Of a DNA stretch of 64,000 nucleotides, positions 1 through 64,000 are shown piece by piece. The notes under the pieces are model-generated. The model ran no database searches, was not told the origin of the DNA, and saw nothing but the letters and a program-made list of their open reading frames with translations. The stretch spans positions 17,093 through 81,092 of the forward strand of contig JAHISJ010000024.1 in NCBI GenBank assembly GCA_018818205.1, given 5' to 3'. The stretch is from Patescibacteria group bacterium. GTDB lineage: Bacteria > Patescibacteriota > JABMPQ01 > JAHIRA01. The stretch's first letter is position 1, and every line of letters begins with the position of its first letter. Position numbers and translations under genes: made by a program.

Positions 1-1
1 G

Positions 2-724
2 GAACTTTCTCTGCGTCAAGAGGAAGAAACGGTGCTCCTTGCACAACTCGACGCGCAAGAAGAAGAACTCTCTCGGCAGCAAGAAAACAAAGAACTTCTC
101 CTTGAGCAAACAAGCGGAGAAGAAGAACGATTCCAAGAGCTCATGACCAAAGCAGAAGGAAAGCGAGAGCAAATTGTTCTTACACTCATAGAAAGCCAAA
201 CACGCACCGGAGGATTTTCTCTCTCAGAAGCACAGGTATACGCAGAAAAGGCATCCGAGAAAACCGGGGTTAGAAAAGGTATACTACTGGCCATAGTTGA
301 GCAGGAATCATACTTTGGCAGAAACGTAGGGACCGGCTATTACAAAACAGACATGCAAGAAAAATACTGGGACGAATTTGAATCAGTCTGTGAAACACTC
401 GGTCTAGATCCGGAGGCAACACCCGTATCGAATAAACCAAAAACGTACACCGGATGGGGCGGAGCCATGGGCGCGGGGCAAATCATGCCCTATGAATGGC
501 TGAGAGTAAGAGGAGAAGTTGCAAAGCTGACCGGCCACGAACTTCCAAGCCCCTGGAACCCGGAAGATGCGATGATGGGCGTTGGCGTCATTTTACGTGG
601 CCTTGGAGCTGCAAACCCTGATGGTGAATTTGAAGCATGCGGCAGATATTTCGCCGGCGGATACTGGAAAAAGTATTCATGGTACGCTGAGCAAGTATTA
701 AAGAAAGCAACAAAGTACGAATAA
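2..724 (+). CDS. Lytic transglycosylase-like protein (SLT_2/MltB-type domain) with N-terminal coiled coil; 5'-partial, continues upstream of window
   Basis: Frame is open from the window edge with no stop upstream of the GTG at 32. C-terminal half has the catalytic ES motif (AIVEQES) and GAMGAGQIMP, resembling the MltB GAMGxxQFMP motif. N-terminus is E/Q/L-rich coiled coil. Confidence 0.6.
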   Translation, partial: ELSLRQEEETVLLAQLDAQEEELSRQQENKELLLEQTSGEEERFQELMTKAEGKREQIVLTLIESQTRTGGFSLSEAQVYAEKASEKTGVRKGILLAIVEQESYFGRNVGTGYYKTDMQEKYWDEFESVCETLGLDPEATPVSNKPKTYTGWGGAMGAGQIMPYEWLRVRGEVAKLTGHELPSPWNPEDAMMGVGVILRGLGAANPDGEFEACGRYFAGGYWKKYSWYAEQVLKKATKYE

Positions 725-741
725 TTTTTCACACAAAAAAA

Positions 742-774
742 CTTCACGTGACAGTTCATGCGTGAAGTTTTTTT
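742..774. terminator. Bidirectional rho-independent terminator between convergent genes
   Basis: Hairpin cttcacg-N12-cgtgaag flanked by an A-run (734-740) and a T-run (768-774). Confidence 0.6.
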
Positions 775-780
775 ATATGC

Positions 781-1920
781 TTATAATTCTGGAATATCTG
801 GATTTGCGCTTGAAGCAGCATCGCTCGCTGGTGCCTGTGGAGCCTGTCTTTCAGCGCTTTTTTGCTCCTCAACCATTTCTTGGAGTTTTTTCTTTCGTTC
901 TGCAAGCGGAGTAATTTCCTCAGCATCTTCTTTAGCTACCTGCTTTGGTGGTGGAATTGCGGTTGGTTCTTCTGGTATATCTTGAGGAGCTTTAGGCGAT
1001 GCTTCTGCCTCATCCTTTGGTTTTGGAGCTGGCGCTTCTGGCGCTTGTACCGGCAATTTAGGACTTTTCTTTGGAAGCTTTTTGGAAGCTTTTGGTTTTA
1101 ACGGTTTTTCTACCGGGACTGCTGGCTCTTGCTTTTCTGGTACCTTTTGCGCGACGGATACGTCCATCTTTTTTTGTGGTGAAGCCGGAGGCATCTTTGC
1201 TGGCTCATCTAATAGCGCCTCAAGGTCCTTTGGTACTTTTGGCTTAGACGATGGTTTTTGTGGAGCTTCTTGAGCTTCGGGGGGTTTAGCTGCAGGCGCT
1301 TCTGGCTCAGGGACTTTAGGTTTTTGAGGTACCGGACTCGCTACTGGCTCGGGAGGAGCTTTATCCGTTTGCTCAAGCACAGGAGGTGGAGTAACTTCAG
1401 GAGTCGGCTCTGGTGCCTGGGGGACTTGAGGTTCAGGTGTTTGAGCAAGCGGCTCCTCTACAGGCGGAACTTTGGGAAGATCTTGTGCAGGGGCAGGAGC
1501 AGGTGGCTCTTGTGGAGCTTCTGGTTCTGCCTGTGTTTGAGCTGGTGTTTGAGAAACAGCCTGCGGTGATTCTTCTGCAAGTGACCCCTCGGTTCCAAAG
1601 AATTGATTAAATGTTTGATCAAGCCCTGGCTCAACTGACTCCGCAAGAGGCGGTTCCTGTGCAGAGGTATCATCTTGTAACTGTCCCTGGAGTACATCAC
1701 GTACTTCACCAAGTGTTTGTTCCGGTTCAGGAGGTGGAGCCTGTGCTGCTTGCGGCTGCTCAGTGTATTCCTGCGGGGGAGTATCTGCAGGACCTGGCAC
1801 AGGTGCTTGACTTGGAGCTTGGCCTTGTGGTGGCAAGCCTTGCATATTCATGCCTTGCTCATCTTGTGGAAGGTCGGGCTCCCCTTGAGGAGTATTTGGT
1901 GGAAGATTTTGATCTGCCAT
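781..1920 (-). CDS. Pro/Glu/Ala/Gln-rich low-complexity (intrinsically disordered) protein, hypothetical
   Basis: Longest ORF (379 aa) in a locally GC-rich, low-complexity stretch. PEPEAPQEPP-type repeats and K/P-rich segments. No signal peptide or TM seen. Several overlapping alternative-frame ORFs are compositional artefacts. Confidence 0.5.
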   Translation of the reverse strand: MADQNLPPNTPQGEPDLPQDEQGMNMQGLPPQGQAPSQAPVPGPADTPPQEYTEQPQAAQAPPPEPEQTLGEVRDVLQGQLQDDTSAQEPPLAESVEPGLDQTFNQFFGTEGSLAEESPQAVSQTPAQTQAEPEAPQEPPAPAPAQDLPKVPPVEEPLAQTPEPQVPQAPEPTPEVTPPPVLEQTDKAPPEPVASPVPQKPKVPEPEAPAAKPPEAQEAPQKPSSKPKVPKDLEALLDEPAKMPPASPQKKMDVSVAQKVPEKQEPAVPVEKPLKPKASKKLPKKSPKLPVQAPEAPAPKPKDEAEASPKAPQDIPEEPTAIPPPKQVAKEDAEEITPLAERKKKLQEMVEEQKSAERQAPQAPASDAASSANPDIPEL

Positions 1921-2216
1921 TGATTTATTTTTATCGTTTGTAATCTAACACGAACCGTATAGCACCATTGTATCATGTGTGAGTAAGCACTGTCGATTCA
2001 CTGATCTGTGTCCTAAATTGACAAGTTATCAACACTCCACCGTAAACTTGATCCATGCTATACTTGAAATGTAAAAGGCTGCTGGTTACTTGAACGGTCA
2101 AAATAACCGTCAAGTGTCCTTTGGGGGTAAGGCTAAGAACAAAAAGAAATACCCACGGGCACGGGTTTTTCTTAGTAATACCCCTTGAGTAATAAGTAAA
2201 TTGGTAGCTTTTTACA

Positions 2217-2250
2217 TAAAAAAATACGATAGTAGTATCGTATTTTTTTT
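2217..2250. terminator. Bidirectional rho-independent terminator
   Basis: Hairpin aaaatacgat-agta-atcgtatttt flanked by A- and T-runs. Lies downstream of the minus-strand gene 2336..3466. Confidence 0.5.
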
Positions 2251-2262
2251 ATTGATTATCAT

Positions 2263-2330
2263 CCCCTCCCCTTGACTAAGGGGAGGGTTAGGGTGGGGTT
2301 CTTCCTCCCCCTTAGAAAAGGGGGAGGAAG
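2263..2330. repeat. G/C-rich palindromic repeat element, copy 1 (module A cccctcccctt-gactaa-ggggaggg + ttagggtggggttctt + module B variant cctccccctt-agaaa-agggggagg)
   Basis: Near-identical copies at 3551-3582 and 4134-4238. Perfect inverted repeats stand out in an AT-rich genome. Confidence 0.7.
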
Positions 2331-2335
2331 CTGTA

Positions 2336-3466
2336 CTACAAATTCAAAAGCACCCACTTTTGAAACACTGGGTCTGTATAGTAATACCTGCGGTTCTCTT
2401 TATATAAAATCCTAAAGCCCAACAGTTCAGAAAGATAATGCTGCAGAGCTCCTTGCGACATGGAGAGCATGCGTGCAATTTCCATCTGTGTTAGTCCTTC
2501 TCTGGATGCCAAAAATCGAATCAGTAATTTGAGCGGACCATGATACCGTGCCTTAAGAAGCGTGACGTCGTACAGTGACTGTAGAAAAAGTGCAAGCGTT
2601 GTCTCACTCTTAAGCGCTCGCTCAAAGAGCTGATTCACCGTCTCGTCATCAAGCGTGCCTTTTCCTCTAAAGAGCCGCACAATGGATTTAAGATAAAACG
2701 GATGTCCTGATGAGAGCTCAACCAAAATCTTTTTCATGTCAGGACCAATGTGCTTCATGCGTGCAGTAAGAAATGCCTCTGATTCCTGATAGGTGAGTGG
2801 CCCCAGCTCATAGTACTCAGGATTCTGCAACGGGCACTGATCAACGTCAAGCATATCATCATAGGAGACTCCATACGAGGTTGAAAGGATTGAGGTGATA
2901 CTATTACTAAACAATGTCCGACACACATGCGTATGAGCCAAACTCATATTTCTAAAAAGTGAAAGAGAAAAGAGCTCAGAGACGTTGTCGATTATATATA
3001 ATGGCTTCATGCCAAGTTCTGTCGTAACCTTTGCCGGAATGCTGAGCATAACAAGAAGGGTATCAAGCCGTGACTGATCAGAAGAAGCATTAAAAAGATG
3101 AACAAACCGATCGTCTGCCATACACTCATCCAATGAAGCCGGAATAATAGAAAGTGCATCTGAACCAACATCTAAACTCCTAATGTGCGCCTGAATACTA
3201 TATAATCCTTCCTCAACAAATCGCTTTCCAAAATCCTCGGGCGTAGTGACGAGCCGCTTAAAATCGTACATAAGGGGTACTATCTCCGGATCTTTAATGA
3301 GATTGCGTGTTGCAAACTTAAGAAGCGTCGTCTTGCCAATTCTTGGTAGTCCAAAAAAAAGCAACGTTTGTACCTTGCCGTGCCGAGAAAGCTCAATGGC
3401 ATGCAAAATATCATTTAACTCTCGTTTTCTCCCTACAAATGCGGGCTTCTTTGTTTGTGTTGCCAT
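2336..3466 (-). CDS. P-loop ATPase of the ATPase_2 (PF01637-like) family with C-terminal DUF234-like winged-helix
   Basis: Walker A GLPRIGKTTLL. C-terminal LTQMEIARML...YYYTDPVFQKWVLLN resembles the DUF234 wHTH ending. Start placed at MATQTKKP (ORF-track start 3496 is 10 codons further upstream). Confidence 0.65.
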   Translation of the reverse strand: MATQTKKPAFVGRKRELNDILHAIELSRHGKVQTLLFFGLPRIGKTTLLKFATRNLIKDPEIVPLMYDFKRLVTTPEDFGKRFVEEGLYSIQAHIRSLDVGSDALSIIPASLDECMADDRFVHLFNASSDQSRLDTLLVMLSIPAKVTTELGMKPLYIIDNVSELFSLSLFRNMSLAHTHVCRTLFSNSITSILSTSYGVSYDDMLDVDQCPLQNPEYYELGPLTYQESEAFLTARMKHIGPDMKKILVELSSGHPFYLKSIVRLFRGKGTLDDETVNQLFERALKSETTLALFLQSLYDVTLLKARYHGPLKLLIRFLASREGLTQMEIARMLSMSQGALQHYLSELLGFRILYKENRRYYYTDPVFQKWVLLNL

Positions 3467-3477
3467 TTTTTTGATGT

Positions 3478-3507
3478 TTACACACGTTATACACACGTCT
3501 ACACAAA
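3478..3507. promoter_or_regulatory. Three tandem TACACA(CGT) direct repeats at the 5' end of the ATPase gene (possible operator)
   Basis: ttacacacgt / tatacacacgt / ctacacaaat occur consecutively immediately upstream of the proposed start at 3466. Confidence 0.3.
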
Positions 3508-3550
3508 TAATATCAATCTATCGTATTTTTGTAAAATGGAGATTTCTTAT

Positions 3551-3582
3551 GGTCCCTCCCCCCTTAAAAAGGGGGAGGGACC
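3551..3582. repeat. G/C-rich palindromic repeat element, copy 2 (module B: ggtccctcccccc-ttaaaaa-gggggagggacc)
   Basis: Perfect 12-bp inverted repeat, identical to the core at 4213-4238. Confidence 0.7.
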
Positions 3583-3594
3583 ATTATTGCCAAA

Positions 3595-3630
3595 TAAAAA
3601 ACCCATATGCGTCTGGCGACAACATATGGG
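3595..3630 (-). terminator. Rho-independent terminator for the 3676..3975 gene
   Basis: On the minus strand: hairpin cccatatg-N13-catatggg followed by TTTTTTATTT. Confidence 0.55.
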
Positions 3631-3675
3631 CTCTTCCTCAATGGATTGCTCCAAAGAGGGGGAAGGAAGGGAAGG

Positions 3676-3975
3676 CTAGAAGTCTTCCTTAGCTCGGACG
3701 AGCTTTGGACGAGAGTTTATTTTTTTGGCGATGGCGGTCTTTTTTGGCAGAACTCTGCAGATGCGGCTGCAACTGACATGGGTTGTGCCAGTGCGTCCGT
3801 CTTTCACAAAGACAGTACCTGCAGGACATCGCTTCAACACCTGTGAGCAACTTGAACGAAGATCCGCGTTGTAGATACCACCATAAATATAGAGGTACTT
3901 ACTTTGCTTTGCTTCACCCACACTACAAATGCTCATGCCAATCGCAAAAACCACCAAACAAATCGCTTTCTTCAT
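3676..3975 (-). CDS. Small Cys-rich secreted protein, hypothetical
   Basis: N-terminal signal peptide MKKAICLVVFAIGMSICSVGEA. Eight Cys. AAGGAG SD 8 nt upstream. Perfect sigma70 promoter upstream. Confidence 0.6.
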   Translation of the reverse strand: MKKAICLVVFAIGMSICSVGEAKQSKYLYIYGGIYNADLRSSCSQVLKRCPAGTVFVKDGRTGTTHVSCSRICRVLPKKTAIAKKINSRPKLVRAKEDF

Positions 3976-4055
3976 TTCCCATTCTCCTTCTAATCCAGCA
4001 CTCTTGAAAGAGGCTGGTGTTTTTCAAAGATCTACCCTTATTCAGTATCGGCAGC

Positions 4056-4084
4056 ATTGTACCACATATCTATATATTTGTCAA
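4056..4084 (-). promoter_or_regulatory. Sigma70-type promoter (TTGACA-N17-TACAAT) for the small secreted protein gene
   Basis: Minus-strand TTGACA (4079-4084) and TACAAT (4056-4061) with a 17-nt spacer. Confidence 0.55.
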
Positions 4085-4133
4085 GGGTTTTAGGTGTTAT
4101 TTGGAAGGAAATGGCTTGAAATAGGGGTTTTAT

Positions 4134-4238
4134 TCCTCCCTCCCCTTTACTAAGAGGAGGGTTAGGGTGGGGTTCTTAACCTGCGTTGCTTACACATACA
4201 CCCCCTCCTAACCTCCCCCTTAAAAAGGGGGAGGGACC
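4134..4238. repeat. G/C-rich palindromic repeat element, copy 3 (module A + 36-bp insert + module B)
   Basis: cctccctcccctt-tactaa-gaggagggttagggtggggttctt ... tcccccttaaaaagggggagggacc. Shares cores of 23 bp or longer with copies 1 and 2. Confidence 0.7.
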
Positions 4239-4261
4239 ATTCCAGAGATTTTTTTGTGACT

Positions 4262-4290
4262 AAAAAAACGCCCTTATCAATAGGCGTCGG
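4262..4290 (-). terminator. Rho-independent terminator downstream of ribH
   Basis: Minus-strand hairpin acgcc-N9-ggcgt followed by a T7 run. Confidence 0.45.
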
Positions 4291-4325
4291 ATATTTTTTA
4301 GATGAAACGCACTGTGCCGATTCTT

Positions 4326-4787
4326 CTACATCATCCTATACAAATTCACCATTTCTATCGCTGCTCTAGCAAAAGCAGTGCCTTTGTGTTCTTTTCTGTA
4401 TACTCTATCCAATGCTTGATCAACCGTATAGCACGTTAAAATACCATTTATAATCGGCATTTCAAGACCCAGGGTAATATCCATAATACCACGCATAGAC
4501 TCTTTGGATACATACTCAAAATGCGCCGTCTCGCCTTTAATCACGCATCCCAATGCTATTATTGCGTCTAATTCATGATTACGCATTATTTTAAGACTTG
4601 CCTGAGGGATCTCAAGCGCGCCGGGAACAAACCCAATGGTAATGTCGTCCTTTTGCACCTTCTGCGCTATAAGCTCCTTTTGCACGTCAGCAAGAAGCGC
4701 ATATGTACACGGTTCATTAAACCTAGCAGCAATGATGCCTACTTTTACGCCAAACCCATCACCCACACCACGATAAAAACGATTCAT
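4326..4787 (-). CDS. ribH: 6,7-dimethyl-8-ribityllumazine synthase
   Basis: GVKVGIIAARFNE...ALGCVIKGETAHFEYV is the typical RibH fold signature. Start placed at MNRFYRG. Confidence 0.9.
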   Translation of the reverse strand: MNRFYRGVGDGFGVKVGIIAARFNEPCTYALLADVQKELIAQKVQKDDITIGFVPGALEIPQASLKIMRNHELDAIIALGCVIKGETAHFEYVSKESMRGIMDITLGLEMPIINGILTCYTVDQALDRVYRKEHKGTAFARAAIEMVNLYRMM

Positions 4788-4798
4788 TGATTTTTTTA

Positions 4799-5389
4799 TT
4801 ACTCTGTTTTTTTGCACTGGCACGCGTAGCGTGCCAACATATCTACCTCTACATTTATATTATCATTTTCTTTGATACTTTTGAAGGTAGTATATACAAG
4901 CGTATGTGGAATAAGATCAACAGAAAAAGTCGATTTTCCCCTTTTTGAGACGGTAAGACTCACACCGTTAAGCGCAATAGAGCCTTTTTGAGCAACAAGG
5001 TGATCAAGCTCTTTTGGCAGCTCAAAGGTAAACCGTTTTGAATCACCGGTTGCTGCAATGACACGTACTGGAATAACCGTATCAACGTGACCAAAAACAA
5101 AATGACCAGAAATGGGATCGCCTACTTTGAGCGATTTTTCAAGATTGACCGTGTCTCCTACATTGAGCATCCCCAGTGTTGTTTTTTCTAGTGTTTCAGG
5201 CATTAACTGAGCGGTAAAATCACTGCCCGTAAACGCAACAACGGTGGTGCAGACACCATCAATAGCAATACTCTCACCAACACATACACCGCTTACCGTT
5301 TTTGGAGCAGTAACGGTGAGTGAGATCATGTCATTTAGTGTTTTTTTTGTGAAAACCGTTCCTAAATCGGTAATAATACCGGTAAACAT
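4799..5389 (-). CDS. ribE: Riboflavin synthase alpha subunit
   Basis: N-terminal MFTGIITDLG and the internal repeat FGHVDTV are characteristic of lumazine-binding riboflavin synthase. Confidence 0.9.
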   Translation of the reverse strand: MFTGIITDLGTVFTKKTLNDMISLTVTAPKTVSGVCVGESIAIDGVCTTVVAFTGSDFTAQLMPETLEKTTLGMLNVGDTVNLEKSLKVGDPISGHFVFGHVDTVIPVRVIAATGDSKRFTFELPKELDHLVAQKGSIALNGVSLTVSKRGKSTFSVDLIPHTLVYTTFKSIKENDNINVEVDMLARYACQCKKTE

Positions 5390-5393
5390 AGGT

Positions 5394-5837
5394 TTAGAGA
5401 TTTTTTAAGAAATGACGCGCGGCCTTCTCATCTTCTTTAAGCTGCAAGACCAGTTCTTGCGAGTCATGAAACTTTTTAACCTGCCTAAGAAGCTTTAATA
5501 GATTGAGCTCAACACGCTCATTGTATAAATCGCCATTATAATCTAAGAGATGTACCTCACACCGTGGGTCCTTTACATTAAACGTCTCAACAATACCAAC
5601 GTGCGCAATACCTTTGAGAATACGCTCTTTGATCTTTGCTAAAACAACGTACACACCATACGGGATGGTGAGATTTCCAATCTTCATATTGACTGTAGGA
5701 AATCCTAATTCTCTTCCTCGTTTGTCACCTTCTTGAACTTTTCCGGCAATATAAAACGGGGGATTTAAGACGGCTGCAGCAGCGACTGCAGGAGGTGTCT
5801 CAATATTATTTTTTGTCTCTATTCTTTGTGATGCCAT
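5394..5837 (-). CDS. Monofunctional riboflavin kinase (RibF C-terminal-domain type)
   Basis: GRELGFPTVNM ... HLLDYNGDLY flavokinase motifs. No FAD-synthetase domain is present. Confidence 0.75.
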   Translation of the reverse strand: MASQRIETKNNIETPPAVAAAAVLNPPFYIAGKVQEGDKRGRELGFPTVNMKIGNLTIPYGVYVVLAKIKERILKGIAHVGIVETFNVKDPRCEVHLLDYNGDLYNERVELNLLKLLRQVKKFHDSQELVLQLKEDEKAARHFLKNL

Positions 5838-5873
5838 ATATGTAGTTATCGTTAATTACTCTGACAACAGACG

Positions 5874-5902
5874 ATACTAGCATATCAAAACTTTTTTGTC
5901 AA
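5874..5902 (-). promoter_or_regulatory. Sigma70-type promoter (TTGACA-N17-TAGTAT) for the riboflavin kinase-ribE-ribH operon
   Basis: Minus-strand consensus -35 and near-consensus -10 about 30 nt upstream of the start codon. The leader is too short for an FMN riboswitch. Confidence 0.5.
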
Positions 5903-6036
5903 GTATGATCCCTAAGACTATCCACAGGTACTGATTAACTACTTCATAGCATACTAGCATATTTTTAATCAAAAAGAAAAGCCAAGCATGTAAAGTGCCC
6001 GGCTATCTGTGATAGTAATACAGTTTCAATATAATT

Positions 6037-6978
6037 TTATTTGCGTGCAAGTGCTGGATTTTCTCGAGGAGTAAGCGCTTTTTTCTTGGTCTCAAGATAG
6101 TGCCAGAAGAAGAATCCTCCCGACGTCAGCGCAAAGGTCCCACCAACAATCCAGAAATAGGCATTAGAGTTTTTCCAACCACCATTCACTTTCAAGAGAT
6201 CATCAACGGCAGGATACTGGCGCGCCGCAAAATGGGTACCAATTCTCTGGTTATTGACTTCAATCGCGATTGTGGTGACAAGAGCTCCAACGACTGCAAT
6301 AGCTGCAAGAGACGCAGTGCCTAGAGCCACATCTCTACGCCAATATTCACTCGACGGTCTTTTTTTTGGAGGAGGTTTGGTGATGTGAATCTTGGGATCA
6401 AGTGAAGCAAGACGAATGAGTTTTTTGCCTGTTTTAAGATCAGCGGTCATTGAAGTAGGACTTCTGCCTTTACAAACAAAGATTTTACCAAAGTCAGGCT
6501 GGATTGGATCCTTTGAGCCTTTTTTGGAGTCAAAGATGTCAGTGATCCACTCGTCAAGCGCCCTACGAATACAGGTACCATTGGCACCGTTTTTTCGGAA
6601 GAATACCCAACGGGTCCAGTCTTGGACTGTCCCTTCAATGCTGCGTGTACGTTTGAAAAACGTCATGCGAACCCCGTAGTAGGGAACGCCGGTACGCGAT
6701 TGTTGGAAGACATGCACAATGGCTTTAAGCTCATTCCATTCCAGATCACGAGAAATGCGATCGGAACAACCCGTCTCGTAGAAACCACAAATGCGGTTCT
6801 CTTTGATTGTATGCTTTGCCCGAAGTGCGTTTTTAAGCGGAAGGTAGAGATAATTTTGCCAGCTGCTACTAAATGCTCGCTGGGGAATAACTAATGTGAT
6901 TTTTTCTGCATATGCGTTACTCGCAAATAAGAAAAAAAGAATGCTTACAAAAATGTTAAAAGATGATTTATACATCAT
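6037..6978 (-). CDS. Secreted/membrane-anchored hypothetical protein (paralog of 7107..8480)
   Basis: Signal peptide, C-terminal TM helix, GGAGG SD. Central region shares ALDEWITDIFDSKKGSKDP with ALLHWVKDLFNSRKKAVDP of the neighbouring gene. Confidence 0.6.
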   Translation of the reverse strand: MMYKSSFNIFVSILFFLFASNAYAEKITLVIPQRAFSSSWQNYLYLPLKNALRAKHTIKENRICGFYETGCSDRISRDLEWNELKAIVHVFQQSRTGVPYYGVRMTFFKRTRSIEGTVQDWTRWVFFRKNGANGTCIRRALDEWITDIFDSKKGSKDPIQPDFGKIFVCKGRSPTSMTADLKTGKKLIRLASLDPKIHITKPPPKKRPSSEYWRRDVALGTASLAAIAVVGALVTTIAIEVNNQRIGTHFAARQYPAVDDLLKVNGGWKNSNAYFWIVGGTFALTSGGFFFWHYLETKKKALTPRENPALARK

Positions 6979-7060
6979 TCCTCCTAAAGAATGGTTTTGA
7001 GAGTTCAGTTTTCGCTTTCAACGTACTGCAATAATGCAGTTCTGTCAATACTACTATAAC

Positions 7061-7082
7061 AAAAAAGCTGACAGATGTCAGC
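7061..7082 (-). terminator. Rho-independent terminator
   Basis: Perfect palindrome gctgaca-ga-tgtcagc followed (minus strand) by T6. Confidence 0.55.
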
Positions 7083-7106
7083 ATAATATTAAATTTTTTG
7101 TCAGAG

Positions 7107-8480
7107 TCAGTGAATGGGAGTGCCATCCGGCAAAATGTGTATGTGTGTTCCAAGGAGCAAAGAATTTTTAGGAGTTGGCGTTGAAGTGGGGATAACATGA
7201 AGAACTTTGGGTTTTGCATACGCGTCCCAAATGAGAAATCCTGTACCCGCCGCTAAAGAGACTCCCGCAATGACCAAAAGGGTTGTTGACACTGTTTTAA
7301 GCGTCGACGTGGTTTTAAACAACTCATCGAGCTTTACAAGCGTTTCTTTTGAGAAATCACCTTTGGCATAGAGTGTATCAAACTCAGATTTGGTAGTAAA
7401 ATGCACTACAAGTGTCACCACCCCACTAATGAGAGAGAGTCCACCTACGCATAATCCAACACCACCAATAGCACGTCTGATCTTACTTGACGCAGTCAAA
7501 TCGTACCGAAACGTACACTTCTTTGGTAAGGAAATAGCTTTTTTAACACCTAGCGCCCAGTAAAACATTTTTGACACGATTATTTTTCTGCAATCAGTAA
7601 GCGCAGATCCACCTCGTGAGAGCGTCACATGAATCGCCTGGCACTTTTCAGAGCCACTCGACTTCTGAACACACTGTGTCCCTTTAAACTCTTCAATGGG
7701 GCCGTTTGAGTAGCTCTCAAGCATAAGCCACGTTGCCTTTTGCAAGTAAACATAGCGCTTCTCACACGCCATATTGGCAACTTTGCACGCAGCTGATGTC
7801 TTTATGACCTCCGCTGTTGGCTGCTCAAAACGTGCATCATGCTCAAGCGCGTTGGCACTTAATTTCTCAAGTAAGATATTCTTATACCACGAGTGGGTAA
7901 TACGAGAAAACGGTAAGATAATCTTCCTAGACGGCTTTGGTTCAATAAGAGGCCAATCGCTCATATCATCAGGATCAACAGCTTTTTTTCTACTGTTAAA
8001 CAAGTCCTTAACCCAGTGAAGTAGCGCATTTTTAAGCGCAGACTCCGTACTGTTTGGGTTAAGAAGTGCACCACGTGGCCACGAAACGCTTGAATTAGGA
8101 TTCCTTTTTGAAGGAAAAATCACTCTTACAAGCACTCCATACCTGTCAACTTTCTTAACCTCTTGTTTAAAGATAGAAACCTCCACAAAAGCATGGCTAT
8201 AGGATAGCATGCGCAATTGTTTGATGCATTTTTCTGTAAGTATCATGCACGATTTGTCGCCATCCAACCCTTTAAATACTTGAGAAAGTGTTTGCAATAA
8301 TACTTTCGCTTTTGGATATCGCTTTTTAAGCGCCCATAATAATGCCGCAAAAACAGGTTTCAACTCCGTTTTAACGTTTTTTTGAAGCACAATGATTTCT
8401 GAGGGAATCTGCTTTTTGGCATACGCCAAAGAATTCATGCACAAAAATGCAGCAATACACACCATTTGTATCTTTTTCAA
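7107..8480 (-). CDS. Secreted/membrane-anchored hypothetical protein (paralog of 6037..6978)
   Basis: Signal peptide MKKIQMVCIAAFLCMNSLAYA, C-terminal TM helices, AGGAGG SD. Confidence 0.6.
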   Translation of the reverse strand: MKKIQMVCIAAFLCMNSLAYAKKQIPSEIIVLQKNVKTELKPVFAALLWALKKRYPKAKVLLQTLSQVFKGLDGDKSCMILTEKCIKQLRMLSYSHAFVEVSIFKQEVKKVDRYGVLVRVIFPSKRNPNSSVSWPRGALLNPNSTESALKNALLHWVKDLFNSRKKAVDPDDMSDWPLIEPKPSRKIILPFSRITHSWYKNILLEKLSANALEHDARFEQPTAEVIKTSAACKVANMACEKRYVYLQKATWLMLESYSNGPIEEFKGTQCVQKSSGSEKCQAIHVTLSRGGSALTDCRKIIVSKMFYWALGVKKAISLPKKCTFRYDLTASSKIRRAIGGVGLCVGGLSLISGVVTLVVHFTTKSEFDTLYAKGDFSKETLVKLDELFKTTSTLKTVSTTLLVIAGVSLAAGTGFLIWDAYAKPKVLHVIPTSTPTPKNSLLLGTHIHILPDGTPIH

Positions 8481-8536
8481 AACGTCCTCCTATTTTTTGT
8501 AAATAAGTACGACTTTGGCTCCAAACTATAACAAAA

Positions 8537-8570
8537 ATGGACGAATTGTCAATATCTCGTCCATTTTTTC
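8537..8570. terminator. Bidirectional rho-independent terminator downstream of the P-type ATPase gene
   Basis: Hairpin atggacga-N12-tcgtccat flanked by A5 and T6. Confidence 0.5.
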
Positions 8571-8595
8571 TGCTCTAGTTATACAACCGGTAGGC

Positions 8596-11292
8596 CTACG
8601 CCTCCTTTTTTTGTATCTTTCGTATTCGTGCAATAAATATCCATTTGACGACTTCAATAACAACAATAACAACGATACTGCCAATAAGCACAACCATCCA
8701 GTCGTAAAAACTCAGTGGAACCGTTTTAAAAAGTCTTTGAAGCGGTCCAAAGTACACCGCAAGAATCTGCAAAGCGAATCCACCAAACACCGCAACTAAA
8801 AGCCATTTATTTGAAAAGAACTTCTCATGAAACAAGGTGTGCCTGAGGCTCCTCACACTAAACACATAGAGAAGGGAATCAAACGCCAAAAAGGAGAAAC
8901 AGATCGTCCGTACCTCAGCAAGGTCCATACCCATAATTGTATAGAGCACATAAAAAAGCGCTAACGTGCCCAGGCCGGTCACCGCACCGATAATGCCAAT
9001 AAGCACTTTCATCTCCCGGTTAATCACCGGTTCATTTTTTGCTCGTGGCGGCTCCTTCATTGCTTCTTTGTCAACCGGGTCAAATGCTAAGGCCATGCCA
9101 GGGAATCCATCATCAACTAAATTAATCCAAAGAATTTGCGTAGGAAGTAAGGGGACTGGCAGACCTAAAACAAGAGCTCCAAAGATAAGTATGAGCTCAG
9201 AAAAAGAATCGGAGAGAAGATATAAAACGACCTTTCTAATATTGTCAAAAATACGTCTCCCTTCTTCAACAGCGGCAACAATCGTTTTAAAATTGTCATT
9301 AATTAAGATCATATTAGATGTTTGCTGCGCGACTTCTGTTCCAGACCCCATAGCAACACCAATATCCGCCCTTTTAAGCGCCGGACCATCATTTACTCCA
9401 TCACCCGTCATGGCTACCACTTGATTGTCTTTTTGAAGTACCTCGACAATCTTGAGCTTGTGAACCGGTGCAACACGTGCAAACACTTTTGCCTTCTCTA
9501 CACGCTCTCTTAGCTTCTCCTCATCATCTTGAATCGATTCAAACTCAGCGCCATCAATGACTTCGTCGTCACTTTGGACAGTTAGACCCACTTCATTTGC
9601 GATGTTTCTTGCCGTCATTTTATGATCACCCGTAATCATTTTTACACCCACGCCTGCAGCATATGTTGCTTCAATAGCTTCCTTGATGTTTTTCCTAATA
9701 GGATCTCGTATAGCAATGAGTGATAAAAAGGTAAGGTTTTGTCCTTTGTCTTTGGAAAGATCAAACTCCTCCTCATCATCATCCACATCAACTTCCTTAT
9801 ACCCAAGCGCAATAACTCTAAACCCCTTGGTACTCAGTTCCTTGTTTTTCTCACCAATTATACTCCTGTCTTCTTCAGAGATGGAGACACGCTCACCACC
9901 TTTATAAATATGCGTTGAATACGTCAGTACCCGCTCAGCCGTTCCCTTCTCTAGAACCAAAACTCGATCATCGTCCTCTTTGTCCTTATGCGCAGTCACC
10001 ATATATTTGATGTACGAGTCAAACGGAATCTCGTCAATAAGTTCAAACTGCTTCTCGAGCACACACTTGCTCAAATCGTATTTACCCGCAAGATCAAAGA
10101 GCGCTTTTTCTGTAGTATCACCTAGTGCCTTTTCGCACGCACCATCAGCATCCTCGACAATTAAATCATTACACAAAGCTGATACTAAGAAGGAGTAATA
10201 AAATACCTTGTCCGACTCAATCTGGTCTTTAGGAATATCTGAAACGGGGTACTCTCCGTCAACGGTCACGAGCTTTTCTGCCTCCATCTCACCAGTAGTA
10301 ATGGTTCCTGTTTTGTCAGTACAAATAACGGTCGTACTTCCAAGAGTCTCAGCCGCAACAAGCTCACGGACAATTGCCTTTTTCTTTAAAATCTGTCGCA
10401 TGCCAACCGCAAGAATAATAGTAACCGAGATAACCATGCCCTCCGGAATGGAGCTTACCGCAAGTACCACCGCAAAATCAAACATCTCGTGAATATCACG
10501 TTTTAAAAGAATGCCGGTTACAAATACGATTATACAACAGATAATCACCACAATGGAAATCCAAATACTGAGCTCAGCCATACGTTTTTGAAGTGGTGTT
10601 GATTCCTCCTTGGTTTCTTCAACCAGCTCAGCAATCTGACCCACCTCAGTGTGAGCTCCAGTTGTTGTGACCACCGCCAAAGCTTTTCCGTTCGTAACCA
10701 CTGTACTTTGATATACCATGTTTTTTCTATCGCCAAGTGGCGTATCCTCATCTAACACCGCATCAAACTCTTTGTTTTCCGACCGGGATTCACCGGTAAG
10801 CACCGTCTCTTTGGTCTCAAAACGATTGCCGTCTAAAATCCTAGCATCAGCAGGAATCCGATCTCCCGCGTCGAGGTAAATAATGTCGCCGGGTACCAAG
10901 TCCTTTGCGTCAATTTCTTTGACCGCACCGTCTCTCAGCACCTTTGCCTTAAACACAACCACCTCTTTAAGCTCAGATATGGTCTTAACGGCTTTCATCT
11001 CCTGAATCACCGAGATAATGATATTGATAACAAGTGCCGCAAGAATGACAATAGCATCCGTTTTTTCACCAAAGAAAAAGGAAATGAACGCAGCAATAAA
11101 CAAGATAATAGTAAAAAGATCTTTAAACTGTCTGAAAAAGACCTTAAAAATCGACGGCGGTTTTTTCTCTTCAAGTTTATTTGGTCCGTACTTTTCTTGG
11201 CGTTTTGCTACATCACTCAAAGAAAGACCCGATTTTTTGTTTGATGAAAGCTCCTTAAGCGCCTCATCTGCTGTTTTTGTATAATATTTCAT
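8596..11292 (-). CDS. P-type cation-transporting ATPase (P2/Ca2+-ATPase-like)
   Basis: DKTGTIT phosphorylation motif, TGDGVNDGPALKRADIGVAMG hinge motif, about 10 TM segments, 898 aa. Confidence 0.9.
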   Translation of the reverse strand: MKYYTKTADEALKELSSNKKSGLSLSDVAKRQEKYGPNKLEEKKPPSIFKVFFRQFKDLFTIILFIAAFISFFFGEKTDAIVILAALVINIIISVIQEMKAVKTISELKEVVVFKAKVLRDGAVKEIDAKDLVPGDIIYLDAGDRIPADARILDGNRFETKETVLTGESRSENKEFDAVLDEDTPLGDRKNMVYQSTVVTNGKALAVVTTTGAHTEVGQIAELVEETKEESTPLQKRMAELSIWISIVVIICCIIVFVTGILLKRDIHEMFDFAVVLAVSSIPEGMVISVTIILAVGMRQILKKKAIVRELVAAETLGSTTVICTDKTGTITTGEMEAEKLVTVDGEYPVSDIPKDQIESDKVFYYSFLVSALCNDLIVEDADGACEKALGDTTEKALFDLAGKYDLSKCVLEKQFELIDEIPFDSYIKYMVTAHKDKEDDDRVLVLEKGTAERVLTYSTHIYKGGERVSISEEDRSIIGEKNKELSTKGFRVIALGYKEVDVDDDEEEFDLSKDKGQNLTFLSLIAIRDPIRKNIKEAIEATYAAGVGVKMITGDHKMTARNIANEVGLTVQSDDEVIDGAEFESIQDDEEKLRERVEKAKVFARVAPVHKLKIVEVLQKDNQVVAMTGDGVNDGPALKRADIGVAMGSGTEVAQQTSNMILINDNFKTIVAAVEEGRRIFDNIRKVVLYLLSDSFSELILIFGALVLGLPVPLLPTQILWINLVDDGFPGMALAFDPVDKEAMKEPPRAKNEPVINREMKVLIGIIGAVTGLGTLALFYVLYTIMGMDLAEVRTICFSFLAFDSLLYVFSVRSLRHTLFHEKFFSNKWLLVAVFGGFALQILAVYFGPLQRLFKTVPLSFYDWMVVLIGSIVVIVVIEVVKWIFIARIRKIQKKEA

Positions 11293-11355
11293 ACGTGCAT
11301 AATACCATATTTTAGGTTAGAATAAAAAGGAAGTAAGTAATTCTAACAAAAAAAA

Positions 11356-11538
11356 ATGAGCTCACTCAATATTCCTCCACAAGTGCTAGAAAAGGCGATC
11401 AAAACGGGGAACCCACAATACCTGGGAGATAAGCGTTACGTTCAAACGAGACAAAAAGGGCGAAACGTAAAAATAACGGTGTACAGAAAAGAAGGAGCAA
11501 AGAAAGTTGTTGAAGGTGAGTGGCAAGAATTTATGTGA
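11356..11538 (+). CDS. Small hypothetical protein (60 aa)
   Basis: ORF followed by a strong terminator. No recognisable domain. Confidence 0.35.
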   Translation: MSSLNIPPQVLEKAIKTGNPQYLGDKRYVQTRQKGRNVKITVYRKEGAKKVVEGEWQEFM

Positions 11539-11543
11539 AATCA

Positions 11544-11585
11544 AAAAAGCCTCCGCGCATACATGCCGGAGGCCATTGTTTTTAT
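11544..11585 (+). terminator. Rho-independent terminator
   Basis: Hairpin gcctccg-N10-cggaggc followed by a T-rich tract. Confidence 0.55.
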
Positions 11586-11609
11586 TAATTTAATTTCAGA
11601 AATGTATTC

Positions 11610-12248
11610 TCACCAATGGATGTCCATAGCAATAATGAAGAGTTCTCCGCCAGCTTTCCCAACACCAATGCAATCTTCAAGTTTCTTACCATCGGGGATA
11701 TGAACGGTACCTTCAATACAAAGTACGCCACCTTTCATCTTTGAAGCAACTTTGCCTAAGGTGTTTCCTTTGATTACTATTGAGCCACCAGTCTGCCCAA
11801 AGGCAACTTCTTCACCGGCTCCGCCAACAATCTCTAATTTTCCTCCAGACATAAGTCCGCCTGGTGAATATTTAACACTTCCAAGTACAGATACCAAGCC
11901 ACCACTTTGAGACATGGCAATATCGTTTCCTGCATTACCGTTAAGTACTAGCACTCCCCGTCGCCAACCAGAACCCAACGCACGAAATTCCTTAAGCTTA
12001 TGATGTGTAAGCACAATTGTCGTCGCGCTTGAATACGCCTTAGCATTTGTGGGATCGCTAGAAAGCACATGCATAACTTGTTCAGCGATGATTCTGTCTG
12101 CAAGGGCAGTAACATGCTTTCCAGTAATATCCCACTCCTCATGATACGCTCCTGGAGAGGGGAAATTGGCAAAAGCTGTAACTAACGCATTTGCAGTAAC
12201 ATTCTGAGGGGCATCTCTGCAAAGCATATCAAGGTCACCATGCGCCAT
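11610..12248 (-). CDS. GXGXG-repeat beta-helix protein (glutamate synthase alpha C-terminal domain-like / FwdC-like)
   Basis: Multiple G-x-G-x-x-G repeats (GNAGNDIAMSQSGG, GGKLEIVGGAGEE, GGSIVIKG). Confidence 0.5.
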   Translation of the reverse strand: MAHGDLDMLCRDAPQNVTANALVTAFANFPSPGAYHEEWDITGKHVTALADRIIAEQVMHVLSSDPTNAKAYSSATTIVLTHHKLKEFRALGSGWRRGVLVLNGNAGNDIAMSQSGGLVSVLGSVKYSPGGLMSGGKLEIVGGAGEEVAFGQTGGSIVIKGNTLGKVASKMKGGVLCIEGTVHIPDGKKLEDCIGVGKAGGELFIIAMDIHW

Positions 12249-12376
12249 CGTTCTTGATTAAGCCATTTGATAATGGCTTCCACCTGTTGTTCGAATTTCA
12301 ACTTAGTTCCTCCTTTTTTGTTAAAAAAAACAGCTTATTAAAGCTGTAAAGATTGCATAAAACGAATGTAGTAATT

Positions 12377-13123
12377 CTAAACAATACACATTTCCCACAT
12401 AAAACGCCAAATCATCTTCTGCGTCTGAGCAATTGCTGGGCTCTTAATACTCATAGCATATTCTTCATGCTGAGTATACGAAACAAATGCCACAATATCA
12501 TCATACATAAGTATTTCTGCAGGGAAGTTGTATTTTTTTGTATCAACTAAGCGACTTTCTCGAAAATTCTGGTTGTCTTTTTTTTGAAAGGCACATCCAT
12601 CTGCATTGTCTGGCACAAGCAATTGACCAAATACGTTTCGCTTTCTTCTTTCGACTTTAAATTCCTCATCCCAAAACGTCTCAAGAATTTTTGTCTTCGA
12701 AAGCAACGATTCTACACCTACAAAAGCATAGAGTCTTTTTTCCTTTGAGTGAATCGCTCCAAGATACGCTTGTTTAATCCCCAGCAGTCCTTCATGAAAT
12801 GACATAACCGGTTTATGACTACCTTTTTCCGCCACTTCCTTTAGCCTAGGCAGGATACTATTGAAAGCACTCATTTTATCAGAAAGCATTTTCTGAAGCA
12901 CTTCTGGATTACGTGCAACAAGGCGCGTCTTTTTTCCACGAATACTTTTATATACAAGCCCCTTAACTATTAGTCTATCGATAATATCATAAAGCATCGA
13001 GCGATTGATGCATGATTTATTAGCAACTTCAAGCACACTTGCCGGTCCAATCTCTAGCAACGCAAGATACGCAGCACTTTCATTCTTATCTAACCCGAAG
13101 GTAGATAATATTTTTGAGTTCAT
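12377..13123 (-). CDS. TrmB-family transcriptional regulator
   Basis: N-terminal wHTH LSTFGLDKNESAAYLALLEIGPASVLEVANKSCINRSMLYDIIDRLIVKGLV is typical of TrmB. Start placed at MNSKIL. Confidence 0.65.
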   Translation of the reverse strand: MNSKILSTFGLDKNESAAYLALLEIGPASVLEVANKSCINRSMLYDIIDRLIVKGLVYKSIRGKKTRLVARNPEVLQKMLSDKMSAFNSILPRLKEVAEKGSHKPVMSFHEGLLGIKQAYLGAIHSKEKRLYAFVGVESLLSKTKILETFWDEEFKVERRKRNVFGQLLVPDNADGCAFQKKDNQNFRESRLVDTKKYNFPAEILMYDDIVAFVSYTQHEEYAMSIKSPAIAQTQKMIWRFMWEMCIV

Positions 13124-13306
13124 AATTTTGTTGTAAAGTAACAACAAAATGATACCATTTTTTTAGCTTATTTGTCAATTTTTACGAGTAATTAACTTCT
13201 AAGAGAAGAAAATTTGTATGCGCCCATTAACATTTTGTACTATTTCTCATATTATAACGTACTGTAAGAAGCAAAAGTGAACATTATTAAACCGAAGGAG
13301 GATCTA

Positions 13307-13684
13307 ATGTTGTCTGAACAAAGCAAATTTGTTATGCGTACACTCAAGGAAAACTATATGACGCAATTAATTCCTGGGTTAGACACCAAGGAAAGAAGCA
13401 TGATTTTTATTATCATTCATGATTTTAGAGAAGAGAGGATTGTAGTTCTGTGGGATCACATAAGAGATGAAGAAAAAATTCCCAACCACCAAAGATTGTT
13501 TGATGCATTTTGTTCACTAAACGATAACACCGCAACAACGTGGGAAAAGTATATCAAAGGTGGCGGGGTAGCAATTAACGGGAAGGTCGTTTGTTGGAGT
13601 TCAGAGGTATTTGGAAGTGTAGGATCCGGACATCGGAACGTAATTGAAAGGGCACTTAGTGAACGTTTTGAAGGAATTGAGTAA
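13307..13684 (+). CDS. Hypothetical protein
   Basis: AAGGAGG SD 5 nt upstream of the ATG at 13307. The ORF-track start 13277 lies upstream of the SD. Confidence 0.45.
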   Translation: MLSEQSKFVMRTLKENYMTQLIPGLDTKERSMIFIIIHDFREERIVVLWDHIRDEEKIPNHQRLFDAFCSLNDNTATTWEKYIKGGGVAINGKVVCWSSEVFGSVGSGHRNVIERALSERFEGIE

Positions 13685-13839
13685 TGATCATTACTGCAAA
13701 TATAACAGTTAAGCAGCTTAACCTTCTTCTAGAAATGTCACAAAATGAGGCAAAGGAATTGGCAAACAAGGCAAACGTATCTTTCTTTCCAACCGGTCTC
13801 TCTGTTGTCAAGGACTATACCCATCAGGAGATGGCATAA
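13684..13839 (+). CDS. Small hypothetical protein (51 aa), start overlaps previous stop (TAATG)
   Basis: Translation MIITANITVKQLNLLLEMSQNEAKELANKANVSFFPTGLSVVKDYTHQEMA. Followed by a terminator. Confidence 0.25.
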   Translation: MIITANITVKQLNLLLEMSQNEAKELANKANVSFFPTGLSVVKDYTHQEMA

Positions 13840-13861
13840 TACACGCTCTCTAAAAATCAAG

Positions 13862-13891
13862 CCAGCAAATATTTAGTTTTGCTGGTTTTTT
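13862..13891 (+). terminator. Rho-independent terminator (likely bidirectional)
   Basis: Hairpin ccagcaaa-N8-tttgctgg followed by T6. An A8 run on the other side. Confidence 0.5.
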
Positions 13892-13970
13892 GCATAAAAA
13901 AAACACCCGGAGGGTGGGCTCAATCCCTTAACAAAGCGAGGAGGTGCTCGAGACTGAAATAATCATACAG

Positions 13971-14195
13971 AAATTGAAGGGGTCCCCAAGCAATTCCGAT
14001 TGATTGGGGAGAAGGAGGAACAATTCGTAACTGGAGTAGAATCCGTAGGCTTTGCGAAGTAATACACAGAAATAGGTTTCTGAAAGGGGTCCCCAAATAA
14101 TTCCTATTGTTTGGGGAGAAGGAGGAACAATATGGAAGCTGGAGTGGATCCCGAAGGCTTTGCGGAGGGATACACGTAAGCTGGAATATTGTTCC
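13971..14195. repeat. Tandem duplication of a ~110-bp element (2 copies, ~85% identity) abutting the tRNA 3' end
   Basis: Each copy has a conserved hairpin (tccccaa-loop-ttgggga, with compensatory changes), then gaaggaggaacaat, then ctggagt-gatcc-aggctttgcg-ag--atacac. Confidence 0.65.
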
Positions 14196-14199
14196 GACG

Positions 14200-14272
14200 T
14201 GGGCCCAGTAGGATTTGAACCTACGACAATCCGGTTATGAGCCGGGTGCTCTAACCACTGAGCTATGGGCCC
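14200..14272 (-). tRNA. tRNA with CAU anticodon (elongator Met or lysidine-type Ile2). C4-G69/C5-G68 acceptor pairs favour tRNA-Ile2.
   Basis: Minus-strand cloverleaf GGGCCCATAGCTCAGTGGTTAGAGCACCCGGCTCATAACCGGATTGTCGTAGGTTCAAATCCTACTGGGCCCA. G1-C72 means it is not an initiator. CCA is not encoded. Confidence 0.85.
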
Positions 14273-14334
14273 TAAGAAACACAAATCACTTACTCATTGT
14301 ATAAAAGCTCCCTTGAATGTCAATCTACTTCTGC

Positions 14335-14985
14335 TTAAGCAACCACCGGATGCATGATTATACACTCTACACCCTCAACATCTATAGCCGCTTTAAAGTT
14401 ATCCGCAGGACTATCAATACCTACATCATAACTCATGGGAATAACATATTTAGGCCGAACCATACGTACCGCATCAGCGGCATCTCTAAAATCCATTTCT
14501 CCCTCACCACCAATGGGCAAAAACGCAATATCAACATTTTCTCTATCTTGCATTCCGGGAATCAAATCGGTATCACCAGCAAAATAAAGTTTTTTCCCTG
14601 ACACTAACACCTCATAGCCAAACCCAAAATCACGAGGGAATGTTGAGCGTCCTTCACTATACGCAGGAATGGCACGGACAGATACGCCACTAAGCTCTCT
14701 AACTCCTCCTTCGGCCATTACGGTAACAAGCGAACCAACGGTATCTTCTGCACTTTGTGGACCAAAAACGGAAGTACCTTCTTTAGAAACAAGTTCAATT
14801 TGTTCTTTTGAGCAGGTCTTGTCACCTGCATGTGAAATAAGTATCACGTCTGCCTTGTCCTCATCAGAAACGGATACAATATTAAGTGGATCAAAATAGA
14901 TAACTGCATCAGGAGCTTTTACAAAGAAACTGGAATTACCAAAATAGGTGATTGTAAAATCGTCTATTGATATTGTCTCTGCCAT
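14335..14985 (-). CDS. MBL-fold metal-dependent hydrolase (UPF0173-like)
   Basis: LISHAGDKT ... FLPIGG motifs of the beta-lactamase fold. Paralogous to 49922..50563. Confidence 0.65.
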   Translation of the reverse strand: MAETISIDDFTITYFGNSSFFVKAPDAVIYFDPLNIVSVSDEDKADVILISHAGDKTCSKEQIELVSKEGTSVFGPQSAEDTVGSLVTVMAEGGVRELSGVSVRAIPAYSEGRSTFPRDFGFGYEVLVSGKKLYFAGDTDLIPGMQDRENVDIAFLPIGGEGEMDFRDAADAVRMVRPKYVIPMSYDVGIDSPADNFKAAIDVEGVECIIMHPVVA

Positions 14986-14994
14986 ACTGTTTTG

Positions 14995-16602
14995 TTATTG
15001 TTCTCTAAATATTTCTTCTTTTTTTTCTTTAATAAACCCTAGCCACTCTTCAAAAATTTCTACCAGCCCCTTAAATGGCGCTTCGATGATAACATCAAGG
15101 ATAAATACAAATACGTTCACTCGTGAGAAGTTAAGCGACATCCATCTTCCCGCTCGTATAATCGGTAATGCAAGTAGATCGAGTCCAAGGGTAAAAATGT
15201 TTTCTTTATTATCAAGCACCAAAAGTTCCTTTGCACTATGTCTAATCTTAAACCCGAAAAAGCTGACAAGACACAAGAAAAGTAAGAAAAGGAAAATACT
15301 GACAGCATTAAACCCAATTCTGGAAAGCGCAAACACGACAATGCCAAACGAAATCACAAAGAGTGTTGCGTACAGAATATTAAAGACAAGCCCCGCAATA
15401 CCCCGTTTTGTAACCGCTTTCTTAATTTCATACGCACCACCTTCTTCTTCATATCCATACACAACTTCCTTGAGGCCGTGAATAATTTTCTCAGTATTCT
15501 TCTCATCTGGTTTTTTGACGGTCAAAACTAAAACGGCAAGAAAGATTGGGTGAAACAAAACATTTACGATAAGCGGCAACCACTGCAATTCACCAAGAAA
15601 ATATATATCGTACGGAACTTCCAATATAAGTGCTAGCAGCATTTTGGTAAGGAAAATATACAAAATACTTCGTATAATGGCTCGCTTAAGTTTGGCATCC
15701 TGCTCTTTGTATTGCTTTAAACACGCCTGTTCAACCGCATTATCAAGCTCTTCCGGCTCAGAAAGCATTGCCTCAGCCTTGTCTGGGTTTGCTTCAATAA
15801 CGTCCTGCAAAATAATAAATAGCGGCGTGTATTTTCTTACTCGAACCATAAAATAGCGATTCAAAGGATGTCCCACAAGACGATCCACCTGCTCCTTAAC
15901 GGAGAGAAGCTCGTTTCTAATCTTTCTTGGATTAGCAAAATCAAGACTTGTCCAGTGAGGAAAGTAGAGTTTGAGCAAACTGTACTCAATCATCGGTTTA
16001 TCTGCTTTGAGCAATGTACGTCTAATCGCAATGTACACCAAAATGTTCTTTTCTTCTTTTTTGAGGGACTTGTCTTTGGAGATAAAGTTATCACTAATTG
16101 AGCGATACATACACTCAACAAGCGCTTCTTGAACTGGTGCCGGGGTCAGTGTTTCCTCGAGTTCACACGCTGCAATATCAATAAACCACTTTACCAGTTT
16201 CTTTTTTTCTTTGGCTTCCTCATTTGACGCAACAGAATTGATGAGGCGGATATACTTATCAAGCACGCGCCCTACATCAATTGTTAAGTCCTCAGGAATG
16301 GTATCGTTTTTTAAATACCCCCCTCGAATAAGCTCCTGAATAAGCGGCAAAGCTACCGTCTTTCCGTTTGCACCACCAACCAAACGCCTTCTAAGCGCCC
16401 GTCTGATTGCATCCGTTCTAAGTAAATGTTCTTCTTTTAAGTCAACTACCGTGCGAATTTTTTCATACAAAAAGGCAACCTTTGACGCGACCTCGCTTAC
16501 AGAAATCTTTGGAACATCGGCCGGATACAGGCCTTTCTCAGACTTCTTAAGCGTCACATCAACGATTCTTCTAACACAAGCTGTTGGTTCATAGAAGCTC
16601 AT
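14995..16602 (-). CDS. Integral membrane protein with large N-terminal soluble domain, hypothetical
   Basis: 535 aa. Multiple C-terminal TM helices. No recognised motif. Confidence 0.55.
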   Translation of the reverse strand: MSFYEPTACVRRIVDVTLKKSEKGLYPADVPKISVSEVASKVAFLYEKIRTVVDLKEEHLLRTDAIRRALRRRLVGGANGKTVALPLIQELIRGGYLKNDTIPEDLTIDVGRVLDKYIRLINSVASNEEAKEKKKLVKWFIDIAACELEETLTPAPVQEALVECMYRSISDNFISKDKSLKKEEKNILVYIAIRRTLLKADKPMIEYSLLKLYFPHWTSLDFANPRKIRNELLSVKEQVDRLVGHPLNRYFMVRVRKYTPLFIILQDVIEANPDKAEAMLSEPEELDNAVEQACLKQYKEQDAKLKRAIIRSILYIFLTKMLLALILEVPYDIYFLGELQWLPLIVNVLFHPIFLAVLVLTVKKPDEKNTEKIIHGLKEVVYGYEEEGGAYEIKKAVTKRGIAGLVFNILYATLFVISFGIVVFALSRIGFNAVSIFLFLLFLCLVSFFGFKIRHSAKELLVLDNKENIFTLGLDLLALPIIRAGRWMSLNFSRVNVFVFILDVIIEAPFKGLVEIFEEWLGFIKEKKEEIFREQ

Positions 16603-16728
16603 AGTAGCTTTATTATACTTAAAGAAAGCAGAAGTAACAATGATTTTCCAAGAAGTGAATATACCACATTGCTACTCAAAAGTCAATACATTGGGATAGG
16701 ATATTCCCCCATTGAACAGAAATGATGC

Positions 16729-16757
16729 TTGACCACCAATGAATATTCCTTTAGTAT
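16729..16757 (+). promoter_or_regulatory. Sigma70-type promoter (TTGACC-N17-TAGTAT) for tRNA-Glu
   Basis: -35 and -10 hexamers with a 17-nt spacer, about 20 nt upstream of the tRNA 5' end. Confidence 0.5.
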
Positions 16758-16778
16758 GGTGTTATATTGAAATAGTGA

Positions 16779-16853
16779 GGGGCCATCGTCTAGTGGTTAG
16801 GACACCAGGTTTTCATCCTGGTAACAGGGGTTCGATTCCCCTTGGCCCTACCA
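16779..16853 (+). tRNA. tRNA-Glu (UUC), CCA encoded
   Basis: GGGGCCATCGTCTAGTGGTTAGGACACCAGGTTTTCATCCTGGTAACAGGGGTTCGATTCCCCTTGGCCCTACCA. Anticodon loop TTTTCAT with TTC at positions 34-36. Confidence 0.9.
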
Positions 16854-16860
16854 ATTTGAA

Positions 16861-16899
16861 TACAAAAGAAACCGTTTTAGAGCGGTTTTTTTGTATTCA
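16861..16899 (+). terminator. Rho-independent terminator after tRNA-Glu
   Basis: Nested inverted repeat tgaatacaaaagaaaccg-ttttaga-gcggtttttttgtattca with a T7 run. Confidence 0.6.
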
Positions 16900-17115
16900 A
16901 CGTCCAATTGAAACAACGAGATTAAAACAACCCCACTTTGTCGCGGGACGTGGGTGGGGGGAAGCTGATATAGCGATAGAACCTTTTTTTAGGTTTCCTG
17001 TAGCATATCTTTGGCCAACACAAAATCGTGAGGCGAAAGAGATACAGGATTAAAATAGATGCCTTTACAGAACAAAAAACCACTGCATCCTAGAGAAAAT
17101 ACGGTTTTAATTTTG

Positions 17116-17144
17116 TTGCTTTTTTAAATTGCGTTAGCTATACT
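17116..17144 (+). promoter_or_regulatory. Sigma70-type promoter (TTGCTT-N17-TATACT)
   Basis: Located about 38 nt upstream of the GGAGG SD and GTG start of the ACP-like gene. Confidence 0.45.
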
Positions 17145-17181
17145 ACAGTGATCTTTGCAAAACACCACCAGGAGGAAAAAC

Positions 17182-17433
17182 GTGACAAAAGAACAAATAC
17201 ACGCACAAATTTTGGAACTTGCTGAAGATGCAAACACGTTAGAAACCCCTATTGATGACAAGAAAGATCTTAGAGAATGTGGGCTAGACTCTATCGATCT
17301 CATTGGAATTTTGTTTCACCTTTCTCGCTTATTCCCAAACATAATCATTCCTGAAAATACATTTATGGCCACCCTTACCATACACGCTTTTACTGAACTC
17401 ATGTATACCCTCCTTCAAAATGAAGCAGCATAA
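17182..17433 (+). CDS. Acyl/peptidyl carrier protein-like (phosphopantetheine-binding) small protein
   Basis: GLDSIDLIGILFHL matches the carrier-protein (D)S(L/I)D Ser-attachment motif. GGAGG SD 6 nt before the GTG start at 17182 (ORF-track start ATG 17155). Confidence 0.5.
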   Translation: MTKEQIHAQILELAEDANTLETPIDDKKDLRECGLDSIDLIGILFHLSRLFPNIIIPENTFMATLTIHAFTELMYTLLQNEAA

Positions 17434-17509
17434 TGCTCACCGTTTTTAAAAAGTATCAAAAAAGCAGCTTCACTGTGTGAAGACTGCTCTTTTTTTACTC
17501 AAACTTTAT

Positions 17510-17716
17510 CTACTCTTCAGGAGCATCAAGTGCTTTCCAGTCTGCCTCACTTGCAAACTTGGTAAGGTTGGTACCGTCATCATCAACCGCTCTAAACGCA
17601 TAGCGGACAGTGACAGAACCATCCTTTGACGTCTTTTCGTACTTGGTCTTTTTGATTTTGTCGTCTGCGATCGTAACCTTCGCCTTCTTTTTGACATTAT
17701 AGAATTCTATTGGCAT
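17510..17716 (-). CDS. Small hypothetical protein (68 aa)
   Basis: Balanced composition, K-rich. Overlapping alternative-frame ORF 17506..17697 rejected. Confidence 0.4.
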   Translation of the reverse strand: MPIEFYNVKKKAKVTIADDKIKKTKYEKTSKDGSVTVRYAFRAVDDDGTNLTKFASEADWKALDAPEE

Positions 17717-17805
17717 AGGCTTATGGTTAATTGTTAGATAGCCTCTTCACTTCAGTATACTACACTAACACAGAAATGTAAGCGATAAATGAGTAGCCAG
17801 AGATA

Positions 17806-20124
17806 TTATCGTTTCCCTACACTGACATTCACACCTCCATAAAAATTCTCAGCATACGCCCAAAACCAATCCTTAAGCGTCAAAGCACGCTCGTGTAAAT
17901 CATACGCGCGTACATTTGGCCCACCTGCTCTTGGAGCAACAATAAGCTCGGCTCGGCCATCATAATCAAGATCCCCCGAAGCAAGATTTATACCACTGTG
18001 GAATCCTTCGTTATATGCCATAGTCCAATCAAGCAATTCCAGTGCATTTGAGTTATATTCATACATACGTACATTGGGACCACCGCCAGTTGCCGGCGCA
18101 GTTACTATTTCATCTAAGTTGTCGCCGTCAAAATCACCAATGTCTACGGTTACGCCTCCTTGAAAAGTAACACCATAAATCGATGTATCAACGTCCATGC
18201 GGGCAACATTGTTGGTATATGTAAACACTCTTAGTCGAGACGCACCTCCCTCACGCGGCGTTGTAACGATACTATGAGGTCCATTACTACTCAACTGCGC
18301 TGTCTTCAACTCCACTCCTCCATGAAACGCCTTATCATACGCAAAGAAATAGCCATCTGCAGTAAGCCCGGTGTCCTTGAGAGAAAAGATACCAACATTG
18401 GGGCCTCCATTGCTCGTTGGAACAGTCAGAAGCTCATTTTTTTGGTCACCATCCACATCACCCGCCGCAAGAGTGACTCCTCCATGAAATCCTTCATCAT
18501 ACACCATCTTCCATGCTACAAGCCGCGCTTTACCATCATACGAATACACTCTAACGTTGGGACCACCAGCGCTTAACGGTACAGTGATAATCTCGTCTTT
18601 TCCGTCATTATCAAGATCGGAAAGAAGTACATTGACTCCTCCAGAAAATGTAGCCCCAAAGGGATAAAAACTGTCCAGAAGCGTTCCGTCCATTTTATAC
18701 AGCGCAAGCGGCGCACTGTTTCCTTGGCCCGGAGTCACTGCTATTTCATCATATCCATCACCATTAATATCTCCCGTCTGCGTTATGAATTCTCCTCTGA
18801 GCGTTTTTTCTAAAGCCATGAAAGAAGAGAGGGGCAACCCATCATATTTAAAAATGTTAACTTGCGGGCCTCCCTTTGAGTATGGTGTCGTCGCTATAAA
18901 TCCTGCTCGTGGCTCAGGGCTCTCCTTCATCGTAAATGAATCGATCTCATTTCCCTCCACGTCTTTTGTGTGCATCTCAAGCGAATCTCCTTGTATGTCA
19001 AAACGGGTAAAACTGTGGCTTTTTGATGTAGCAACAACGTTTGGATAGTGAGGATCTGGTGAGTAAAGTGGAGCGCCGCCGCCGCCAACAGTCACATACT
19101 GAACATCGTCTACTACACATCGCGCATAGTAATGATTATGTCCCTGTAGCACAACGTGTACGCCATACTTCTCAAAAAGGGGAGTGAGATCACGCTGCGT
19201 TGAAACGCTGTTTTCATGTGCCCCTGCGCTCCACGCTGGCTTATGTAGTGCTACAATTTTCCATCGCTTGTTTGTCTGTTTTAGATCATTCTCAAGCCAA
19301 GCATACTGAGCACTTCCCTCAGTATAATCCGTCGTATATTGGTCAACAACTGCAATATGAGCTGGTCCATAATCAAATGAATAGTAATAACTATCCTGGG
19401 CTTTATACAACGGGTTTGGCCAGTATTTGCCAAAAAGATAACGATACCCAGTAGGACTGTTCACACCGGCAAGATCATGGTTTCCAACGGCAGGCATTAC
19501 CGGAAATTCCGACAAAAATGATGTAATAGTGGGATAGGTACGATTATAATATTCGGTATCCCAATACGTCTCTTCTTGTCCTCTATCAACTATATCTCCC
19601 GTATGTATAAGCATCGTTTGACGATTTATTGGATCATCCTGCGCATCGTCGAGAACATGAGAAATAACCGTGTTAAACATACCTGGATTGCTCCGTGAAT
19701 CTCCCATCGCATACAATGAGAGACTCTGTGTGGCAGGATACGGTGCGGAATTAAATGATCCATCGTATCGATTTTCATCAATACGTACTTGATAGTACAT
19801 AGTGGAATGTGGCGCTAACCCAGTAATAGTATACAAAAACTGATGTTCGTCCGCACCACTATCATTTTCACGAACAACTGCACTTCCGTCACTGTACTCT
19901 GTTGTAGCACCCCATACTATCTCACTCCTCTCTGGCGTTTTATCCGTTTGCCAAAGCACCGTCATTTCTGTGTTATTACCTGAGTACGTAAGATACGGGC
20001 CCTTCCTAAACTGAGCTCCACTCTCAGCATTAAGCTCATTACAAGAAAAAACCACTACTATACAGAGGGCTACTACTGCGAGAAAAGTGGCCTTGAGCTT
20101 TAAAATACGTTGTTTTTTGAGCAT
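17806..20124 (-). CDS. Secreted purple-acid-phosphatase-like metallophosphoesterase fused to C-terminal FG-GAP repeats
   Basis: Signal peptide. Metallophos motifs GDSRSN, IHTGDIVDRG, GNHD, GHNHYY. At least 5 C-terminal repeats of the GDxDGDGxDEI...GGPNVRVY type. Confidence 0.8.
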   Translation of the reverse strand: MLKKQRILKLKATFLAVVALCIVVVFSCNELNAESGAQFRKGPYLTYSGNNTEMTVLWQTDKTPERSEIVWGATTEYSDGSAVVRENDSGADEHQFLYTITGLAPHSTMYYQVRIDENRYDGSFNSAPYPATQSLSLYAMGDSRSNPGMFNTVISHVLDDAQDDPINRQTMLIHTGDIVDRGQEETYWDTEYYNRTYPTITSFLSEFPVMPAVGNHDLAGVNSPTGYRYLFGKYWPNPLYKAQDSYYYSFDYGPAHIAVVDQYTTDYTEGSAQYAWLENDLKQTNKRWKIVALHKPAWSAGAHENSVSTQRDLTPLFEKYGVHVVLQGHNHYYARCVVDDVQYVTVGGGGAPLYSPDPHYPNVVATSKSHSFTRFDIQGDSLEMHTKDVEGNEIDSFTMKESPEPRAGFIATTPYSKGGPQVNIFKYDGLPLSSFMALEKTLRGEFITQTGDINGDGYDEIAVTPGQGNSAPLALYKMDGTLLDSFYPFGATFSGGVNVLLSDLDNDGKDEIITVPLSAGGPNVRVYSYDGKARLVAWKMVYDEGFHGGVTLAAGDVDGDQKNELLTVPTSNGGPNVGIFSLKDTGLTADGYFFAYDKAFHGGVELKTAQLSSNGPHSIVTTPREGGASRLRVFTYTNNVARMDVDTSIYGVTFQGGVTVDIGDFDGDNLDEIVTAPATGGGPNVRMYEYNSNALELLDWTMAYNEGFHSGINLASGDLDYDGRAELIVAPRAGGPNVRAYDLHERALTLKDWFWAYAENFYGGVNVSVGKR

Positions 20125-20275
20125 TTATTGTCTATTTCTTTTTTGTTATTTTAACAAATTCGAGTCTTTCTCACAATTATTTCTTTCTTTTGCTCTGTTT
20201 TCCCTTTACTTTTCTCTTATTGTATGCTATGATGAGCATGAAGTGAAAGCAGGAGAGAATAAAACAAAAGACAAT

Positions 20276-21823
20276 ATGGCACACACGTTAAAGAATTTTT
20301 TTCTATTAGGGTTTTGTCTATTGTTTGCGTTAGCATCGGTTAACTCAAGCACTTCATACTCCGCGCATGCCGAAACGCGTGATTTTGGCTATCCAATAGA
20401 GCCCTGGAATACAACACAAGGCGGCGGTGAATTTGGTGCAGAGCGCTCAGGCAACGTTTATCATCTTGGTGATGATGTAACCGCTCCAGCAGGAACCGCT
20501 ATTTATGCTTTTGGGAGTGGTATTGTTAAGCATATTGGCATACACAGTCGTTTTGGCACGGTTATACTTATTGAACACGAGTTAGTCAGTGAAGAAAAAA
20601 TAGTCTCTCTCTACGGGCACTTGCGAATGTCCGATGTTGCTGTTTCAGAGGGACAATCGGTAGAAAAAGGAACACTTATTGGTCGTTTGGGGAGCAGAGG
20701 TGCAGAAAACGGGTTTTGGATTGAGCATCTTCATTTTGGCATCCATAAAGGTGCGTACCAGAAAAAATGGGTGTATTGGGGCATGTCAAAACGTCAAGAA
20801 GAGCTTACTAATTGGTACAATCCAAGCTCATTTTTAGCGAAAAATGTCAAATCAAAAAACGTCACTCAAGAGCTTTCTCAAACCGTTCCATATCAAGACG
20901 GAAAAATTATCACCGGCCCAGGAAATGGTGGAAGACCACATGTGAGAGTTATGAAAACAAGTGGTTCGGCATATAAAGAACTCGATTTCTTTGCATACAA
21001 AAGTCCTAAAAAAGCAGGCGCCGACGTAGCAATAGGCGACTTAAACTATGATGGAAAGGACGAAATTATCGTCGGAAACGGACCTGGGGAAACGCCAGAA
21101 ATACACATCTTTGACAAAGAAACCGGGGAGCATGTACGTACCTTTTTGGCCTTCGACGAAGACTTTAAGGGAGGCGTGAGAGTCGCTACCGGTGATATTA
21201 ATAACGATGATGCTGAAGAGATTATTGTCGGTGCTGGACCAGGCGGAGGGGCCCACGTCAGGGTCTTTGATAGAAACGGTACGGTCATTCACAGTAAACT
21301 CTTCCCGTTTGGTAATCAAAAAACAGGGGTTGATGTTGCTGCAGGCGACCTAAATGGTGATGGTAGCGCTGAAATTATTGTATCTTCCGGTCCAGGGAAA
21401 GAAGCACGAATAACCTACTACTCTGGTGATGGAACTCTTTCTAAAGCTTCCATACTTGCCTTCCCCAAAGCTTTTAGAGGTGGCGCGCACGTTACTGCAG
21501 GAGACATAGATAATGATGGCATCGATGAAATAATTGCCGGTGCAGGCCCCGGCGGCGGACCACAAGTGAGAGTATTTGAAGCGGATGGCACTCCACGCGG
21601 TATTCAGTTTTTCCCCTTTCATCACAACTTTAGAGGTGGCATAGATGTTGCTTCAATAGACTTTGATGAAGATGGCAAAGATGAGGTGGTTGCCTCACAA
21701 TTTTCTGGGGGACAGTCGTGGATAAAAGTATACCGCTATAACAACGCTCACACCGTTCTGTCTGAGTTCATTGTCTACGGTACAAACTTTGAAGGTGGCA
21801 CGAACGTTGCAGGAAAACGATAA
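20276..21823 (+). CDS. Secreted M23 (LytM-type) metallopeptidase fused to C-terminal FG-GAP repeats
   Basis: Signal peptide MAHTLKNFFLLGFCLLFALASVNS. M23 motifs YHLGDD and EHLHFGIH. Repeats GDLNYDGKDEIIVGNGPG, GDINNDDAEEIIVGAGPGGGAHVRVFD and others. Start placed at the second ATG (20276). Confidence 0.8.
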   Translation: MAHTLKNFFLLGFCLLFALASVNSSTSYSAHAETRDFGYPIEPWNTTQGGGEFGAERSGNVYHLGDDVTAPAGTAIYAFGSGIVKHIGIHSRFGTVILIEHELVSEEKIVSLYGHLRMSDVAVSEGQSVEKGTLIGRLGSRGAENGFWIEHLHFGIHKGAYQKKWVYWGMSKRQEELTNWYNPSSFLAKNVKSKNVTQELSQTVPYQDGKIITGPGNGGRPHVRVMKTSGSAYKELDFFAYKSPKKAGADVAIGDLNYDGKDEIIVGNGPGETPEIHIFDKETGEHVRTFLAFDEDFKGGVRVATGDINNDDAEEIIVGAGPGGGAHVRVFDRNGTVIHSKLFPFGNQKTGVDVAAGDLNGDGSAEIIVSSGPGKEARITYYSGDGTLSKASILAFPKAFRGGAHVTAGDIDNDGIDEIIAGAGPGGGPQVRVFEADGTPRGIQFFPFHHNFRGGIDVASIDFDEDGKDEVVASQFSGGQSWIKVYRYNNAHTVLSEFIVYGTNFEGGTNVAGKR

Positions 21824-21914
21824 CTTAGCTCTAAATATTGTGTAAAAACAGAGACCTTAGCGGTCTCTGTTTTCTTTTTGTTGCCAAAGATCATTTCACT
21901 GCTACAATGAACGT

Positions 21915-22925
21915 ATGATCATTGTAGCGATTGAAACATCCTGCGACGAAACCGCGATTGCCATAACAAAGAATGGTACTCTTTTGAGTTCGCTTATCTC
22001 CTCACAAATAAAAACGCATGCTAACTTTGGAGGGGTTGTGCCTGAAATTGCCGCACGCATGCACCTTGAAGTAATTATCCCCCTCATTAAAGAGGCTATG
22101 GGCAAAGCAAAAATTACTCCAAGAAACATTAGTGCCCTTGCTGTAACGTACGGACCGGGACTTCTCCCCAGTCTTCTTGTAGGCGTTGATACGACAAAAG
22201 CGCTGTCTTTTGCCTGGAATAAGCCTCTCATTGCCGTAAATCATATGGAAGGTCATGTTATCTCAGGCATTGCAGGCCTTAAAAATAAAAAAAACATTTT
22301 TCCGCTACTGTGTCTTACAGTGTCTGGTGGCCATACGGAGATAGTGCTCATGAAGGATTACGGAGAGTATACTATCGTTGGAAAAACGCTTGATGACGCT
22401 GCCGGAGAAGCGTTTGACAAAGTCGCAACGCTCCTTGGGCTCCCTTATCCCGGAGGTCCTGAGATCTCTCGTATGGCACATCTAGGAAACTCAAAAGCAT
22501 ATCAATTTGCGAGACCTCTTATAACCAAACCTGGATTTGATTTTAGTTTTTCTGGCCTCAAGTCAGATGTACTGAGGTTTGTTAAAAAAAGAAAACGTGC
22601 GCTTACGTACCATGAGAAGAGAAACGTTGCGGCATCGTTTCAACGAGCAGTGGTTGATGTGCTTCTTTCAAAATGTACTCGCGCTGCAAAAGAATTCAAA
22701 CCAAAAACCATAAGCCTTGCCGGAGGTGTTTCTGCCAACTCACTGCTCAGAAGCGAGTTTACCCGCACCCTTTCTCATGCGTTTCCTCATGCAACAATAG
22801 CTATCCCGCCAAAAGAACTGAGCACAGATAATGCCGTAATGATTGCGTACGTTGCAGAAAAAAAGTATAAAAAAAAGGATTTTGCGGATCTCACACTTAC
22901 TGCAAATCCTAATGCAATGCTTTAG
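21915..22925 (+). CDS. tsaD: tRNA N6-adenosine threonylcarbamoyltransferase
   Basis: MIIVAIETSCDETAIAI N-terminus plus the Kae1/TsaD family fold motifs (HMEGH, GGV). Confidence 0.9.
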   Translation: MIIVAIETSCDETAIAITKNGTLLSSLISSQIKTHANFGGVVPEIAARMHLEVIIPLIKEAMGKAKITPRNISALAVTYGPGLLPSLLVGVDTTKALSFAWNKPLIAVNHMEGHVISGIAGLKNKKNIFPLLCLTVSGGHTEIVLMKDYGEYTIVGKTLDDAAGEAFDKVATLLGLPYPGGPEISRMAHLGNSKAYQFARPLITKPGFDFSFSGLKSDVLRFVKKRKRALTYHEKRNVAASFQRAVVDVLLSKCTRAAKEFKPKTISLAGGVSANSLLRSEFTRTLSHAFPHATIAIPPKELSTDNAVMIAYVAEKKYKKKDFADLTLTANPNAML

Positions 22926-22968
22926 CTTCTTATTTGCCAAAAATCAAAAAAAGACCTAAAATTCTACC

Positions 22969-25437
22969 ATGGACAAACGCTACGACTTCAAAAAATTCGA
23001 AGACGAAATCTATGCGCAGTGGGAAGAATCGGGTTATTTTAATCCCGACAATCTCCCAGATGCCAAAGAGCCATTCTCGATTTCCATGCCACCGCCAAAC
23101 GCAACTGGCATGCTCCATATTGGTCATGCGCTCTTTTTAACGCTGCAAGATATTATGGTTCGTCATGCCAGAATGACCGGCAAAAAAGCACTCTGGCTGC
23201 CTGGTACAGACCATGCTGCTATCGCAACAAACGCTAAAGTGGAAAAAATACTCAAAGAGGAAGGAAAAACCAAGTACGACCTTGGCCAAGAGAAATTTAT
23301 TGAACGCGTAGATGAATACGTTTCCACCTCTCAAGACACCATCAGAAATCAAATTAGAAAAATGGGGTCAAGTTGTGACTGGTCACGCGAGCGCTACACT
23401 ATGGATGAAGGCCTCACCAAAGCAGTGCAAACAGCATTTATAGACATGTACAATGATGGCCTTATTTACCAAGGCAACAGAATCGTCAATTGGTGTCCCC
23501 ATTGCGAATCAACCCTCGCCGATGATGAAGTTGAGCACAAAGACCACAATGCACAGCTCTACTATATCAAATACGGCCCTTTTATTATCGCAACGTCCAG
23601 ACCAGAGACAAAACTAGGCGACACTGGTGTTGCCGTTCACCCAGATGATGCCCGGTACCAAGAATACGTTGGAAAAACAATCGATGTTGATCTTGCAGGC
23701 CACACAATAACCGTAAAAGTATTTGCCGACCCGGAAGTAGACCAAGAGTTTGGCTCGGGCGTTATTGGTGTAACACCGGCCCATTCTGTAGTCGACTTTG
23801 ACTTTGCGGAAAAACATGGGCTCGAGACAATCCAAGTGATTGATGAAAAGGGAATAATGACTGATAAAGCAGGAAAATATGCGAGCCTGGAAGCACCTGA
23901 TGCACGCAAGCAGTTTGTTAACGACTTAGAAACCGCAGGACTGATAGAAAAAATTGAAGACTATGTACAGGCAACAAGTCTGTGCTATAGATGCGGATCC
24001 GTTATTGAACCGCTCATCTCAAAACAATGGTTTATTGCGGTTAATAAGCCAGCAGACAGGTTAAACGGAAAATCACTCAAACAAGTCTCAATCGAGGTGG
24101 TCAAAAATGATGAGATACACTTTGTACCGTCGCGCTTTGAGAAGATCTATTTCCACTGGATGGAGAATTTGCGCGACTGGTGCATCTCAAGACAAATTTG
24201 GTTTGGACATCGTATGCCTGTTTGGTATGCAAAAAATGATACCAAAAAAGAAAAGCCTATTGTCTCTAAAGAAAAGCCAGAAGGTGATTTTGTACAAGAA
24301 TCTGATACGCTCGATACATGGTTTTCAGCCGGACTTTGGACGTTTTCTACACTTGGGTGGCCAGAAATCACCAATGATTTAAAAACATATTACCCAACAT
24401 CTGTTATGGAAACAGGGTATGATATCATCTTTTTCTGGGTAGCTCGTATGATAATTATGGGTACATACCATATGGAAAAGGAAAACATAAGAGATGTTGT
24501 TAAAGAAAGTGTGCCGTTTAAAACCGTGTACTTACATGGACTCGTTAGGGACAGACTCGGAAGAAAAATGTCCAAGTCTCTTGGAAACGGCATTGATCCG
24601 CTTGAAATGATAGAAAAATACGGCGCTGATGCCGTGAGGCTCTCTCTTGTTATTGGTATTACACCCGGAAACGACTTGAGGATGTTTGAGGATAAAATTA
24701 AGGGCTACAGGAACTTCGCCACAAAGCTCTGGAATATTGCACGGTTTGCTAAGGAAAGAGGGGTAAAACTAACTTCAGAAATACCAACGCTTGAAAAAGC
24801 TCCTGACAAAACAGACAACCCCGACAACTTTGGACCATGGATACTCTCTGAACTTTCCGGTCTGTATAGTAATTATGAAAACTCGCTCAAAGAATACAAT
24901 TTTGGACAAGCAGGTGAAACACTATATACCTTTACTTGGCATTCTCTTGCTGACTGGTACATTGAAATGTGTAAAAAATCAGAAAACGTCGACTACCACA
25001 ATCACGTGCTTGGATACGTTTTATATTGGCTTTTGAAGCTCTTACACCCTTATACACCTTTTGTCACAGAAAAAATCTGGAACGAGTTTGATCAAAAAAA
25101 TCCGCTCATGGTAGAGCAACTTTCAGATAAACACTTTAAATCTCTGGAAGACAAAATGGATAGCGAGAATAAAGAAATGAAAGTATTGATTAAACGAGCA
25201 AGCAGCGTAAAACAAGAAATTGAAAAAAAACGCAAACAAGCCGATATAGACGAGAATAAAGAAAAATATACAAAAGAACTTGAAAGCATAGCTGCCTACA
25301 TAAAAAGTCTCGAAAAAAAACTCGCAAACAAGCAATTCGTAAAAAACGCCCCGAAAGAAGTAGTAGAACGTGAGCAACAAAAACTTGAGGATTTTAAACA
25401 AAAAAAAGAAGAGCTGGAAAAGCTCCTCGGGGAATAA
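22969..25437 (+). CDS. valS: Valine--tRNA ligase
   Basis: HIGH motif PPPNATGMLHIGHA, KMSKS motif KMSKSLGN, C-terminal coiled coil. 822 aa. Confidence 0.95.
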   Translation: MDKRYDFKKFEDEIYAQWEESGYFNPDNLPDAKEPFSISMPPPNATGMLHIGHALFLTLQDIMVRHARMTGKKALWLPGTDHAAIATNAKVEKILKEEGKTKYDLGQEKFIERVDEYVSTSQDTIRNQIRKMGSSCDWSRERYTMDEGLTKAVQTAFIDMYNDGLIYQGNRIVNWCPHCESTLADDEVEHKDHNAQLYYIKYGPFIIATSRPETKLGDTGVAVHPDDARYQEYVGKTIDVDLAGHTITVKVFADPEVDQEFGSGVIGVTPAHSVVDFDFAEKHGLETIQVIDEKGIMTDKAGKYASLEAPDARKQFVNDLETAGLIEKIEDYVQATSLCYRCGSVIEPLISKQWFIAVNKPADRLNGKSLKQVSIEVVKNDEIHFVPSRFEKIYFHWMENLRDWCISRQIWFGHRMPVWYAKNDTKKEKPIVSKEKPEGDFVQESDTLDTWFSAGLWTFSTLGWPEITNDLKTYYPTSVMETGYDIIFFWVARMIIMGTYHMEKENIRDVVKESVPFKTVYLHGLVRDRLGRKMSKSLGNGIDPLEMIEKYGADAVRLSLVIGITPGNDLRMFEDKIKGYRNFATKLWNIARFAKERGVKLTSEIPTLEKAPDKTDNPDNFGPWILSELSGLYSNYENSLKEYNFGQAGETLYTFTWHSLADWYIEMCKKSENVDYHNHVLGYVLYWLLKLLHPYTPFVTEKIWNEFDQKNPLMVEQLSDKHFKSLEDKMDSENKEMKVLIKRASSVKQEIEKKRKQADIDENKEKYTKELESIAAYIKSLEKKLANKQFVKNAPKEVVEREQQKLEDFKQKKEELEKLLGE

Positions 25438-25454
25438 TACTGTTTCTCTATTTA

Positions 25455-25898
25455 CTAAATAAGTGAAATTTCTTTAACTCTCAGCAACGTTCTTGCAATA
25501 ACTTTCCTATGCTCTGGATCACATTTCCAAAGTAAGTAGCCAAAAGAGAGCATACCACCTGGAAAAGCCTTTGAAAGAAGTTGCTTGGGAAGCTTGTCTG
25601 GAATACTTCTTGCATCAAAGCTATCTGGTTGCAATCCATAACTTAGTATCAGTTCATTAATACCTTCCTGCACTCTTCCACATGCTTGTTGTATGCAAAT
25701 AAGCAATTCAAATTTTTTTGCATGGAACGTAAAGTCTAAACTCGGCAAGATCATGACTATGCTGCCATATCTCCTTTTATTAACTGATTTAAGCTCCCTT
25801 TCAATAATTCTTTCCCATTCAGCAAAAAGAAAGTTCAGCTCTACAAGTAGTTCTCGCATCTGAAATTGGTTTATAATCAACTTCGTCCCTCCGTTCAA
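25455..25898 (-). CDS. Hypothetical protein
   Basis: 147-aa ORF. An internal GGAGGG could serve as SD for an alternative TTG start 12 codons in. No recognised domain. Confidence 0.4.
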   Translation of the reverse strand: MNGGTKLIINQFQMRELLVELNFLFAEWERIIERELKSVNKRRYGSIVMILPSLDFTFHAKKFELLICIQQACGRVQEGINELILSYGLQPDSFDARSIPDKLPKQLLSKAFPGGMLSFGYLLWKCDPEHRKVIARTLLRVKEISLI

Positions 25899-26027
25899 GT
25901 ATACATTTACAATCCTAAGGATAGTAACAAATACACTCGTCCTGTCAATCCCTCTTTCTCTCGGTTCTGCCCAAAATAATGCACAAAAAAATCTCTTTAT
26001 GCCCTCCGTTAAGAGATTTTTTGCTAC

Positions 26028-27689
26028 TTAGTCAAGGACTCGCCTCACTTCATCAAAGGAGGTAACTCCCTCCATTACTCTAAGCAATCCATCTTGAAGC
26101 ATCGTTATCATATCTTGTTCCTTCACCACCGTATCATGGATCTCAAGTGAAGACGCCCTATCGTTTATAAGCTGCTCCACACTATGGTCAACCTCAAAGA
26201 GTTCAAACACGCCAATACGTCCTTTGTAGCCAGTATCTATACACTTCGTACACCCTTTAGACTGATAAAAAACTGCTTCTGTTTTATCTTTTGGCATATG
26301 TTTCCCGAGCTTCTCCGTTAAGTACGTCATTTCCTCATCAGTCGGAGAGTATTTTTCTTTGCACTCCGGACATAGTTTTCTTACCAAACGTTGGGCAATA
26401 GCCGCGGTTAGCGCCGGGGCAATGGTAAAAGGCCTCAGACCCAAGTCAATGAGACGGGGAATTACTCCCGATGAATCATTAGTATGCAACGTAGAAAACA
26501 CCATATGCCCCGTCAGTGCTGCCTGCGACGCGATATCGGCTGTTTCAAAGTCCCGAATCTCTCCAACCATGATAATATCAGGATCTTGTCTTAACACCGA
26601 TTTAAGCCCAGTCGCAAAGGTAAGTCCTTTCCCGGGATTAATCTGTGTCTGTGAGATGCCCTCAAGATGATACTCAATGGGATTTTCAAGCGTAATAATC
26701 TTTTTGTCGGGGCTATTGATTTGATTAATACAGGCATACAGCGTTGTTGTTTTACCACTTCCCGTAGGTCCCGTAACCAAAACCATACCGTTTGGTTTTT
26801 TAATTTGTTCAAGAAGTATTTTCTTTGCCTTCTCACGCACGCCCAAATCATCAATTTTAAGTGATATTGTCCCTACACCCAACAAACGCATCACCACAGT
26901 CTCGCCATAAGCTGTCGGAAGGACAGAAACACGTATATCAATCTCACGCCCCTTAATACGAATACTGATCCTACCATCCTGCGGCTTATCGGTAATATTG
27001 ATCTTGAGTCCCGCCTCAAGTTTAATGCGAGAAATAATATTTTTATATGCCTCTGTCGAAAGCTTGGCAACTTCCTTAAGTACGCCATCAATACGATATC
27101 TTAAAGCAATATCCGACTCCTCCGGTTCAAGATGAATGTCACTTGCCTCACCGGAAAGCGCTCCCGCAAGAATAACTTCAAGCACCCGGGTAACCGGGAC
27201 GTCTTTTAATTTATCTTCGAGCATGGTCAATGACTCAACCTCTTTTTGTGCTTCTAAAAGCCCTTCCTCACTTACACTAACCTCACCGGTCTTTTTTGAC
27301 GAAACAAGAACCCGCTTGTATGCACGAAGCACTTTTTTAAAACTCGTCTCTGAGATCACATAGAACTTTGGTGTGAATCCTTGATCTTCAAGATAGGCAA
27401 TAATGCCCTTTACAATCTCTTCATCCTCAGGAATATAAAGCCCTACGCGTACTACATTATTTTCATCTTTTTTAAACACTACTGCACCGGTCTGGGTTGC
27501 AAGTTCGTGAGGAATGATGGTAACTGCTCGCTGAGAAACAGGAAACTTCTCTAGATCAATATAAGGAAGTCCTACTACACCAGCAATAGCATACGCCTCA
27601 CGCTCTTTTTCTCGATGTGAAATATCCTCAAGTTTTTTTTGAAGTTCTTCTTCACGCTCTTCAGGAGTAAGTCCAACTTTTTTTGTCAT
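26028..27689 (-). CDS. Type IV pilus assembly / type II secretion ATPase (PilB/GspE family)
   Basis: Walker A GPTGSGKTTT, Asp and His boxes, tetracysteine motif CPECKEKY...CTKC. Confidence 0.9.
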   Translation of the reverse strand: MTKKVGLTPEEREEELQKKLEDISHREKEREAYAIAGVVGLPYIDLEKFPVSQRAVTIIPHELATQTGAVVFKKDENNVVRVGLYIPEDEEIVKGIIAYLEDQGFTPKFYVISETSFKKVLRAYKRVLVSSKKTGEVSVSEEGLLEAQKEVESLTMLEDKLKDVPVTRVLEVILAGALSGEASDIHLEPEESDIALRYRIDGVLKEVAKLSTEAYKNIISRIKLEAGLKINITDKPQDGRISIRIKGREIDIRVSVLPTAYGETVVMRLLGVGTISLKIDDLGVREKAKKILLEQIKKPNGMVLVTGPTGSGKTTTLYACINQINSPDKKIITLENPIEYHLEGISQTQINPGKGLTFATGLKSVLRQDPDIIMVGEIRDFETADIASQAALTGHMVFSTLHTNDSSGVIPRLIDLGLRPFTIAPALTAAIAQRLVRKLCPECKEKYSPTDEEMTYLTEKLGKHMPKDKTEAVFYQSKGCTKCIDTGYKGRIGVFELFEVDHSVEQLINDRASSLEIHDTVVKEQDMITMLQDGLLRVMEGVTSFDEVRRVLD

Positions 27690-27794
27690 ACGTGTTGTTA
27701 ATGATACGTACAGTATACCGCGGCTAGATTTTCATGACAAACAAAAACCCCGCCGGAGTTTTCCTTAAGCAAGGATTTCATCAAAGACTACGTA

Positions 27795-29021
27795 CTATAT
27801 CTTCTCTTCAATCGCTTTCGCAAGCTTTTCAATAGCAACCATGTACGCCGCTGATCTCAAATCAACCTTATCCTCACTTATCTCCCATACGGAAGCAAAG
27901 GCTGGCTTGATAATATCGGCGAGTTTGGCATCTACATCTTCCTCACTCCACTTTTCATCATTTAGATTTTGTTGCCACTCGAAGTAACTCACCGTTACAC
28001 CACCGGCATTTGCCAAAATATCAGGAATGACCGGAATGCCTCGTTCAACCAATACCTTGTCTGCATCTGGAGTCGTCGGGCCATTTGCTGCTTCCAAGAC
28101 AATTTTAGCTTTAATCTGTGAAGCATTTTCCTCAGTAATTTGATTTTCAATTGCCGCAGGCACCAGTACGTCACACTCAAGTTCGAGCAAATCTTGATTT
28201 GATATTTCTTCCGCGTCAACGCTGCCCCTGGCAATAACACCGCCCGTACTTTTTTCAAAAAGTGTCTTAATGTCCAAGCCTTCTTTGTTATACACACCAC
28301 CTTGAGCATCTGATACCGCAACAATAGTATATCCAGCCTCATCAAAAATCTTTGCTGCAAATGAACCAACGTTACCAAACCCTTGGATCACTACTGTTCC
28401 TCTCTCAATATCCATCTGATTTATTGCCTCTTCCAGTACAAAAAAGGCGCCTTGAGCGGTTGCTTTTTCTCGTCCCTCAGAACCACCGCTCTCAAGTGAT
28501 TTTCCGGTAATCACTCCTGGTTCATTCACGCCCTTTGTCTTGTTATATTCATCCAAAAACCAATCCATAATTTGGGGAGTCGTGTTTACATCAGGAGCAG
28601 GTACGTCAATCTGTGGACCAACAACATCGGCGATAAGTCGAGCATACCCGCGGCTAAGCCGCTCAAGTTCACCCTCAGAAAGAGTAGTAACGTCAACAGT
28701 AACACCACCCTTCGCCCCACCAAGAGGTATGTCTACCACGGCACACTTCATGGTCATCCAGAAAGCGAGTGCTTTAACCTCATCCAAATTCACGTTTTGA
28801 TGAAATCTAATTCCACCCTTGTAGACACCTCTATAATTGTTATGCTGCACACGATACCCCGTATACAAAACAACGTCGCCTGAATCCTTACGAACAGGCA
28901 CTGCTACCTCAACAATACGCTCGGGCCGAGCTAGAATTGTCTCAACATTTTTATCCACATCCATTTTTTCACACACACCATGAAGAACTTTCCGCACATT
29001 CTCAAAGGGATTTTGTTGCAT
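27795..29021 (-). CDS. gdhA: Glutamate dehydrogenase (Glu/Leu/Phe/Val dehydrogenase family)
   Basis: Signature PLGGAKGGVTVD. C-terminal Rossmann GFGNVGSFAA. Confidence 0.9.
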   Translation of the reverse strand: MQQNPFENVRKVLHGVCEKMDVDKNVETILARPERIVEVAVPVRKDSGDVVLYTGYRVQHNNYRGVYKGGIRFHQNVNLDEVKALAFWMTMKCAVVDIPLGGAKGGVTVDVTTLSEGELERLSRGYARLIADVVGPQIDVPAPDVNTTPQIMDWFLDEYNKTKGVNEPGVITGKSLESGGSEGREKATAQGAFFVLEEAINQMDIERGTVVIQGFGNVGSFAAKIFDEAGYTIVAVSDAQGGVYNKEGLDIKTLFEKSTGGVIARGSVDAEEISNQDLLELECDVLVPAAIENQITEENASQIKAKIVLEAANGPTTPDADKVLVERGIPVIPDILANAGGVTVSYFEWQQNLNDEKWSEEDVDAKLADIIKPAFASVWEISEDKVDLRSAAYMVAIEKLAKAIEEKI

Positions 29022-29193
29022 GAATTTAGATTATGCTTTTCGTTAATTAGTTTTTAGCCTACAAAAAAAAGAGTGATGCCTCTTATAACAAACTCCTTCT
29101 TTTTTACTCTGATGTCATAGTTTTATTATGAGCGCTGTTTTTGTGCACCCGTCGTCAAACTATGAGGTATTGTATAGCAGATAGTAACTAAAT

Positions 29194-30363
29194 TCAAGTT
29201 CTATCAGTTTTCCCCATAAATGTACGCAAAGATGCCATTATTTCCTTTTTAGCCTCCTCAATATCCACACCTTTCCTTTCAACCTTGATTCGATCATGCA
29301 AAAGAACGCCTCTAAGTTCCTGGTTTAGACGATGCATGTTCATATCGGAAATTGGCTTTATAAAGGCATCAGTGCCTTCTTTGTTCTCTACGCATATCAC
29401 TACTACATCAGCATTACCAACATTTTCCAGGAGCTCTTCCTCAAGCCCCAACACATCTTCATTGCTGGTATCCGTCTTATCAAAATCATCCTGGGTCACA
29501 GAGGTAACAATTATCTTTTCTTCCGGAATAAATGCAACGTTCATCAACGCTCGTCCCCAGAGTCTGAGCGTATTTAAGGATTTGTTTTTAAACATATTAT
29601 GAATGATCTGTTGCTGATCTGCTCCAGCCTGAATCAAGCGTGCTGCAACGTTAAAAGCCTGTGAGGTTGTATCAGGTCGCTGAAAACTTTTTGTCTCTGC
29701 AATAATTCCAGCAAGCAAGCTCGTTGCACTGTTTTCGTTTATCAGATCCTCGCCAATACTTGAAATAAACTCAAAGGCAACTTCAGAGGTTGTAGCCGCT
29801 TTGGGGTTAACCCAGTTTACCTCGCCAAACTGCGTATTTGCATGGTCGTTATCAATATTGACAATCGGTGTTTCAAAAAAGAGTTTCGTGTTTTCAGTAT
29901 AGAGTGGTCCCAAATCCTCAAGGTCACGAACATCTACCACTACAATCAAGTCATACCGCGCTTTAATTTGTGTCTCAACGTGAGATGAATCGTATGTACC
30001 ATCCTCGGGCGTGATATAAATATTGAGCTTGTTGCCATCATTATCAAAGTCATACGAAAATTGAGACACCTTTGCCTGAGTGGTATCAAGCGTAATGATA
30101 AAATTATTCTTGTCTTGAAGTGCTGTACCAATCTGATCATGATTTGGCAGAAATGATAAAGATGACGTAAAAGGGCCGTGGCATACCAAAGAGATTTCCT
30201 TACCAAGCTTTTCAAACACTAACCCTAACGCTAAAAGACTGCCAATAGAATCATCCTGAGGATGCATCCGAGTGACTAACAGAATGTTCTTACTGCTTTG
30301 AAGCAGCTTTTTTGCTTTTTCTTTGAGGTTAGGATCCATACAATTTTGCATTAATGCTATCAA
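29194..30363 (-). CDS. DHH-family phosphoesterase (NrnA-like) with DHHA1-type C-terminal domain
   Basis: Motif I HPQDDSIGS, motif III region NIDNDHANTQFGE (reads DHA rather than DHH), C-terminal DHHA1-like region. Confidence 0.75.
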   Translation of the reverse strand: MIALMQNCMDPNLKEKAKKLLQSSKNILLVTRMHPQDDSIGSLLALGLVFEKLGKEISLVCHGPFTSSLSFLPNHDQIGTALQDKNNFIITLDTTQAKVSQFSYDFDNDGNKLNIYITPEDGTYDSSHVETQIKARYDLIVVVDVRDLEDLGPLYTENTKLFFETPIVNIDNDHANTQFGEVNWVNPKAATTSEVAFEFISSIGEDLINENSATSLLAGIIAETKSFQRPDTTSQAFNVAARLIQAGADQQQIIHNMFKNKSLNTLRLWGRALMNVAFIPEEKIIVTSVTQDDFDKTDTSNEDVLGLEEELLENVGNADVVVICVENKEGTDAFIKPISDMNMHRLNQELRGVLLHDRIKVERKGVDIEEAKKEIMASLRTFMGKTDRT

Positions 30364-30557
30364 AAAAGTGTAACGCGTACAGCACCCTCTGTCAAATAGG
30401 GAAGCGTGTGGGTAACGCTAAGACCTCTAGAGAGAAATACGACAAAATGATAGAATACGTATAGATTTGACAAAGTGATCTTTTGAGACGTACACTACAA
30501 ATTAGCACTCTAAGTATGAGAGTGCTAACCAGCATATAATTTCTTAAAATAAAAACC

Positions 30558-33233
30558 ATGGCTCTTCTATGCAACGCGTGTAATTCACGCCCAGCGACCC
30601 TTAAATTCAGACAAACAAAAAATGGACGTGTGCATACTTACAACCTCTGTCATGCCTGTGCTGAGGAAAGAAACCTCATGCAATCATCTCCATTTGGCTC
30701 CACGTTTTTTGATGATTTCTTTTCCGGCACTCCTTTTGCGAGAAGCCAAACACCCATGCACAAACGTGAACCTGATCGCGTAAACATCATTGACTACTTT
30801 TCTGAACGAGCAAAAAAGGTTCTTGAAGAAGCAGCCGCGTTTGCGCAAAGCGTTAACTCGTCAAGCATAGACACAGAACATTTGCTGGTAGGGCTTTGTG
30901 AAGAAGAAGAGATGGGTGTTAAGATTCTTGAAAAAATTGGCATAAACGCCGATGATCTTAAAAAATACATCGAAGAAAACACGGTAGAGGGAACAGAACA
31001 AAAACAGCAACTAGATCTCTCTCCGCGAGCAAAAAAGGCACTGGAGCTTTCGTTTTATATTGCTCGTGAAATGGGACTAAATTATGTAGGGTCAGAGCAC
31101 CTCCTTCTTGGCCTCCTTAAGGAAGGTGAAGGCATGGCGTATCAAACGCTAAAGAAGTACAACGTGGATTACGACAAAGCACTCCAAGCTATTACCAAGT
31201 CAATTGGAACTAAAAAAGACGCCTCTGAAAAAAAGGTTCAGTCAAAAACGCCCACCTTGGACTCATACTCTCTTGATCTCTCCAAGCAAGCTGCAGAAGG
31301 CAAGCTCGACCCCGTTATTGGAAGAAGCGACGAGATAACCCGCGTCATTCATGTCCTCTCAAGACGCACAAAAAATAACCCGGTACTTATTGGTGAGCCA
31401 GGTGTTGGCAAAACAGCCATTGCCGAGGGGCTTGCTCAAAAAATAGAGTCAGGGAATAGTCCAGAAAACCTCAAAGGAAAACGCGTGGCTTCCCTTGATC
31501 TTGCCAGTATGCTCGCCGGTACAAAGTTTAGAGGTGAGTTTGAAAAACGCCTCAAGAAAGTCGTTAAAGAAATTAAAGATAATAATAAAGAAATAATTCT
31601 CTTTATTGATGAGCTCCATACTATTGTCGGTGCGGGTGCATCAGAAGGCTCCATAGATGCATCAAATATTTTAAAACCTGCTCTCGCCCGAGGCGATTTA
31701 CAAACGGTTGGCGCCACAACGCTAAACGAGTATAAAAAGCATATTGAGAAAGATGCAGCACTTGAGAGACGATTTCAACCAATCCTTGTCGGTGAGCCAA
31801 ATGTTGATGTTACGATAGAAATTCTAAAAGGCTTACGAGACAAATACGAGGCACACCACAAAGTCAAAATTACGACAGAAGCAATTATGGCAGCAACCCA
31901 TCTTTCTGATAGATATATTCAAGATCGATTTCTTCCTGACAAAGCCATTGATTTAATTGATGAAGCAGCGGCAAAAGTGCGCCTTCAATCCATTACCACG
32001 CCCGATAAACTCAAAGAGCTACAAAAAGAAATCACGCGTATAAAAAAAGAGATTGAAGCGGCAGACAAGGCAAAAAATAAGCGCAAAGTACTGCTTCTTA
32101 AAAAAGACCAAAAGACAGCCACCGAAGAAAAAAAGAAGCTTGAGGAAACCTGGCAAAAAGAAAAAGGAACAAAGAAATCATCGGTATCAGCTTTAGATAT
32201 AGAGGAAGTGCTTTCAAAATGGACAGGTATCCCCGTTAAAGATCTCTCTGAAGAGGAAACAAAGAAGCTACTTGCTCTTGAAAAGCAGCTGCAAGAAAAA
32301 GTGATTGGGCAAGAGGATGCTATTTCCGCAATTAGTGAAGCGATTCGTCGGGGAAGAGCTGGCCTTAAAGATCCAAAACGTCCCATTGGCTCGTTTATTT
32401 TTCTTGGTCCAACTGGCGTTGGCAAAACGGAGCTTACCAAAGCGCTTGCATATCTCCTGTTTGGTGACGAGGAAGCAATGGTCCGCATAGACATGTCAGA
32501 ATACATGGAACGACATGCCGTTTCCCGTTTGGTTGGCTCTCCTCCGGGATACGTGGGGCATGAAGAAGGTGGTCAGCTCACAGAAAAGGTACGAAGAAAA
32601 CCGTACAGTGTCATCTTGCTCGATGAAATTGAAAAAGCGCACCCTGATGTCTTTAACATTCTTTTACAAATTTTAGAAGATGGGAGACTCACTGACGCAA
32701 AAGGGAGAACCGTCGATTTCAAAAACACCGTTATTATTGCCACATCAAACCTTGGCTCAAGCCTTATCACTCAAGCGACTGAGGGCAAGCTTGGGTTTGA
32801 GGATTTAAAAAAGGACCACCAGAAGAAAAGCGGCAAAGAAGCTATTGAGAGCCTCAAAGAAGATCTTATGAATGAGCTCAAAAAAACGTTCAGACCCGAA
32901 TTTATCAATCGAATCGACGAGATAATTTTCTTCCATGCGCTTGATGAAAAACAGGTAAGAAAAATTGTCGACTTAATGCTTGAGCGGTTAAACGAGCTCC
33001 TTGCGGGACAAAATATCGAACTCGATGTTACCTTAAAGGCCAAAGATGCCCTTGCTCATGAAGGATACGATCCTACATACGGCGCACGTCCACTGCGAAG
33101 AGTGATTCAAAAAAGAATTGAAAACCCTCTTTCAACAAGCATTCTTGAGGGGACATTTATGGAACAAGACACCATCACTGTTGATGTTGACAGTAAAGGA
33201 GCATTTACATTCAAAAAGAATAAGAAAAAGTAG
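30558..33233 (+). CDS. clpC: Clp/Hsp100 AAA+ chaperone (ClpC/ClpE-type) with N-terminal CxxC zinc finger
   Basis: N-terminal CNACN...CHAC finger, two Clp_N repeats, AAA1 GEPGVGKTAIAEGLAQ, short M-domain, AAA2 FLGPTGVGKTELTKALA. Choice between ClpC and ClpE is ambiguous. Confidence 0.85.
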   Translation: MALLCNACNSRPATLKFRQTKNGRVHTYNLCHACAEERNLMQSSPFGSTFFDDFFSGTPFARSQTPMHKREPDRVNIIDYFSERAKKVLEEAAAFAQSVNSSSIDTEHLLVGLCEEEEMGVKILEKIGINADDLKKYIEENTVEGTEQKQQLDLSPRAKKALELSFYIAREMGLNYVGSEHLLLGLLKEGEGMAYQTLKKYNVDYDKALQAITKSIGTKKDASEKKVQSKTPTLDSYSLDLSKQAAEGKLDPVIGRSDEITRVIHVLSRRTKNNPVLIGEPGVGKTAIAEGLAQKIESGNSPENLKGKRVASLDLASMLAGTKFRGEFEKRLKKVVKEIKDNNKEIILFIDELHTIVGAGASEGSIDASNILKPALARGDLQTVGATTLNEYKKHIEKDAALERRFQPILVGEPNVDVTIEILKGLRDKYEAHHKVKITTEAIMAATHLSDRYIQDRFLPDKAIDLIDEAAAKVRLQSITTPDKLKELQKEITRIKKEIEAADKAKNKRKVLLLKKDQKTATEEKKKLEETWQKEKGTKKSSVSALDIEEVLSKWTGIPVKDLSEEETKKLLALEKQLQEKVIGQEDAISAISEAIRRGRAGLKDPKRPIGSFIFLGPTGVGKTELTKALAYLLFGDEEAMVRIDMSEYMERHAVSRLVGSPPGYVGHEEGGQLTEKVRRKPYSVILLDEIEKAHPDVFNILLQILEDGRLTDAKGRTVDFKNTVIIATSNLGSSLITQATEGKLGFEDLKKDHQKKSGKEAIESLKEDLMNELKKTFRPEFINRIDEIIFFHALDEKQVRKIVDLMLERLNELLAGQNIELDVTLKAKDALAHEGYDPTYGARPLRRVIQKRIENPLSTSILEGTFMEQDTITVDVDSKGAFTFKKNKKK

Positions 33234-33255
33234 TAACAAAACTAATAGAAAAACA

Positions 33256-34998
33256 ATGAAGAAATTGCTCATTTCTGTGTTTATCTTAATCGTATCAATC
33301 TGGTGCTTTGAGCCATGCGTTTCATATGCCAAAGAAACAAAAACTATTTTGACGCTCGGAGATAGTATTACGTATGGATACCCCTACGGGGAAACTGCTT
33401 ATACATACCCAGCACAACTCTCTGGTATGCTTGCGACGACATCAGAGTACTACACTTATGTCATGTCTAACCATGGTGTAAACGGGTATCGTGCTGATCA
33501 AGTTCTTACCGATTTAATTGATAATAACCGCCTTGAAGAAAATCCAAACTATGTATTACTTATGGTTGGCGGAAATGATCTTGCTCAAGAAATAAATCCG
33601 GACTTGTCAAATATTGACGAGGTGTTGACTCAAACGGTCAATGAAGTTCAGGCGACAATAGACTATATAAAGCTGCATCAAAATCCCGATGGATCTTCCC
33701 CACAAATTATTCTGTCCGCGTTCCCTCCAAATAACCTCTTTGGAACCGGCGGTTCTTTAGTTATTCAAGAATACAACAGTCGCTTGGCCGCAAATTGTGT
33801 TCATTATGATCGATATTTCACTTCGAATTGGGATGATTTTTACGATACACACACGGGGCAAGCAAAGACTACTCTTATGACCGATGATGGAGTACATCCC
33901 AACACAGAAGGATACGCCGTGATTGCTGAAAATTGGTATGAGGCATTGTATCCATTGCTCCCAAACGACCCAAACGATCCAACCCCTAAAAATCCCGACG
34001 ACCCTGTTGTCCCGGTTACTCCCCCCACACCTCCTATACCCCTCACTAAAAACCCAAGAATACTAACTACGTCAGGGCCAGGTGAACGCTCAAAGCTCCA
34101 AGCATACTCACGCCATGGAGAAGCCGAAGGGGAAGAACTAGGTAATCTCTTTCCCGATGCATATCTTGGTGGTACAGGCGTAGTCGCAATTGATGCCAAT
34201 AATAATCATATTAAAGACCAGTTTCTCGTCTTTGCACAAAAAAATGGAGGCCCTCAAGCGAGAATCTTTGGGCTTCGAGAAAATGGTGAAATGATTTTCT
34301 TTGGACAGATGTTTGTTTTTGACTCATCTATTAGAGATGGCCTTAGTATGACTGTCGGTGATTTTGACCAAGATGGCTTTGAAGATGATGTAGCAACCTG
34401 CCTGACCGGCAACAAAAAACCAACTGTTCGTATCTATACCAATGCTCGCAATGTTGATACCTGGAATCTTTTTTCAGAATTCACCGCAGATTTTGGCACC
34501 GTGGGGTGTTCTGTTGGAACCTATCGTTACGGTGATCAATCGCCAAGGCTGCTTATCACACCACACCACGGACCATCAGAACCCACTGTGTTTATTTACA
34601 CTGTAGATGGCACTCTCGAAAATTCTTTTGCTGCATATGGACCAGGCGTTACCAATGGTTTGTCTGCTACTGGAATTCAAGACAGAATTTATACTACACC
34701 CAATAATGGCACTTCGCATGTTAGAGTATTTGATGTGCTTGGTATCGCTAAGAATTCCTGGTGGGCATATTCTAATAAAAATGTAAAAGGCGACTTTAAA
34801 AATACTGTCGGAGATATAGATCTTGATGGAAAAGATGAAATTCTTATCTCTCCAATCGGTGCAAACGGTCCACAGATCTTAGCTTTTGAGCCTTCTGGAA
34901 AATGGAGAACATGGCCTAACTTTTTCGCTTTTAATAACCCTACGCTTCGAAACGGCGTCAGTGTTGCTGTTATCGAAAACTATTACGGCAACAACTAA
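33256..34998 (+). CDS. Secreted SGNH/GDSL hydrolase fused to C-terminal FG-GAP-like repeats
   Basis: Signal peptide MKKLLISVFILIVSIWCFEPCVSYA. SGNH blocks GDSITYG, MVGGNDL, DGVHPN. Repeats GDFDQDGFEDDVATC and GDIDLDGKDEILISPIGANGPQILAFE. Start placed at the internal ATG 33256. Confidence 0.75.
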   Translation: MKKLLISVFILIVSIWCFEPCVSYAKETKTILTLGDSITYGYPYGETAYTYPAQLSGMLATTSEYYTYVMSNHGVNGYRADQVLTDLIDNNRLEENPNYVLLMVGGNDLAQEINPDLSNIDEVLTQTVNEVQATIDYIKLHQNPDGSSPQIILSAFPPNNLFGTGGSLVIQEYNSRLAANCVHYDRYFTSNWDDFYDTHTGQAKTTLMTDDGVHPNTEGYAVIAENWYEALYPLLPNDPNDPTPKNPDDPVVPVTPPTPPIPLTKNPRILTTSGPGERSKLQAYSRHGEAEGEELGNLFPDAYLGGTGVVAIDANNNHIKDQFLVFAQKNGGPQARIFGLRENGEMIFFGQMFVFDSSIRDGLSMTVGDFDQDGFEDDVATCLTGNKKPTVRIYTNARNVDTWNLFSEFTADFGTVGCSVGTYRYGDQSPRLLITPHHGPSEPTVFIYTVDGTLENSFAAYGPGVTNGLSATGIQDRIYTTPNNGTSHVRVFDVLGIAKNSWWAYSNKNVKGDFKNTVGDIDLDGKDEILISPIGANGPQILAFEPSGKWRTWPNFFAFNNPTLRNGVSVAVIENYYGNN

Positions 34999-35089
34999 TT
35001 ATTGCTACATATAAGTAAAACTAGCGTTTCCTGCCCTTTTTTGTTATACTTTAAGATGTAAGAATATTTTTTCGTAAACGAACACTACT

Positions 35090-35935
35090 ATGGATATCAT
35101 TATCGGCCTTTTTATGGGCGCATTGGTTTTTATTGCCCCGGGTATTATTCTCCTTCTTCTCATCAGTATTCGGCAAATAAACCAATACCAGCGTGGCGTG
35201 AAGTTTACCCTCGGCAAGTACTCAAAAACTGCTGAGCCGGGATGGCGACTGGTTATTCCTATCTTCCAGTCAATGAGACGTATTGATATGCGAACAAAAG
35301 CCGTTGATGTGCCGCTTCAAGAGTCAGTAACAAAAGACAACATCTCTGTTAAAATAAATGCGGTCATTTACTACAAGGTGATCTCGGCGGAGAAGTCTGT
35401 ATTAGAAGTAGAAAACTTCATGTACGCTGTCTCACAGCTTGCGCAAACAACCATGCGTAATATTGTCGGTGAAGTATCGCTCGATGACCTTTTGGGCGAG
35501 CGAGATAAAATCTCAAACAAAATTAAAGGGATTGTTGATGCAGCCTCAGACCCATGGGGCATTAAAGTACTAAACGTCGAGTTAAAAGATGTTATTATTC
35601 CGGAAGACATGAAGCGAACCATCGCAAAGCAAGCAGAAGCTGAGCGAGAAAGAAGAGCGGTTATTATTAAAGCTGAAGGTGAAGTGCAAGCTGCAGAAAA
35701 CATGGCGAGTGCTGCAAAAACGCTTTCGAGTACCGCGGGAGCCCTGCATTTAAGAACACTGCAGTCATTAAACGATCTCTCCTCTGACCAATCAAATACC
35801 GTTATCTTTGCATTGCCACTTGAGATTCTAAGATCCTTTGAAAGCTTCAATAAAAAAACTGAGCAAGAGATTTCATTTGGAGACATTAAAAAGACTATCG
35901 CCAATCTGGTATCGTCGGAAAAAGAAAAGAATTAG
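35090..35935 (+). CDS. SPFH/Band-7 (stomatin/prohibitin-like) membrane protein
   Basis: N-terminal TM. SPFH core QRGVKFTLGKY...ISVKINAVIYYKV. C-terminal coiled coil. Confidence 0.85.
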   Translation: MDIIIGLFMGALVFIAPGIILLLLISIRQINQYQRGVKFTLGKYSKTAEPGWRLVIPIFQSMRRIDMRTKAVDVPLQESVTKDNISVKINAVIYYKVISAEKSVLEVENFMYAVSQLAQTTMRNIVGEVSLDDLLGERDKISNKIKGIVDAASDPWGIKVLNVELKDVIIPEDMKRTIAKQAEAERERRAVIIKAEGEVQAAENMASAAKTLSSTAGALHLRTLQSLNDLSSDQSNTVIFALPLEILRSFESFNKKTEQEISFGDIKKTIANLVSSEKEKN

Positions 35936-36159
35936 TTATTTCCTTATCCTTGTATCTGCCAGTAGCTCTAAGAATAATTTAGAGCTACTTTAGAATTCCT
36001 AAATACTGTCGTCCATTTTTACCGAGTTTAAAATTTCTTGTACCACTTCACCGCATACGGTACAATGTAATGATGTCATTAATGCATTATCTCTTACGGC
36101 TTAGATCCTTTACAAAAATAATGCACGTGCTATAGTCTAACGTCTTAAACTACGAAACG

Positions 36160-36444
36160 ATGGGCTATTCTCTCTCAACAATCCTTGATAGATTCGAAAA
36201 AGATAAAGCGGTACTTATTACTCCCTTTGGTCAAGAAATTTTTTGGCCCCGAAAATCAGTTCCCAAAGAGTATACGCTTGGCAGCACTATTATGTTGTCC
36301 CTTTCAGAAAACAAAGAATTAGTGCCTGAGCATCCAAAGAAATCCGCTCCAGACACACAAAAAAAGGTATCCATTGATACCCTCCCACAAAATGAACGAG
36401 AATCGCTTGCACGTGCAATGCTCGAGGAGCTTTTAAACGGTTAG
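36160..36444 (+). CDS. Small hypothetical protein (DUF3006-like)
   Basis: ILDRFEKDKAVLITPFGQEIFWPRKSVPKEYTLGSTIM resembles the DUF3006 pattern. Confidence 0.45.
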   Translation: MGYSLSTILDRFEKDKAVLITPFGQEIFWPRKSVPKEYTLGSTIMLSLSENKELVPEHPKKSAPDTQKKVSIDTLPQNERESLARAMLEELLNG

Positions 36445-36461
36445 AGTCAAAAAAAATACTC

Positions 36462-38249
36462 ATGACAGTCATTCGCACAATACTAACTCTCCTTTCACGA
36501 ATACTTCTTGGAATAGGAGCATTCGTGTGTATTGTCGTTTTTGCTATTGCTGTTCTTTACGTTACCGTCACCCTTTCATACGAAGGTGTATTCTTCCCGC
36601 GTACAACCATTGCCGACATAGACGTTTCCGGGAAAACACCCGATGAAGCGTATGCGCTGCTCAAAGAGAAAGAAACTCAGTTCCGTTCATCTTTTTCGCT
36701 TACCTTCCATGAACATGAAGATGCTGTCGCAATCGAGCAGCTTGGTTTTTCTCTCGACCCAAAAAAAACAATTGTTGACGCGTATAAAGACGGAAGATCA
36801 GGCTCGCTCATAACCGATGCTCTCCGTATAACAGAAATAACGATTCAGGGAACAGACGTACCGCTTGCATACTCAGTTGCCCCTGCTGTGTTTAACACGT
36901 ATGTGCACAATAAGCTTATTGATTGGGGTACACCACACGAAGAGGCTCGCGTGTCACTGTCTGATGACACGCTACACTATACTGAAGGCCAGCCCGGGAC
37001 GAGTGTTCATCAAAAAGCTCTGCTTTCACGACTAACAAGTGCCGTTCAAATGCTTGGTCCTGACCACGTGTCAGTACCATACGCAAAGGCTCACCCAAAA
37101 ATCGCACAAAATGAACTCATGCATGCCCGAAGCGAAGCTTTAACGCTCTCCTCTAAACCGCTTACGTTACGAATGAATGAAAAAACGTGGGAGCTCCCGG
37201 AGCGCTTCCTGAAGGATGCAGTAACCTTTAACGAAAAAAGTGAAACCGCGTCTCTTTCAAAAACCGACTATCTTGAATCTGATAATTTTGATATTGATAA
37301 TTTTATTCGTACATCACTTGGTGAATCACTGCCCTATACAAACACCGTAAGCACCGCACATCTTGACACCAATGCATTGCACACATTTATGGAAGATACT
37401 ATCGCACCAGACGTTACCGAAAAACCAAGGAACGCACGCTTTACCATTAAGGAAGATAATTCACTCGAGTTGCTCGAGGAAAGTACAAAAGGCAAGGAAC
37501 TCCTTCATAAAACGAACATCGCGTACATTGAACATGCCGCCATGGAAAATAGAAGCACGCTCAGAAACATTCCACTTCATCTTAAAATAATTGGCGCTGA
37601 TGTCACTGCTGACACCATTGATGACCTTGGCATTACCGAACTCATCGCAACCGGCGAGTCTAACTTTGCCGGCTCATCATCTGCAAGGCGCCACAACATT
37701 AATACTGGCATGAACAAACTCAATGGTGTTTTGGTAAAACCGGGAGATACCTATTCCTTGCTTGAATATCTAGGCGAAGTCGGCCCGGAAACAGGATATT
37801 TACCAGAACTCGTTATTAAGCCCGGAGAAACCATCAAAGAATATGGCGGAGGGCTATGCCAAGTCGGCACCACTATGTTTAGAGGTGCTATGAACAGTGG
37901 TCTTGAAATAACCGTGCGCCAGTGGCACTCGTATCCCGTTGAATACTACAAACCCTATGGCACTGATGCCACCATTTACAACCCAAGCCCTGATTTTAGA
38001 TTTTTTAATGACACAGAAAACTACATTCTCATCCAAGGAGAGATGGAAGGAAACACTCTCAGATTTAAATTCTATGGTAAAAAAGATGGCAGGGAAGTAC
38101 GATTTGAAGGACCAGACTATTGGGATCACGGCTGGGCAGGTCCTGGGTCACTCCGAGCGAAGTGGACACAAGTTGTTACCATGCCTGATGGAACTGAGCG
38201 CAAAAAAACATTCTACAGTTTTTATAAAAGCCCTGATTCCTATCATTAA
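36462..38249 (+). CDS. VanW-family protein with N-terminal TM anchor
   Basis: C-terminal GGGLCQVGTTMFRGAMNSGLEI...DATIYNP...FRFFNDTENYILIQ matches the VanW signature. Confidence 0.75.
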   Translation: MTVIRTILTLLSRILLGIGAFVCIVVFAIAVLYVTVTLSYEGVFFPRTTIADIDVSGKTPDEAYALLKEKETQFRSSFSLTFHEHEDAVAIEQLGFSLDPKKTIVDAYKDGRSGSLITDALRITEITIQGTDVPLAYSVAPAVFNTYVHNKLIDWGTPHEEARVSLSDDTLHYTEGQPGTSVHQKALLSRLTSAVQMLGPDHVSVPYAKAHPKIAQNELMHARSEALTLSSKPLTLRMNEKTWELPERFLKDAVTFNEKSETASLSKTDYLESDNFDIDNFIRTSLGESLPYTNTVSTAHLDTNALHTFMEDTIAPDVTEKPRNARFTIKEDNSLELLEESTKGKELLHKTNIAYIEHAAMENRSTLRNIPLHLKIIGADVTADTIDDLGITELIATGESNFAGSSSARRHNINTGMNKLNGVLVKPGDTYSLLEYLGEVGPETGYLPELVIKPGETIKEYGGGLCQVGTTMFRGAMNSGLEITVRQWHSYPVEYYKPYGTDATIYNPSPDFRFFNDTENYILIQGEMEGNTLRFKFYGKKDGREVRFEGPDYWDHGWAGPGSLRAKWTQVVTMPDGTERKKTFYSFYKSPDSYH

Positions 38250-38537
38250 AAAAAGCCCCTTTCTTCTGTAGACAAGAAAACCATCTGCAGGAACATTAGA
38301 AGCGAATCTCGTAAGAGACCGCCTCCAGACGTCCTTCAGAAAATTTCCCGAGGTGTCTACAGAAGGAAAGAGCTTTGCGTTAAAAAGTACGCTTATTTAC
38401 GGTGACTGATCATCTTAACAAAAAAACAGAGCCATGTCAAGCGTTTCTTGTAAAAATCCCTGTATACATAAATAATATGCCTACTTTAAGGGAAAAGATG
38501 GTATACTATATGAATAGTAAATCGGTAAAAAAGAGTC

Positions 38538-39563
38538 ATGATTGAAAGCAGTAAAGACAAATTAGAGAAAACTGAAAGTATTGTAAGAGATACTCAAAAA
38601 GAGGACACGGCCGAACAAAGCTTACGTCCAAAGACCTTTGATGATTTTATTGGACAAAAAAAAGTAAAAGAAAACCTCTCTATCTGTCTCGAAGCTGCAA
38701 GCAAAAGAGATGACTCGCTTGAGCATGTTCTTTTGTATGGATCACCGGGAATCGGGAAAACGAGTCTCGCCAATATCATCGCTCGCAAACAAAGTGCAAC
38801 CATTAAAACAACCGCGGGGCCTGCTATTAGCCGAGCGGGGGATTTGGCTGCTCTGCTTACCAATCTAAATGACAAGGATGTCTTATTTATTGATGAAATC
38901 CATCGATTGAACACAACGATTGAAGAAACCTTGTACGCAGCCATGGAGGATTATAAGCTCGATATTATTTTAGGCAAAGGCCCTTCGGCAAACTCCATGC
39001 GCCTTGATCTTCCAAAATTTACCCTCATTGGTGCAACAACCAGGGCCGGCCTCATTTCTGCCCCCTTAAGAACACGCTTTGGCCATGTGTACCGTTTGGA
39101 TTTTTATACCAATGAAGATATTACAAAGATTATTACCCGTTCATGTACATTACTCGACATTCCTATTAAAGAGAGTGCCGCAAAAAAGATTGCCGAGCGG
39201 TCAAGAAAAACCCCACGTATTGCGAACAGGCTCGTAAAACGTGTACGAGATTACGCTGAAGTTCATGGCGAAGGCATCATTACTAACGACATTGCTAATA
39301 AGGCACTTGGTCTCCTCGAAATAGATACTCTTGGGCTTGATGAAACCGACAGACGGCTCCTAAAGACGCTCATAGAGAAATTCTCCGGAGGCCCCGTAGG
39401 TCTTTCCACACTCGCCCATGCAACTTCAGAAGAAGAGGAAACCATCGCCGATGTCTACGAGCCCTATTTGCTGCAACTTGGCTTTTTAGAGCGGACGACA
39501 AAGGGGAGAATGGCAACGCCACGAGCGTATGAACATCTTAAACTTCCTTTCTTAGAAAAGTAA
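38538..39563 (+). CDS. ruvB: Holliday junction branch migration helicase RuvB
   Basis: Walker [16 protein letters not shown], Walker B FIDEIHRL, sensor residues. 341 aa. Confidence 0.95.
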
Positions 39564-39575
39564 TTTAATCTGGCA

Positions 39576-40223
39576 ATGCACAGCCCAGAAACCAGCTTTA
39601 ATCCTAATAAGGAAGCACGACAATCCACGTTTGAGAAACAGCCTTCGCTGGAATCCAGTATTACAAAGGAATATGCGGCCTTAGATTTTGAGATCCAACA
39701 ATTAGCTACCACTTTTGAACAACCTTTAATTTTAGAGGAAAATATTGAGGGCCTAGTTCAGCTAAAACAAAAAATAATCGAGGATACAGATCGCTCACGA
39801 ACCCAAGAAAGCACGAGCTCCGACACAGATACTAGTAATTCTTTAAAACTAAATCAGCTTAAAAAAGAATACTCCGAAGCACTGCTTTACTCTACTGTGG
39901 AAAGACTGCTCGACCACGCATATGAAAGAGAGTTGCTTGACAAAGAAATGCTTGCTGAAGAATTTGAGGATTACGATCCTAAGGTAATGAGTGAAATATT
40001 TAGTGAGCTTCCTAAAGAGCAAACTGAACAGCTAGTCCAGTCCTGGAAAGAAAAAGCTAGAAAAAAAACATCCTTCTTTGACTACTATGATGAGTTAGAA
40101 ATTGACCTTTTTAAAGAACACCTTGAAAACCAAGAAGGCCATCCAAACGTTACCATAAAGTTTGATACAAAGGGGCTCAGCCCTGACGTCGCTGGGACTT
40201 ACTCAAAAAAAATAGAACTGTAA
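39576..40223 (+). CDS. Acidic hypothetical protein (probable N-terminal part of a frameshifted gene)
   Basis: 215-aa ORF ending in an A8 run. The downstream frame is open and coding-like (see 39576..40891). Confidence 0.45.
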   Translation: MHSPETSFNPNKEARQSTFEKQPSLESSITKEYAALDFEIQQLATTFEQPLILEENIEGLVQLKQKIIEDTDRSRTQESTSSDTDTSNSLKLNQLKKEYSEALLYSTVERLLDHAYERELLDKEMLAEEFEDYDPKVMSEIFSELPKEQTEQLVQSWKEKARKKTSFFDYYDELEIDLFKEHLENQEGHPNVTIKFDTKGLSPDVAGTYSKKIEL

Positions 40224-40444
40224 AAATAGAAAGTGCTTCACCAACCTTATCTTCTCAAACTAAGCAGTTTATAAAAAATGGTAGTCTCCTTCTCTCAACG
40301 AGTACACTGGTTCATGAAATAGTACACGACATCCAGTACTACCCAGACAAAAGAAAAAAAACAGCTGACAAGATCTCTCATGTAACCGGAGAAACACTTG
40401 CTTATTTTATAGGCAACTTCTCAGGAGGAAGTGCATTTAACAGT

Positions 40445-40891
40445 TTGTCAGAAATTTTTAATTTTCTACGCTCCGAAAAATCTCCCTATAGAGTAACCAC
40501 TAAAGATCTTTCTGATTTTGTACGCTTCGTAGATCTTTTTGCTCTTGGAGTCCCTATAAAAAACATTACTACTGAATCAAAAGATAAGGATAAAATGGCT
40601 ACATTATTTTCAAAGCAAGACAATGCGTTAAAAACTGCTGCTGACACCCTTACTCAATCAAAAGACACTGCGGTTACCTCTACTCTCCATGCTACAAACC
40701 GCATGAAAAGCCGGAAAAGAACGCACAAAAAGGAAAAGGGAACAGAAACAACCTTTCCAGACGTTCTAGAACAAAGTCAATTGGAATCCTTCTTTGAAGT
40801 ATTCACGTTACGCTTAAAAAATCAAAGGAGAAAAGCACAACTCCTGCTTATGGAAGAGGTTGAGGAGTACTATAATAAGATCAGTGCATAA
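40445..40891 (+). CDS. Hypothetical protein (probable C-terminal part of a frameshifted gene)
   Basis: ORF-track TTG start. The same frame is stop-free back to 40187 without any start codon. Confidence 0.35.
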   Translation: MSEIFNFLRSEKSPYRVTTKDLSDFVRFVDLFALGVPIKNITTESKDKDKMATLFSKQDNALKTAADTLTQSKDTAVTSTLHATNRMKSRKRTHKKEKGTETTFPDVLEQSQLESFFEVFTLRLKNQRRKAQLLLMEEVEEYYNKISA

Positions 40892-41083
40892 CGACAATAC
40901 TATGAATATCCTTGGTATGAATGCTAGCCATCGCGAAAATAGTAAGTCTTCGAGAAAAAAACATTAAACAGTGTAATGGATGTGAAAAATGTGCTAGAGA
41001 GGATTTGCTTTGAAATTAACAACGTTGCAAAGTAGAAAATGTATTCGAATAGTATGAAAAATACACCAAAAAAACCAAAGACA

Positions 41084-41112
41084 CTTGACAAAACATGTCC
41101 TTGCTGATATAC
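41084..41112 (+). promoter_or_regulatory. Sigma70 promoter (TTGACA-N17-TATACT) with ~100-nt leader before the DEAD-box helicase gene
   Basis: Perfect -35 and near-perfect -10 with a 17-nt spacer. Confidence 0.5.
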
Positions 41113-41213
41113 TATATTTCTGCAATAGATTAACTTAAAAGTAGCTCAACTCTTTCTTGCATTTTTGTGTGACCTAGAGAAACATGGGTTACACATTTTT
41201 TATAGGACAATGT

Positions 41214-42458
41214 ATGACAAAAAAAGAACTTGATACCGGTCGCTTTAGAGATCTTGGAATAGGGAAAAACCTTCTAACTATCCTCGAGAAAAAAGGGTTC
41301 GATATCCCCACACCAATTCAACATCAGATTATTCCCGGTGCTTTGCAGGGAAAGGACGTTGTTGGTATTGCACAAACAGGAACAGGAAAAACCCTGGCTT
41401 TTGGCATCCCCATGATTCAACGTATTGCTTTTTACAAAGGACAAGGGTTGATCGTCGTGCCCACCCGCGAACTTGCGCTTCAAGTAGACGAGGCCTTAAG
41501 AGACATCGGCACTCCGATAGGACTGCGCACCGTAGTAGTCATTGGAGGAGCTTCTCAACACAAACAATCAAGAGCTCTAAAACAAAGCCCCCATATTGTT
41601 ATTGCCACTCCAGGTCGCTTAGTTGACCTCATGAACCAAGGGGCATACACGTTAGATCAAGTAAAAAGCATTACTCTCGACGAGGCAGACCGCATGCTTG
41701 ACGTCGGTTTTTTACCGCAAATAAAAAGAATTTTGCAATCCGTGCCTAAAGACCGACAAACAATGCTCTTTTCTGCAACTATGCCGAAATCGATTTCAAC
41801 GCTTGCGAGCACATTTATGAAAATGCCGCTTAGAATAGAGATTGCTCCACAAGGAACGTCTGCTGAAAACGTTGAGCAAGAAGTGTTTGTCGTTACAAAA
41901 GATAATAAGATGCGTTTGCTCGATTCTCTACTGCAACAGTATAAAAACGACAAAATGCTCCTTTTTTCACGAACAAAATATGGGGCAAAACGTATTGCCC
42001 GCGATATTCGTGATATGGGTCATTCAGCAACAGAGATTCATTCCAACCGCTCTCAAGCACAAAGAAAAGCAGCGCTTGATGGATTTATACACGGGAAATA
42101 TCGTGTCTTGGTCGCAACAGATATTGCCGCTCGCGGCATTGACGTAAAAGACATCTCAATAGTGCTTAACTTTGACCTCCCCGATAATTCAGAGGATTAT
42201 GTTCATCGTATTGGAAGAACAGGGAGGGCAGGGCGCTCAGGGAAAGCCATTTCTTTTGTTACCTCCTCTCAAAAGCACGATGTGCAAAAGATCGAACACC
42301 TGATCAGAAAATCACTTCCAGTGCTATCCTTGCCAGAACTTCCCCCGCAAAGGAAAAGACCTCCCCAAGAACAACGTCAGGACCGGGGTAGAAACCGCGC
42401 TCCATACCGAGGTCGTTCATCTAAAGGTAACAGAGGCAGAGCATACCACCGAGGATAA
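41214..42458 (+). CDS. DEAD-box ATP-dependent RNA helicase with Arg/Gly-rich C-terminal tail
   Basis: Q-motif, AQTGTGKT, DEAD (LDEADRML), SAT, HRIGRTGRAG. C-terminal RGRNRAPYRGRSSKGNRGR. Confidence 0.9.
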   Translation: MTKKELDTGRFRDLGIGKNLLTILEKKGFDIPTPIQHQIIPGALQGKDVVGIAQTGTGKTLAFGIPMIQRIAFYKGQGLIVVPTRELALQVDEALRDIGTPIGLRTVVVIGGASQHKQSRALKQSPHIVIATPGRLVDLMNQGAYTLDQVKSITLDEADRMLDVGFLPQIKRILQSVPKDRQTMLFSATMPKSISTLASTFMKMPLRIEIAPQGTSAENVEQEVFVVTKDNKMRLLDSLLQQYKNDKMLLFSRTKYGAKRIARDIRDMGHSATEIHSNRSQAQRKAALDGFIHGKYRVLVATDIAARGIDVKDISIVLNFDLPDNSEDYVHRIGRTGRAGRSGKAISFVTSSQKHDVQKIEHLIRKSLPVLSLPELPPQRKRPPQEQRQDRGRNRAPYRGRSSKGNRGRAYHRG

Positions 42459-42502
42459 TCCGCAAAAAAATACCGTTTCATTTTATTAAATTTAAAAATT
42501 CC

Positions 42503-44260
42503 ATGGAAATCAGAAACATTGCTATTATTGCCCACGTTGATCACGGGAAAACAACCATTACTGACGCCCTGATGCGCCAGACAGGAGCAACAACTAATGA
42601 GTCCGTCAGCATGGACAGCAACGCGCTGGAAAAAGAGCGTGGTATTACTATTTATGCAAAAAATGCGTCCATGTTTTACAATGGTACAAAGATTAACATT
42701 GTTGACACCCCGGGGCATGTAGACTTTGGCTCAGAAGTAGAACGTGTTTTACGGTCAATCGATTCCGTACTGTTAGTAGTTGACGCGCAGGAAGGCCCCA
42801 TGCCACAGACAAAATTTGTTTTAAAAAAATCATTAGAAATTGGCCTAAATCCTCTTGTTGTTATCAATAAAATCGACAAACCTGCTGCGAGAACTAAAGA
42901 AGTCGTTGAAGAAGTGCTTGAACTGTTCATGGATCTTGGCGCAAATGACGATCAGCTAAACTTTCAAACAATGTATACCATCGGGAAAGAAGGCATCGCC
43001 AAAAAAGAATTAGATCAGGATTCAAAGGATATGGTACCCCTCCTTGATGCGATAATAGAAAATGTTGCTCCGGCACCAGCAGAAGTGGACAAGCCACTCC
43101 GCATGCAATCCTTTAATCTGGATTACGACAACTACCTTGGCCGTCTAGCAATCGCTCGAATCTATGAAGGAACAGTGAAAGAAAAAGACCGCCTTTTTAT
43201 AAAACGAGTCGATGGGACAACGCAAAAAGGAACAGTAACTGATCTCTTCACCTTTGAGGGGTTTACCAGAAAAAAAGTTGAGAGCTCTACAGCGGGCGAC
43301 ATTATCGTTGTGGCAGGATTTCCTGACGTCTGCATTGGTGATACCATGGCTACAGATGAGTCAGCCGATCTGTTACCGCACATCGCAGTCGATGAACCAA
43401 CTATTTCTTTGGGATTCATGGTAAACAATTCTCCCTTTTCTGGCCGCGAGGGAACGTTCGTAACAAATTCCCAACTTAAAGAACGTTTAGAAAAAGAATT
43501 GGAAGTAAATGTAGGGATTAAGATCGATTTTTCCCAAGCTGACCAATACACCGTTCATGGGCGTGGGGAAATGCACATTGCTATCTTGCTTGAAAACATG
43601 CGCCGCGAGGGATATGAGATACAAGTCTCTCAACCACACGTGATTTTAAAAGAAAAAGAAGGAAAAACTCTTGAGCCGTTTGAGGAGCTCATTATTGATG
43701 TACCAGAATCTCTTTCTGGCGTCGTTATCGAAAAAATTGCTAAGCGCAAAGGCACTATGATGGAAATGAAAACGCATGCTGCTGGCGCTCGGCTCGTATT
43801 TGAGATTCCAACACGAGGACTTCTTGGCCTTCGCTCAGAATTTATGACCGATACCCGAGGAGAAGGCATTATGTCTTCACGTGTTATTGGGTTTAGGCCA
43901 CATGTAGGCGACATTAAGCGCCGCGAAGTTGGTTCCATGATTTCAATGGTAAAAGGTAAAGCACTTGGCTATGCCCTATATAATTTGCAAGACCGCGGAA
44001 CTCTGTATATTGGACCAACCACGGAAGTGTATGAAGGCATGGTTATTGGAAACGTCAGTAAGGGAACAGATATGGCAGTCAATCCGACCAAAGGAAAGCA
44101 GCTCACTAATATGCGTGCATCTGGGTCAGACGATGCGTTAACTTTGACACCTCCGCTGGACCTTACACTAGAGCGCGGCTTAGAAATTATGGCTGACGAT
44201 GAGTTGCTAGAAATCACTCCTAAATCTATCAGGCTTAGAAAAAAAGTGTTGAAACAGTAG
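42503..44260 (+). CDS. typA: Translational GTPase TypA/BipA
   Basis: NIAIIAHVDHGKTT G1, DTPGHVDF G3, NKID G4. EF-G-like domains. 585 aa. Confidence 0.95.
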   Translation: MEIRNIAIIAHVDHGKTTITDALMRQTGATTNESVSMDSNALEKERGITIYAKNASMFYNGTKINIVDTPGHVDFGSEVERVLRSIDSVLLVVDAQEGPMPQTKFVLKKSLEIGLNPLVVINKIDKPAARTKEVVEEVLELFMDLGANDDQLNFQTMYTIGKEGIAKKELDQDSKDMVPLLDAIIENVAPAPAEVDKPLRMQSFNLDYDNYLGRLAIARIYEGTVKEKDRLFIKRVDGTTQKGTVTDLFTFEGFTRKKVESSTAGDIIVVAGFPDVCIGDTMATDESADLLPHIAVDEPTISLGFMVNNSPFSGREGTFVTNSQLKERLEKELEVNVGIKIDFSQADQYTVHGRGEMHIAILLENMRREGYEIQVSQPHVILKEKEGKTLEPFEELIIDVPESLSGVVIEKIAKRKGTMMEMKTHAAGARLVFEIPTRGLLGLRSEFMTDTRGEGIMSSRVIGFRPHVGDIKRREVGSMISMVKGKALGYALYNLQDRGTLYIGPTTEVYEGMVIGNVSKGTDMAVNPTKGKQLTNMRASGSDDALTLTPPLDLTLERGLEIMADDELLEITPKSIRLRKKVLKQ

Positions 44261-44356
44261 CCAATATAAAGGTTTTCCTTCTTTTCATTACTAGAACACC
44301 CGCAGTCCCTAAGAAAGCTCTAACCTTTAGTTTTAGATAGAAACAATATACACGAT

Positions 44357-44401
44357 TTCCCGGGAATTAACCGTAATAATATTTTACCGGGATTCCCGGT
44401 A
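44357..44401. promoter_or_regulatory. Two palindromic operator-like sites (TTCCCGGGAA and TACCGGGA-T-TCCCGGTA) upstream of the GHKL-ATPase gene
   Basis: Perfect 10-bp palindrome at 44357-44366 and 8+1+8 inverted repeat at 44385-44401. A degenerate third copy aattcctgg at 44419-44427. A TTGACA hexamer at 44404-44409. Confidence 0.45.
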
Positions 44402-44462
44402 ACTTGACATTTTATAGTAATTCCTGGTACACTACGTGTATTCAGTTTTTTTGACATAATCA

Positions 44463-45422
44463 ATGAAAATTCATATCCCAAACAGTGCCTTTTTAGGCAA
44501 TATTGACCCTTTTTTAAAGAACTTCAATCCGAAGGATTCAAGCCATCTTATTATTACCGCAAATAAGAAATGGATTTCTGTTCATCCCGTTGTTCTGTCA
44601 ATGATCGCCTCCCTCGGCATTATGCTGGAACCATCACAAATCAAATGTGAAAAACTTACCGCAACATCTAAACACTACCTAGAAAGGATGGGCTTATTCA
44701 AATTTTTAGGAGTAACCTCGGGCATTACAATAAACAAACATGAATCAGCAGGACGATTTATTCCGCTCACTCAAATTAAAACCTCAAAAGAGCTAACAAA
44801 CTTCATTGATGAAATGACTCCGCTGCTCCACCTTAAACCAAAACATGCAGAACCCCTTAGATATATTATGAGTGAACTAGTCCGCAATGTCTTAGAGCAC
44901 TCGTTATCAAAATTTGGTGCTATTGTCTCAGCCCAGTATCATTCAAAAAACAATACAATAAGAATTGGTATCGCCGACACAGGAATAGGTATTTGGCAAT
45001 CAATGAATAAGTCACATTCCCCTAAAAACGATCTTGAAGCCATTAGGTTAGCGTTGATTCCAGGCATTACGGGAACAACCAGGAAAGAAGGAGGCACCGA
45101 ATTTAACGCAGGAGCCGGACTTTTCTTTATCAAATCAATTGCCACTGTCAATCGTGACTTTTTCATGCTTTACAGTGGGGAAGCCATGTTCAAACTATTA
45201 AAAAGAAAGGGTGAACGTATCCAACTGCATGCCGACCCATTCAAAGATAGATGTTCTAGTAAAAAAACACTTCCTTTCTGGCAGGGAACTGTTGTAGGAA
45301 TTGATATTTCACTAGACACTACTCAAGAATTCTCTATGCTTCTTGACTTAATTAGCCAAACGTATAAAGGAGCTATCAAGGAAAGAAAAAAAGCAAAATA
45401 TAAAAAACCAAAATTCATATGA
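44463..45422 (+). CDS. GHKL-superfamily (histidine-kinase-like) ATPase with uncharacterised N-terminal domain
   Basis: N-box IMSELVRNVLEHS, G1 box IGIADTGIGI, G2 box GTEFNAGAGLFFIKS. No HisKA or phospho-acceptor domain seen. Confidence 0.6.
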   Translation: MKIHIPNSAFLGNIDPFLKNFNPKDSSHLIITANKKWISVHPVVLSMIASLGIMLEPSQIKCEKLTATSKHYLERMGLFKFLGVTSGITINKHESAGRFIPLTQIKTSKELTNFIDEMTPLLHLKPKHAEPLRYIMSELVRNVLEHSLSKFGAIVSAQYHSKNNTIRIGIADTGIGIWQSMNKSHSPKNDLEAIRLALIPGITGTTRKEGGTEFNAGAGLFFIKSIATVNRDFFMLYSGEAMFKLLKRKGERIQLHADPFKDRCSSKKTLPFWQGTVVGIDISLDTTQEFSMLLDLISQTYKGAIKERKKAKYKKPKFI

Positions 45423-45712
45423 TCCACATAAAGCTATCTAAACAGGTTGGTTCATTTGCTGAAAACAAGGACATTGCAAGAGAAATCAGATTAAAAAAGA
45501 TAGTACCTGCGCTTAAAAAAGGACAAAAAGTTGTTATAGATTTTGAGGGCATTGACTCTACAACCCAGTCTTTTATCCATGCTTTAATTAGCGACTTGAT
45601 TCGAAAAAATGGTGCCACAGTTCTTGATGAAATAAGTTTTAAGTCTTGTAATGAAACAGTCCAAAAGATTATTACCATTGTGATCGACTATATGCAAGAA
45701 AGTGAGAACTAG
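45419..45712 (+). CDS. STAS-like small protein (DUF4325-like, anti-sigma-antagonist fold)
   Basis: 97 aa. KVVIDFEGIDSTTQSFIHALISDL pattern. The ATG overlaps the upstream TGA (ATGA), indicating translational coupling. Confidence 0.55.
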   Translation: MIHIKLSKQVGSFAENKDIAREIRLKKIVPALKKGQKVVIDFEGIDSTTQSFIHALISDLIRKNGATVLDEISFKSCNETVQKIITIVIDYMQESEN

Positions 45713-45733
45713 GCTATCCACCAACCATATACA

Positions 45734-46759
45734 ATGCTTTCTCTAAACGACTTCAACTACCACCTTCTCAAAAACTGCATTGCCCAAAGACCAGCGTCTC
45801 CCCGAGACAGCTCTAAACTTTTGGTCTTAGATAAGAGAACAGGAGCTATAACACATAGCTCTTTTTTGCATTTAGATTCTTTTTTACAAAAGGGAGATGT
45901 CCTCATTTTTAATAATTCTGCCGTTTTCCCTGCACGTCTCTACGGGAAAAAGAAAAAAACCGGTGGCAAAGCAGAAGTACTGCTCCTTAAGAACATACAA
46001 GGTTCTCAGTGGGAATGCCTCGCTCGTCCGGGCATTCCTGTGGGTACTACTGTTGTTTTTTCAAAAACCCTCCAAGCAAAAGTCATAAAAATCTGTGCCG
46101 GTGGGAAAAAAAGAGTGATTGAATTTTTAGCATCACGTAAAAAAGTATGGCAAGAGATCGAGCGAATCGGCGCCATACCCACACCGCCATACATTACAGA
46201 AAAACTGAAGAAAAAATCACAATATCAAACCATCTACGCTGATGTATCAAAAAAAGGCTCGGCAGCCGCCCCTACAGCAGGGTTGCACTTTACCAAGAGA
46301 CTGCTCAAAAAGCTCAAAAAGGGTGGAGTCACAACGTGCTATGTAACGCTCCATGTCGGTCTTGGTACATTTGAACCGGTTAGTGAAAAGAACATTACAA
46401 AGCATGTAATGCACTCAGAATGGTACTCAATCGATACTAAAACCCTAAGCACTATCAAGAAAGCAAAAAAAGAGGGGCGACGTATCATTGCAGTCGGTAC
46501 CACCAGCGCTCGTGTACTCGAAACTGTTTTTTCACAAAAGAAGCCTCATCTAGCAGGAGAGACCTCAATCTTCATCTACCCACCGTACACGTTTAAGGCG
46601 TTAGATGGTCTTATTACTAACTTTCACCTCCCAAAATCAACGCTGCTTATGTTGGTTTCAGCACTCACATCGAGAGAAAAAATGCTCCACGCGTACAACG
46701 AGGCAATCAATCATGGTTATCGGTTTTATAGTTTTGGAGACGGAATGCTCATTCAATAA
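45734..46759 (+). CDS. queA: S-adenosylmethionine:tRNA ribosyltransferase-isomerase
   Basis: N-terminal LSLNDFNYHLLKNCIAQRPASPRDSSKLLVLDKRTG and C-terminal QueA family conservation. 341 aa. Confidence 0.9.
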   Translation: MLSLNDFNYHLLKNCIAQRPASPRDSSKLLVLDKRTGAITHSSFLHLDSFLQKGDVLIFNNSAVFPARLYGKKKKTGGKAEVLLLKNIQGSQWECLARPGIPVGTTVVFSKTLQAKVIKICAGGKKRVIEFLASRKKVWQEIERIGAIPTPPYITEKLKKKSQYQTIYADVSKKGSAAAPTAGLHFTKRLLKKLKKGGVTTCYVTLHVGLGTFEPVSEKNITKHVMHSEWYSIDTKTLSTIKKAKKEGRRIIAVGTTSARVLETVFSQKKPHLAGETSIFIYPPYTFKALDGLITNFHLPKSTLLMLVSALTSREKMLHAYNEAINHGYRFYSFGDGMLIQ

Positions 46760-46972
46760 TGACACTACTATAGATCTATATTATTCATTTGTCACCCCAG
46801 AAACGCCCAAGTGTAAATCCAAAAGATCATAGCTAACGCTATTAACGATTTCCGACCTCATTGTTTTTTCTAAATAGGCTATTTTTTCTGAAAAATCAGA
46901 ACGAAGTGTACTATTTAGAAAAAACAATGAAGCTGGAAATCATGGCACAAAAAAGACATCCACTGCAAAATA

Positions 46973-47008
46973 ACAAAAAAAATTCCCCCAGCTCTGAGGG
47001 AATTTTTA
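46973..47008. terminator. Bidirectional rho-independent terminator between convergent queA and gyrA
   Basis: Hairpin aattccc-N9-gggaatt flanked by A8 and T5. Confidence 0.55.
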
Positions 47009-47032
47009 TATATTTAGTCAACACTATACTCT

Positions 47033-49483
47033 CTACATAAGAACAACCGATGCTACCGCATCAGACGCCTGGAGCTTCATTGCCCGCACTCCCTGCGTTG
47101 CCCGTCCATGCACACTTATGGTAGTCACGTTTATGCGGATAATAATCCCTTTTTGGGAAACGATAATAACTTCTTCATTTTCCGGTGTTACCATGCGTGC
47201 ACCAACGATAGAACCATTTTTGGCCGTAATCTTTGCAGTACGAATACCGCTACCACCTCTGCTTTGAACTTTGTACGCCTTGAGTGGTGTTTGTTTGGCA
47301 AACCCATGTCTGGTAACAATCATAAGTGTCCTATTTTTGCTTTCATCTTTCCGTACAACTACCATGCCAATCACCAAGTCCGAGCCCTTAAGACGTATGC
47401 CTCGTACGCCTGATGCCACACGCCCCATCGCCCGAATATCTTTTTCATTAAAACGAATTGATTGCCCACGAGCAGTCACAAGCATAATATCGTCTGCACC
47501 TCCGGTTGGATGAACCCACATGAGTTCATCGCCCTTTTTAATCTTGATTGCGATAAGCCCTGACCGCCGCACAGTATCAAACGCAGCAAGCTCAACCTTT
47601 TTAACAAGCCCTCTCTTGGTTGCCATCGCAAGATATGACGCTTTTTCTTTTTCACCAATAGGGAGTACCGCTGTTACTCGCTCATCAGACGTAAGTTGTA
47701 AGAAGTTAACCAGTGACTTTCCTTTCGCCTGACGACGTAGTGACTTTGGAATCTCGTACGCCTTAAGCTTAAACACACGCCCTGCACTCGTAAAAAACAA
47801 AATGTCAGAGAGAGAAGAGCACGAGTACGCTGAGGTAATAATATCCTCATCTTTAGTAGTCATGCCAGAAACACCTCTGCCCCCACGTCCTTGCGATCTA
47901 TATGTCGCTGTAGGTAAACTCTTAACATACCCGCCTTCAGTAATAGTTACGACCAAGTCCTCCTCAACAACCAAGTCTTCTTCCCTAAAATCACTCACAG
48001 ATCTAACAAAGACTTTGGTGCGCCTCTCGTCACCGTATTGCTCCTTAATTTCTTTAAGCTCCTCTTTAATAATGCCAAGCACTCTTTTTGGATCAGCCAA
48101 AATCGCCTCGAGTTCTTTTATTAATGCTCTCTTTTCTTTGAGTTCATCTTCTATTCTTTTTCGCTCAAGCGCGGCAAGCTGAGAAAGACGCATATTTAAA
48201 ATAGCCTCTGCCTGCAAATCAGTGAATGAGTACGTTTCTTTTAAATTCTTATGCGCAGTATCTCTGTCTTTTGACTTTTTTATAAGCTCAATAATAGCAT
48301 TAATGTGATCAAGCGCCTTTTTTAACCCCTCTAAAATATGTGCTCGGGCCTTAGCTTTGTCGAGCTCAAACTGCGTACGTTTAGTAACAACGTCCTGCCT
48401 ATGTTTTATGTAGTACTCTAAAATCGCCTTTAAATTCAAAAGCTGCGGCTGGATACCATCGACAAGCGCAATCAAGTTCACATGGAACTTATCTTGAAGC
48501 TGCGTAAGCTTAAAGAGGCTGTTAAGCACTTTTTGAGGCGCCGCTTCTTTTTTAAGCTCAATAACAACCCTAATACCATCTTTGTCCGACTCGTCCCGAA
48601 TGTCCTTAATATGTTCTATTTTCTTGTCCCGGACAAGAAATGCAATTTTTTCAATAAGGGTCGCTTTGTTCACCTGGTAGGGGAGCTCCGTCACCACGAT
48701 ACGATACTGCTCATTGTCCTCCTCCACGATATCCGTTTTTGCACGCATAACAATGCTTCCTTTTCCAGTAGCATACGCTTTGGTCACTTCTTTGCGGTCA
48801 AAAATCATGCCGCCGGTCGGGAAATCAGGGCCTGGGATGAGCTTAACCAAGTCTTCTAATGCACAATCAGGATTATCAATAATGTGCGCGACTCCATTGA
48901 TAAGCTCTGTGAGATTGTGCGGAGGAACGTTTGTCGCCATACCGACAGCAATGCCGACGGTACCATTTAGAAGCAAATTAGGAAGCTTTGCGGGAAGCAC
49001 TGATGGCTCCTGTTGACTTCTATCGTAATTGTCAACAAAAGAAACTGTTTCTTTTTCAATATCAAAAAGCAACTCATCACTAATTTTTTCAAGCTTTGCT
49101 TCTGTGTAACGCATCGCAGCTGGCGAATCACCGTCAATAGAACCAAAGTTACCTTGTCCGTTTATCAGAGGATACCGCATTGAGAAATCTTGAGCCATAC
49201 GAGCAAGCGCGTCATACACGGCGATATCTCCATGAGGATGATATTTACCAAGAACTTCACCAACAACTGTTGCTGACTTTCTAAACCGTGAACCACTCTT
49301 AAGCCCGAGTGTCCACATAGCGTACAAAATGCGCCTATGCACTGGTTTTAATCCATCACGTACGTCAGGGAGTGCGCGCGACACAATAACGCTCATGGCA
49401 TAATCCAAGTACGCTGTCTTCATCTCATCTACTATCGGACGGGGTTTGATGTATCCAATTTCGTTTTTAGTATTGTCTGGCAT
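47033..49483 (-). CDS. gyrA: DNA gyrase subunit A
   Basis: [29 protein letters not shown]-terminal signature with the active-site Tyr region. GyrA-box-containing beta-pinwheel C-terminal domain. 816 aa. Confidence 0.95.
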
Positions 49484-49488
49484 AGTAT

Positions 49489-49899
49489 TTAATTATCAGG
49501 CTTATCGTCTTTTTCGCTTGGCGAGGTCTCCTGCTGCACATCCTCAGCACCTCCATTGTCACTAGCTTCTCCTTCCAAAGGCTCATGGATTTCTTCTTTC
49601 ATAGGAAGTCTGGGGATTTCTTCTTCTACTCCCTCTTCTTTGTTTTCTGCTGCTGGCTCTGGTAGAGGAGCGCTGATGGGCTCTTCCTCAATGGTTGTAA
49701 CCGCTTCTTGCTCTTTTGAGCTTTCGTCGTCGTCCGAGTCTCCGATAGACGAAAAAAGATCTGCAGTAGACTGGGTTGAGGTTTTGTCTACTCTCCGACG
49801 TGATGCCGGGAAAAAAACAAAAACCCATAACACAAAAACAACTACCATCCCTACCGCTACAGATACAATAAGATACTTCTTTTTATCTGCTTCCTTCAT
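49489..49899 (-). CDS. Membrane-anchored acidic hypothetical protein
   Basis: Single N-terminal TM ([21 protein letters not shown]), then an E/D-rich tail. Confidence 0.5.
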
Positions 49900-49921
49900 G
49901 GGAACTATCAGTGAACTCTAC

Positions 49922-50563
49922 TTATACATGTGCTGCAAGAAACATAAGATTCGTGCCCTCATGCGGCAGAGTCTTCTTCTTCACGATAATTTTATCAAGT
50001 CCCTTCTCTCTCTTCTCCCCAATCTCATCACAAAAGGCATCAAGATACGTGTCATCTTTTTTATCCGAATGCTGCATAGGAATAACAATGCTCGGCTCAA
50101 TCGCATTCATAATCGTCACTGCTTTTGCCGCTTGTACCGTATTATTGCCCCCAATCGGTAAGAGTAGTACATCAACAATGCCAATATGATCAAGGTTGTC
50201 TTCACTTAATGCACCGTCAAGATAGCCAAGATGACAAACACGAATACCTTCAGCCTTAAATCGATATACAATATTAACATATGCTTCCTCTTGCTCTTTT
50301 TGAAGCTTCGTGGAAAACCCCTCAATCATAACGCTTTTTACTTCATATTCACCAGGAGAATCAATAACAAAAGGGTTTTCCTTAATCGTTTTTGGATCAA
50401 AAAGCTGTGACTGAGTATCAAAGCTTGTCATAACAATATCGCCCTGTTTTTTGAGCGGCTTCTTCTGTTCTTTTTCAGAGGGAGGATTGAATACAACAGT
50501 CGCTTCTTTGCACTGGAAAACAAAGCTACTGTCACCGTACCAAGTGATGTGCATAGTTGACAC
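49922..50563 (-). CDS. MBL-fold metal-dependent hydrolase (UPF0173-like), paralog of 14335..14985
   Basis: Shared architecture with the other MBL gene: N-terminal beta-strand MHITWYGDSSF versus ITYFGNSSF, and LLPIGG versus FLPIGG. Confidence 0.65.
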   Translation of the reverse strand: MSTMHITWYGDSSFVFQCKEATVVFNPPSEKEQKKPLKKQGDIVMTSFDTQSQLFDPKTIKENPFVIDSPGEYEVKSVMIEGFSTKLQKEQEEAYVNIVYRFKAEGIRVCHLGYLDGALSEDNLDHIGIVDVLLLPIGGNNTVQAAKAVTIMNAIEPSIVIPMQHSDKKDDTYLDAFCDEIGEKREKGLDKIIVKKKTLPHEGTNLMFLAAHV

Positions 50564-50696
50564 TTATGTTGGAAAATATAGTTCAATGGTAGCAAAGACA
50601 CGTTTCTAAGACAAGAGGAAACTTTAGGAACACATTTTCGTTGCAACAAAAAAGCGCACAAACTAGAAGCTCACGCGCTGCTAAAAGTAATAATCG

Positions 50697-51308
50697 TCAC
50701 TTTCCAAAAAAGACTTTGACATAGAAGCGCGACCGATGCGTAACTGGGTTCTGCTGCACACTAAATAGATGCGCATAGCCAACCACAAGTGGACCAAAGT
50801 TGATTTGAACCAATGGGCCAAGTGAAACGGCAGACCCGAATGTCTCTAGTTCAGCTCCAAGTGTAAGACACTTCCATACTACAACATCTACATCATGTAC
50901 TGAGTACACAATAGGAGCCTGACCGGTAAAATACAAATCGATTTCACTAAAGATGCTCACCCTTTTGAATAAAGACAAATGTGCCCAAACAGAAAAGAGA
51001 TGCCCTGGACTACCATGTCCTTCAACCGGCCCACCAAGCACGTGAAGAGTAAGTGAGCTATCCCTTTCAAAAAGAAACGTTCCCGCAAGACCAAGATAGC
51101 CAAAAATAAAATGTTTTTTCTCGTTTGGATTATAAAATGTTGCGCCTGACCCCCGTAGCGCAAGAGAGAAAAATCGTGTCTTAACTACTGTATGTTTGCC
51201 ATGCACAGCAAAAACTGCCTCCCCACTTTTGAGTGCTGCTTGTGCTTGGGTCGGCACCATAAGCATACTACCCGCTACCAATATGTAGCGGAGGATCCGT
51301 TTTTCCAT
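50697..51308 (-). CDS. Secreted hypothetical protein
   Basis: Start placed at MEKRILRYILVAGSMLMVPTQAQA (signal peptide). The ORF-track start 51380 adds 24 residues. Confidence 0.45.
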   Translation of the reverse strand: MEKRILRYILVAGSMLMVPTQAQAALKSGEAVFAVHGKHTVVKTRFFSLALRGSGATFYNPNEKKHFIFGYLGLAGTFLFERDSSLTLHVLGGPVEGHGSPGHLFSVWAHLSLFKRVSIFSEIDLYFTGQAPIVYSVHDVDVVVWKCLTLGAELETFGSAVSLGPLVQINFGPLVVGYAHLFSVQQNPVTHRSRFYVKVFFGK

Positions 51309-51523
51309 CACTTCCTCCTGTGTTTCCACCCCAAATAACATACAACTATACCATGCTATATCCTCTTGTAAAGCCGCCAAAAGAAGTATTGCACAGACCT
51401 TTCAAACAACGTATACTACCTAAGCCAAATAATACATGAGTCTGGCACGCTCGCATGCTGCTTTTAAGACGCATTTTGCGCATTTATTAATTAACCAAGC
51501 AGCATGGTAATACATTAAGTACT

Positions 51524-52744
51524 ATGACTAACAAAGCAGTGACTGATCAAACCGATCAGCAACAAAACACAGCGCTCAATGAAGCCATCGACGAGTTGCA
51601 CGTTCCGCGCCCAGGAGACAATATTGAGGGCACCGTTCTTGAAGCAACAAAACACTCAGTCTATTTAGACCTCGGGCCCTTAGGTATTGGCGTTATCCGT
51701 GGAAGAGAACTCTGGGAAGCCCTTGATTCATACACCAACTTAAAACCAGAGGATGTAGTAATCGCGACCCTGCTGGAGATGGAAAATGAAAACGGCAACA
51801 TCGAGCTTTCATTTAGACAGGCAAGCAGAGAGCAAGCGTGGACCGACCTCCAAGAAAAATTAGAGAGTGCTGAAGTCTTTGAAGTTACGGTTAAAGAAGC
51901 AAACCGTGGCGGACTTTTGACACGTATAAACGGTATTCAGGCCTTCCTCCCCGTGTCACAACTCTCCTCTGAACATTACCCACGTGTAGAAGGTGGTGAC
52001 CAATCTAAGATCTTCGAGAAACTTAAAAGTTTTGTTGGAGACAAGATAAATGTCCAAGTGATAACCACAGAGCAAAAAGAAGAAAAGCTCATTGTTTCAG
52101 AGAAGAAAGCCGAATTTGAGAAGCAAAAGGAAAAAATTGGCGACCTCAAAGTTGGTGACACCGTTAAGGGCGAGATAAGCGGCGTGGTAGATTTTGGCGC
52201 GTTTATTAAGTTTAGCGGCCTTGAAGGACTCATCCATATTTCTGAGCTTGCGTGGCAAAGAATCGATAATCCCGCCGACATTGTTAAGGTTGGTGAAAAA
52301 ATAGAAGCAAAAGTTATTGGTATTGATGACACCAAAATCACGTTAAGCTTAAAGCAACTCAGAAATGATCCGTGGAGTAACATAGAAAAGAAGTATAAAA
52401 TCGGCCAGCTCGTTGACGGCGTTGTAATCAAAACAACACCTTATGGAGCGTTTGTTCAACTTGACGACGATATCCACGGCCTCGTCCATATTTCAGAAAT
52501 ATCATCCAAGAAAGTAGAAAATGTTGCTGATTTTCTCTCAAACGGTGACAAAAAAACGTTTAAAATTCTTTCTATTGAACCAAAAGACCATCGCCTTGGC
52601 TTAAGCTTGAAAGTGTTAGCAGAAAAAAAAGACAAGGAAACTGAAGATGACAGCGAAAAGGACAAAAAAGACTCGGAAGGAGATAAGCCAAAAGCCAAGA
52701 AAAGCAAAGAGAAGGAAGAGAAAGAAGAAAAAAAGACTACCTAG
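51524..52744 (+). CDS. rpsA: 30S ribosomal protein S1 (four S1 domains) with K/E-rich C-terminal tail
   Basis: Repeated S1/OB motifs (GTVLEATKHSVYLDLG, GDTVKGEISGVVDFGAFIKF, GQLVDGVVIKTTPYGAFVQL). Confidence 0.85.
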   Translation: MTNKAVTDQTDQQQNTALNEAIDELHVPRPGDNIEGTVLEATKHSVYLDLGPLGIGVIRGRELWEALDSYTNLKPEDVVIATLLEMENENGNIELSFRQASREQAWTDLQEKLESAEVFEVTVKEANRGGLLTRINGIQAFLPVSQLSSEHYPRVEGGDQSKIFEKLKSFVGDKINVQVITTEQKEEKLIVSEKKAEFEKQKEKIGDLKVGDTVKGEISGVVDFGAFIKFSGLEGLIHISELAWQRIDNPADIVKVGEKIEAKVIGIDDTKITLSLKQLRNDPWSNIEKKYKIGQLVDGVVIKTTPYGAFVQLDDDIHGLVHISEISSKKVENVADFLSNGDKKTFKILSIEPKDHRLGLSLKVLAEKKDKETEDDSEKDKKDSEGDKPKAKKSKEKEEKEEKKTT

Positions 52745-52817
52745 CGGTGTACCCCGGCCGCAGGAACAAAAACAAAAAAGAATATCCAGAGTACGTATCT
52801 AACGGCTATATGAGCAC

Positions 52818-53771
52818 ATGAGAAAAAAAGTATTACACTATATTAATACAAATGAGCTCATTTCTTCCGGAGAAACAGTTGTCTGCGGGATCTCGGGTGG
52901 GCCTGATTCTGTTATGCTGGGCAGTGTACTCTATGAGCTAGCAAAACCGCTTGATCTTTCTCTTGTTTTTGCGCACGTTAACTACGGGCTAAGGGAAGAA
53001 GCAGATGATGACGAAGCACTGGTGAGAGAACTTGCAAAAAAATGTAGCGCTCCTTGCTTTGTAAGCCACGCATCCGTAAAAAAAAAGGACGAGGCGTCAC
53101 TGAGATCGTTGCGGTTTGCCTTCTTTAAAGAGGTACAGAAAAAAACAGATGCTAAAAGCATCGCGCTAGGACACACCGCAGACGATCTCGTTGAAACCTT
53201 CTTGCTCTTCCTCTTTAGAGGAAGCGGGCTTAAAGGGCTTAGTAGTATTGCACCAAAGAGAGACGCGATTGTTCGTCCGCTCCTCTTTTTAAAAAAGCAG
53301 GAGATTATAGACCACCTCAATACACAAAATATCCCTTTCGCTACCGACAAGACTAACCAAAAATCTATGTATACTCGAAACAAAATAAGAAATGACCTCC
53401 TCCCTCGTATTAAAGAGAGTATCAATCCTAATATTGTAAAAACGCTTGAGACTGCCTCCAAACACATTGCGCTTGATTACGATTATCTCCAAACACAAGC
53501 ACACGCATCGTTAACCAATGTTCAGACACGTATTTCTCCTCATGCAATTGAGCTTGCATATGGTAAATGGAAAAAACTGCACCCCGCCCTTCAGCTCCAT
53601 GTTTTGAGGCTTGCGATACAATTACTCAAAAAAGATTTGACGGATATTGGGGCTACACATCTTCTCGCTGCACAAAAAACGCTAGGACGTTCAAAAAATG
53701 CACAAACCATTTTATTGCCTCAGGGATTGCGTATCATAAAAAAGCATGATAGAATCAGGCTAAGTTTTTAA
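52818..53771 (+). CDS. tilS: tRNA(Ile)-lysidine synthetase
   Basis: PP-loop VVCGISGGPDSVML. Standard tilS-ftsH gene order. Confidence 0.85.
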   Translation: MRKKVLHYINTNELISSGETVVCGISGGPDSVMLGSVLYELAKPLDLSLVFAHVNYGLREEADDDEALVRELAKKCSAPCFVSHASVKKKDEASLRSLRFAFFKEVQKKTDAKSIALGHTADDLVETFLLFLFRGSGLKGLSSIAPKRDAIVRPLLFLKKQEIIDHLNTQNIPFATDKTNQKSMYTRNKIRNDLLPRIKESINPNIVKTLETASKHIALDYDYLQTQAHASLTNVQTRISPHAIELAYGKWKKLHPALQLHVLRLAIQLLKKDLTDIGATHLLAAQKTLGRSKNAQTILLPQGLRIIKKHDRIRLSF

Positions 53772-53792
53772 TGAGCTATCATTTCTTACACC

Positions 53793-55640
53793 ATGGATAA
53801 AACGACAAAAAGCATAGTAACGTTTTTCTTACTCATAACTGCAGTAGTGGTGATGTTTGCTCTTTTCCGTGTTGACCAAAACCCACCACAAGAAACAACC
53901 CTTAACGCCCTTGTCACTAACATTAATGAGGGTAAAGTTGAAAAACTAGAGGTTAAAAATGATGAAATGGTTGTAAAGCTCAAAGACGCTGACGAAACGT
54001 TTAAAACAAAAAAGGAAGAGGACTCCTCCGTCACTGAAACGCTCGTAAACTTAGGCGTTAACCAAGAAAAGTTCAATGAAGTTGAGATAACTATCGAAGG
54101 AAGATCAGGGTTAGGCTACTGGGCAGCGACGCTGCTTCCGTTCGCAATACCCGTCGTTATCCTCTTTGTCATCATCTTTTACGCAACAAAGACAATACAA
54201 AAGGGAAATTCCAAGGCGATGATGTTTGGGAAGAGCCCCGCAAAAAAAGTTGACCCAAACGCAAAAAATAAAGTTACTTTTAAGGACATCGCCGGCATTG
54301 AGGAGGCAAAAGAGGAACTCAATGAAGTAGTTGAATTCTTAAAACACCCCAAGAAGTTTAAAGAATTAGGTGCAGAAATTCCTAAAGGTGTTCTTCTCGT
54401 CGGTCCTCCAGGAACAGGAAAAACGCTCCTCGCCCGTGCAGTCGCAGGGCAAGCCGACGTACCGTTCTTTCATATTGCCGGCTCAGAGTTCGTTGAAATG
54501 TTTGTTGGTGTTGGTGCTTCGCGCGTAAGGGATTTATTTAACAAGGCAAAAAAGTCTGCGCCAGCGATACTGTTTATTGATGAGATAGATGCTGTTGGCA
54601 GACAGCGGGGTGCAGGCCTTGGAGGAAGCCATGATGAACGCGAGCAAACACTCAATCAAATACTGACAGAGATGGACGGGTTCGAACAAGATACTCATGT
54701 CATTCTTATTGCGGCAACCAACCGCCCGGATGTATTAGACCCAGCGCTGCTACGTCCAGGCCGTTTTGATAGACGGGTTACTATTGGTTTTCCTGATATT
54801 AAAGACCGTATCAGCATTCTTAAAATCCATGCAAAAGGTAAGCCGCTTGCAAAAGAAGTTGATTTTAAGAAGCTCGCGCAACGAACACCAGGTTTTAGCG
54901 GCGCAGACCTTAAAAACCTCCTTAATGAAGCAGCTATTCTCGCAGCCCGAGATGATAAAAAATCTATCTCCCTTAAAAATTGTTTTGATGCAATAGAGAA
55001 AGTAATGCTTGGTCCCGAGAGAAAAAGTTTTCTCCTTTCAAAAAAAGAAAAAAAGATTGCAGCGTTTCATGAAGCGGGGCATGCCCTTGTTGCACACGAG
55101 CAACCACATACCGACCCCGTTCAAAAAATATCAATTGTTTCAAGAGGGCAAGCAGCAGGGTTTACATTAAAAACACCAGAAGCTGACAAACACTTTCATA
55201 CAAAACAAGAGTTTGAAGAAGAGCTTTCTGTTATGCTCGCGGGGCTTGCTGCAGAAAAGGTAGTCTTTAACGAAACAACAACCGGTGCTTCTTCCGATTT
55301 AAGAAGTGCTACTGGTCTTGCTAGACGCCTTGTTACTGAATACGGTATGAATGAGAACCTCGGCCCAATGACGTTTGGTGATAAAGAAGAGCTTATCTTC
55401 CTTGGTAAAGAAATAGGCGAGCAACGGAACTATAGTGAAAAAACAGCGGCAGAGATAGATGTTGAGATTAGGTCGCTCGTAAAAAAAGCGTACAGTGACG
55501 CGGAGGCGATCCTGAGAAAGAACCAAGAAACGCTTACCACACTTGCAGACGAACTTATTGATAAAGAAACGATAGAAAAAGATGAATTTGAGGAAATCGT
55601 CGGCAAAAAGCGCCCTATTAAGCCTTCCATAGAAAAGTAA
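53793..55640 (+). CDS. ftsH: ATP-dependent zinc metalloprotease FtsH
   Basis: Two N-terminal TMs. AAA Walker [30 protein letters not shown] zinc site. Confidence 0.95.
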
Positions 55641-55647
55641 TCCTCAA

Positions 55648-55677
55648 CTTATCCACCACTATCCACATCTTTTCCAC
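55648..55677 (+). promoter_or_regulatory. Three phased DnaA boxes upstream of dnaA (TTATCCACC, cTATCCACA, TTtTCCACA)
   Basis: 8-9/9 matches to TTATCCACA at about 10-11 bp spacing, same orientation. Confidence 0.6.
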
Positions 55678-55765
55678 AACACTGTACACTTCGCTTATTA
55701 AAGACAGCAGTAACTATTGATGTTATACTATAGCATCAACTAAAACGAGTAATGCCAAGTAACGT

Positions 55766-57148
55766 ATGACAAATGAAGAAATATGGCGTGCGACCCTCGC
55801 CGAGCTTGAACTAACACTCAGCAAAGCAAATTTTACAACGTGGTTTAAAAATACCTGCATTCTTTACTGCACTGATGGTGAATTCACTATAGGTGTCCCG
55901 AGTGGGTTTATTAAAGAATGGCTGCAAAATAAGTACCACAAAAATATTTCAACTGCTCTACAAAATGTGACTAATGCACGCATTAGAAAAATTAGTTACG
56001 AGCTGAATATTCACTTCAAAAAACAAGAGAGTACTCCTTCTGCGTTGCCACAAAAAGAATCACTAACCGCCCCCTTCACTCAATCCGTGCAACCTGAAGA
56101 AAGTAAAGGGCTTAACCCAAAATATACTTTCAATGCATTTATTGTCGGTTCCTCAAACGAACTCGCTCGTGCTGCTGCAGCTGCCGTTGCACAAACACCA
56201 GGGTCAATTTATAACCCACTCTTTATTTATGGAGGTGTAGGGCTTGGAAAAACACATCTCGTACAAGCGGTCGGAAATCAACTTCGTGAAAAAACCCCAA
56301 ATGCGAATGTAGTGTATGTAACCAGTGAAAAATTTACCAACGATTTTATCGAGTACATACGAAGTGGTAAAGGAAAAACAACAACCCCTTCATCTTTTAA
56401 GAACACCTATCGCTCTGCAGATATCCTCATCGTAGATGACATCCAATTTATAAGTGGCAAAGAAGGAACTCAAGAACAATTCTTCCATACCTTTAACGAA
56501 CTTTACCACAACAACAAACAAATTATTCTCACTTCAGATAGACCCCCTAAAGCAATCAACGCTCTTGAAGACCGCCTTCTCTCACGTTTTGAGGGTGGGA
56601 TGGTCGCAGATGTAGGAATCCCTAACCAAGAGACTAGAAAAGCAATTCTTGAATGTAAATGCAAAGAAAGAGGCGTGGAATTTTCTAACGACATACTTAC
56701 ATACATCGCAGAACACATCCAAAACAATATCAGAGAGCTTGAGGGAGCCTTGAGTCGCTTAATCGCACATTGTCAATTAAGCAATATTGTTCCCACGATT
56801 GACACGACGAAATCAGTGCTCGCCGCGACTATTACTAAGCCGCAGACGGAGCATATGTCACCCAAACAAATTCTTGAAATCGTTTCAACCTTCTATAGTC
56901 TTTCAGCAGACCAACTCATAGCAAAAAATCGCAAAAAGGAAATTGCATGGCCTAGACAAATCGCCATGTTCCTCATGAGAGAGGAATCTAAAACAAGCTA
57001 CCCTACAATAGGACAAGAGCTTGGTGGTCGTGACCACACCACTGCTATGCATGCGTACGAGAAAGTATCACGTGCCCTAGAAGAAGATGAAAATCTCAGA
57101 CAAGAAATTGATATCATCAGACAAAAACTATATTCTCAGGTACACTAA
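55766..57148 (+). CDS. dnaA: Chromosomal replication initiator protein DnaA
   Basis: AAA+ Walker A GGVGLGKTHL, Walker B IVDDIQF. C-terminal DnaA-box binding domain (AWPRQIAMFLMRE...). Confidence 0.95.
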   Translation: MTNEEIWRATLAELELTLSKANFTTWFKNTCILYCTDGEFTIGVPSGFIKEWLQNKYHKNISTALQNVTNARIRKISYELNIHFKKQESTPSALPQKESLTAPFTQSVQPEESKGLNPKYTFNAFIVGSSNELARAAAAAVAQTPGSIYNPLFIYGGVGLGKTHLVQAVGNQLREKTPNANVVYVTSEKFTNDFIEYIRSGKGKTTTPSSFKNTYRSADILIVDDIQFISGKEGTQEQFFHTFNELYHNNKQIILTSDRPPKAINALEDRLLSRFEGGMVADVGIPNQETRKAILECKCKERGVEFSNDILTYIAEHIQNNIRELEGALSRLIAHCQLSNIVPTIDTTKSVLAATITKPQTEHMSPKQILEIVSTFYSLSADQLIAKNRKKEIAWPRQIAMFLMREESKTSYPTIGQELGGRDHTTAMHAYEKVSRALEEDENLRQEIDIIRQKLYSQVH

Positions 57149-57382
57149 TTGCTAGTGGATTCCTTGTGTATAAGCTCTGAATTTCTCTCATGTTATCCAC
57201 TATTTTTTGCCTCTCTTGTTTCACTTCTTTTTTTCTCCACTTTTCCCTCACCTATTATCCCTACCACTATCCACACAGACCTTCTGGCGAATACGGCTTG
57301 AACAAGGAAAGAAAAAAGTTATCCACCAGTTTCCACAGGCTTATGTATTATTACTATATTTAATATATACTTATATACATTA
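57149..57382. promoter_or_regulatory. Putative oriC: DnaA-box cluster plus AT-rich unwinding element between dnaA and dnaN
   Basis: Boxes TTATCCACt (57193), cTATCCACA (57267), TTATCCACC (57319), gTTtCCACA (57329), all same orientation. Then AT-rich run ttatgtattattactatatttaatatatacttatatacattaat (57341-57382). Confidence 0.65.
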
Positions 57383-58516
57383 ATGACATTTGAGTGCACG
57401 AAGGAAAACTTGCAGCATGCGTTAGCAATAAATATGCGGGGGATAGACAATAAGGCCTCTTTGCCTATTTTGTCACACATACTTTTTGAAGCAAGGGAGA
57501 AGCAGCTAAAACTACTAACGACAAATTTGGAAATTGGCATCACCTCCTACGTGAGTGGTGTAGTAAAAGAGGAAGGTAGATGCGCTGTTCCTGCAAAAAT
57601 ACTATACGACTATATCGCCACAATGCCGCTTAAAAAAGTGACTCTCACAACAAAGGAAGATGCTCTTATTGTTGAGTCGGATGATTTTTCTACTTCGATC
57701 CAAGGATCCACGGCAGATGATTTTCCTCTTATCCCAGAAATTGAGAAAGCTAACACGGTGTACGTAAGGGGAGATGAAGTTAAACACGCGCTTTCACAAA
57801 TTATTTATGCTGCCTCTCGTGATGAGTCACGGCCAGAACTCGCAGGGATTTATGGTGTATTTTCTAAGAGAGGCATATGCTTTGTTGCAACAGATGGGCA
57901 CCGTCTTGCTGAAGTGACAGTGCCTCTCAGTAAAAAGGCAGAAGAGATAACGTGTATTATTCCCGGGAGAACGGCTCAAGAAATAGTACGTATTCTCCCA
58001 AAAGTGGAAGAGGAAATAGTGTTCAAAATTGACGATGGACAGATTCAATGCACAATACCACATGAGTCCTTCTCTGGCGGAAGAACAGAGCTTGTCTCAA
58101 AACTTGTAAACGGAAAATATCCTGAATACCAGGCAGTTATCCCTGAGGATTATAAAGCTTCAGTAGTGATCGACAGGCAACGGTTTATTAATTCTCTAAA
58201 AACATCCAGTCTTTTTTCAAAAAGCGATACAAATGAGGTGCAAGTTACCTTGGATAAGAAAAAAAAGAGAATGGATATTTCTGCTGAGGCATCAAGCGTA
58301 GGGAGCAATGTATCTCGCGTTGAGCTTGAAGATATTACAGGCACAGATCTTTCCATTTCTTTTAACGTGCAGTATTTGCTTGATGGACTTTCAGTTATTG
58401 ATACTCCTCAGGTGAATATGTCTTTTTCTGAAGAAGGGGGCGCTGCTCTTATTACACCAAAACAAAAACAGGACACTCTGTTTCGCTATGTGGTTATGCC
58501 ACTTGATGTAAATTAA
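57383..58516 (+). CDS. dnaN: DNA polymerase III beta sliding clamp
   Basis: 377 aa, three-domain clamp. N-terminal MTFECTKENLQHAL...LPILSHILFEA is typical. Confidence 0.9.
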   Translation: MTFECTKENLQHALAINMRGIDNKASLPILSHILFEAREKQLKLLTTNLEIGITSYVSGVVKEEGRCAVPAKILYDYIATMPLKKVTLTTKEDALIVESDDFSTSIQGSTADDFPLIPEIEKANTVYVRGDEVKHALSQIIYAASRDESRPELAGIYGVFSKRGICFVATDGHRLAEVTVPLSKKAEEITCIIPGRTAQEIVRILPKVEEEIVFKIDDGQIQCTIPHESFSGGRTELVSKLVNGKYPEYQAVIPEDYKASVVIDRQRFINSLKTSSLFSKSDTNEVQVTLDKKKKRMDISAEASSVGSNVSRVELEDITGTDLSISFNVQYLLDGLSVIDTPQVNMSFSEEGGAALITPKQKQDTLFRYVVMPLDVN

Positions 58517-58537
58517 AAAAATAAGAAAACGTGGGAA

Positions 58538-59014
58538 ATGATTGTACTTGGGTTAGACCCTGGCCTGGCGCGCGTGGGGTATGGCGTGGTGAGAAAAGAT
58601 ACTGCTGGCCTTACTGCCGTTGACTATGGGTGTATTACTACAGAAAAAACACTGCCGATTCCATCGAGACTTATGAGTATATGCGAGGATCTTGAAAAAA
58701 TAATAGAGCGAGTAAAGCCAGATGCAGTGGCAATCGAACAGCTGTTTTATTTTAAGAATGAGAAAACATTAATAGCTGTATCAGAAGCACGAGGTGTGTT
58801 ACTCTGTACTTGTCAAAGAAAGGTACTTCCTATTAGTGAATATACGCCTCTCCAAATTAAGCAAGCACTAACAGGGGATGGGCGAGCACCAAAAGAACAA
58901 GTGCAAAAAATGGTGGCAATAACGGTGCGGTTAAAGGATATACCAAAACCAGACGATGCTTCGGATGCTCTCGCAACAAGTATTTGTCACTTACAGAGTA
59001 TGAGGTTAGAATAA
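58538..59014 (+). CDS. ruvC: Crossover junction endodeoxyribonuclease RuvC
   Basis: MIVLGLDPGLARVGYGVV RNaseH-fold start with the catalytic D/E residues. Confidence 0.9.
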   Translation: MIVLGLDPGLARVGYGVVRKDTAGLTAVDYGCITTEKTLPIPSRLMSICEDLEKIIERVKPDAVAIEQLFYFKNEKTLIAVSEARGVLLCTCQRKVLPISEYTPLQIKQALTGDGRAPKEQVQKMVAITVRLKDIPKPDDASDALATSICHLQSMRLE

Positions 59015-59024
59015 GAAGAAGAAT

Positions 59025-60623
59025 ATGGTTAAAGAAAGAATCACACGTAGTATTGGCCTGTTTTTTATTGTGTGGTTTATTTTTTTTAGCCCCCTTGTTT
59101 TTAACTGTTTAGCTGAAGAAGAGCAAATAGAGGATACTGTTTTTCTAGAAGAAGATACACAAGAAGAAGCACAAAACACAGCAACTGAACTCCAAGCTAT
59201 TGCTGGAGAGGATAAAAGTGTTGCTGTTTCAAGAAAAATTGTTTTTGATGCGTCAAAGTCTGTTGTTGATTCAGAAAAAGAAACACAGTACTTGTGGGAC
59301 TTTGGAGATACCTCCGAGGCAGAGGGTGTAGATGTGTTACATGTGTATGATAAACCTGGGTACTATCACGTCACACTTACTGTAAAAAATGGAGATAAAC
59401 AAAAAACTGATGAGTTAATTGTCGCCGTGTATGAGGATTTGATTGTTCTTCTTGCAGACAAAGAAGTTGATCAAGAAAAGATTGTCGCGTTGAGTAGTTA
59501 TGCGGAAAGGCAAAATGTGCTTCTTACCACAGTAACGAATGTACGTTCAGGCACGGAATCTGTTGTGGAGGAGTCGTTGCTTAAAGGTCTTATAGAAGCG
59601 AATGAAGATGTAAAAAAGGCTGATATCATTATTTCCTGGACGTCGTCGGCTAACATTGGGCTTAATGTTCTTTCTTCTTTTGGTGTACAAACAGAGGATA
59701 GCCCAGGAATCGATTTTTCCAGAAAGGGTATTGTTGTTATTACCGACAAAAACCTTTCAACTGTGGCGCGAATAGCGCAATCGACGTTTGATGTTCTTGG
59801 CCCGGAGCTTATTATACTCACCAAGCCTGCAGCACTCGAAGCAGTTATTGATGCTCGGGTCTCAGAAAATGTCGTGAGCGAGGTGTATAGGACCGGTGTA
59901 GAGAACGTGCAAATAGGCATTCACTCCGAACGAGCAGTTGAAAAATTGGGGATTACAAACTTTTTGTCGTATACGATTAATTTCCTGATTAATAATGGTG
60001 TTTCAACAGAGAATGTAACATTGCTTCTTCTACTCCCGGTTATTGCAACAATTATTGCTTTTGTTAGACAGGTTTTAGGTGTCAAAATGCTGGGTATTTA
60101 TATCCCGTCTTTACTAAGCCTCACCTTTGTGGCAACAGGAATAAAATACGGTCTCTTTATTTTTATAGTACTTTTGGCAGTTGCAACTCTACTGAGACTT
60201 TTGCTTAAAAAAACAAAAATCCAGTACCTCCCTCGTATGGCAATTGTACTGACGGTAACAGCATTTGCAATTTTAACCCTTTTTGTAGTGGGGTCGCTGA
60301 CAAAAAGAACAGGTATTATTGAACTTTCAATTTTCCCTATTCTTATCCTTGTTATTCTAGTTGAGCGGTTCATCGAAGTGCAGATTGAAAAAGGGTTTAA
60401 AGACGCATTACGTCTTTCGTTTGAAACAATTGTCGTATCGATTGCTTGTTATTTCTTAATAAATTGGGAATCACTTAAAACCTTTATTATCGCGTATCCA
60501 GAAGTTATCTTGCTTACCGTCGTTATTAATATTATTGTTGGAAAATGGGTGGGCTTAAGACTTTCAGAATACTTTCGGTTCAGAGAAATCTCAAAATTCA
60601 TTAAGGAACGAGGAGAGAAATGA
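59025..60623 (+). CDS. Membrane protein: signal/TM + PKD-like domain + putative inactive-transglutaminase-like region + C-terminal 7TM bundle (7TM_transglut-like)
   Basis: PKD-like WDFGDTSE...YYHVTLTV. At least six C-terminal hydrophobic helices starting RQVLGVKMLGIYIPSLL. Stop overlaps the start of the downstream ATP-grasp gene (ATGA). Confidence 0.6.
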   Translation: MVKERITRSIGLFFIVWFIFFSPLVFNCLAEEEQIEDTVFLEEDTQEEAQNTATELQAIAGEDKSVAVSRKIVFDASKSVVDSEKETQYLWDFGDTSEAEGVDVLHVYDKPGYYHVTLTVKNGDKQKTDELIVAVYEDLIVLLADKEVDQEKIVALSSYAERQNVLLTTVTNVRSGTESVVEESLLKGLIEANEDVKKADIIISWTSSANIGLNVLSSFGVQTEDSPGIDFSRKGIVVITDKNLSTVARIAQSTFDVLGPELIILTKPAALEAVIDARVSENVVSEVYRTGVENVQIGIHSERAVEKLGITNFLSYTINFLINNGVSTENVTLLLLLPVIATIIAFVRQVLGVKMLGIYIPSLLSLTFVATGIKYGLFIFIVLLAVATLLRLLLKKTKIQYLPRMAIVLTVTAFAILTLFVVGSLTKRTGIIELSIFPILILVILVERFIEVQIEKGFKDALRLSFETIVVSIACYFLINWESLKTFIIAYPEVILLTVVINIIVGKWVGLRLSEYFRFREISKFIKERGEK

Positions 60624-62068
60624 GTTATAAGGGAATTTTGGGGATGAATGCGCGGAATTTAAAGTATATTCGCCCCAATAATCTAAAATCAAAAGTCCAG
60701 ATTGTTGACGATAAATACGCCACGAAAGAGTTGTTAAAAAAACATGGCATTCCAGTTCCTCTTTTTTATGGCGTGGTTGGCTCTGTCCGCGAGTTTGAAA
60801 ACTTCAATTTTAATAAGCTGCCACAGAATTTTGTTATTAAACCAAATAGAGGATTTGGCGGTGGCGGTATTTTAGTGCTCAAAGGAAAAGAAAAGAAGGA
60901 GATATTCCAAAAAAGAAAAATTGAGAAAAGAAAGTGGCTTGATAGCGATAGTAATGAGTTTACATTTGAAATGCTCAAGTCACATATCTTAGACATTATT
61001 GATGGTAAATTTTCTCTCTCAAACCAACCCGACACCGCGCTTATTGAACGAAAGGTAGTCGCCGATAAAGAGCTATTATCACTTTGTGGAAAAGGAGTTC
61101 CTGATATTCGAGTGGTGGTGTTCAATAATGTGCCAGTTATGGCCATGCTTAGACTGCCAACGATACGTTCTGGGGGGAGAGCAAACTTATTCCAAGGAGC
61201 CTTGGGAGTTGGGGTAGATATTGCAAGTGGTGAAGCAACCGCTGTTGTTGTTAAAACCCCACGGCGACAATTAATAGACACACATCCTGACACAGGAAAG
61301 GAAATTATTGGATTTGTCGTTCCTTTTTGGGAGGAGATCCTCAAGATTGCCGTTGAATCGCAGCTCGTTACCGGGCTTGGTTTTTTGGGTGTGGATATTG
61401 TGGTTGATAGAAAGCAAGGGCCAGTGGTTTTAGAGCTTAACGCACGTCCGGGGCTTGAGATACAAACGGCTAATTTAGAGGGTATGCAAAGGCGTCTAGA
61501 GCGGGTTAAGGGGCTTGATATTAAGACAGTCGAAAAAGGTATTCGTGTAGGGCAAGAGTTGTTTGGCGGAGATATTGAACGACGCGTAGAAGATGTTTCA
61601 GGTAAAGAAGTGGTTGGTATAATCGAGGAAGTGACACTGCTTAATGCCTCGGGAAATAAAAAAATAAAAGAGCTCGCCAAAATTGACACCGGTGCTGAGT
61701 CAACGTCCATTGATCTACAATTTGCTGAAAAGAAGTTAGGGTTTAAAGAGGTAGTGAAGACAACAAATAGATTAATGGAGGAGACAGAAGAAGAGGACCC
61801 TGTAAAACTTAAAAAAATACTTAAGAGAAAATTAGCAAAAGAGGATTCTCTTATTGAAGAATTTGCTGTTGTGCGGAGCAGCCATGGTATTACCGTACGT
61901 CCTTGCGTCAAAGTGGTATTTTATCTCGCGGGGAAGAAAAAAACAGCACTCGCTAATTTAAAAGATAGGGCGGGACTTAAGTATCAATTAATTATTGGAA
62001 AGCGGGATTTAAGAAACTTCTTGGTTGATCCAGGGAAAAAACCAAAAAAAGTTGCAGAAAAGCCTTAA
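60620..62068 (+). CDS. ATP-grasp ligase (RimK/alpha-L-glutamate-ligase-like) fused to C-terminal retropepsin-like clan AA aspartic protease (DTGA motif)
   Basis: N-terminal GMNARNLKYIRPNN...DDKYATKELL and an ATP-grasp core (GFGGGGILVL, VLELNARPGLEIQ). C-terminal KIDTGAESTSID contains the catalytic DTGA motif. Confidence 0.75.
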   Translation: MSYKGILGMNARNLKYIRPNNLKSKVQIVDDKYATKELLKKHGIPVPLFYGVVGSVREFENFNFNKLPQNFVIKPNRGFGGGGILVLKGKEKKEIFQKRKIEKRKWLDSDSNEFTFEMLKSHILDIIDGKFSLSNQPDTALIERKVVADKELLSLCGKGVPDIRVVVFNNVPVMAMLRLPTIRSGGRANLFQGALGVGVDIASGEATAVVVKTPRRQLIDTHPDTGKEIIGFVVPFWEEILKIAVESQLVTGLGFLGVDIVVDRKQGPVVLELNARPGLEIQTANLEGMQRRLERVKGLDIKTVEKGIRVGQELFGGDIERRVEDVSGKEVVGIIEEVTLLNASGNKKIKELAKIDTGAESTSIDLQFAEKKLGFKEVVKTTNRLMEETEEEDPVKLKKILKRKLAKEDSLIEEFAVVRSSHGITVRPCVKVVFYLAGKKKTALANLKDRAGLKYQLIIGKRDLRNFLVDPGKKPKKVAEKP

Positions 62069-62212
62069 AAAAGGCATTTGCTTTCCATCTATACATGTGT
62101 AATAATAGAGACACGGAAGCAAGTGTCGGTTCAATATAATATAAAAGTGCTCTTCAGGAGCCCCTTTTTGTTATTTTGGGATGTTCTTTGGCGCTACAAT
62201 TAACATATACAC

Positions 62213-63358
62213 ATGAAAATTGGTATAGTGGTTAACGATTTATACACAGAGAGAAGTCTTTTTCCTAATAAAATTTTTGCGCCCTATGGCCTTGGCATTG
62301 CGCTGGCCGATGCGTTAGTGGATAGGGGGCACGAGATAACTTTTTACGGAGCGCCCTCAACAAAAACAAAAGCAGCACTTGTAGGCGGGGATCTTTCCCT
62401 TGTTAGGGAAGTTCTTGAAGAGAAAAAGCAAAAACCGTACGATTTTGCGCTGACATCTCCGGGTGAGTTTAAGTTAATACGGTATTATTTTGAAGCTGCT
62501 CTTATAGAAAAGGCCTATAAGGACTTTTTAGCAGGGAAGATAGAAATTGTTCATTCGTACCATGGGTTTTTGTCTATATTTATTGCATCCCTTCTCAGTG
62601 ACGATACAATGGTTATGACCATCCACGACACTATTGCGAATAATAACAAATACTTCAACAAGTGGTTATTCTCTACCCACCCTTCGTTAAATTATGTGTC
62701 GCTTACGCATAAACAGCGTCTCCCTCTCCCGGACATTGACTACGTTGGAAACGTCTACAACGGTGTTGACGTTGACGAATTTACATTTAGTGAGAAACCC
62801 GGAGAATATCTTGCGTTTATGGGCCGGATTGTACGAGAGAAAGGCGCGCATATTGCGATAGAAACTGCAAAAAAGCTCAATATGCCGCTCAAGATAGCTG
62901 GAGATAATCTTGGAGGACGTGAGTCAGACGAGTATTTGTTAGAGAGTGTGCTCCCTGAATGTGACGGAGAGCAGATCGAGTATGTCGGGTATATCGAAGG
63001 AAAAGAGAAGGTAGCGTTTTTCCAAAACGCAAAAGCGGTGTTGTTCCCCATTCAATGGGAAGAGCCGTTTGGCATGGTTATGATCGAGGCGATGGCATGC
63101 GGAACCCCCGTTATTGCATTCAACAGAGGCTCAGTCCCTGAGGTTGTTGATGATAAGAAGACAGGGTTTATTGTTGACACTGAAGAGGAGATGGCAGCTG
63201 CGGTTGGGCACGTTGACGATATTTCACGTGAAGCATGCAGAAAGCAGGTAGAAGAAAAGTTTACTACAAGAGGAATGGCTGTCCAGTATGAAGAAATCTA
63301 TCAAAACGTGTTAAATAACACACATGGGAAACAAAGAAAAAGTTCAAAAGATTCTTGA
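62213..63358 (+). CDS. Glycosyltransferase family 4 (GT-B fold)
   Basis: EPFGMVMIEAMACGTPVIAF is the hallmark E-x7-E motif region of GT4. Confidence 0.85.
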   Translation: MKIGIVVNDLYTERSLFPNKIFAPYGLGIALADALVDRGHEITFYGAPSTKTKAALVGGDLSLVREVLEEKKQKPYDFALTSPGEFKLIRYYFEAALIEKAYKDFLAGKIEIVHSYHGFLSIFIASLLSDDTMVMTIHDTIANNNKYFNKWLFSTHPSLNYVSLTHKQRLPLPDIDYVGNVYNGVDVDEFTFSEKPGEYLAFMGRIVREKGAHIAIETAKKLNMPLKIAGDNLGGRESDEYLLESVLPECDGEQIEYVGYIEGKEKVAFFQNAKAVLFPIQWEEPFGMVMIEAMACGTPVIAFNRGSVPEVVDDKKTGFIVDTEEEMAAAVGHVDDISREACRKQVEEKFTTRGMAVQYEEIYQNVLNNTHGKQRKSSKDS

Positions 63359-64000
63359 GGCGAGCAAAAAAGTTTTCATTGATGCTGCTGTCGAAAATGG
63401 CGGCATTGTTGCCGGCAACACAGACATGTCGTATTATCCTCCTGGTGCAAAAAATTATCACTACGTGTGGCCGCGAGACGGTGCATACGTTTGTGTCGCT
63501 GCTGATATGCTGGGGGTTGATATTGCAAAACCTTTTTTTAAATGGATGTATGAGCGTCCGGAAAAATTTGAAAAAACGGGGCTACTGTACAGGCGATACG
63601 CGACCAATGGCAGACTCGAAGGGGAAGATTTCCAGCCGGACCAGCATGGTGCACTTCTTTGGGCTATAGCTGAGCATGTTAAAAACACTGACGATACTGC
63701 TGATGAGTATAAAGATCTTATTGTTCGGTTAGCGGAAGGGCTCTCAGAGCACTGGCGTGGCCATTTTTTTGATATAAACACCGTTGATCTTTGGGAAGAA
63801 GAAAAACGGCAAACGCTTGAGGAATATGAGAATACGTTTACCTACTCGCTTGCCGCGTGTAGCCGCGGGCTTTTGCTTGCGGATTTTTTGTTTCCACACA
63901 AAACCTGGAGAAATGTAGCAACAGAAATGAAAGAGCAGATGGAGAAGGCGTATGACAAAGAGCACAAATACTTTTTACGTACCAAAGGGAAAATCAACGA
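63324..64000 (+). CDS. Glycoside hydrolase family 15 (glucoamylase/glucodextranase-like); 3'-partial, continues beyond window
   Basis: Manual translation MGNKEKVQKILEASKK...GGIVAGNTDMSYYPPGAKNYHYVWPRDGAY... matches the GH15 catalytic-domain signature (VW(P/T)RD). Overlaps the GT4 3' end by 35 nt in another frame. Not in the ORF track because no stop lies within the window. Confidence 0.65.
   Translation, partial: MGNKEKVQKILEASKKVFIDAAVENGGIVAGNTDMSYYPPGAKNYHYVWPRDGAYVCVAADMLGVDIAKPFFKWMYERPEKFEKTGLLYRRYATNGRLEGEDFQPDQHGALLWAIAEHVKNTDDTADEYKDLIVRLAEGLSEHWRGHFFDINTVDLWEEEKRQTLEEYENTFTYSLAACSRGLLLADFLFPHKTWRNVATEMKEQMEKAYDKEHKYFLRTKGKIN

What the first reader, a model, noticed from the sequence alone, without database searches (positions are those of the whole stretch)
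44340..45712. GHKL-ATPase + STAS-like (DUF4325-like) gene pair with palindromic TCCCGG operators: candidate partner-switch or novel two-gene system
A 319-aa protein has clear N-, G1- and G2-boxes of the histidine-kinase/Hsp90/MutL ATPase fold but no HisKA domain. It is followed, with ATGA start-stop overlap, by a 97-aa STAS-like protein. This is the architecture of anti-sigma/anti-anti-sigma partner switches. However, the ATPase carries a 120-aa unknown N-terminal domain and no sigma factor gene is adjacent. Upstream lie a perfect TTCCCGGGAA palindrome and a TACCGGGA-T-TCCCGGTA inverted repeat sharing the same half-site, plus a degenerate third copy. This looks like a tightly regulated, self-contained module inserted between typA and queA, of the kind often found in stress or phage-defence contexts.
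Basis: partly seen in the sequence, partly recalled or inferred. Interest (0 to 1): 0.65.

Follow-up and report, generated by a model that had tools for sequence, protein, structure and literature searches.

The report
Stand-alone kinase–STAS switch cassette
This is a small, self-regulated two-gene cassette, a serine kinase and the small protein it probably phosphorylates. It is related to the recently described DNA-damage-sensing CapK/CapS and VapK/VapS phage-defence switches, but it lacks their output parts and has spread almost unchanged between ultra-small bacteria and archaea.

Summary
Gene A (44463-45422, 319 aa) has an N-terminal STAS-like domain and a SpoIIAB-like GHKL kinase domain. 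Gene B (45419-45712, 97 aa, ATGA overlap) is a DUF4325/STAS protein. The TCCCGG palindromes are a real operator that travels with the pair: ACCGGGAWTCCCGGT (2 mismatches or fewer) lies within 130 nt upstream of A in 71 of 82 homologous loci, against 3 hits in the other 592 kb.

The closest known systems are CapK/CapS and VapK/VapS/VapC (Chambers et al., EMBO J 2026). In those, an ssDNA-activated STAS-GHKL kinase phosphorylates a conserved Ser of a STAS partner.
- The B profile hits PDB 'Escherichia VapS' (E 7e-6), and invariant Ser51 aligns with phospho-acceptor S48.
- A aligns along most of its length with a VapK-like protein (E 1e-15).

The pair lacks the CapS wHTH, the CapK HTH, the VapC toxin and any conserved neighbour. 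I therefore read it as a new 'KS-only' variant whose output is unknown.

It is very mobile. Homologues 62-88% identical occur in many CPR bacteria and DPANN archaea, while the host's QueA has no relative above 57%. The operator sits in sigma70-type promoters and in archaeal TATA-type promoters, mostly on leaderless transcripts.

The most likely reading is an auto-repressed, stress- or phage-sensing, toxin-antitoxin-like switch. A sigma-factor partner switch is essentially excluded.

The parts
44357..44367 (.). Upstream auxiliary operator element TTCCCGGGAAT. It contains the half-site CCGGGAAT 27 bp upstream of the main palindrome, and marks the left edge of DNA similarity to homologous cassettes.
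   Evidence: Sequence. An upstream half-site lies 27-28 bp from the palindrome in 31 of 33 loci that have one. blastn similarity to L001 starts at 44357.
44384..44402 (.). Main 'narrow' palindromic operator TTACCGGGA-T-TCCCGGTAA. The half-sites are 1 bp apart, and it abuts the -35 hexamer.
   Evidence: I7: 9-nt arms, 100% complementary. ACCGGGAWTCCCGGT is exact in 49 of 82 loci and has 2 mismatches or fewer in 71 of 82. Its position peaks at -60 to -51 from the ATG.
44404..44433 (+). Sigma70-type promoter-like site: TTGACA, 18-nt spacer, TACACT, with TG before the -10.
   Evidence: 10 of 12 matches. The same TTGAC-N16-19-TAnnnT arrangement occurs in 53 homologous loci. Consensus match only, not shown to be functional.
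44420..44429 (.). Downstream half-site ATTCCTGGTA overlapping the -10 hexamer.
   Evidence: D1. A downstream TCCYGG half-site lies 27-29 bp from the palindrome in 39 of 48 loci, usually fused to TATAAT.
44463..45422 (+). Gene A: STAS-GHKL serine-kinase-like protein (VapK/CapK-like), 319 aa. Residues 1-105 form the STAS-like domain (invariant W37, H41-P42). Residues 112-286 form the GHKL/Bergerat fold (E138, N142, D172, G174, G176, G217, G219). Residues 288-319 form a helix and a basic tail, KERKKAKYKKPKFI.
44571..44573 (+). Codon of W37 in the STAS-like domain of A. It is a candidate equivalent of the ssDNA-stacking aromatic residue CapK W68 / VapK F54.
   Evidence: Invariant in 82 of 82. It aligns with W53 of the Deinococcus VapK-like protein. 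The role is inferred from PMC13373217.
44886..44888 (+). Codon of N142, the N-box Asn that coordinates Mg-ATP (the equivalent of CapK N218).
   Evidence: Invariant in 82 of 82. CapK N218A strongly reduces CapS phosphorylation.
45419..45712 (+). Gene B: 97-aa STAS (DUF4325) protein, VapS/CapS-like, with no DNA-binding domain. Its stop codon marks the right edge of the conserved cassette.
45569..45571 (+). Codon of Ser51 of B (motif T49-Q50-S51-F52 at the start of the second long helix). This is the predicted phospho-acceptor.
   Evidence: Invariant in 77 of 77 and in distant phage homologues. It aligns with the Ser of 'FASPF' in PDB 9z7o VapS, which is S48 if the deposited chain carries 18 extra N-terminal residues (134 aa in the chain against 116 in the native protein).

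Best explanation
The locus is a stand-alone 'KS-only' member of the CapK/CapS-VapK/VapS family of kinase-STAS switches. It is carried on a 1.36-kb, horizontally mobile cassette (44357-45712).

Shown here:
- A is a STAS-GHKL protein whose kinase domain is most like the anti-sigma Ser kinases SpoIIAB and RsbW.
- B is a STAS protein homologous to VapS, with an invariant Ser51 at the phospho-acceptor position.
- The two genes are always adjacent and are sometimes fused.
- An array of CCGGGAW/WTCCCGG half-sites travels with the pair. It consists of a narrow palindrome next to the -35 plus half-sites 27-28 bp to either side, one of which overlaps the -10. It is kept in both bacterial and archaeal promoter contexts.

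Inferred:
- A phosphorylates B on Ser51 when A is activated. By analogy with CapK and VapK the signal is single-stranded DNA from DNA damage or phage infection, bound between the STAS and GHKL domains around W37.
- The cassette represses its own promoter through a factor it encodes itself. The reasoning is that no host regulator can be shared by CPR bacteria and DPANN archaea. The weak evidence favours A, or an A-B complex, over B alone.
- Phosphorylation of B switches the complex and so changes both repression and whatever A or B does to the cell.

No effector gene accompanies the pair, so the output must lie within the two proteins. The most likely form is toxin-antitoxin-like, with A as effector and B as its inhibitor or pseudosubstrate. 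The alternative is a universal cellular target.
For: Fold and family:
- The B profile hits PDB 9z7o 'Escherichia VapS' at E 7e-6, with S51 aligned to the conserved Ser.
- A against the kinase of a Deinococcus STAS-GHKL + DUF4325 + PIN operon: BLASTP 1e-15 over residues 9-257, hhalign 97.5%.
- N-terminal STAS scores above the Pfam cutoff in the Deinococcus and Marinitoga homologues.

Catalytic and acceptor residues: N142, D172, G174, G176 and W37 are invariant in 82 of 82; S51 is invariant in 77 of 77.

Linkage: B follows A in 86 of 88 loci. Fused A+B proteins exist (phrog_5816; N-terminus of a DrmA model).

Operator: present in 71 of 82 loci against 3 hits in 592 kb, with regular 27-28 bp spacing, in both sigma70-type and TATA-type promoters.

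Autonomy and mobility:
- No recurrent neighbour; the most common is found in 4 of 88 loci.
- DNA similarity is confined to 44357-45712.
- A has a homologue at 88% identity and more than 100 clusters at 70% or more, including in archaea. Host QueA has nothing above 57%.

Conflict context:
- Prophage accessory positions.
- Experimental data on CapKS and VapKSC.
- DUF4325 is coupled to PIN toxins.
Against: - No biochemical step was tested.
- B lacks the wHTH that makes CapS a repressor. Neither protein has a recognisable DNA-binding domain, so the operator-binding factor is unidentified.
- No toxin or effector gene is present.
- Immediate neighbours are mostly housekeeping genes. Only a few of 130 are defence-like, so 'guilt by association' with defence islands is weak.
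- PADLOC has no model for the pair itself.
- W37 is not conserved in more distant homologues, so ssDNA sensing may not carry over.
- The hint that A reads the operator (G12N/N13S with the 1-bp-shorter palindrome) comes from a single clade.
Confidence: 0.55

Rival explanations
1. Pure addiction-type toxin-antitoxin module. A is a kinase or ATPase toxin held in check by B, the complex auto-represses the promoter, and the cassette persists and spreads as a selfish element with no sensing role.
For: - Two small overlapping genes with an operator array over the -35 and -10.
- Scattered insertion between housekeeping genes, with no conserved neighbour.
- Extreme lateral spread.
- DUF4325 proteins partner PIN toxins, and VapS is a proven antitoxin.
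Against: - SpoIIAB-type GHKL kinases are not known as toxins.
- The conserved phospho-acceptor Ser and the STAS sensor domain on A argue for signal-dependent switching, as in VapKSC.
- No toxicity data exist.
Confidence: 0.2
2. CapKS-like transcriptional controller of the neighbouring gene or genes. In the window that would be queA, which starts 22 nt after B with no terminator between them.
For: CapK/CapS regulate the operon downstream of them. queA is on the same strand, 22 nt downstream, with no terminator-like site between.
Against: - Downstream genes differ in every locus and many are on the opposite strand.
- No palindrome lies downstream of B.
- B has no wHTH.
Confidence: 0.08
3. B acts in trans as the regulated inhibitor of a toxin or effector encoded elsewhere in the genome, such as a PIN/VapC-like nuclease. 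The pair would then be a split VapKSC.
For: VapS inhibits VapC and is released on phosphorylation. B has a C-terminal helix (residues 79-96), as VapS does.
Against: - No VapC-like ORF is found in the 64-kb window by phmmer.
- A cassette that moves alone between phyla and domains cannot rely on a specific unlinked partner.
- B is 19 residues shorter than Escherichia VapS (97 against 116 aa).
Confidence: 0.07
4. Classical anti-sigma / anti-anti-sigma partner switch (SpoIIAB-SpoIIAA or RsbW-RsbV type) that controls a host sigma factor.
For: The best structural matches are SpoIIAB and RsbW for A, and RsbS, RsbV and SpoIIAA for B. JGI annotates homologues as 'anti-sigma regulatory factor'.
Against: - No sigma factor or PP2C phosphatase lies in any neighbourhood.
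- Nearly identical cassettes occur in DPANN archaea, which have no sigma factors, under TATA-box promoters.
- A carries an extra STAS domain, as VapK and CapK do.
Confidence: 0.03

Closest known systems
VapKSC (VapK kinase, VapS STAS antitoxin, VapC PIN toxin), Chambers et al., EMBO J 2026, PMC13373217
   Same: - The kinase has the same STAS-GHKL architecture with no HTH. A aligns collinearly with a VapK-like protein (E 1e-15).
- The partner is a DUF4325/STAS protein with an invariant Ser at the VapS S48 position.
- Gene order is kinase then STAS, tightly coupled.
   Different: - There is no vapC/PIN gene in the window or in any of 88 homologous loci.
- B is 97 aa against 116 aa for VapS.
- A has an extra C-terminal helix and basic tail.
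- The cassette has its own conserved palindromic operator array.
- The distribution centres on CPR bacteria and DPANN archaea.
CapK/CapS (controller of adjacent immune operons such as CBASS, Bub and Thoeris), same paper
   Same: - It is a kinase-STAS substrate pair.
- It is auto-regulated through palindromes over the promoter, including a 'narrow' palindrome with half-sites 1 bp apart plus additional sites.
- The GHKL Asn and the STAS Ser are conserved.
   Different: - The N-terminal HTH of CapK and the C-terminal wHTH of CapS are both absent.
- There is no downstream immune operon.
- The half-site sequence is CCGGGA, not TTAA.
SpoIIAB-SpoIIAA and RsbW-RsbV partner-switching modules; RsbR/RsbS/RsbT stressosome
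   Same: - The substrate has the STAS fold, with the Ser at the start of the second helix.
- Two STAS domains plus one kinase recall RsbR/RsbS/RsbT.
   Different: - There is no sigma factor, phosphatase or RsbU-type output.
- One STAS domain is fused to the kinase.
- The cassette is present in archaea and is mobile.
Type II toxin-antitoxin operons with kinase toxins (for example hipBA)
   Same: - It is a two-gene, translationally coupled, mobile operon.
- Multiple palindromic operators overlap the -35 and -10, which suggests autorepression.
   Different: - The kinase fold is unrelated (GHKL, not the HipA/PI3-4-kinase-like fold).
- There is no HTH antitoxin.
- Toxicity has not been shown.

Membership tests
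CapK/VapK-CapS/VapS kinase-STAS switch family (PMC13373217) | The kinase polypeptide combines a STAS domain with a GHKL kinase domain. | tested here: met
   [not shown]
CapK/VapK-CapS/VapS kinase-STAS switch family (PMC13373217) | The kinase gene is immediately followed by a gene for a STAS-domain partner. | tested here: met
   ATGA overlap in the window. B follows A in 86 of 88 loci. B matches DUF4325 at 58.6 bits and has a STAS fold.
CapK/VapK-CapS/VapS kinase-STAS switch family (PMC13373217) | The STAS partner has an absolutely conserved Ser/Thr on its second helix (CapS S54, VapS S48). | tested here: met
   S51 is invariant in 77 of 77. It aligns with the Ser of VapS in PDB 9z7o.
CapK/VapK-CapS/VapS kinase-STAS switch family (PMC13373217) | The kinase has a conserved aromatic residue in its STAS domain that contacts ssDNA (CapK W68, VapK F54). 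| tested here: inconclusive
   W37 is invariant in 82 of 82 and aligns with W53 of the Deinococcus VapK-like protein.
CapK/VapK-CapS/VapS kinase-STAS switch family (PMC13373217) | The kinase phosphorylates its partner in an ssDNA-dependent manner. | not testable with these tools
   This needs Phos-tag or kinase assays.
CapKS (transcriptional controller) | CapS carries a C-terminal wHTH, CapK carries an N-terminal HTH, and a regulated operon lies downstream. | tested here: not met
   B is 97 aa and is STAS only. A has no HTH hit. Downstream genes vary between loci.
VapKSC (three-gene toxin-antitoxin defence system) | A VapC-like PIN nuclease gene lies in the operon. | tested here: not met
   queA follows B. 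No family recurs among the 458 neighbouring ORFs, and none recurs in more than 4 of the 88 loci. No VapC-like ORF is found in the window.
Anti-sigma / anti-anti-sigma partner switch (SpoIIAB/SpoIIAA) | A cognate sigma factor, and usually a PP2C phosphatase, is under its control. | tested here: not met
   Neither occurs in any neighbourhood. The cassette is present in archaea.
Two-component sensor histidine kinase | A HisKA/DHp domain with a phospho-acceptor His, and a cognate response regulator. | tested here: not met
   There is no HisKA hit. NCBIfam histidine-kinase hits score only 10-18 bits against cutoffs of 334 or more.
DISARM DrmA | A DrmA helicase core. | tested here: not met
   A and B match only positions 76-249 and 314-390 of a 1750-position model. 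That corresponds to an N-terminal kinase-STAS fusion, not the helicase.
Type II toxin-antitoxin module | A toxic protein is neutralised by its co-transcribed partner, and the complex auto-represses the operon. | not testable with these tools
   The architecture and the operator fit. Toxicity and neutralisation have not been tested.

The most novel reading that the evidence does not exclude
The KS-only cassette is a complete two-protein sensing-and-effector system. The STAS-GHKL kinase would sense the signal (ssDNA or infection), bind the operator as autorepressor without any HTH, and act as the effector. The STAS protein would be its phospho-regulated inhibitor. On this reading it is a new class of toxin-antitoxin or abortive-infection module, built on leaderless transcripts so that the same cassette works in both CPR bacteria and DPANN archaea. 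It may also be the ancestral core from which CapKS and VapKSC were elaborated.
Probability: 0.2. Interest if true: 0.8.

Novelty: new variant of a known kind. Interest (0 to 1): 0.62.

Why it matters
The kinase-STAS pair was recognised only in 2026 as a DNA-damage sensor that switches on immune operons (CapKS) or releases a toxin (VapKSC). This cassette has neither output.

- Despite lacking both outputs it is under very strong constraint: 62-88% identity across phyla and across the bacteria/archaea divide.
- It carries its own operator, combined with two different promoter types.

The pair must therefore have a function of its own. Defining that function would show what the minimal kinase-STAS core does. 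It would also show how an operator can be read without a known DNA-binding domain. The result might be one of the few conflict or stress systems characteristic of the ultra-small CPR and DPANN organisms. The sigma70-like promoter and the 1.36-kb size make the cassette directly testable in E. coli.

Tried and rejected
- hhalign of A's N-terminal domain against the B family was not significant (probability 0.3%). STAS identity of that domain rests on homology to VapK-like proteins and on Pfam hits in homologues.
- phmmer of single A or B sequences against the PDB found nothing useful. Only the B profile found VapS.
- PADLOC gave only the N-terminus of one DrmA model. NCBIfam gave nothing above cutoff.
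- Literature searches for DUF4325 and PF14213 gave 3 and 0 papers. One modularity preprint describes an unrelated HATPase system, Ambrosia.
- The search for a conserved third gene found none. Pfam and PADLOC census of 130 immediate neighbours showed mostly housekeeping genes, and no neighbour family occurs in more than 4 of the 130.
- The covariation test meant to assign the DNA-binding protein was underpowered, because the operator is nearly invariant. The only signal, G12N/N13S in A, comes from one clade.
- No empty typA-queA site could be sought, because no close relative of the host exists in the databases (QueA best hit 57%).
- Rfam and tRNA scans of the region were empty. An RNA element or a tRNA-linked island is therefore not supported.
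- Scans of viral contigs found only 5 phage loci, so phages do not appear to be the main carriers of the CPR/DPANN clade.
Full report
**Observation.** The two ORFs are as described. A is 44463..45422 (+), 319 aa, and B is 45419..45712 (+), 97 aa. They overlap by ATGA and lie between typA/BipA (42503..44260) and queA (45734..46759).
- Pfam gives A a sub-threshold HATPase_c_2 hit (25 bits against a cutoff of 27.4) and no HisKA. It gives B a clear DUF4325 'STAS-like' hit (58.6 bits against 23).
- The palindromes TTCCCGGGAA (44357-66) and TTACCGGGA-T-TCCCGGTAA (44384-44402), and the degenerate copy ATTCCTGGTA (44420-29), are all present.
- The main palindrome abuts a TTGACA-18-TACACT promoter-like site.
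- In the window alone the enrichment is modest.
- The pair has lower GC (0.34-0.40) than its flanks (0.43-0.46).

**The proteins.**
- An AlphaFold model of A (pTM 0.83) has an N-terminal alpha/beta domain (residues 1-105), a Bergerat-fold domain, and a C-terminal helix with a basic tail.
- The B model (pLDDT 94) matches STAS domains: SLC26 STAS, RsbR, RsbS, RsbV and SpoIIAA.
- The ATP-binding residues of A (E138, N142, D172, G174, G176, G219) are invariant in 82 homologues (G217 in 81 of 82). W37 in the N-terminal domain is invariant too.
- In B the motif T49-Q50-S51-F52 is invariant in 77 sequences. The 'DS' serine S47 is variable.

**Distribution and linkage.**
- A has 3,186 relatives in the database, clustered at 90% identity. 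The best 120 are 317-331 aa long (nearly all 319) and 70-88% identical.
- They come from many Patescibacteria (CPR) lineages, WOR-1 and bins labelled Nitrospirae.
- B behaves the same way and also occurs in Woesearchaeota, Diapherotrites, Nanoarchaeota, Aenigmatarchaeota and Thermoplasmatota.
- The host's own QueA has no relative above 57% identity in the same database. The cassette has therefore been transferred laterally and recently, relative to host divergence.
- In 88 loci fetched from genomes and metagenomes, B follows A in 86. The other two contigs end just after A.
- Fused A+B proteins exist. One PHROG family and the N-terminus of one PADLOC DrmA model also cover both proteins in order.
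- No third gene recurs beside the pair. The commonest neighbour family, gyrA, occurs in 4 of 88 loci.
- The 130 immediate neighbours are mostly housekeeping genes, with only a few defence-like helicases or AbiEii-like ATPases.
- DNA similarity between the window and other loci runs only from 44357, the first palindrome, to about 45706-45710, just short of B's stop codon (45710-45712). That defines a 1.36-kb unit.

**The operator.**
- ACCGGGAWTCCCGGT lies within 130 nt upstream of A in 49 of 82 loci exactly, and in 71 of 82 with 2 mismatches or fewer.
- The remaining 592 kb of those loci hold three hits. Two of them are duplicated promoter copies in front of the same cassette.
- The palindrome usually abuts the -35.
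- A second full site or a half-site lies 27-29 bp downstream, fused to the -10 (…TCCCGGTATAAT), in 39 of 48 cases.
- An inverted half-site lies 27-28 bp upstream in 31 of 33 cases. The window has all three elements at these spacings.
- In 53 loci the context is a sigma70-type promoter. In 40 of these the -10 is only 5-11 nt from the start codon.
- In 17 loci, whose flanking genes look archaeal, the same palindrome precedes a TTTATAAATA box 30-32 nt from the ATG.
- So the operator is kept while the core promoter is exchanged, and most transcripts would be leaderless.
- I infer that the factor reading the operator is encoded by the cassette itself. No regulator can be assumed common to CPR bacteria and DPANN archaea.
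- A more distant phage clade (48-49% identity) has a different 16-nt inverted repeat in the same place.

**Comparison with known systems.** DUF4325 is almost absent from the literature. One survey notes PIN/VapC genes coupled to DUF4325 genes. One prophage description shows a 293-aa protein plus DUF4325 pair between cI and the integrase. The decisive source is Chambers et al., EMBO J 2026 (PMC13373217).
- CapK (HTH-STAS-GHKL) is activated by ssDNA and phosphorylates a conserved Ser of CapS (STAS-wHTH). That breaks the repressor dimer and de-represses adjacent immune operons.
- In VapKSC, VapK (STAS-GHKL) phosphorylates VapS (STAS plus a C-terminal helix), which releases the VapC PIN toxin.
- The vapKSC operon protects against phage Bas42.

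Tests made here:
- A profile of the B family hits PDB 9z7o 'Escherichia VapS' (E 7e-6), with S51 aligned to the Ser that corresponds to S48.
- A Deinococcus gobiensis plasmid carries an ATP-binding + DUF4325 + PIN operon.
- Its kinase has an N-terminal Pfam STAS domain and aligns with residues 9-257 of A (BLASTP 1e-15, hhalign 97.5%).
- Its W53 aligns with W37 of A.
- The STAS protein of that operon aligns with the B profile (hhalign probability 85.5%, E 5.7e-06).

A and B therefore belong to this kinase-STAS family. A's 'unknown' N-terminal domain is the STAS sensor domain of VapK and CapK.

**What differs.**
- B has no wHTH and A has no HTH.
- There is no PIN gene in the window or next to any homologue.
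- There is no constant downstream operon.

The defining features of CapKS and of VapKSC as complete systems are therefore not met. The sigma-factor partner switch is excluded as the conserved function, because there are no sigma or phosphatase neighbours and the cassette occurs in archaea.

**Conflict context.**
- Distant two-gene relatives occupy prophage accessory positions. Examples are after the lysin in GBS prophages, next to the integrase in Marinitoga MPV1, after the endolysin in a Bacteroides phage, and between tail genes in IMG/VR contigs.
- One archaeal locus lies beside a type I R-M system.
- One locus has a paralogous HTH-GHKL-DUF4325 protein next door.

**Mechanism.**
- Shown: the folds, the conserved catalytic and acceptor residues, the obligate linkage, the module-specific operator array, and the mobility.
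- Inferred by homology: A phosphorylates B on Ser51 on activation, probably by ssDNA.
- Inferred from distribution: the cassette auto-represses through its own product.
- Open: which protein binds DNA. Six loci have a palindrome 1 bp shorter (TACCGG-N4-CCGGTA). All carry G12N/N13S in A, while B is unchanged at conserved positions. A also has a conserved basic C-terminal extension that the Deinococcus VapK-like protein lacks. This favours A, but it comes from one clade and is weak.
- Also open: the output. With no effector gene, the most economical reading is a toxin-antitoxin-like switch in which the kinase itself, or the released STAS protein, acts on a universal target. Pure addiction, control of the downstream gene, and a trans-encoded toxin remain possible but less likely.

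**Verdict.** The pair belongs to a family described in 2026, but it is a distinct, effector-less and HTH-less two-gene variant. It has its own operator, a leaderless design and an unusual cross-domain spread, so I classify it as a new variant of a known kind, of moderately high interest.

Noticed in passing
L022, L037, L048, L055 and others against L002, L046, L080 and others (upstream 130 nt of A); window 44404-44462: The same operator sits in sigma70-type promoters (53 loci; in 40 of them the -10 is 5-11 nt from the start codon) and in TATA-box promoters (17 loci; TATA 30-32 nt from the ATG). Transcripts would therefore be leaderless in both domains. The window has a 29-nt leader after TACACT, plus a possible extended -10 (TGACATAAT, 44450-44458) 4 nt before the ATG.
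   Followed up: partly
L008:4737-5747 (+) and L008:7254-8219 (+): Directly upstream of that locus's A-B pair lies a single 336-aa protein with a weak wHTH, HATPase_c_2 and DUF4325. It looks like a fused paralogue with a DNA-binding head. An APH-family phosphotransferase lies downstream.
   Followed up: partly
L016:8001-9250, L017 and L018 (IMG/VR phage contigs): An A-B pair 48-49% identical is inserted between tail genes of a phage. It is preceded by a different 16-nt inverted repeat (TACCCGTAGATCGTAT / ATACGACCTACGGGTA) that flanks TTGACA and overlaps TATAAT.
   Followed up: partly
L052 around 5663 and L059 around 264: A second complete copy of the operator and promoter lies about 340 nt upstream of A, in addition to the proximal one. 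Its purpose is unknown.
   Followed up: no
window 45712-45734: queA starts 22 nt after the stop codon of B, on the same strand, with no terminator-like site between. It may be partly co-transcribed from the cassette promoter.
   Followed up: no
window 47033-50563; L005:1280-5324: gyrA and an MBL-fold hydrolase lie near the cassette in the window and in 3-4 other loci. This could reflect vertical inheritance in related CPR lineages or a preferred insertion region.
   Followed up: no
PADLOC model PDLC02567 (DrmA), positions 76-249 and 314-390: A and B hit consecutive N-terminal segments of one DISARM DrmA model. Some DrmA proteins therefore appear to carry a fused kinase-STAS module at the N-terminus.
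   Followed up: no
window 45734-46759 (queA): The best non-self homologue of the host's QueA among 5.8 billion proteins is only 57% identical. The host lineage is poorly sampled, and no empty-site comparison was possible.
   Followed up: yes
L027:6597 (inside gene A); the equivalent in the window is about 45057-45075: The coding sequence of the conserved PGITG motif (CCGGGAATCACGGG) resembles the operator palindrome. This is probably coincidence.
   Followed up: no
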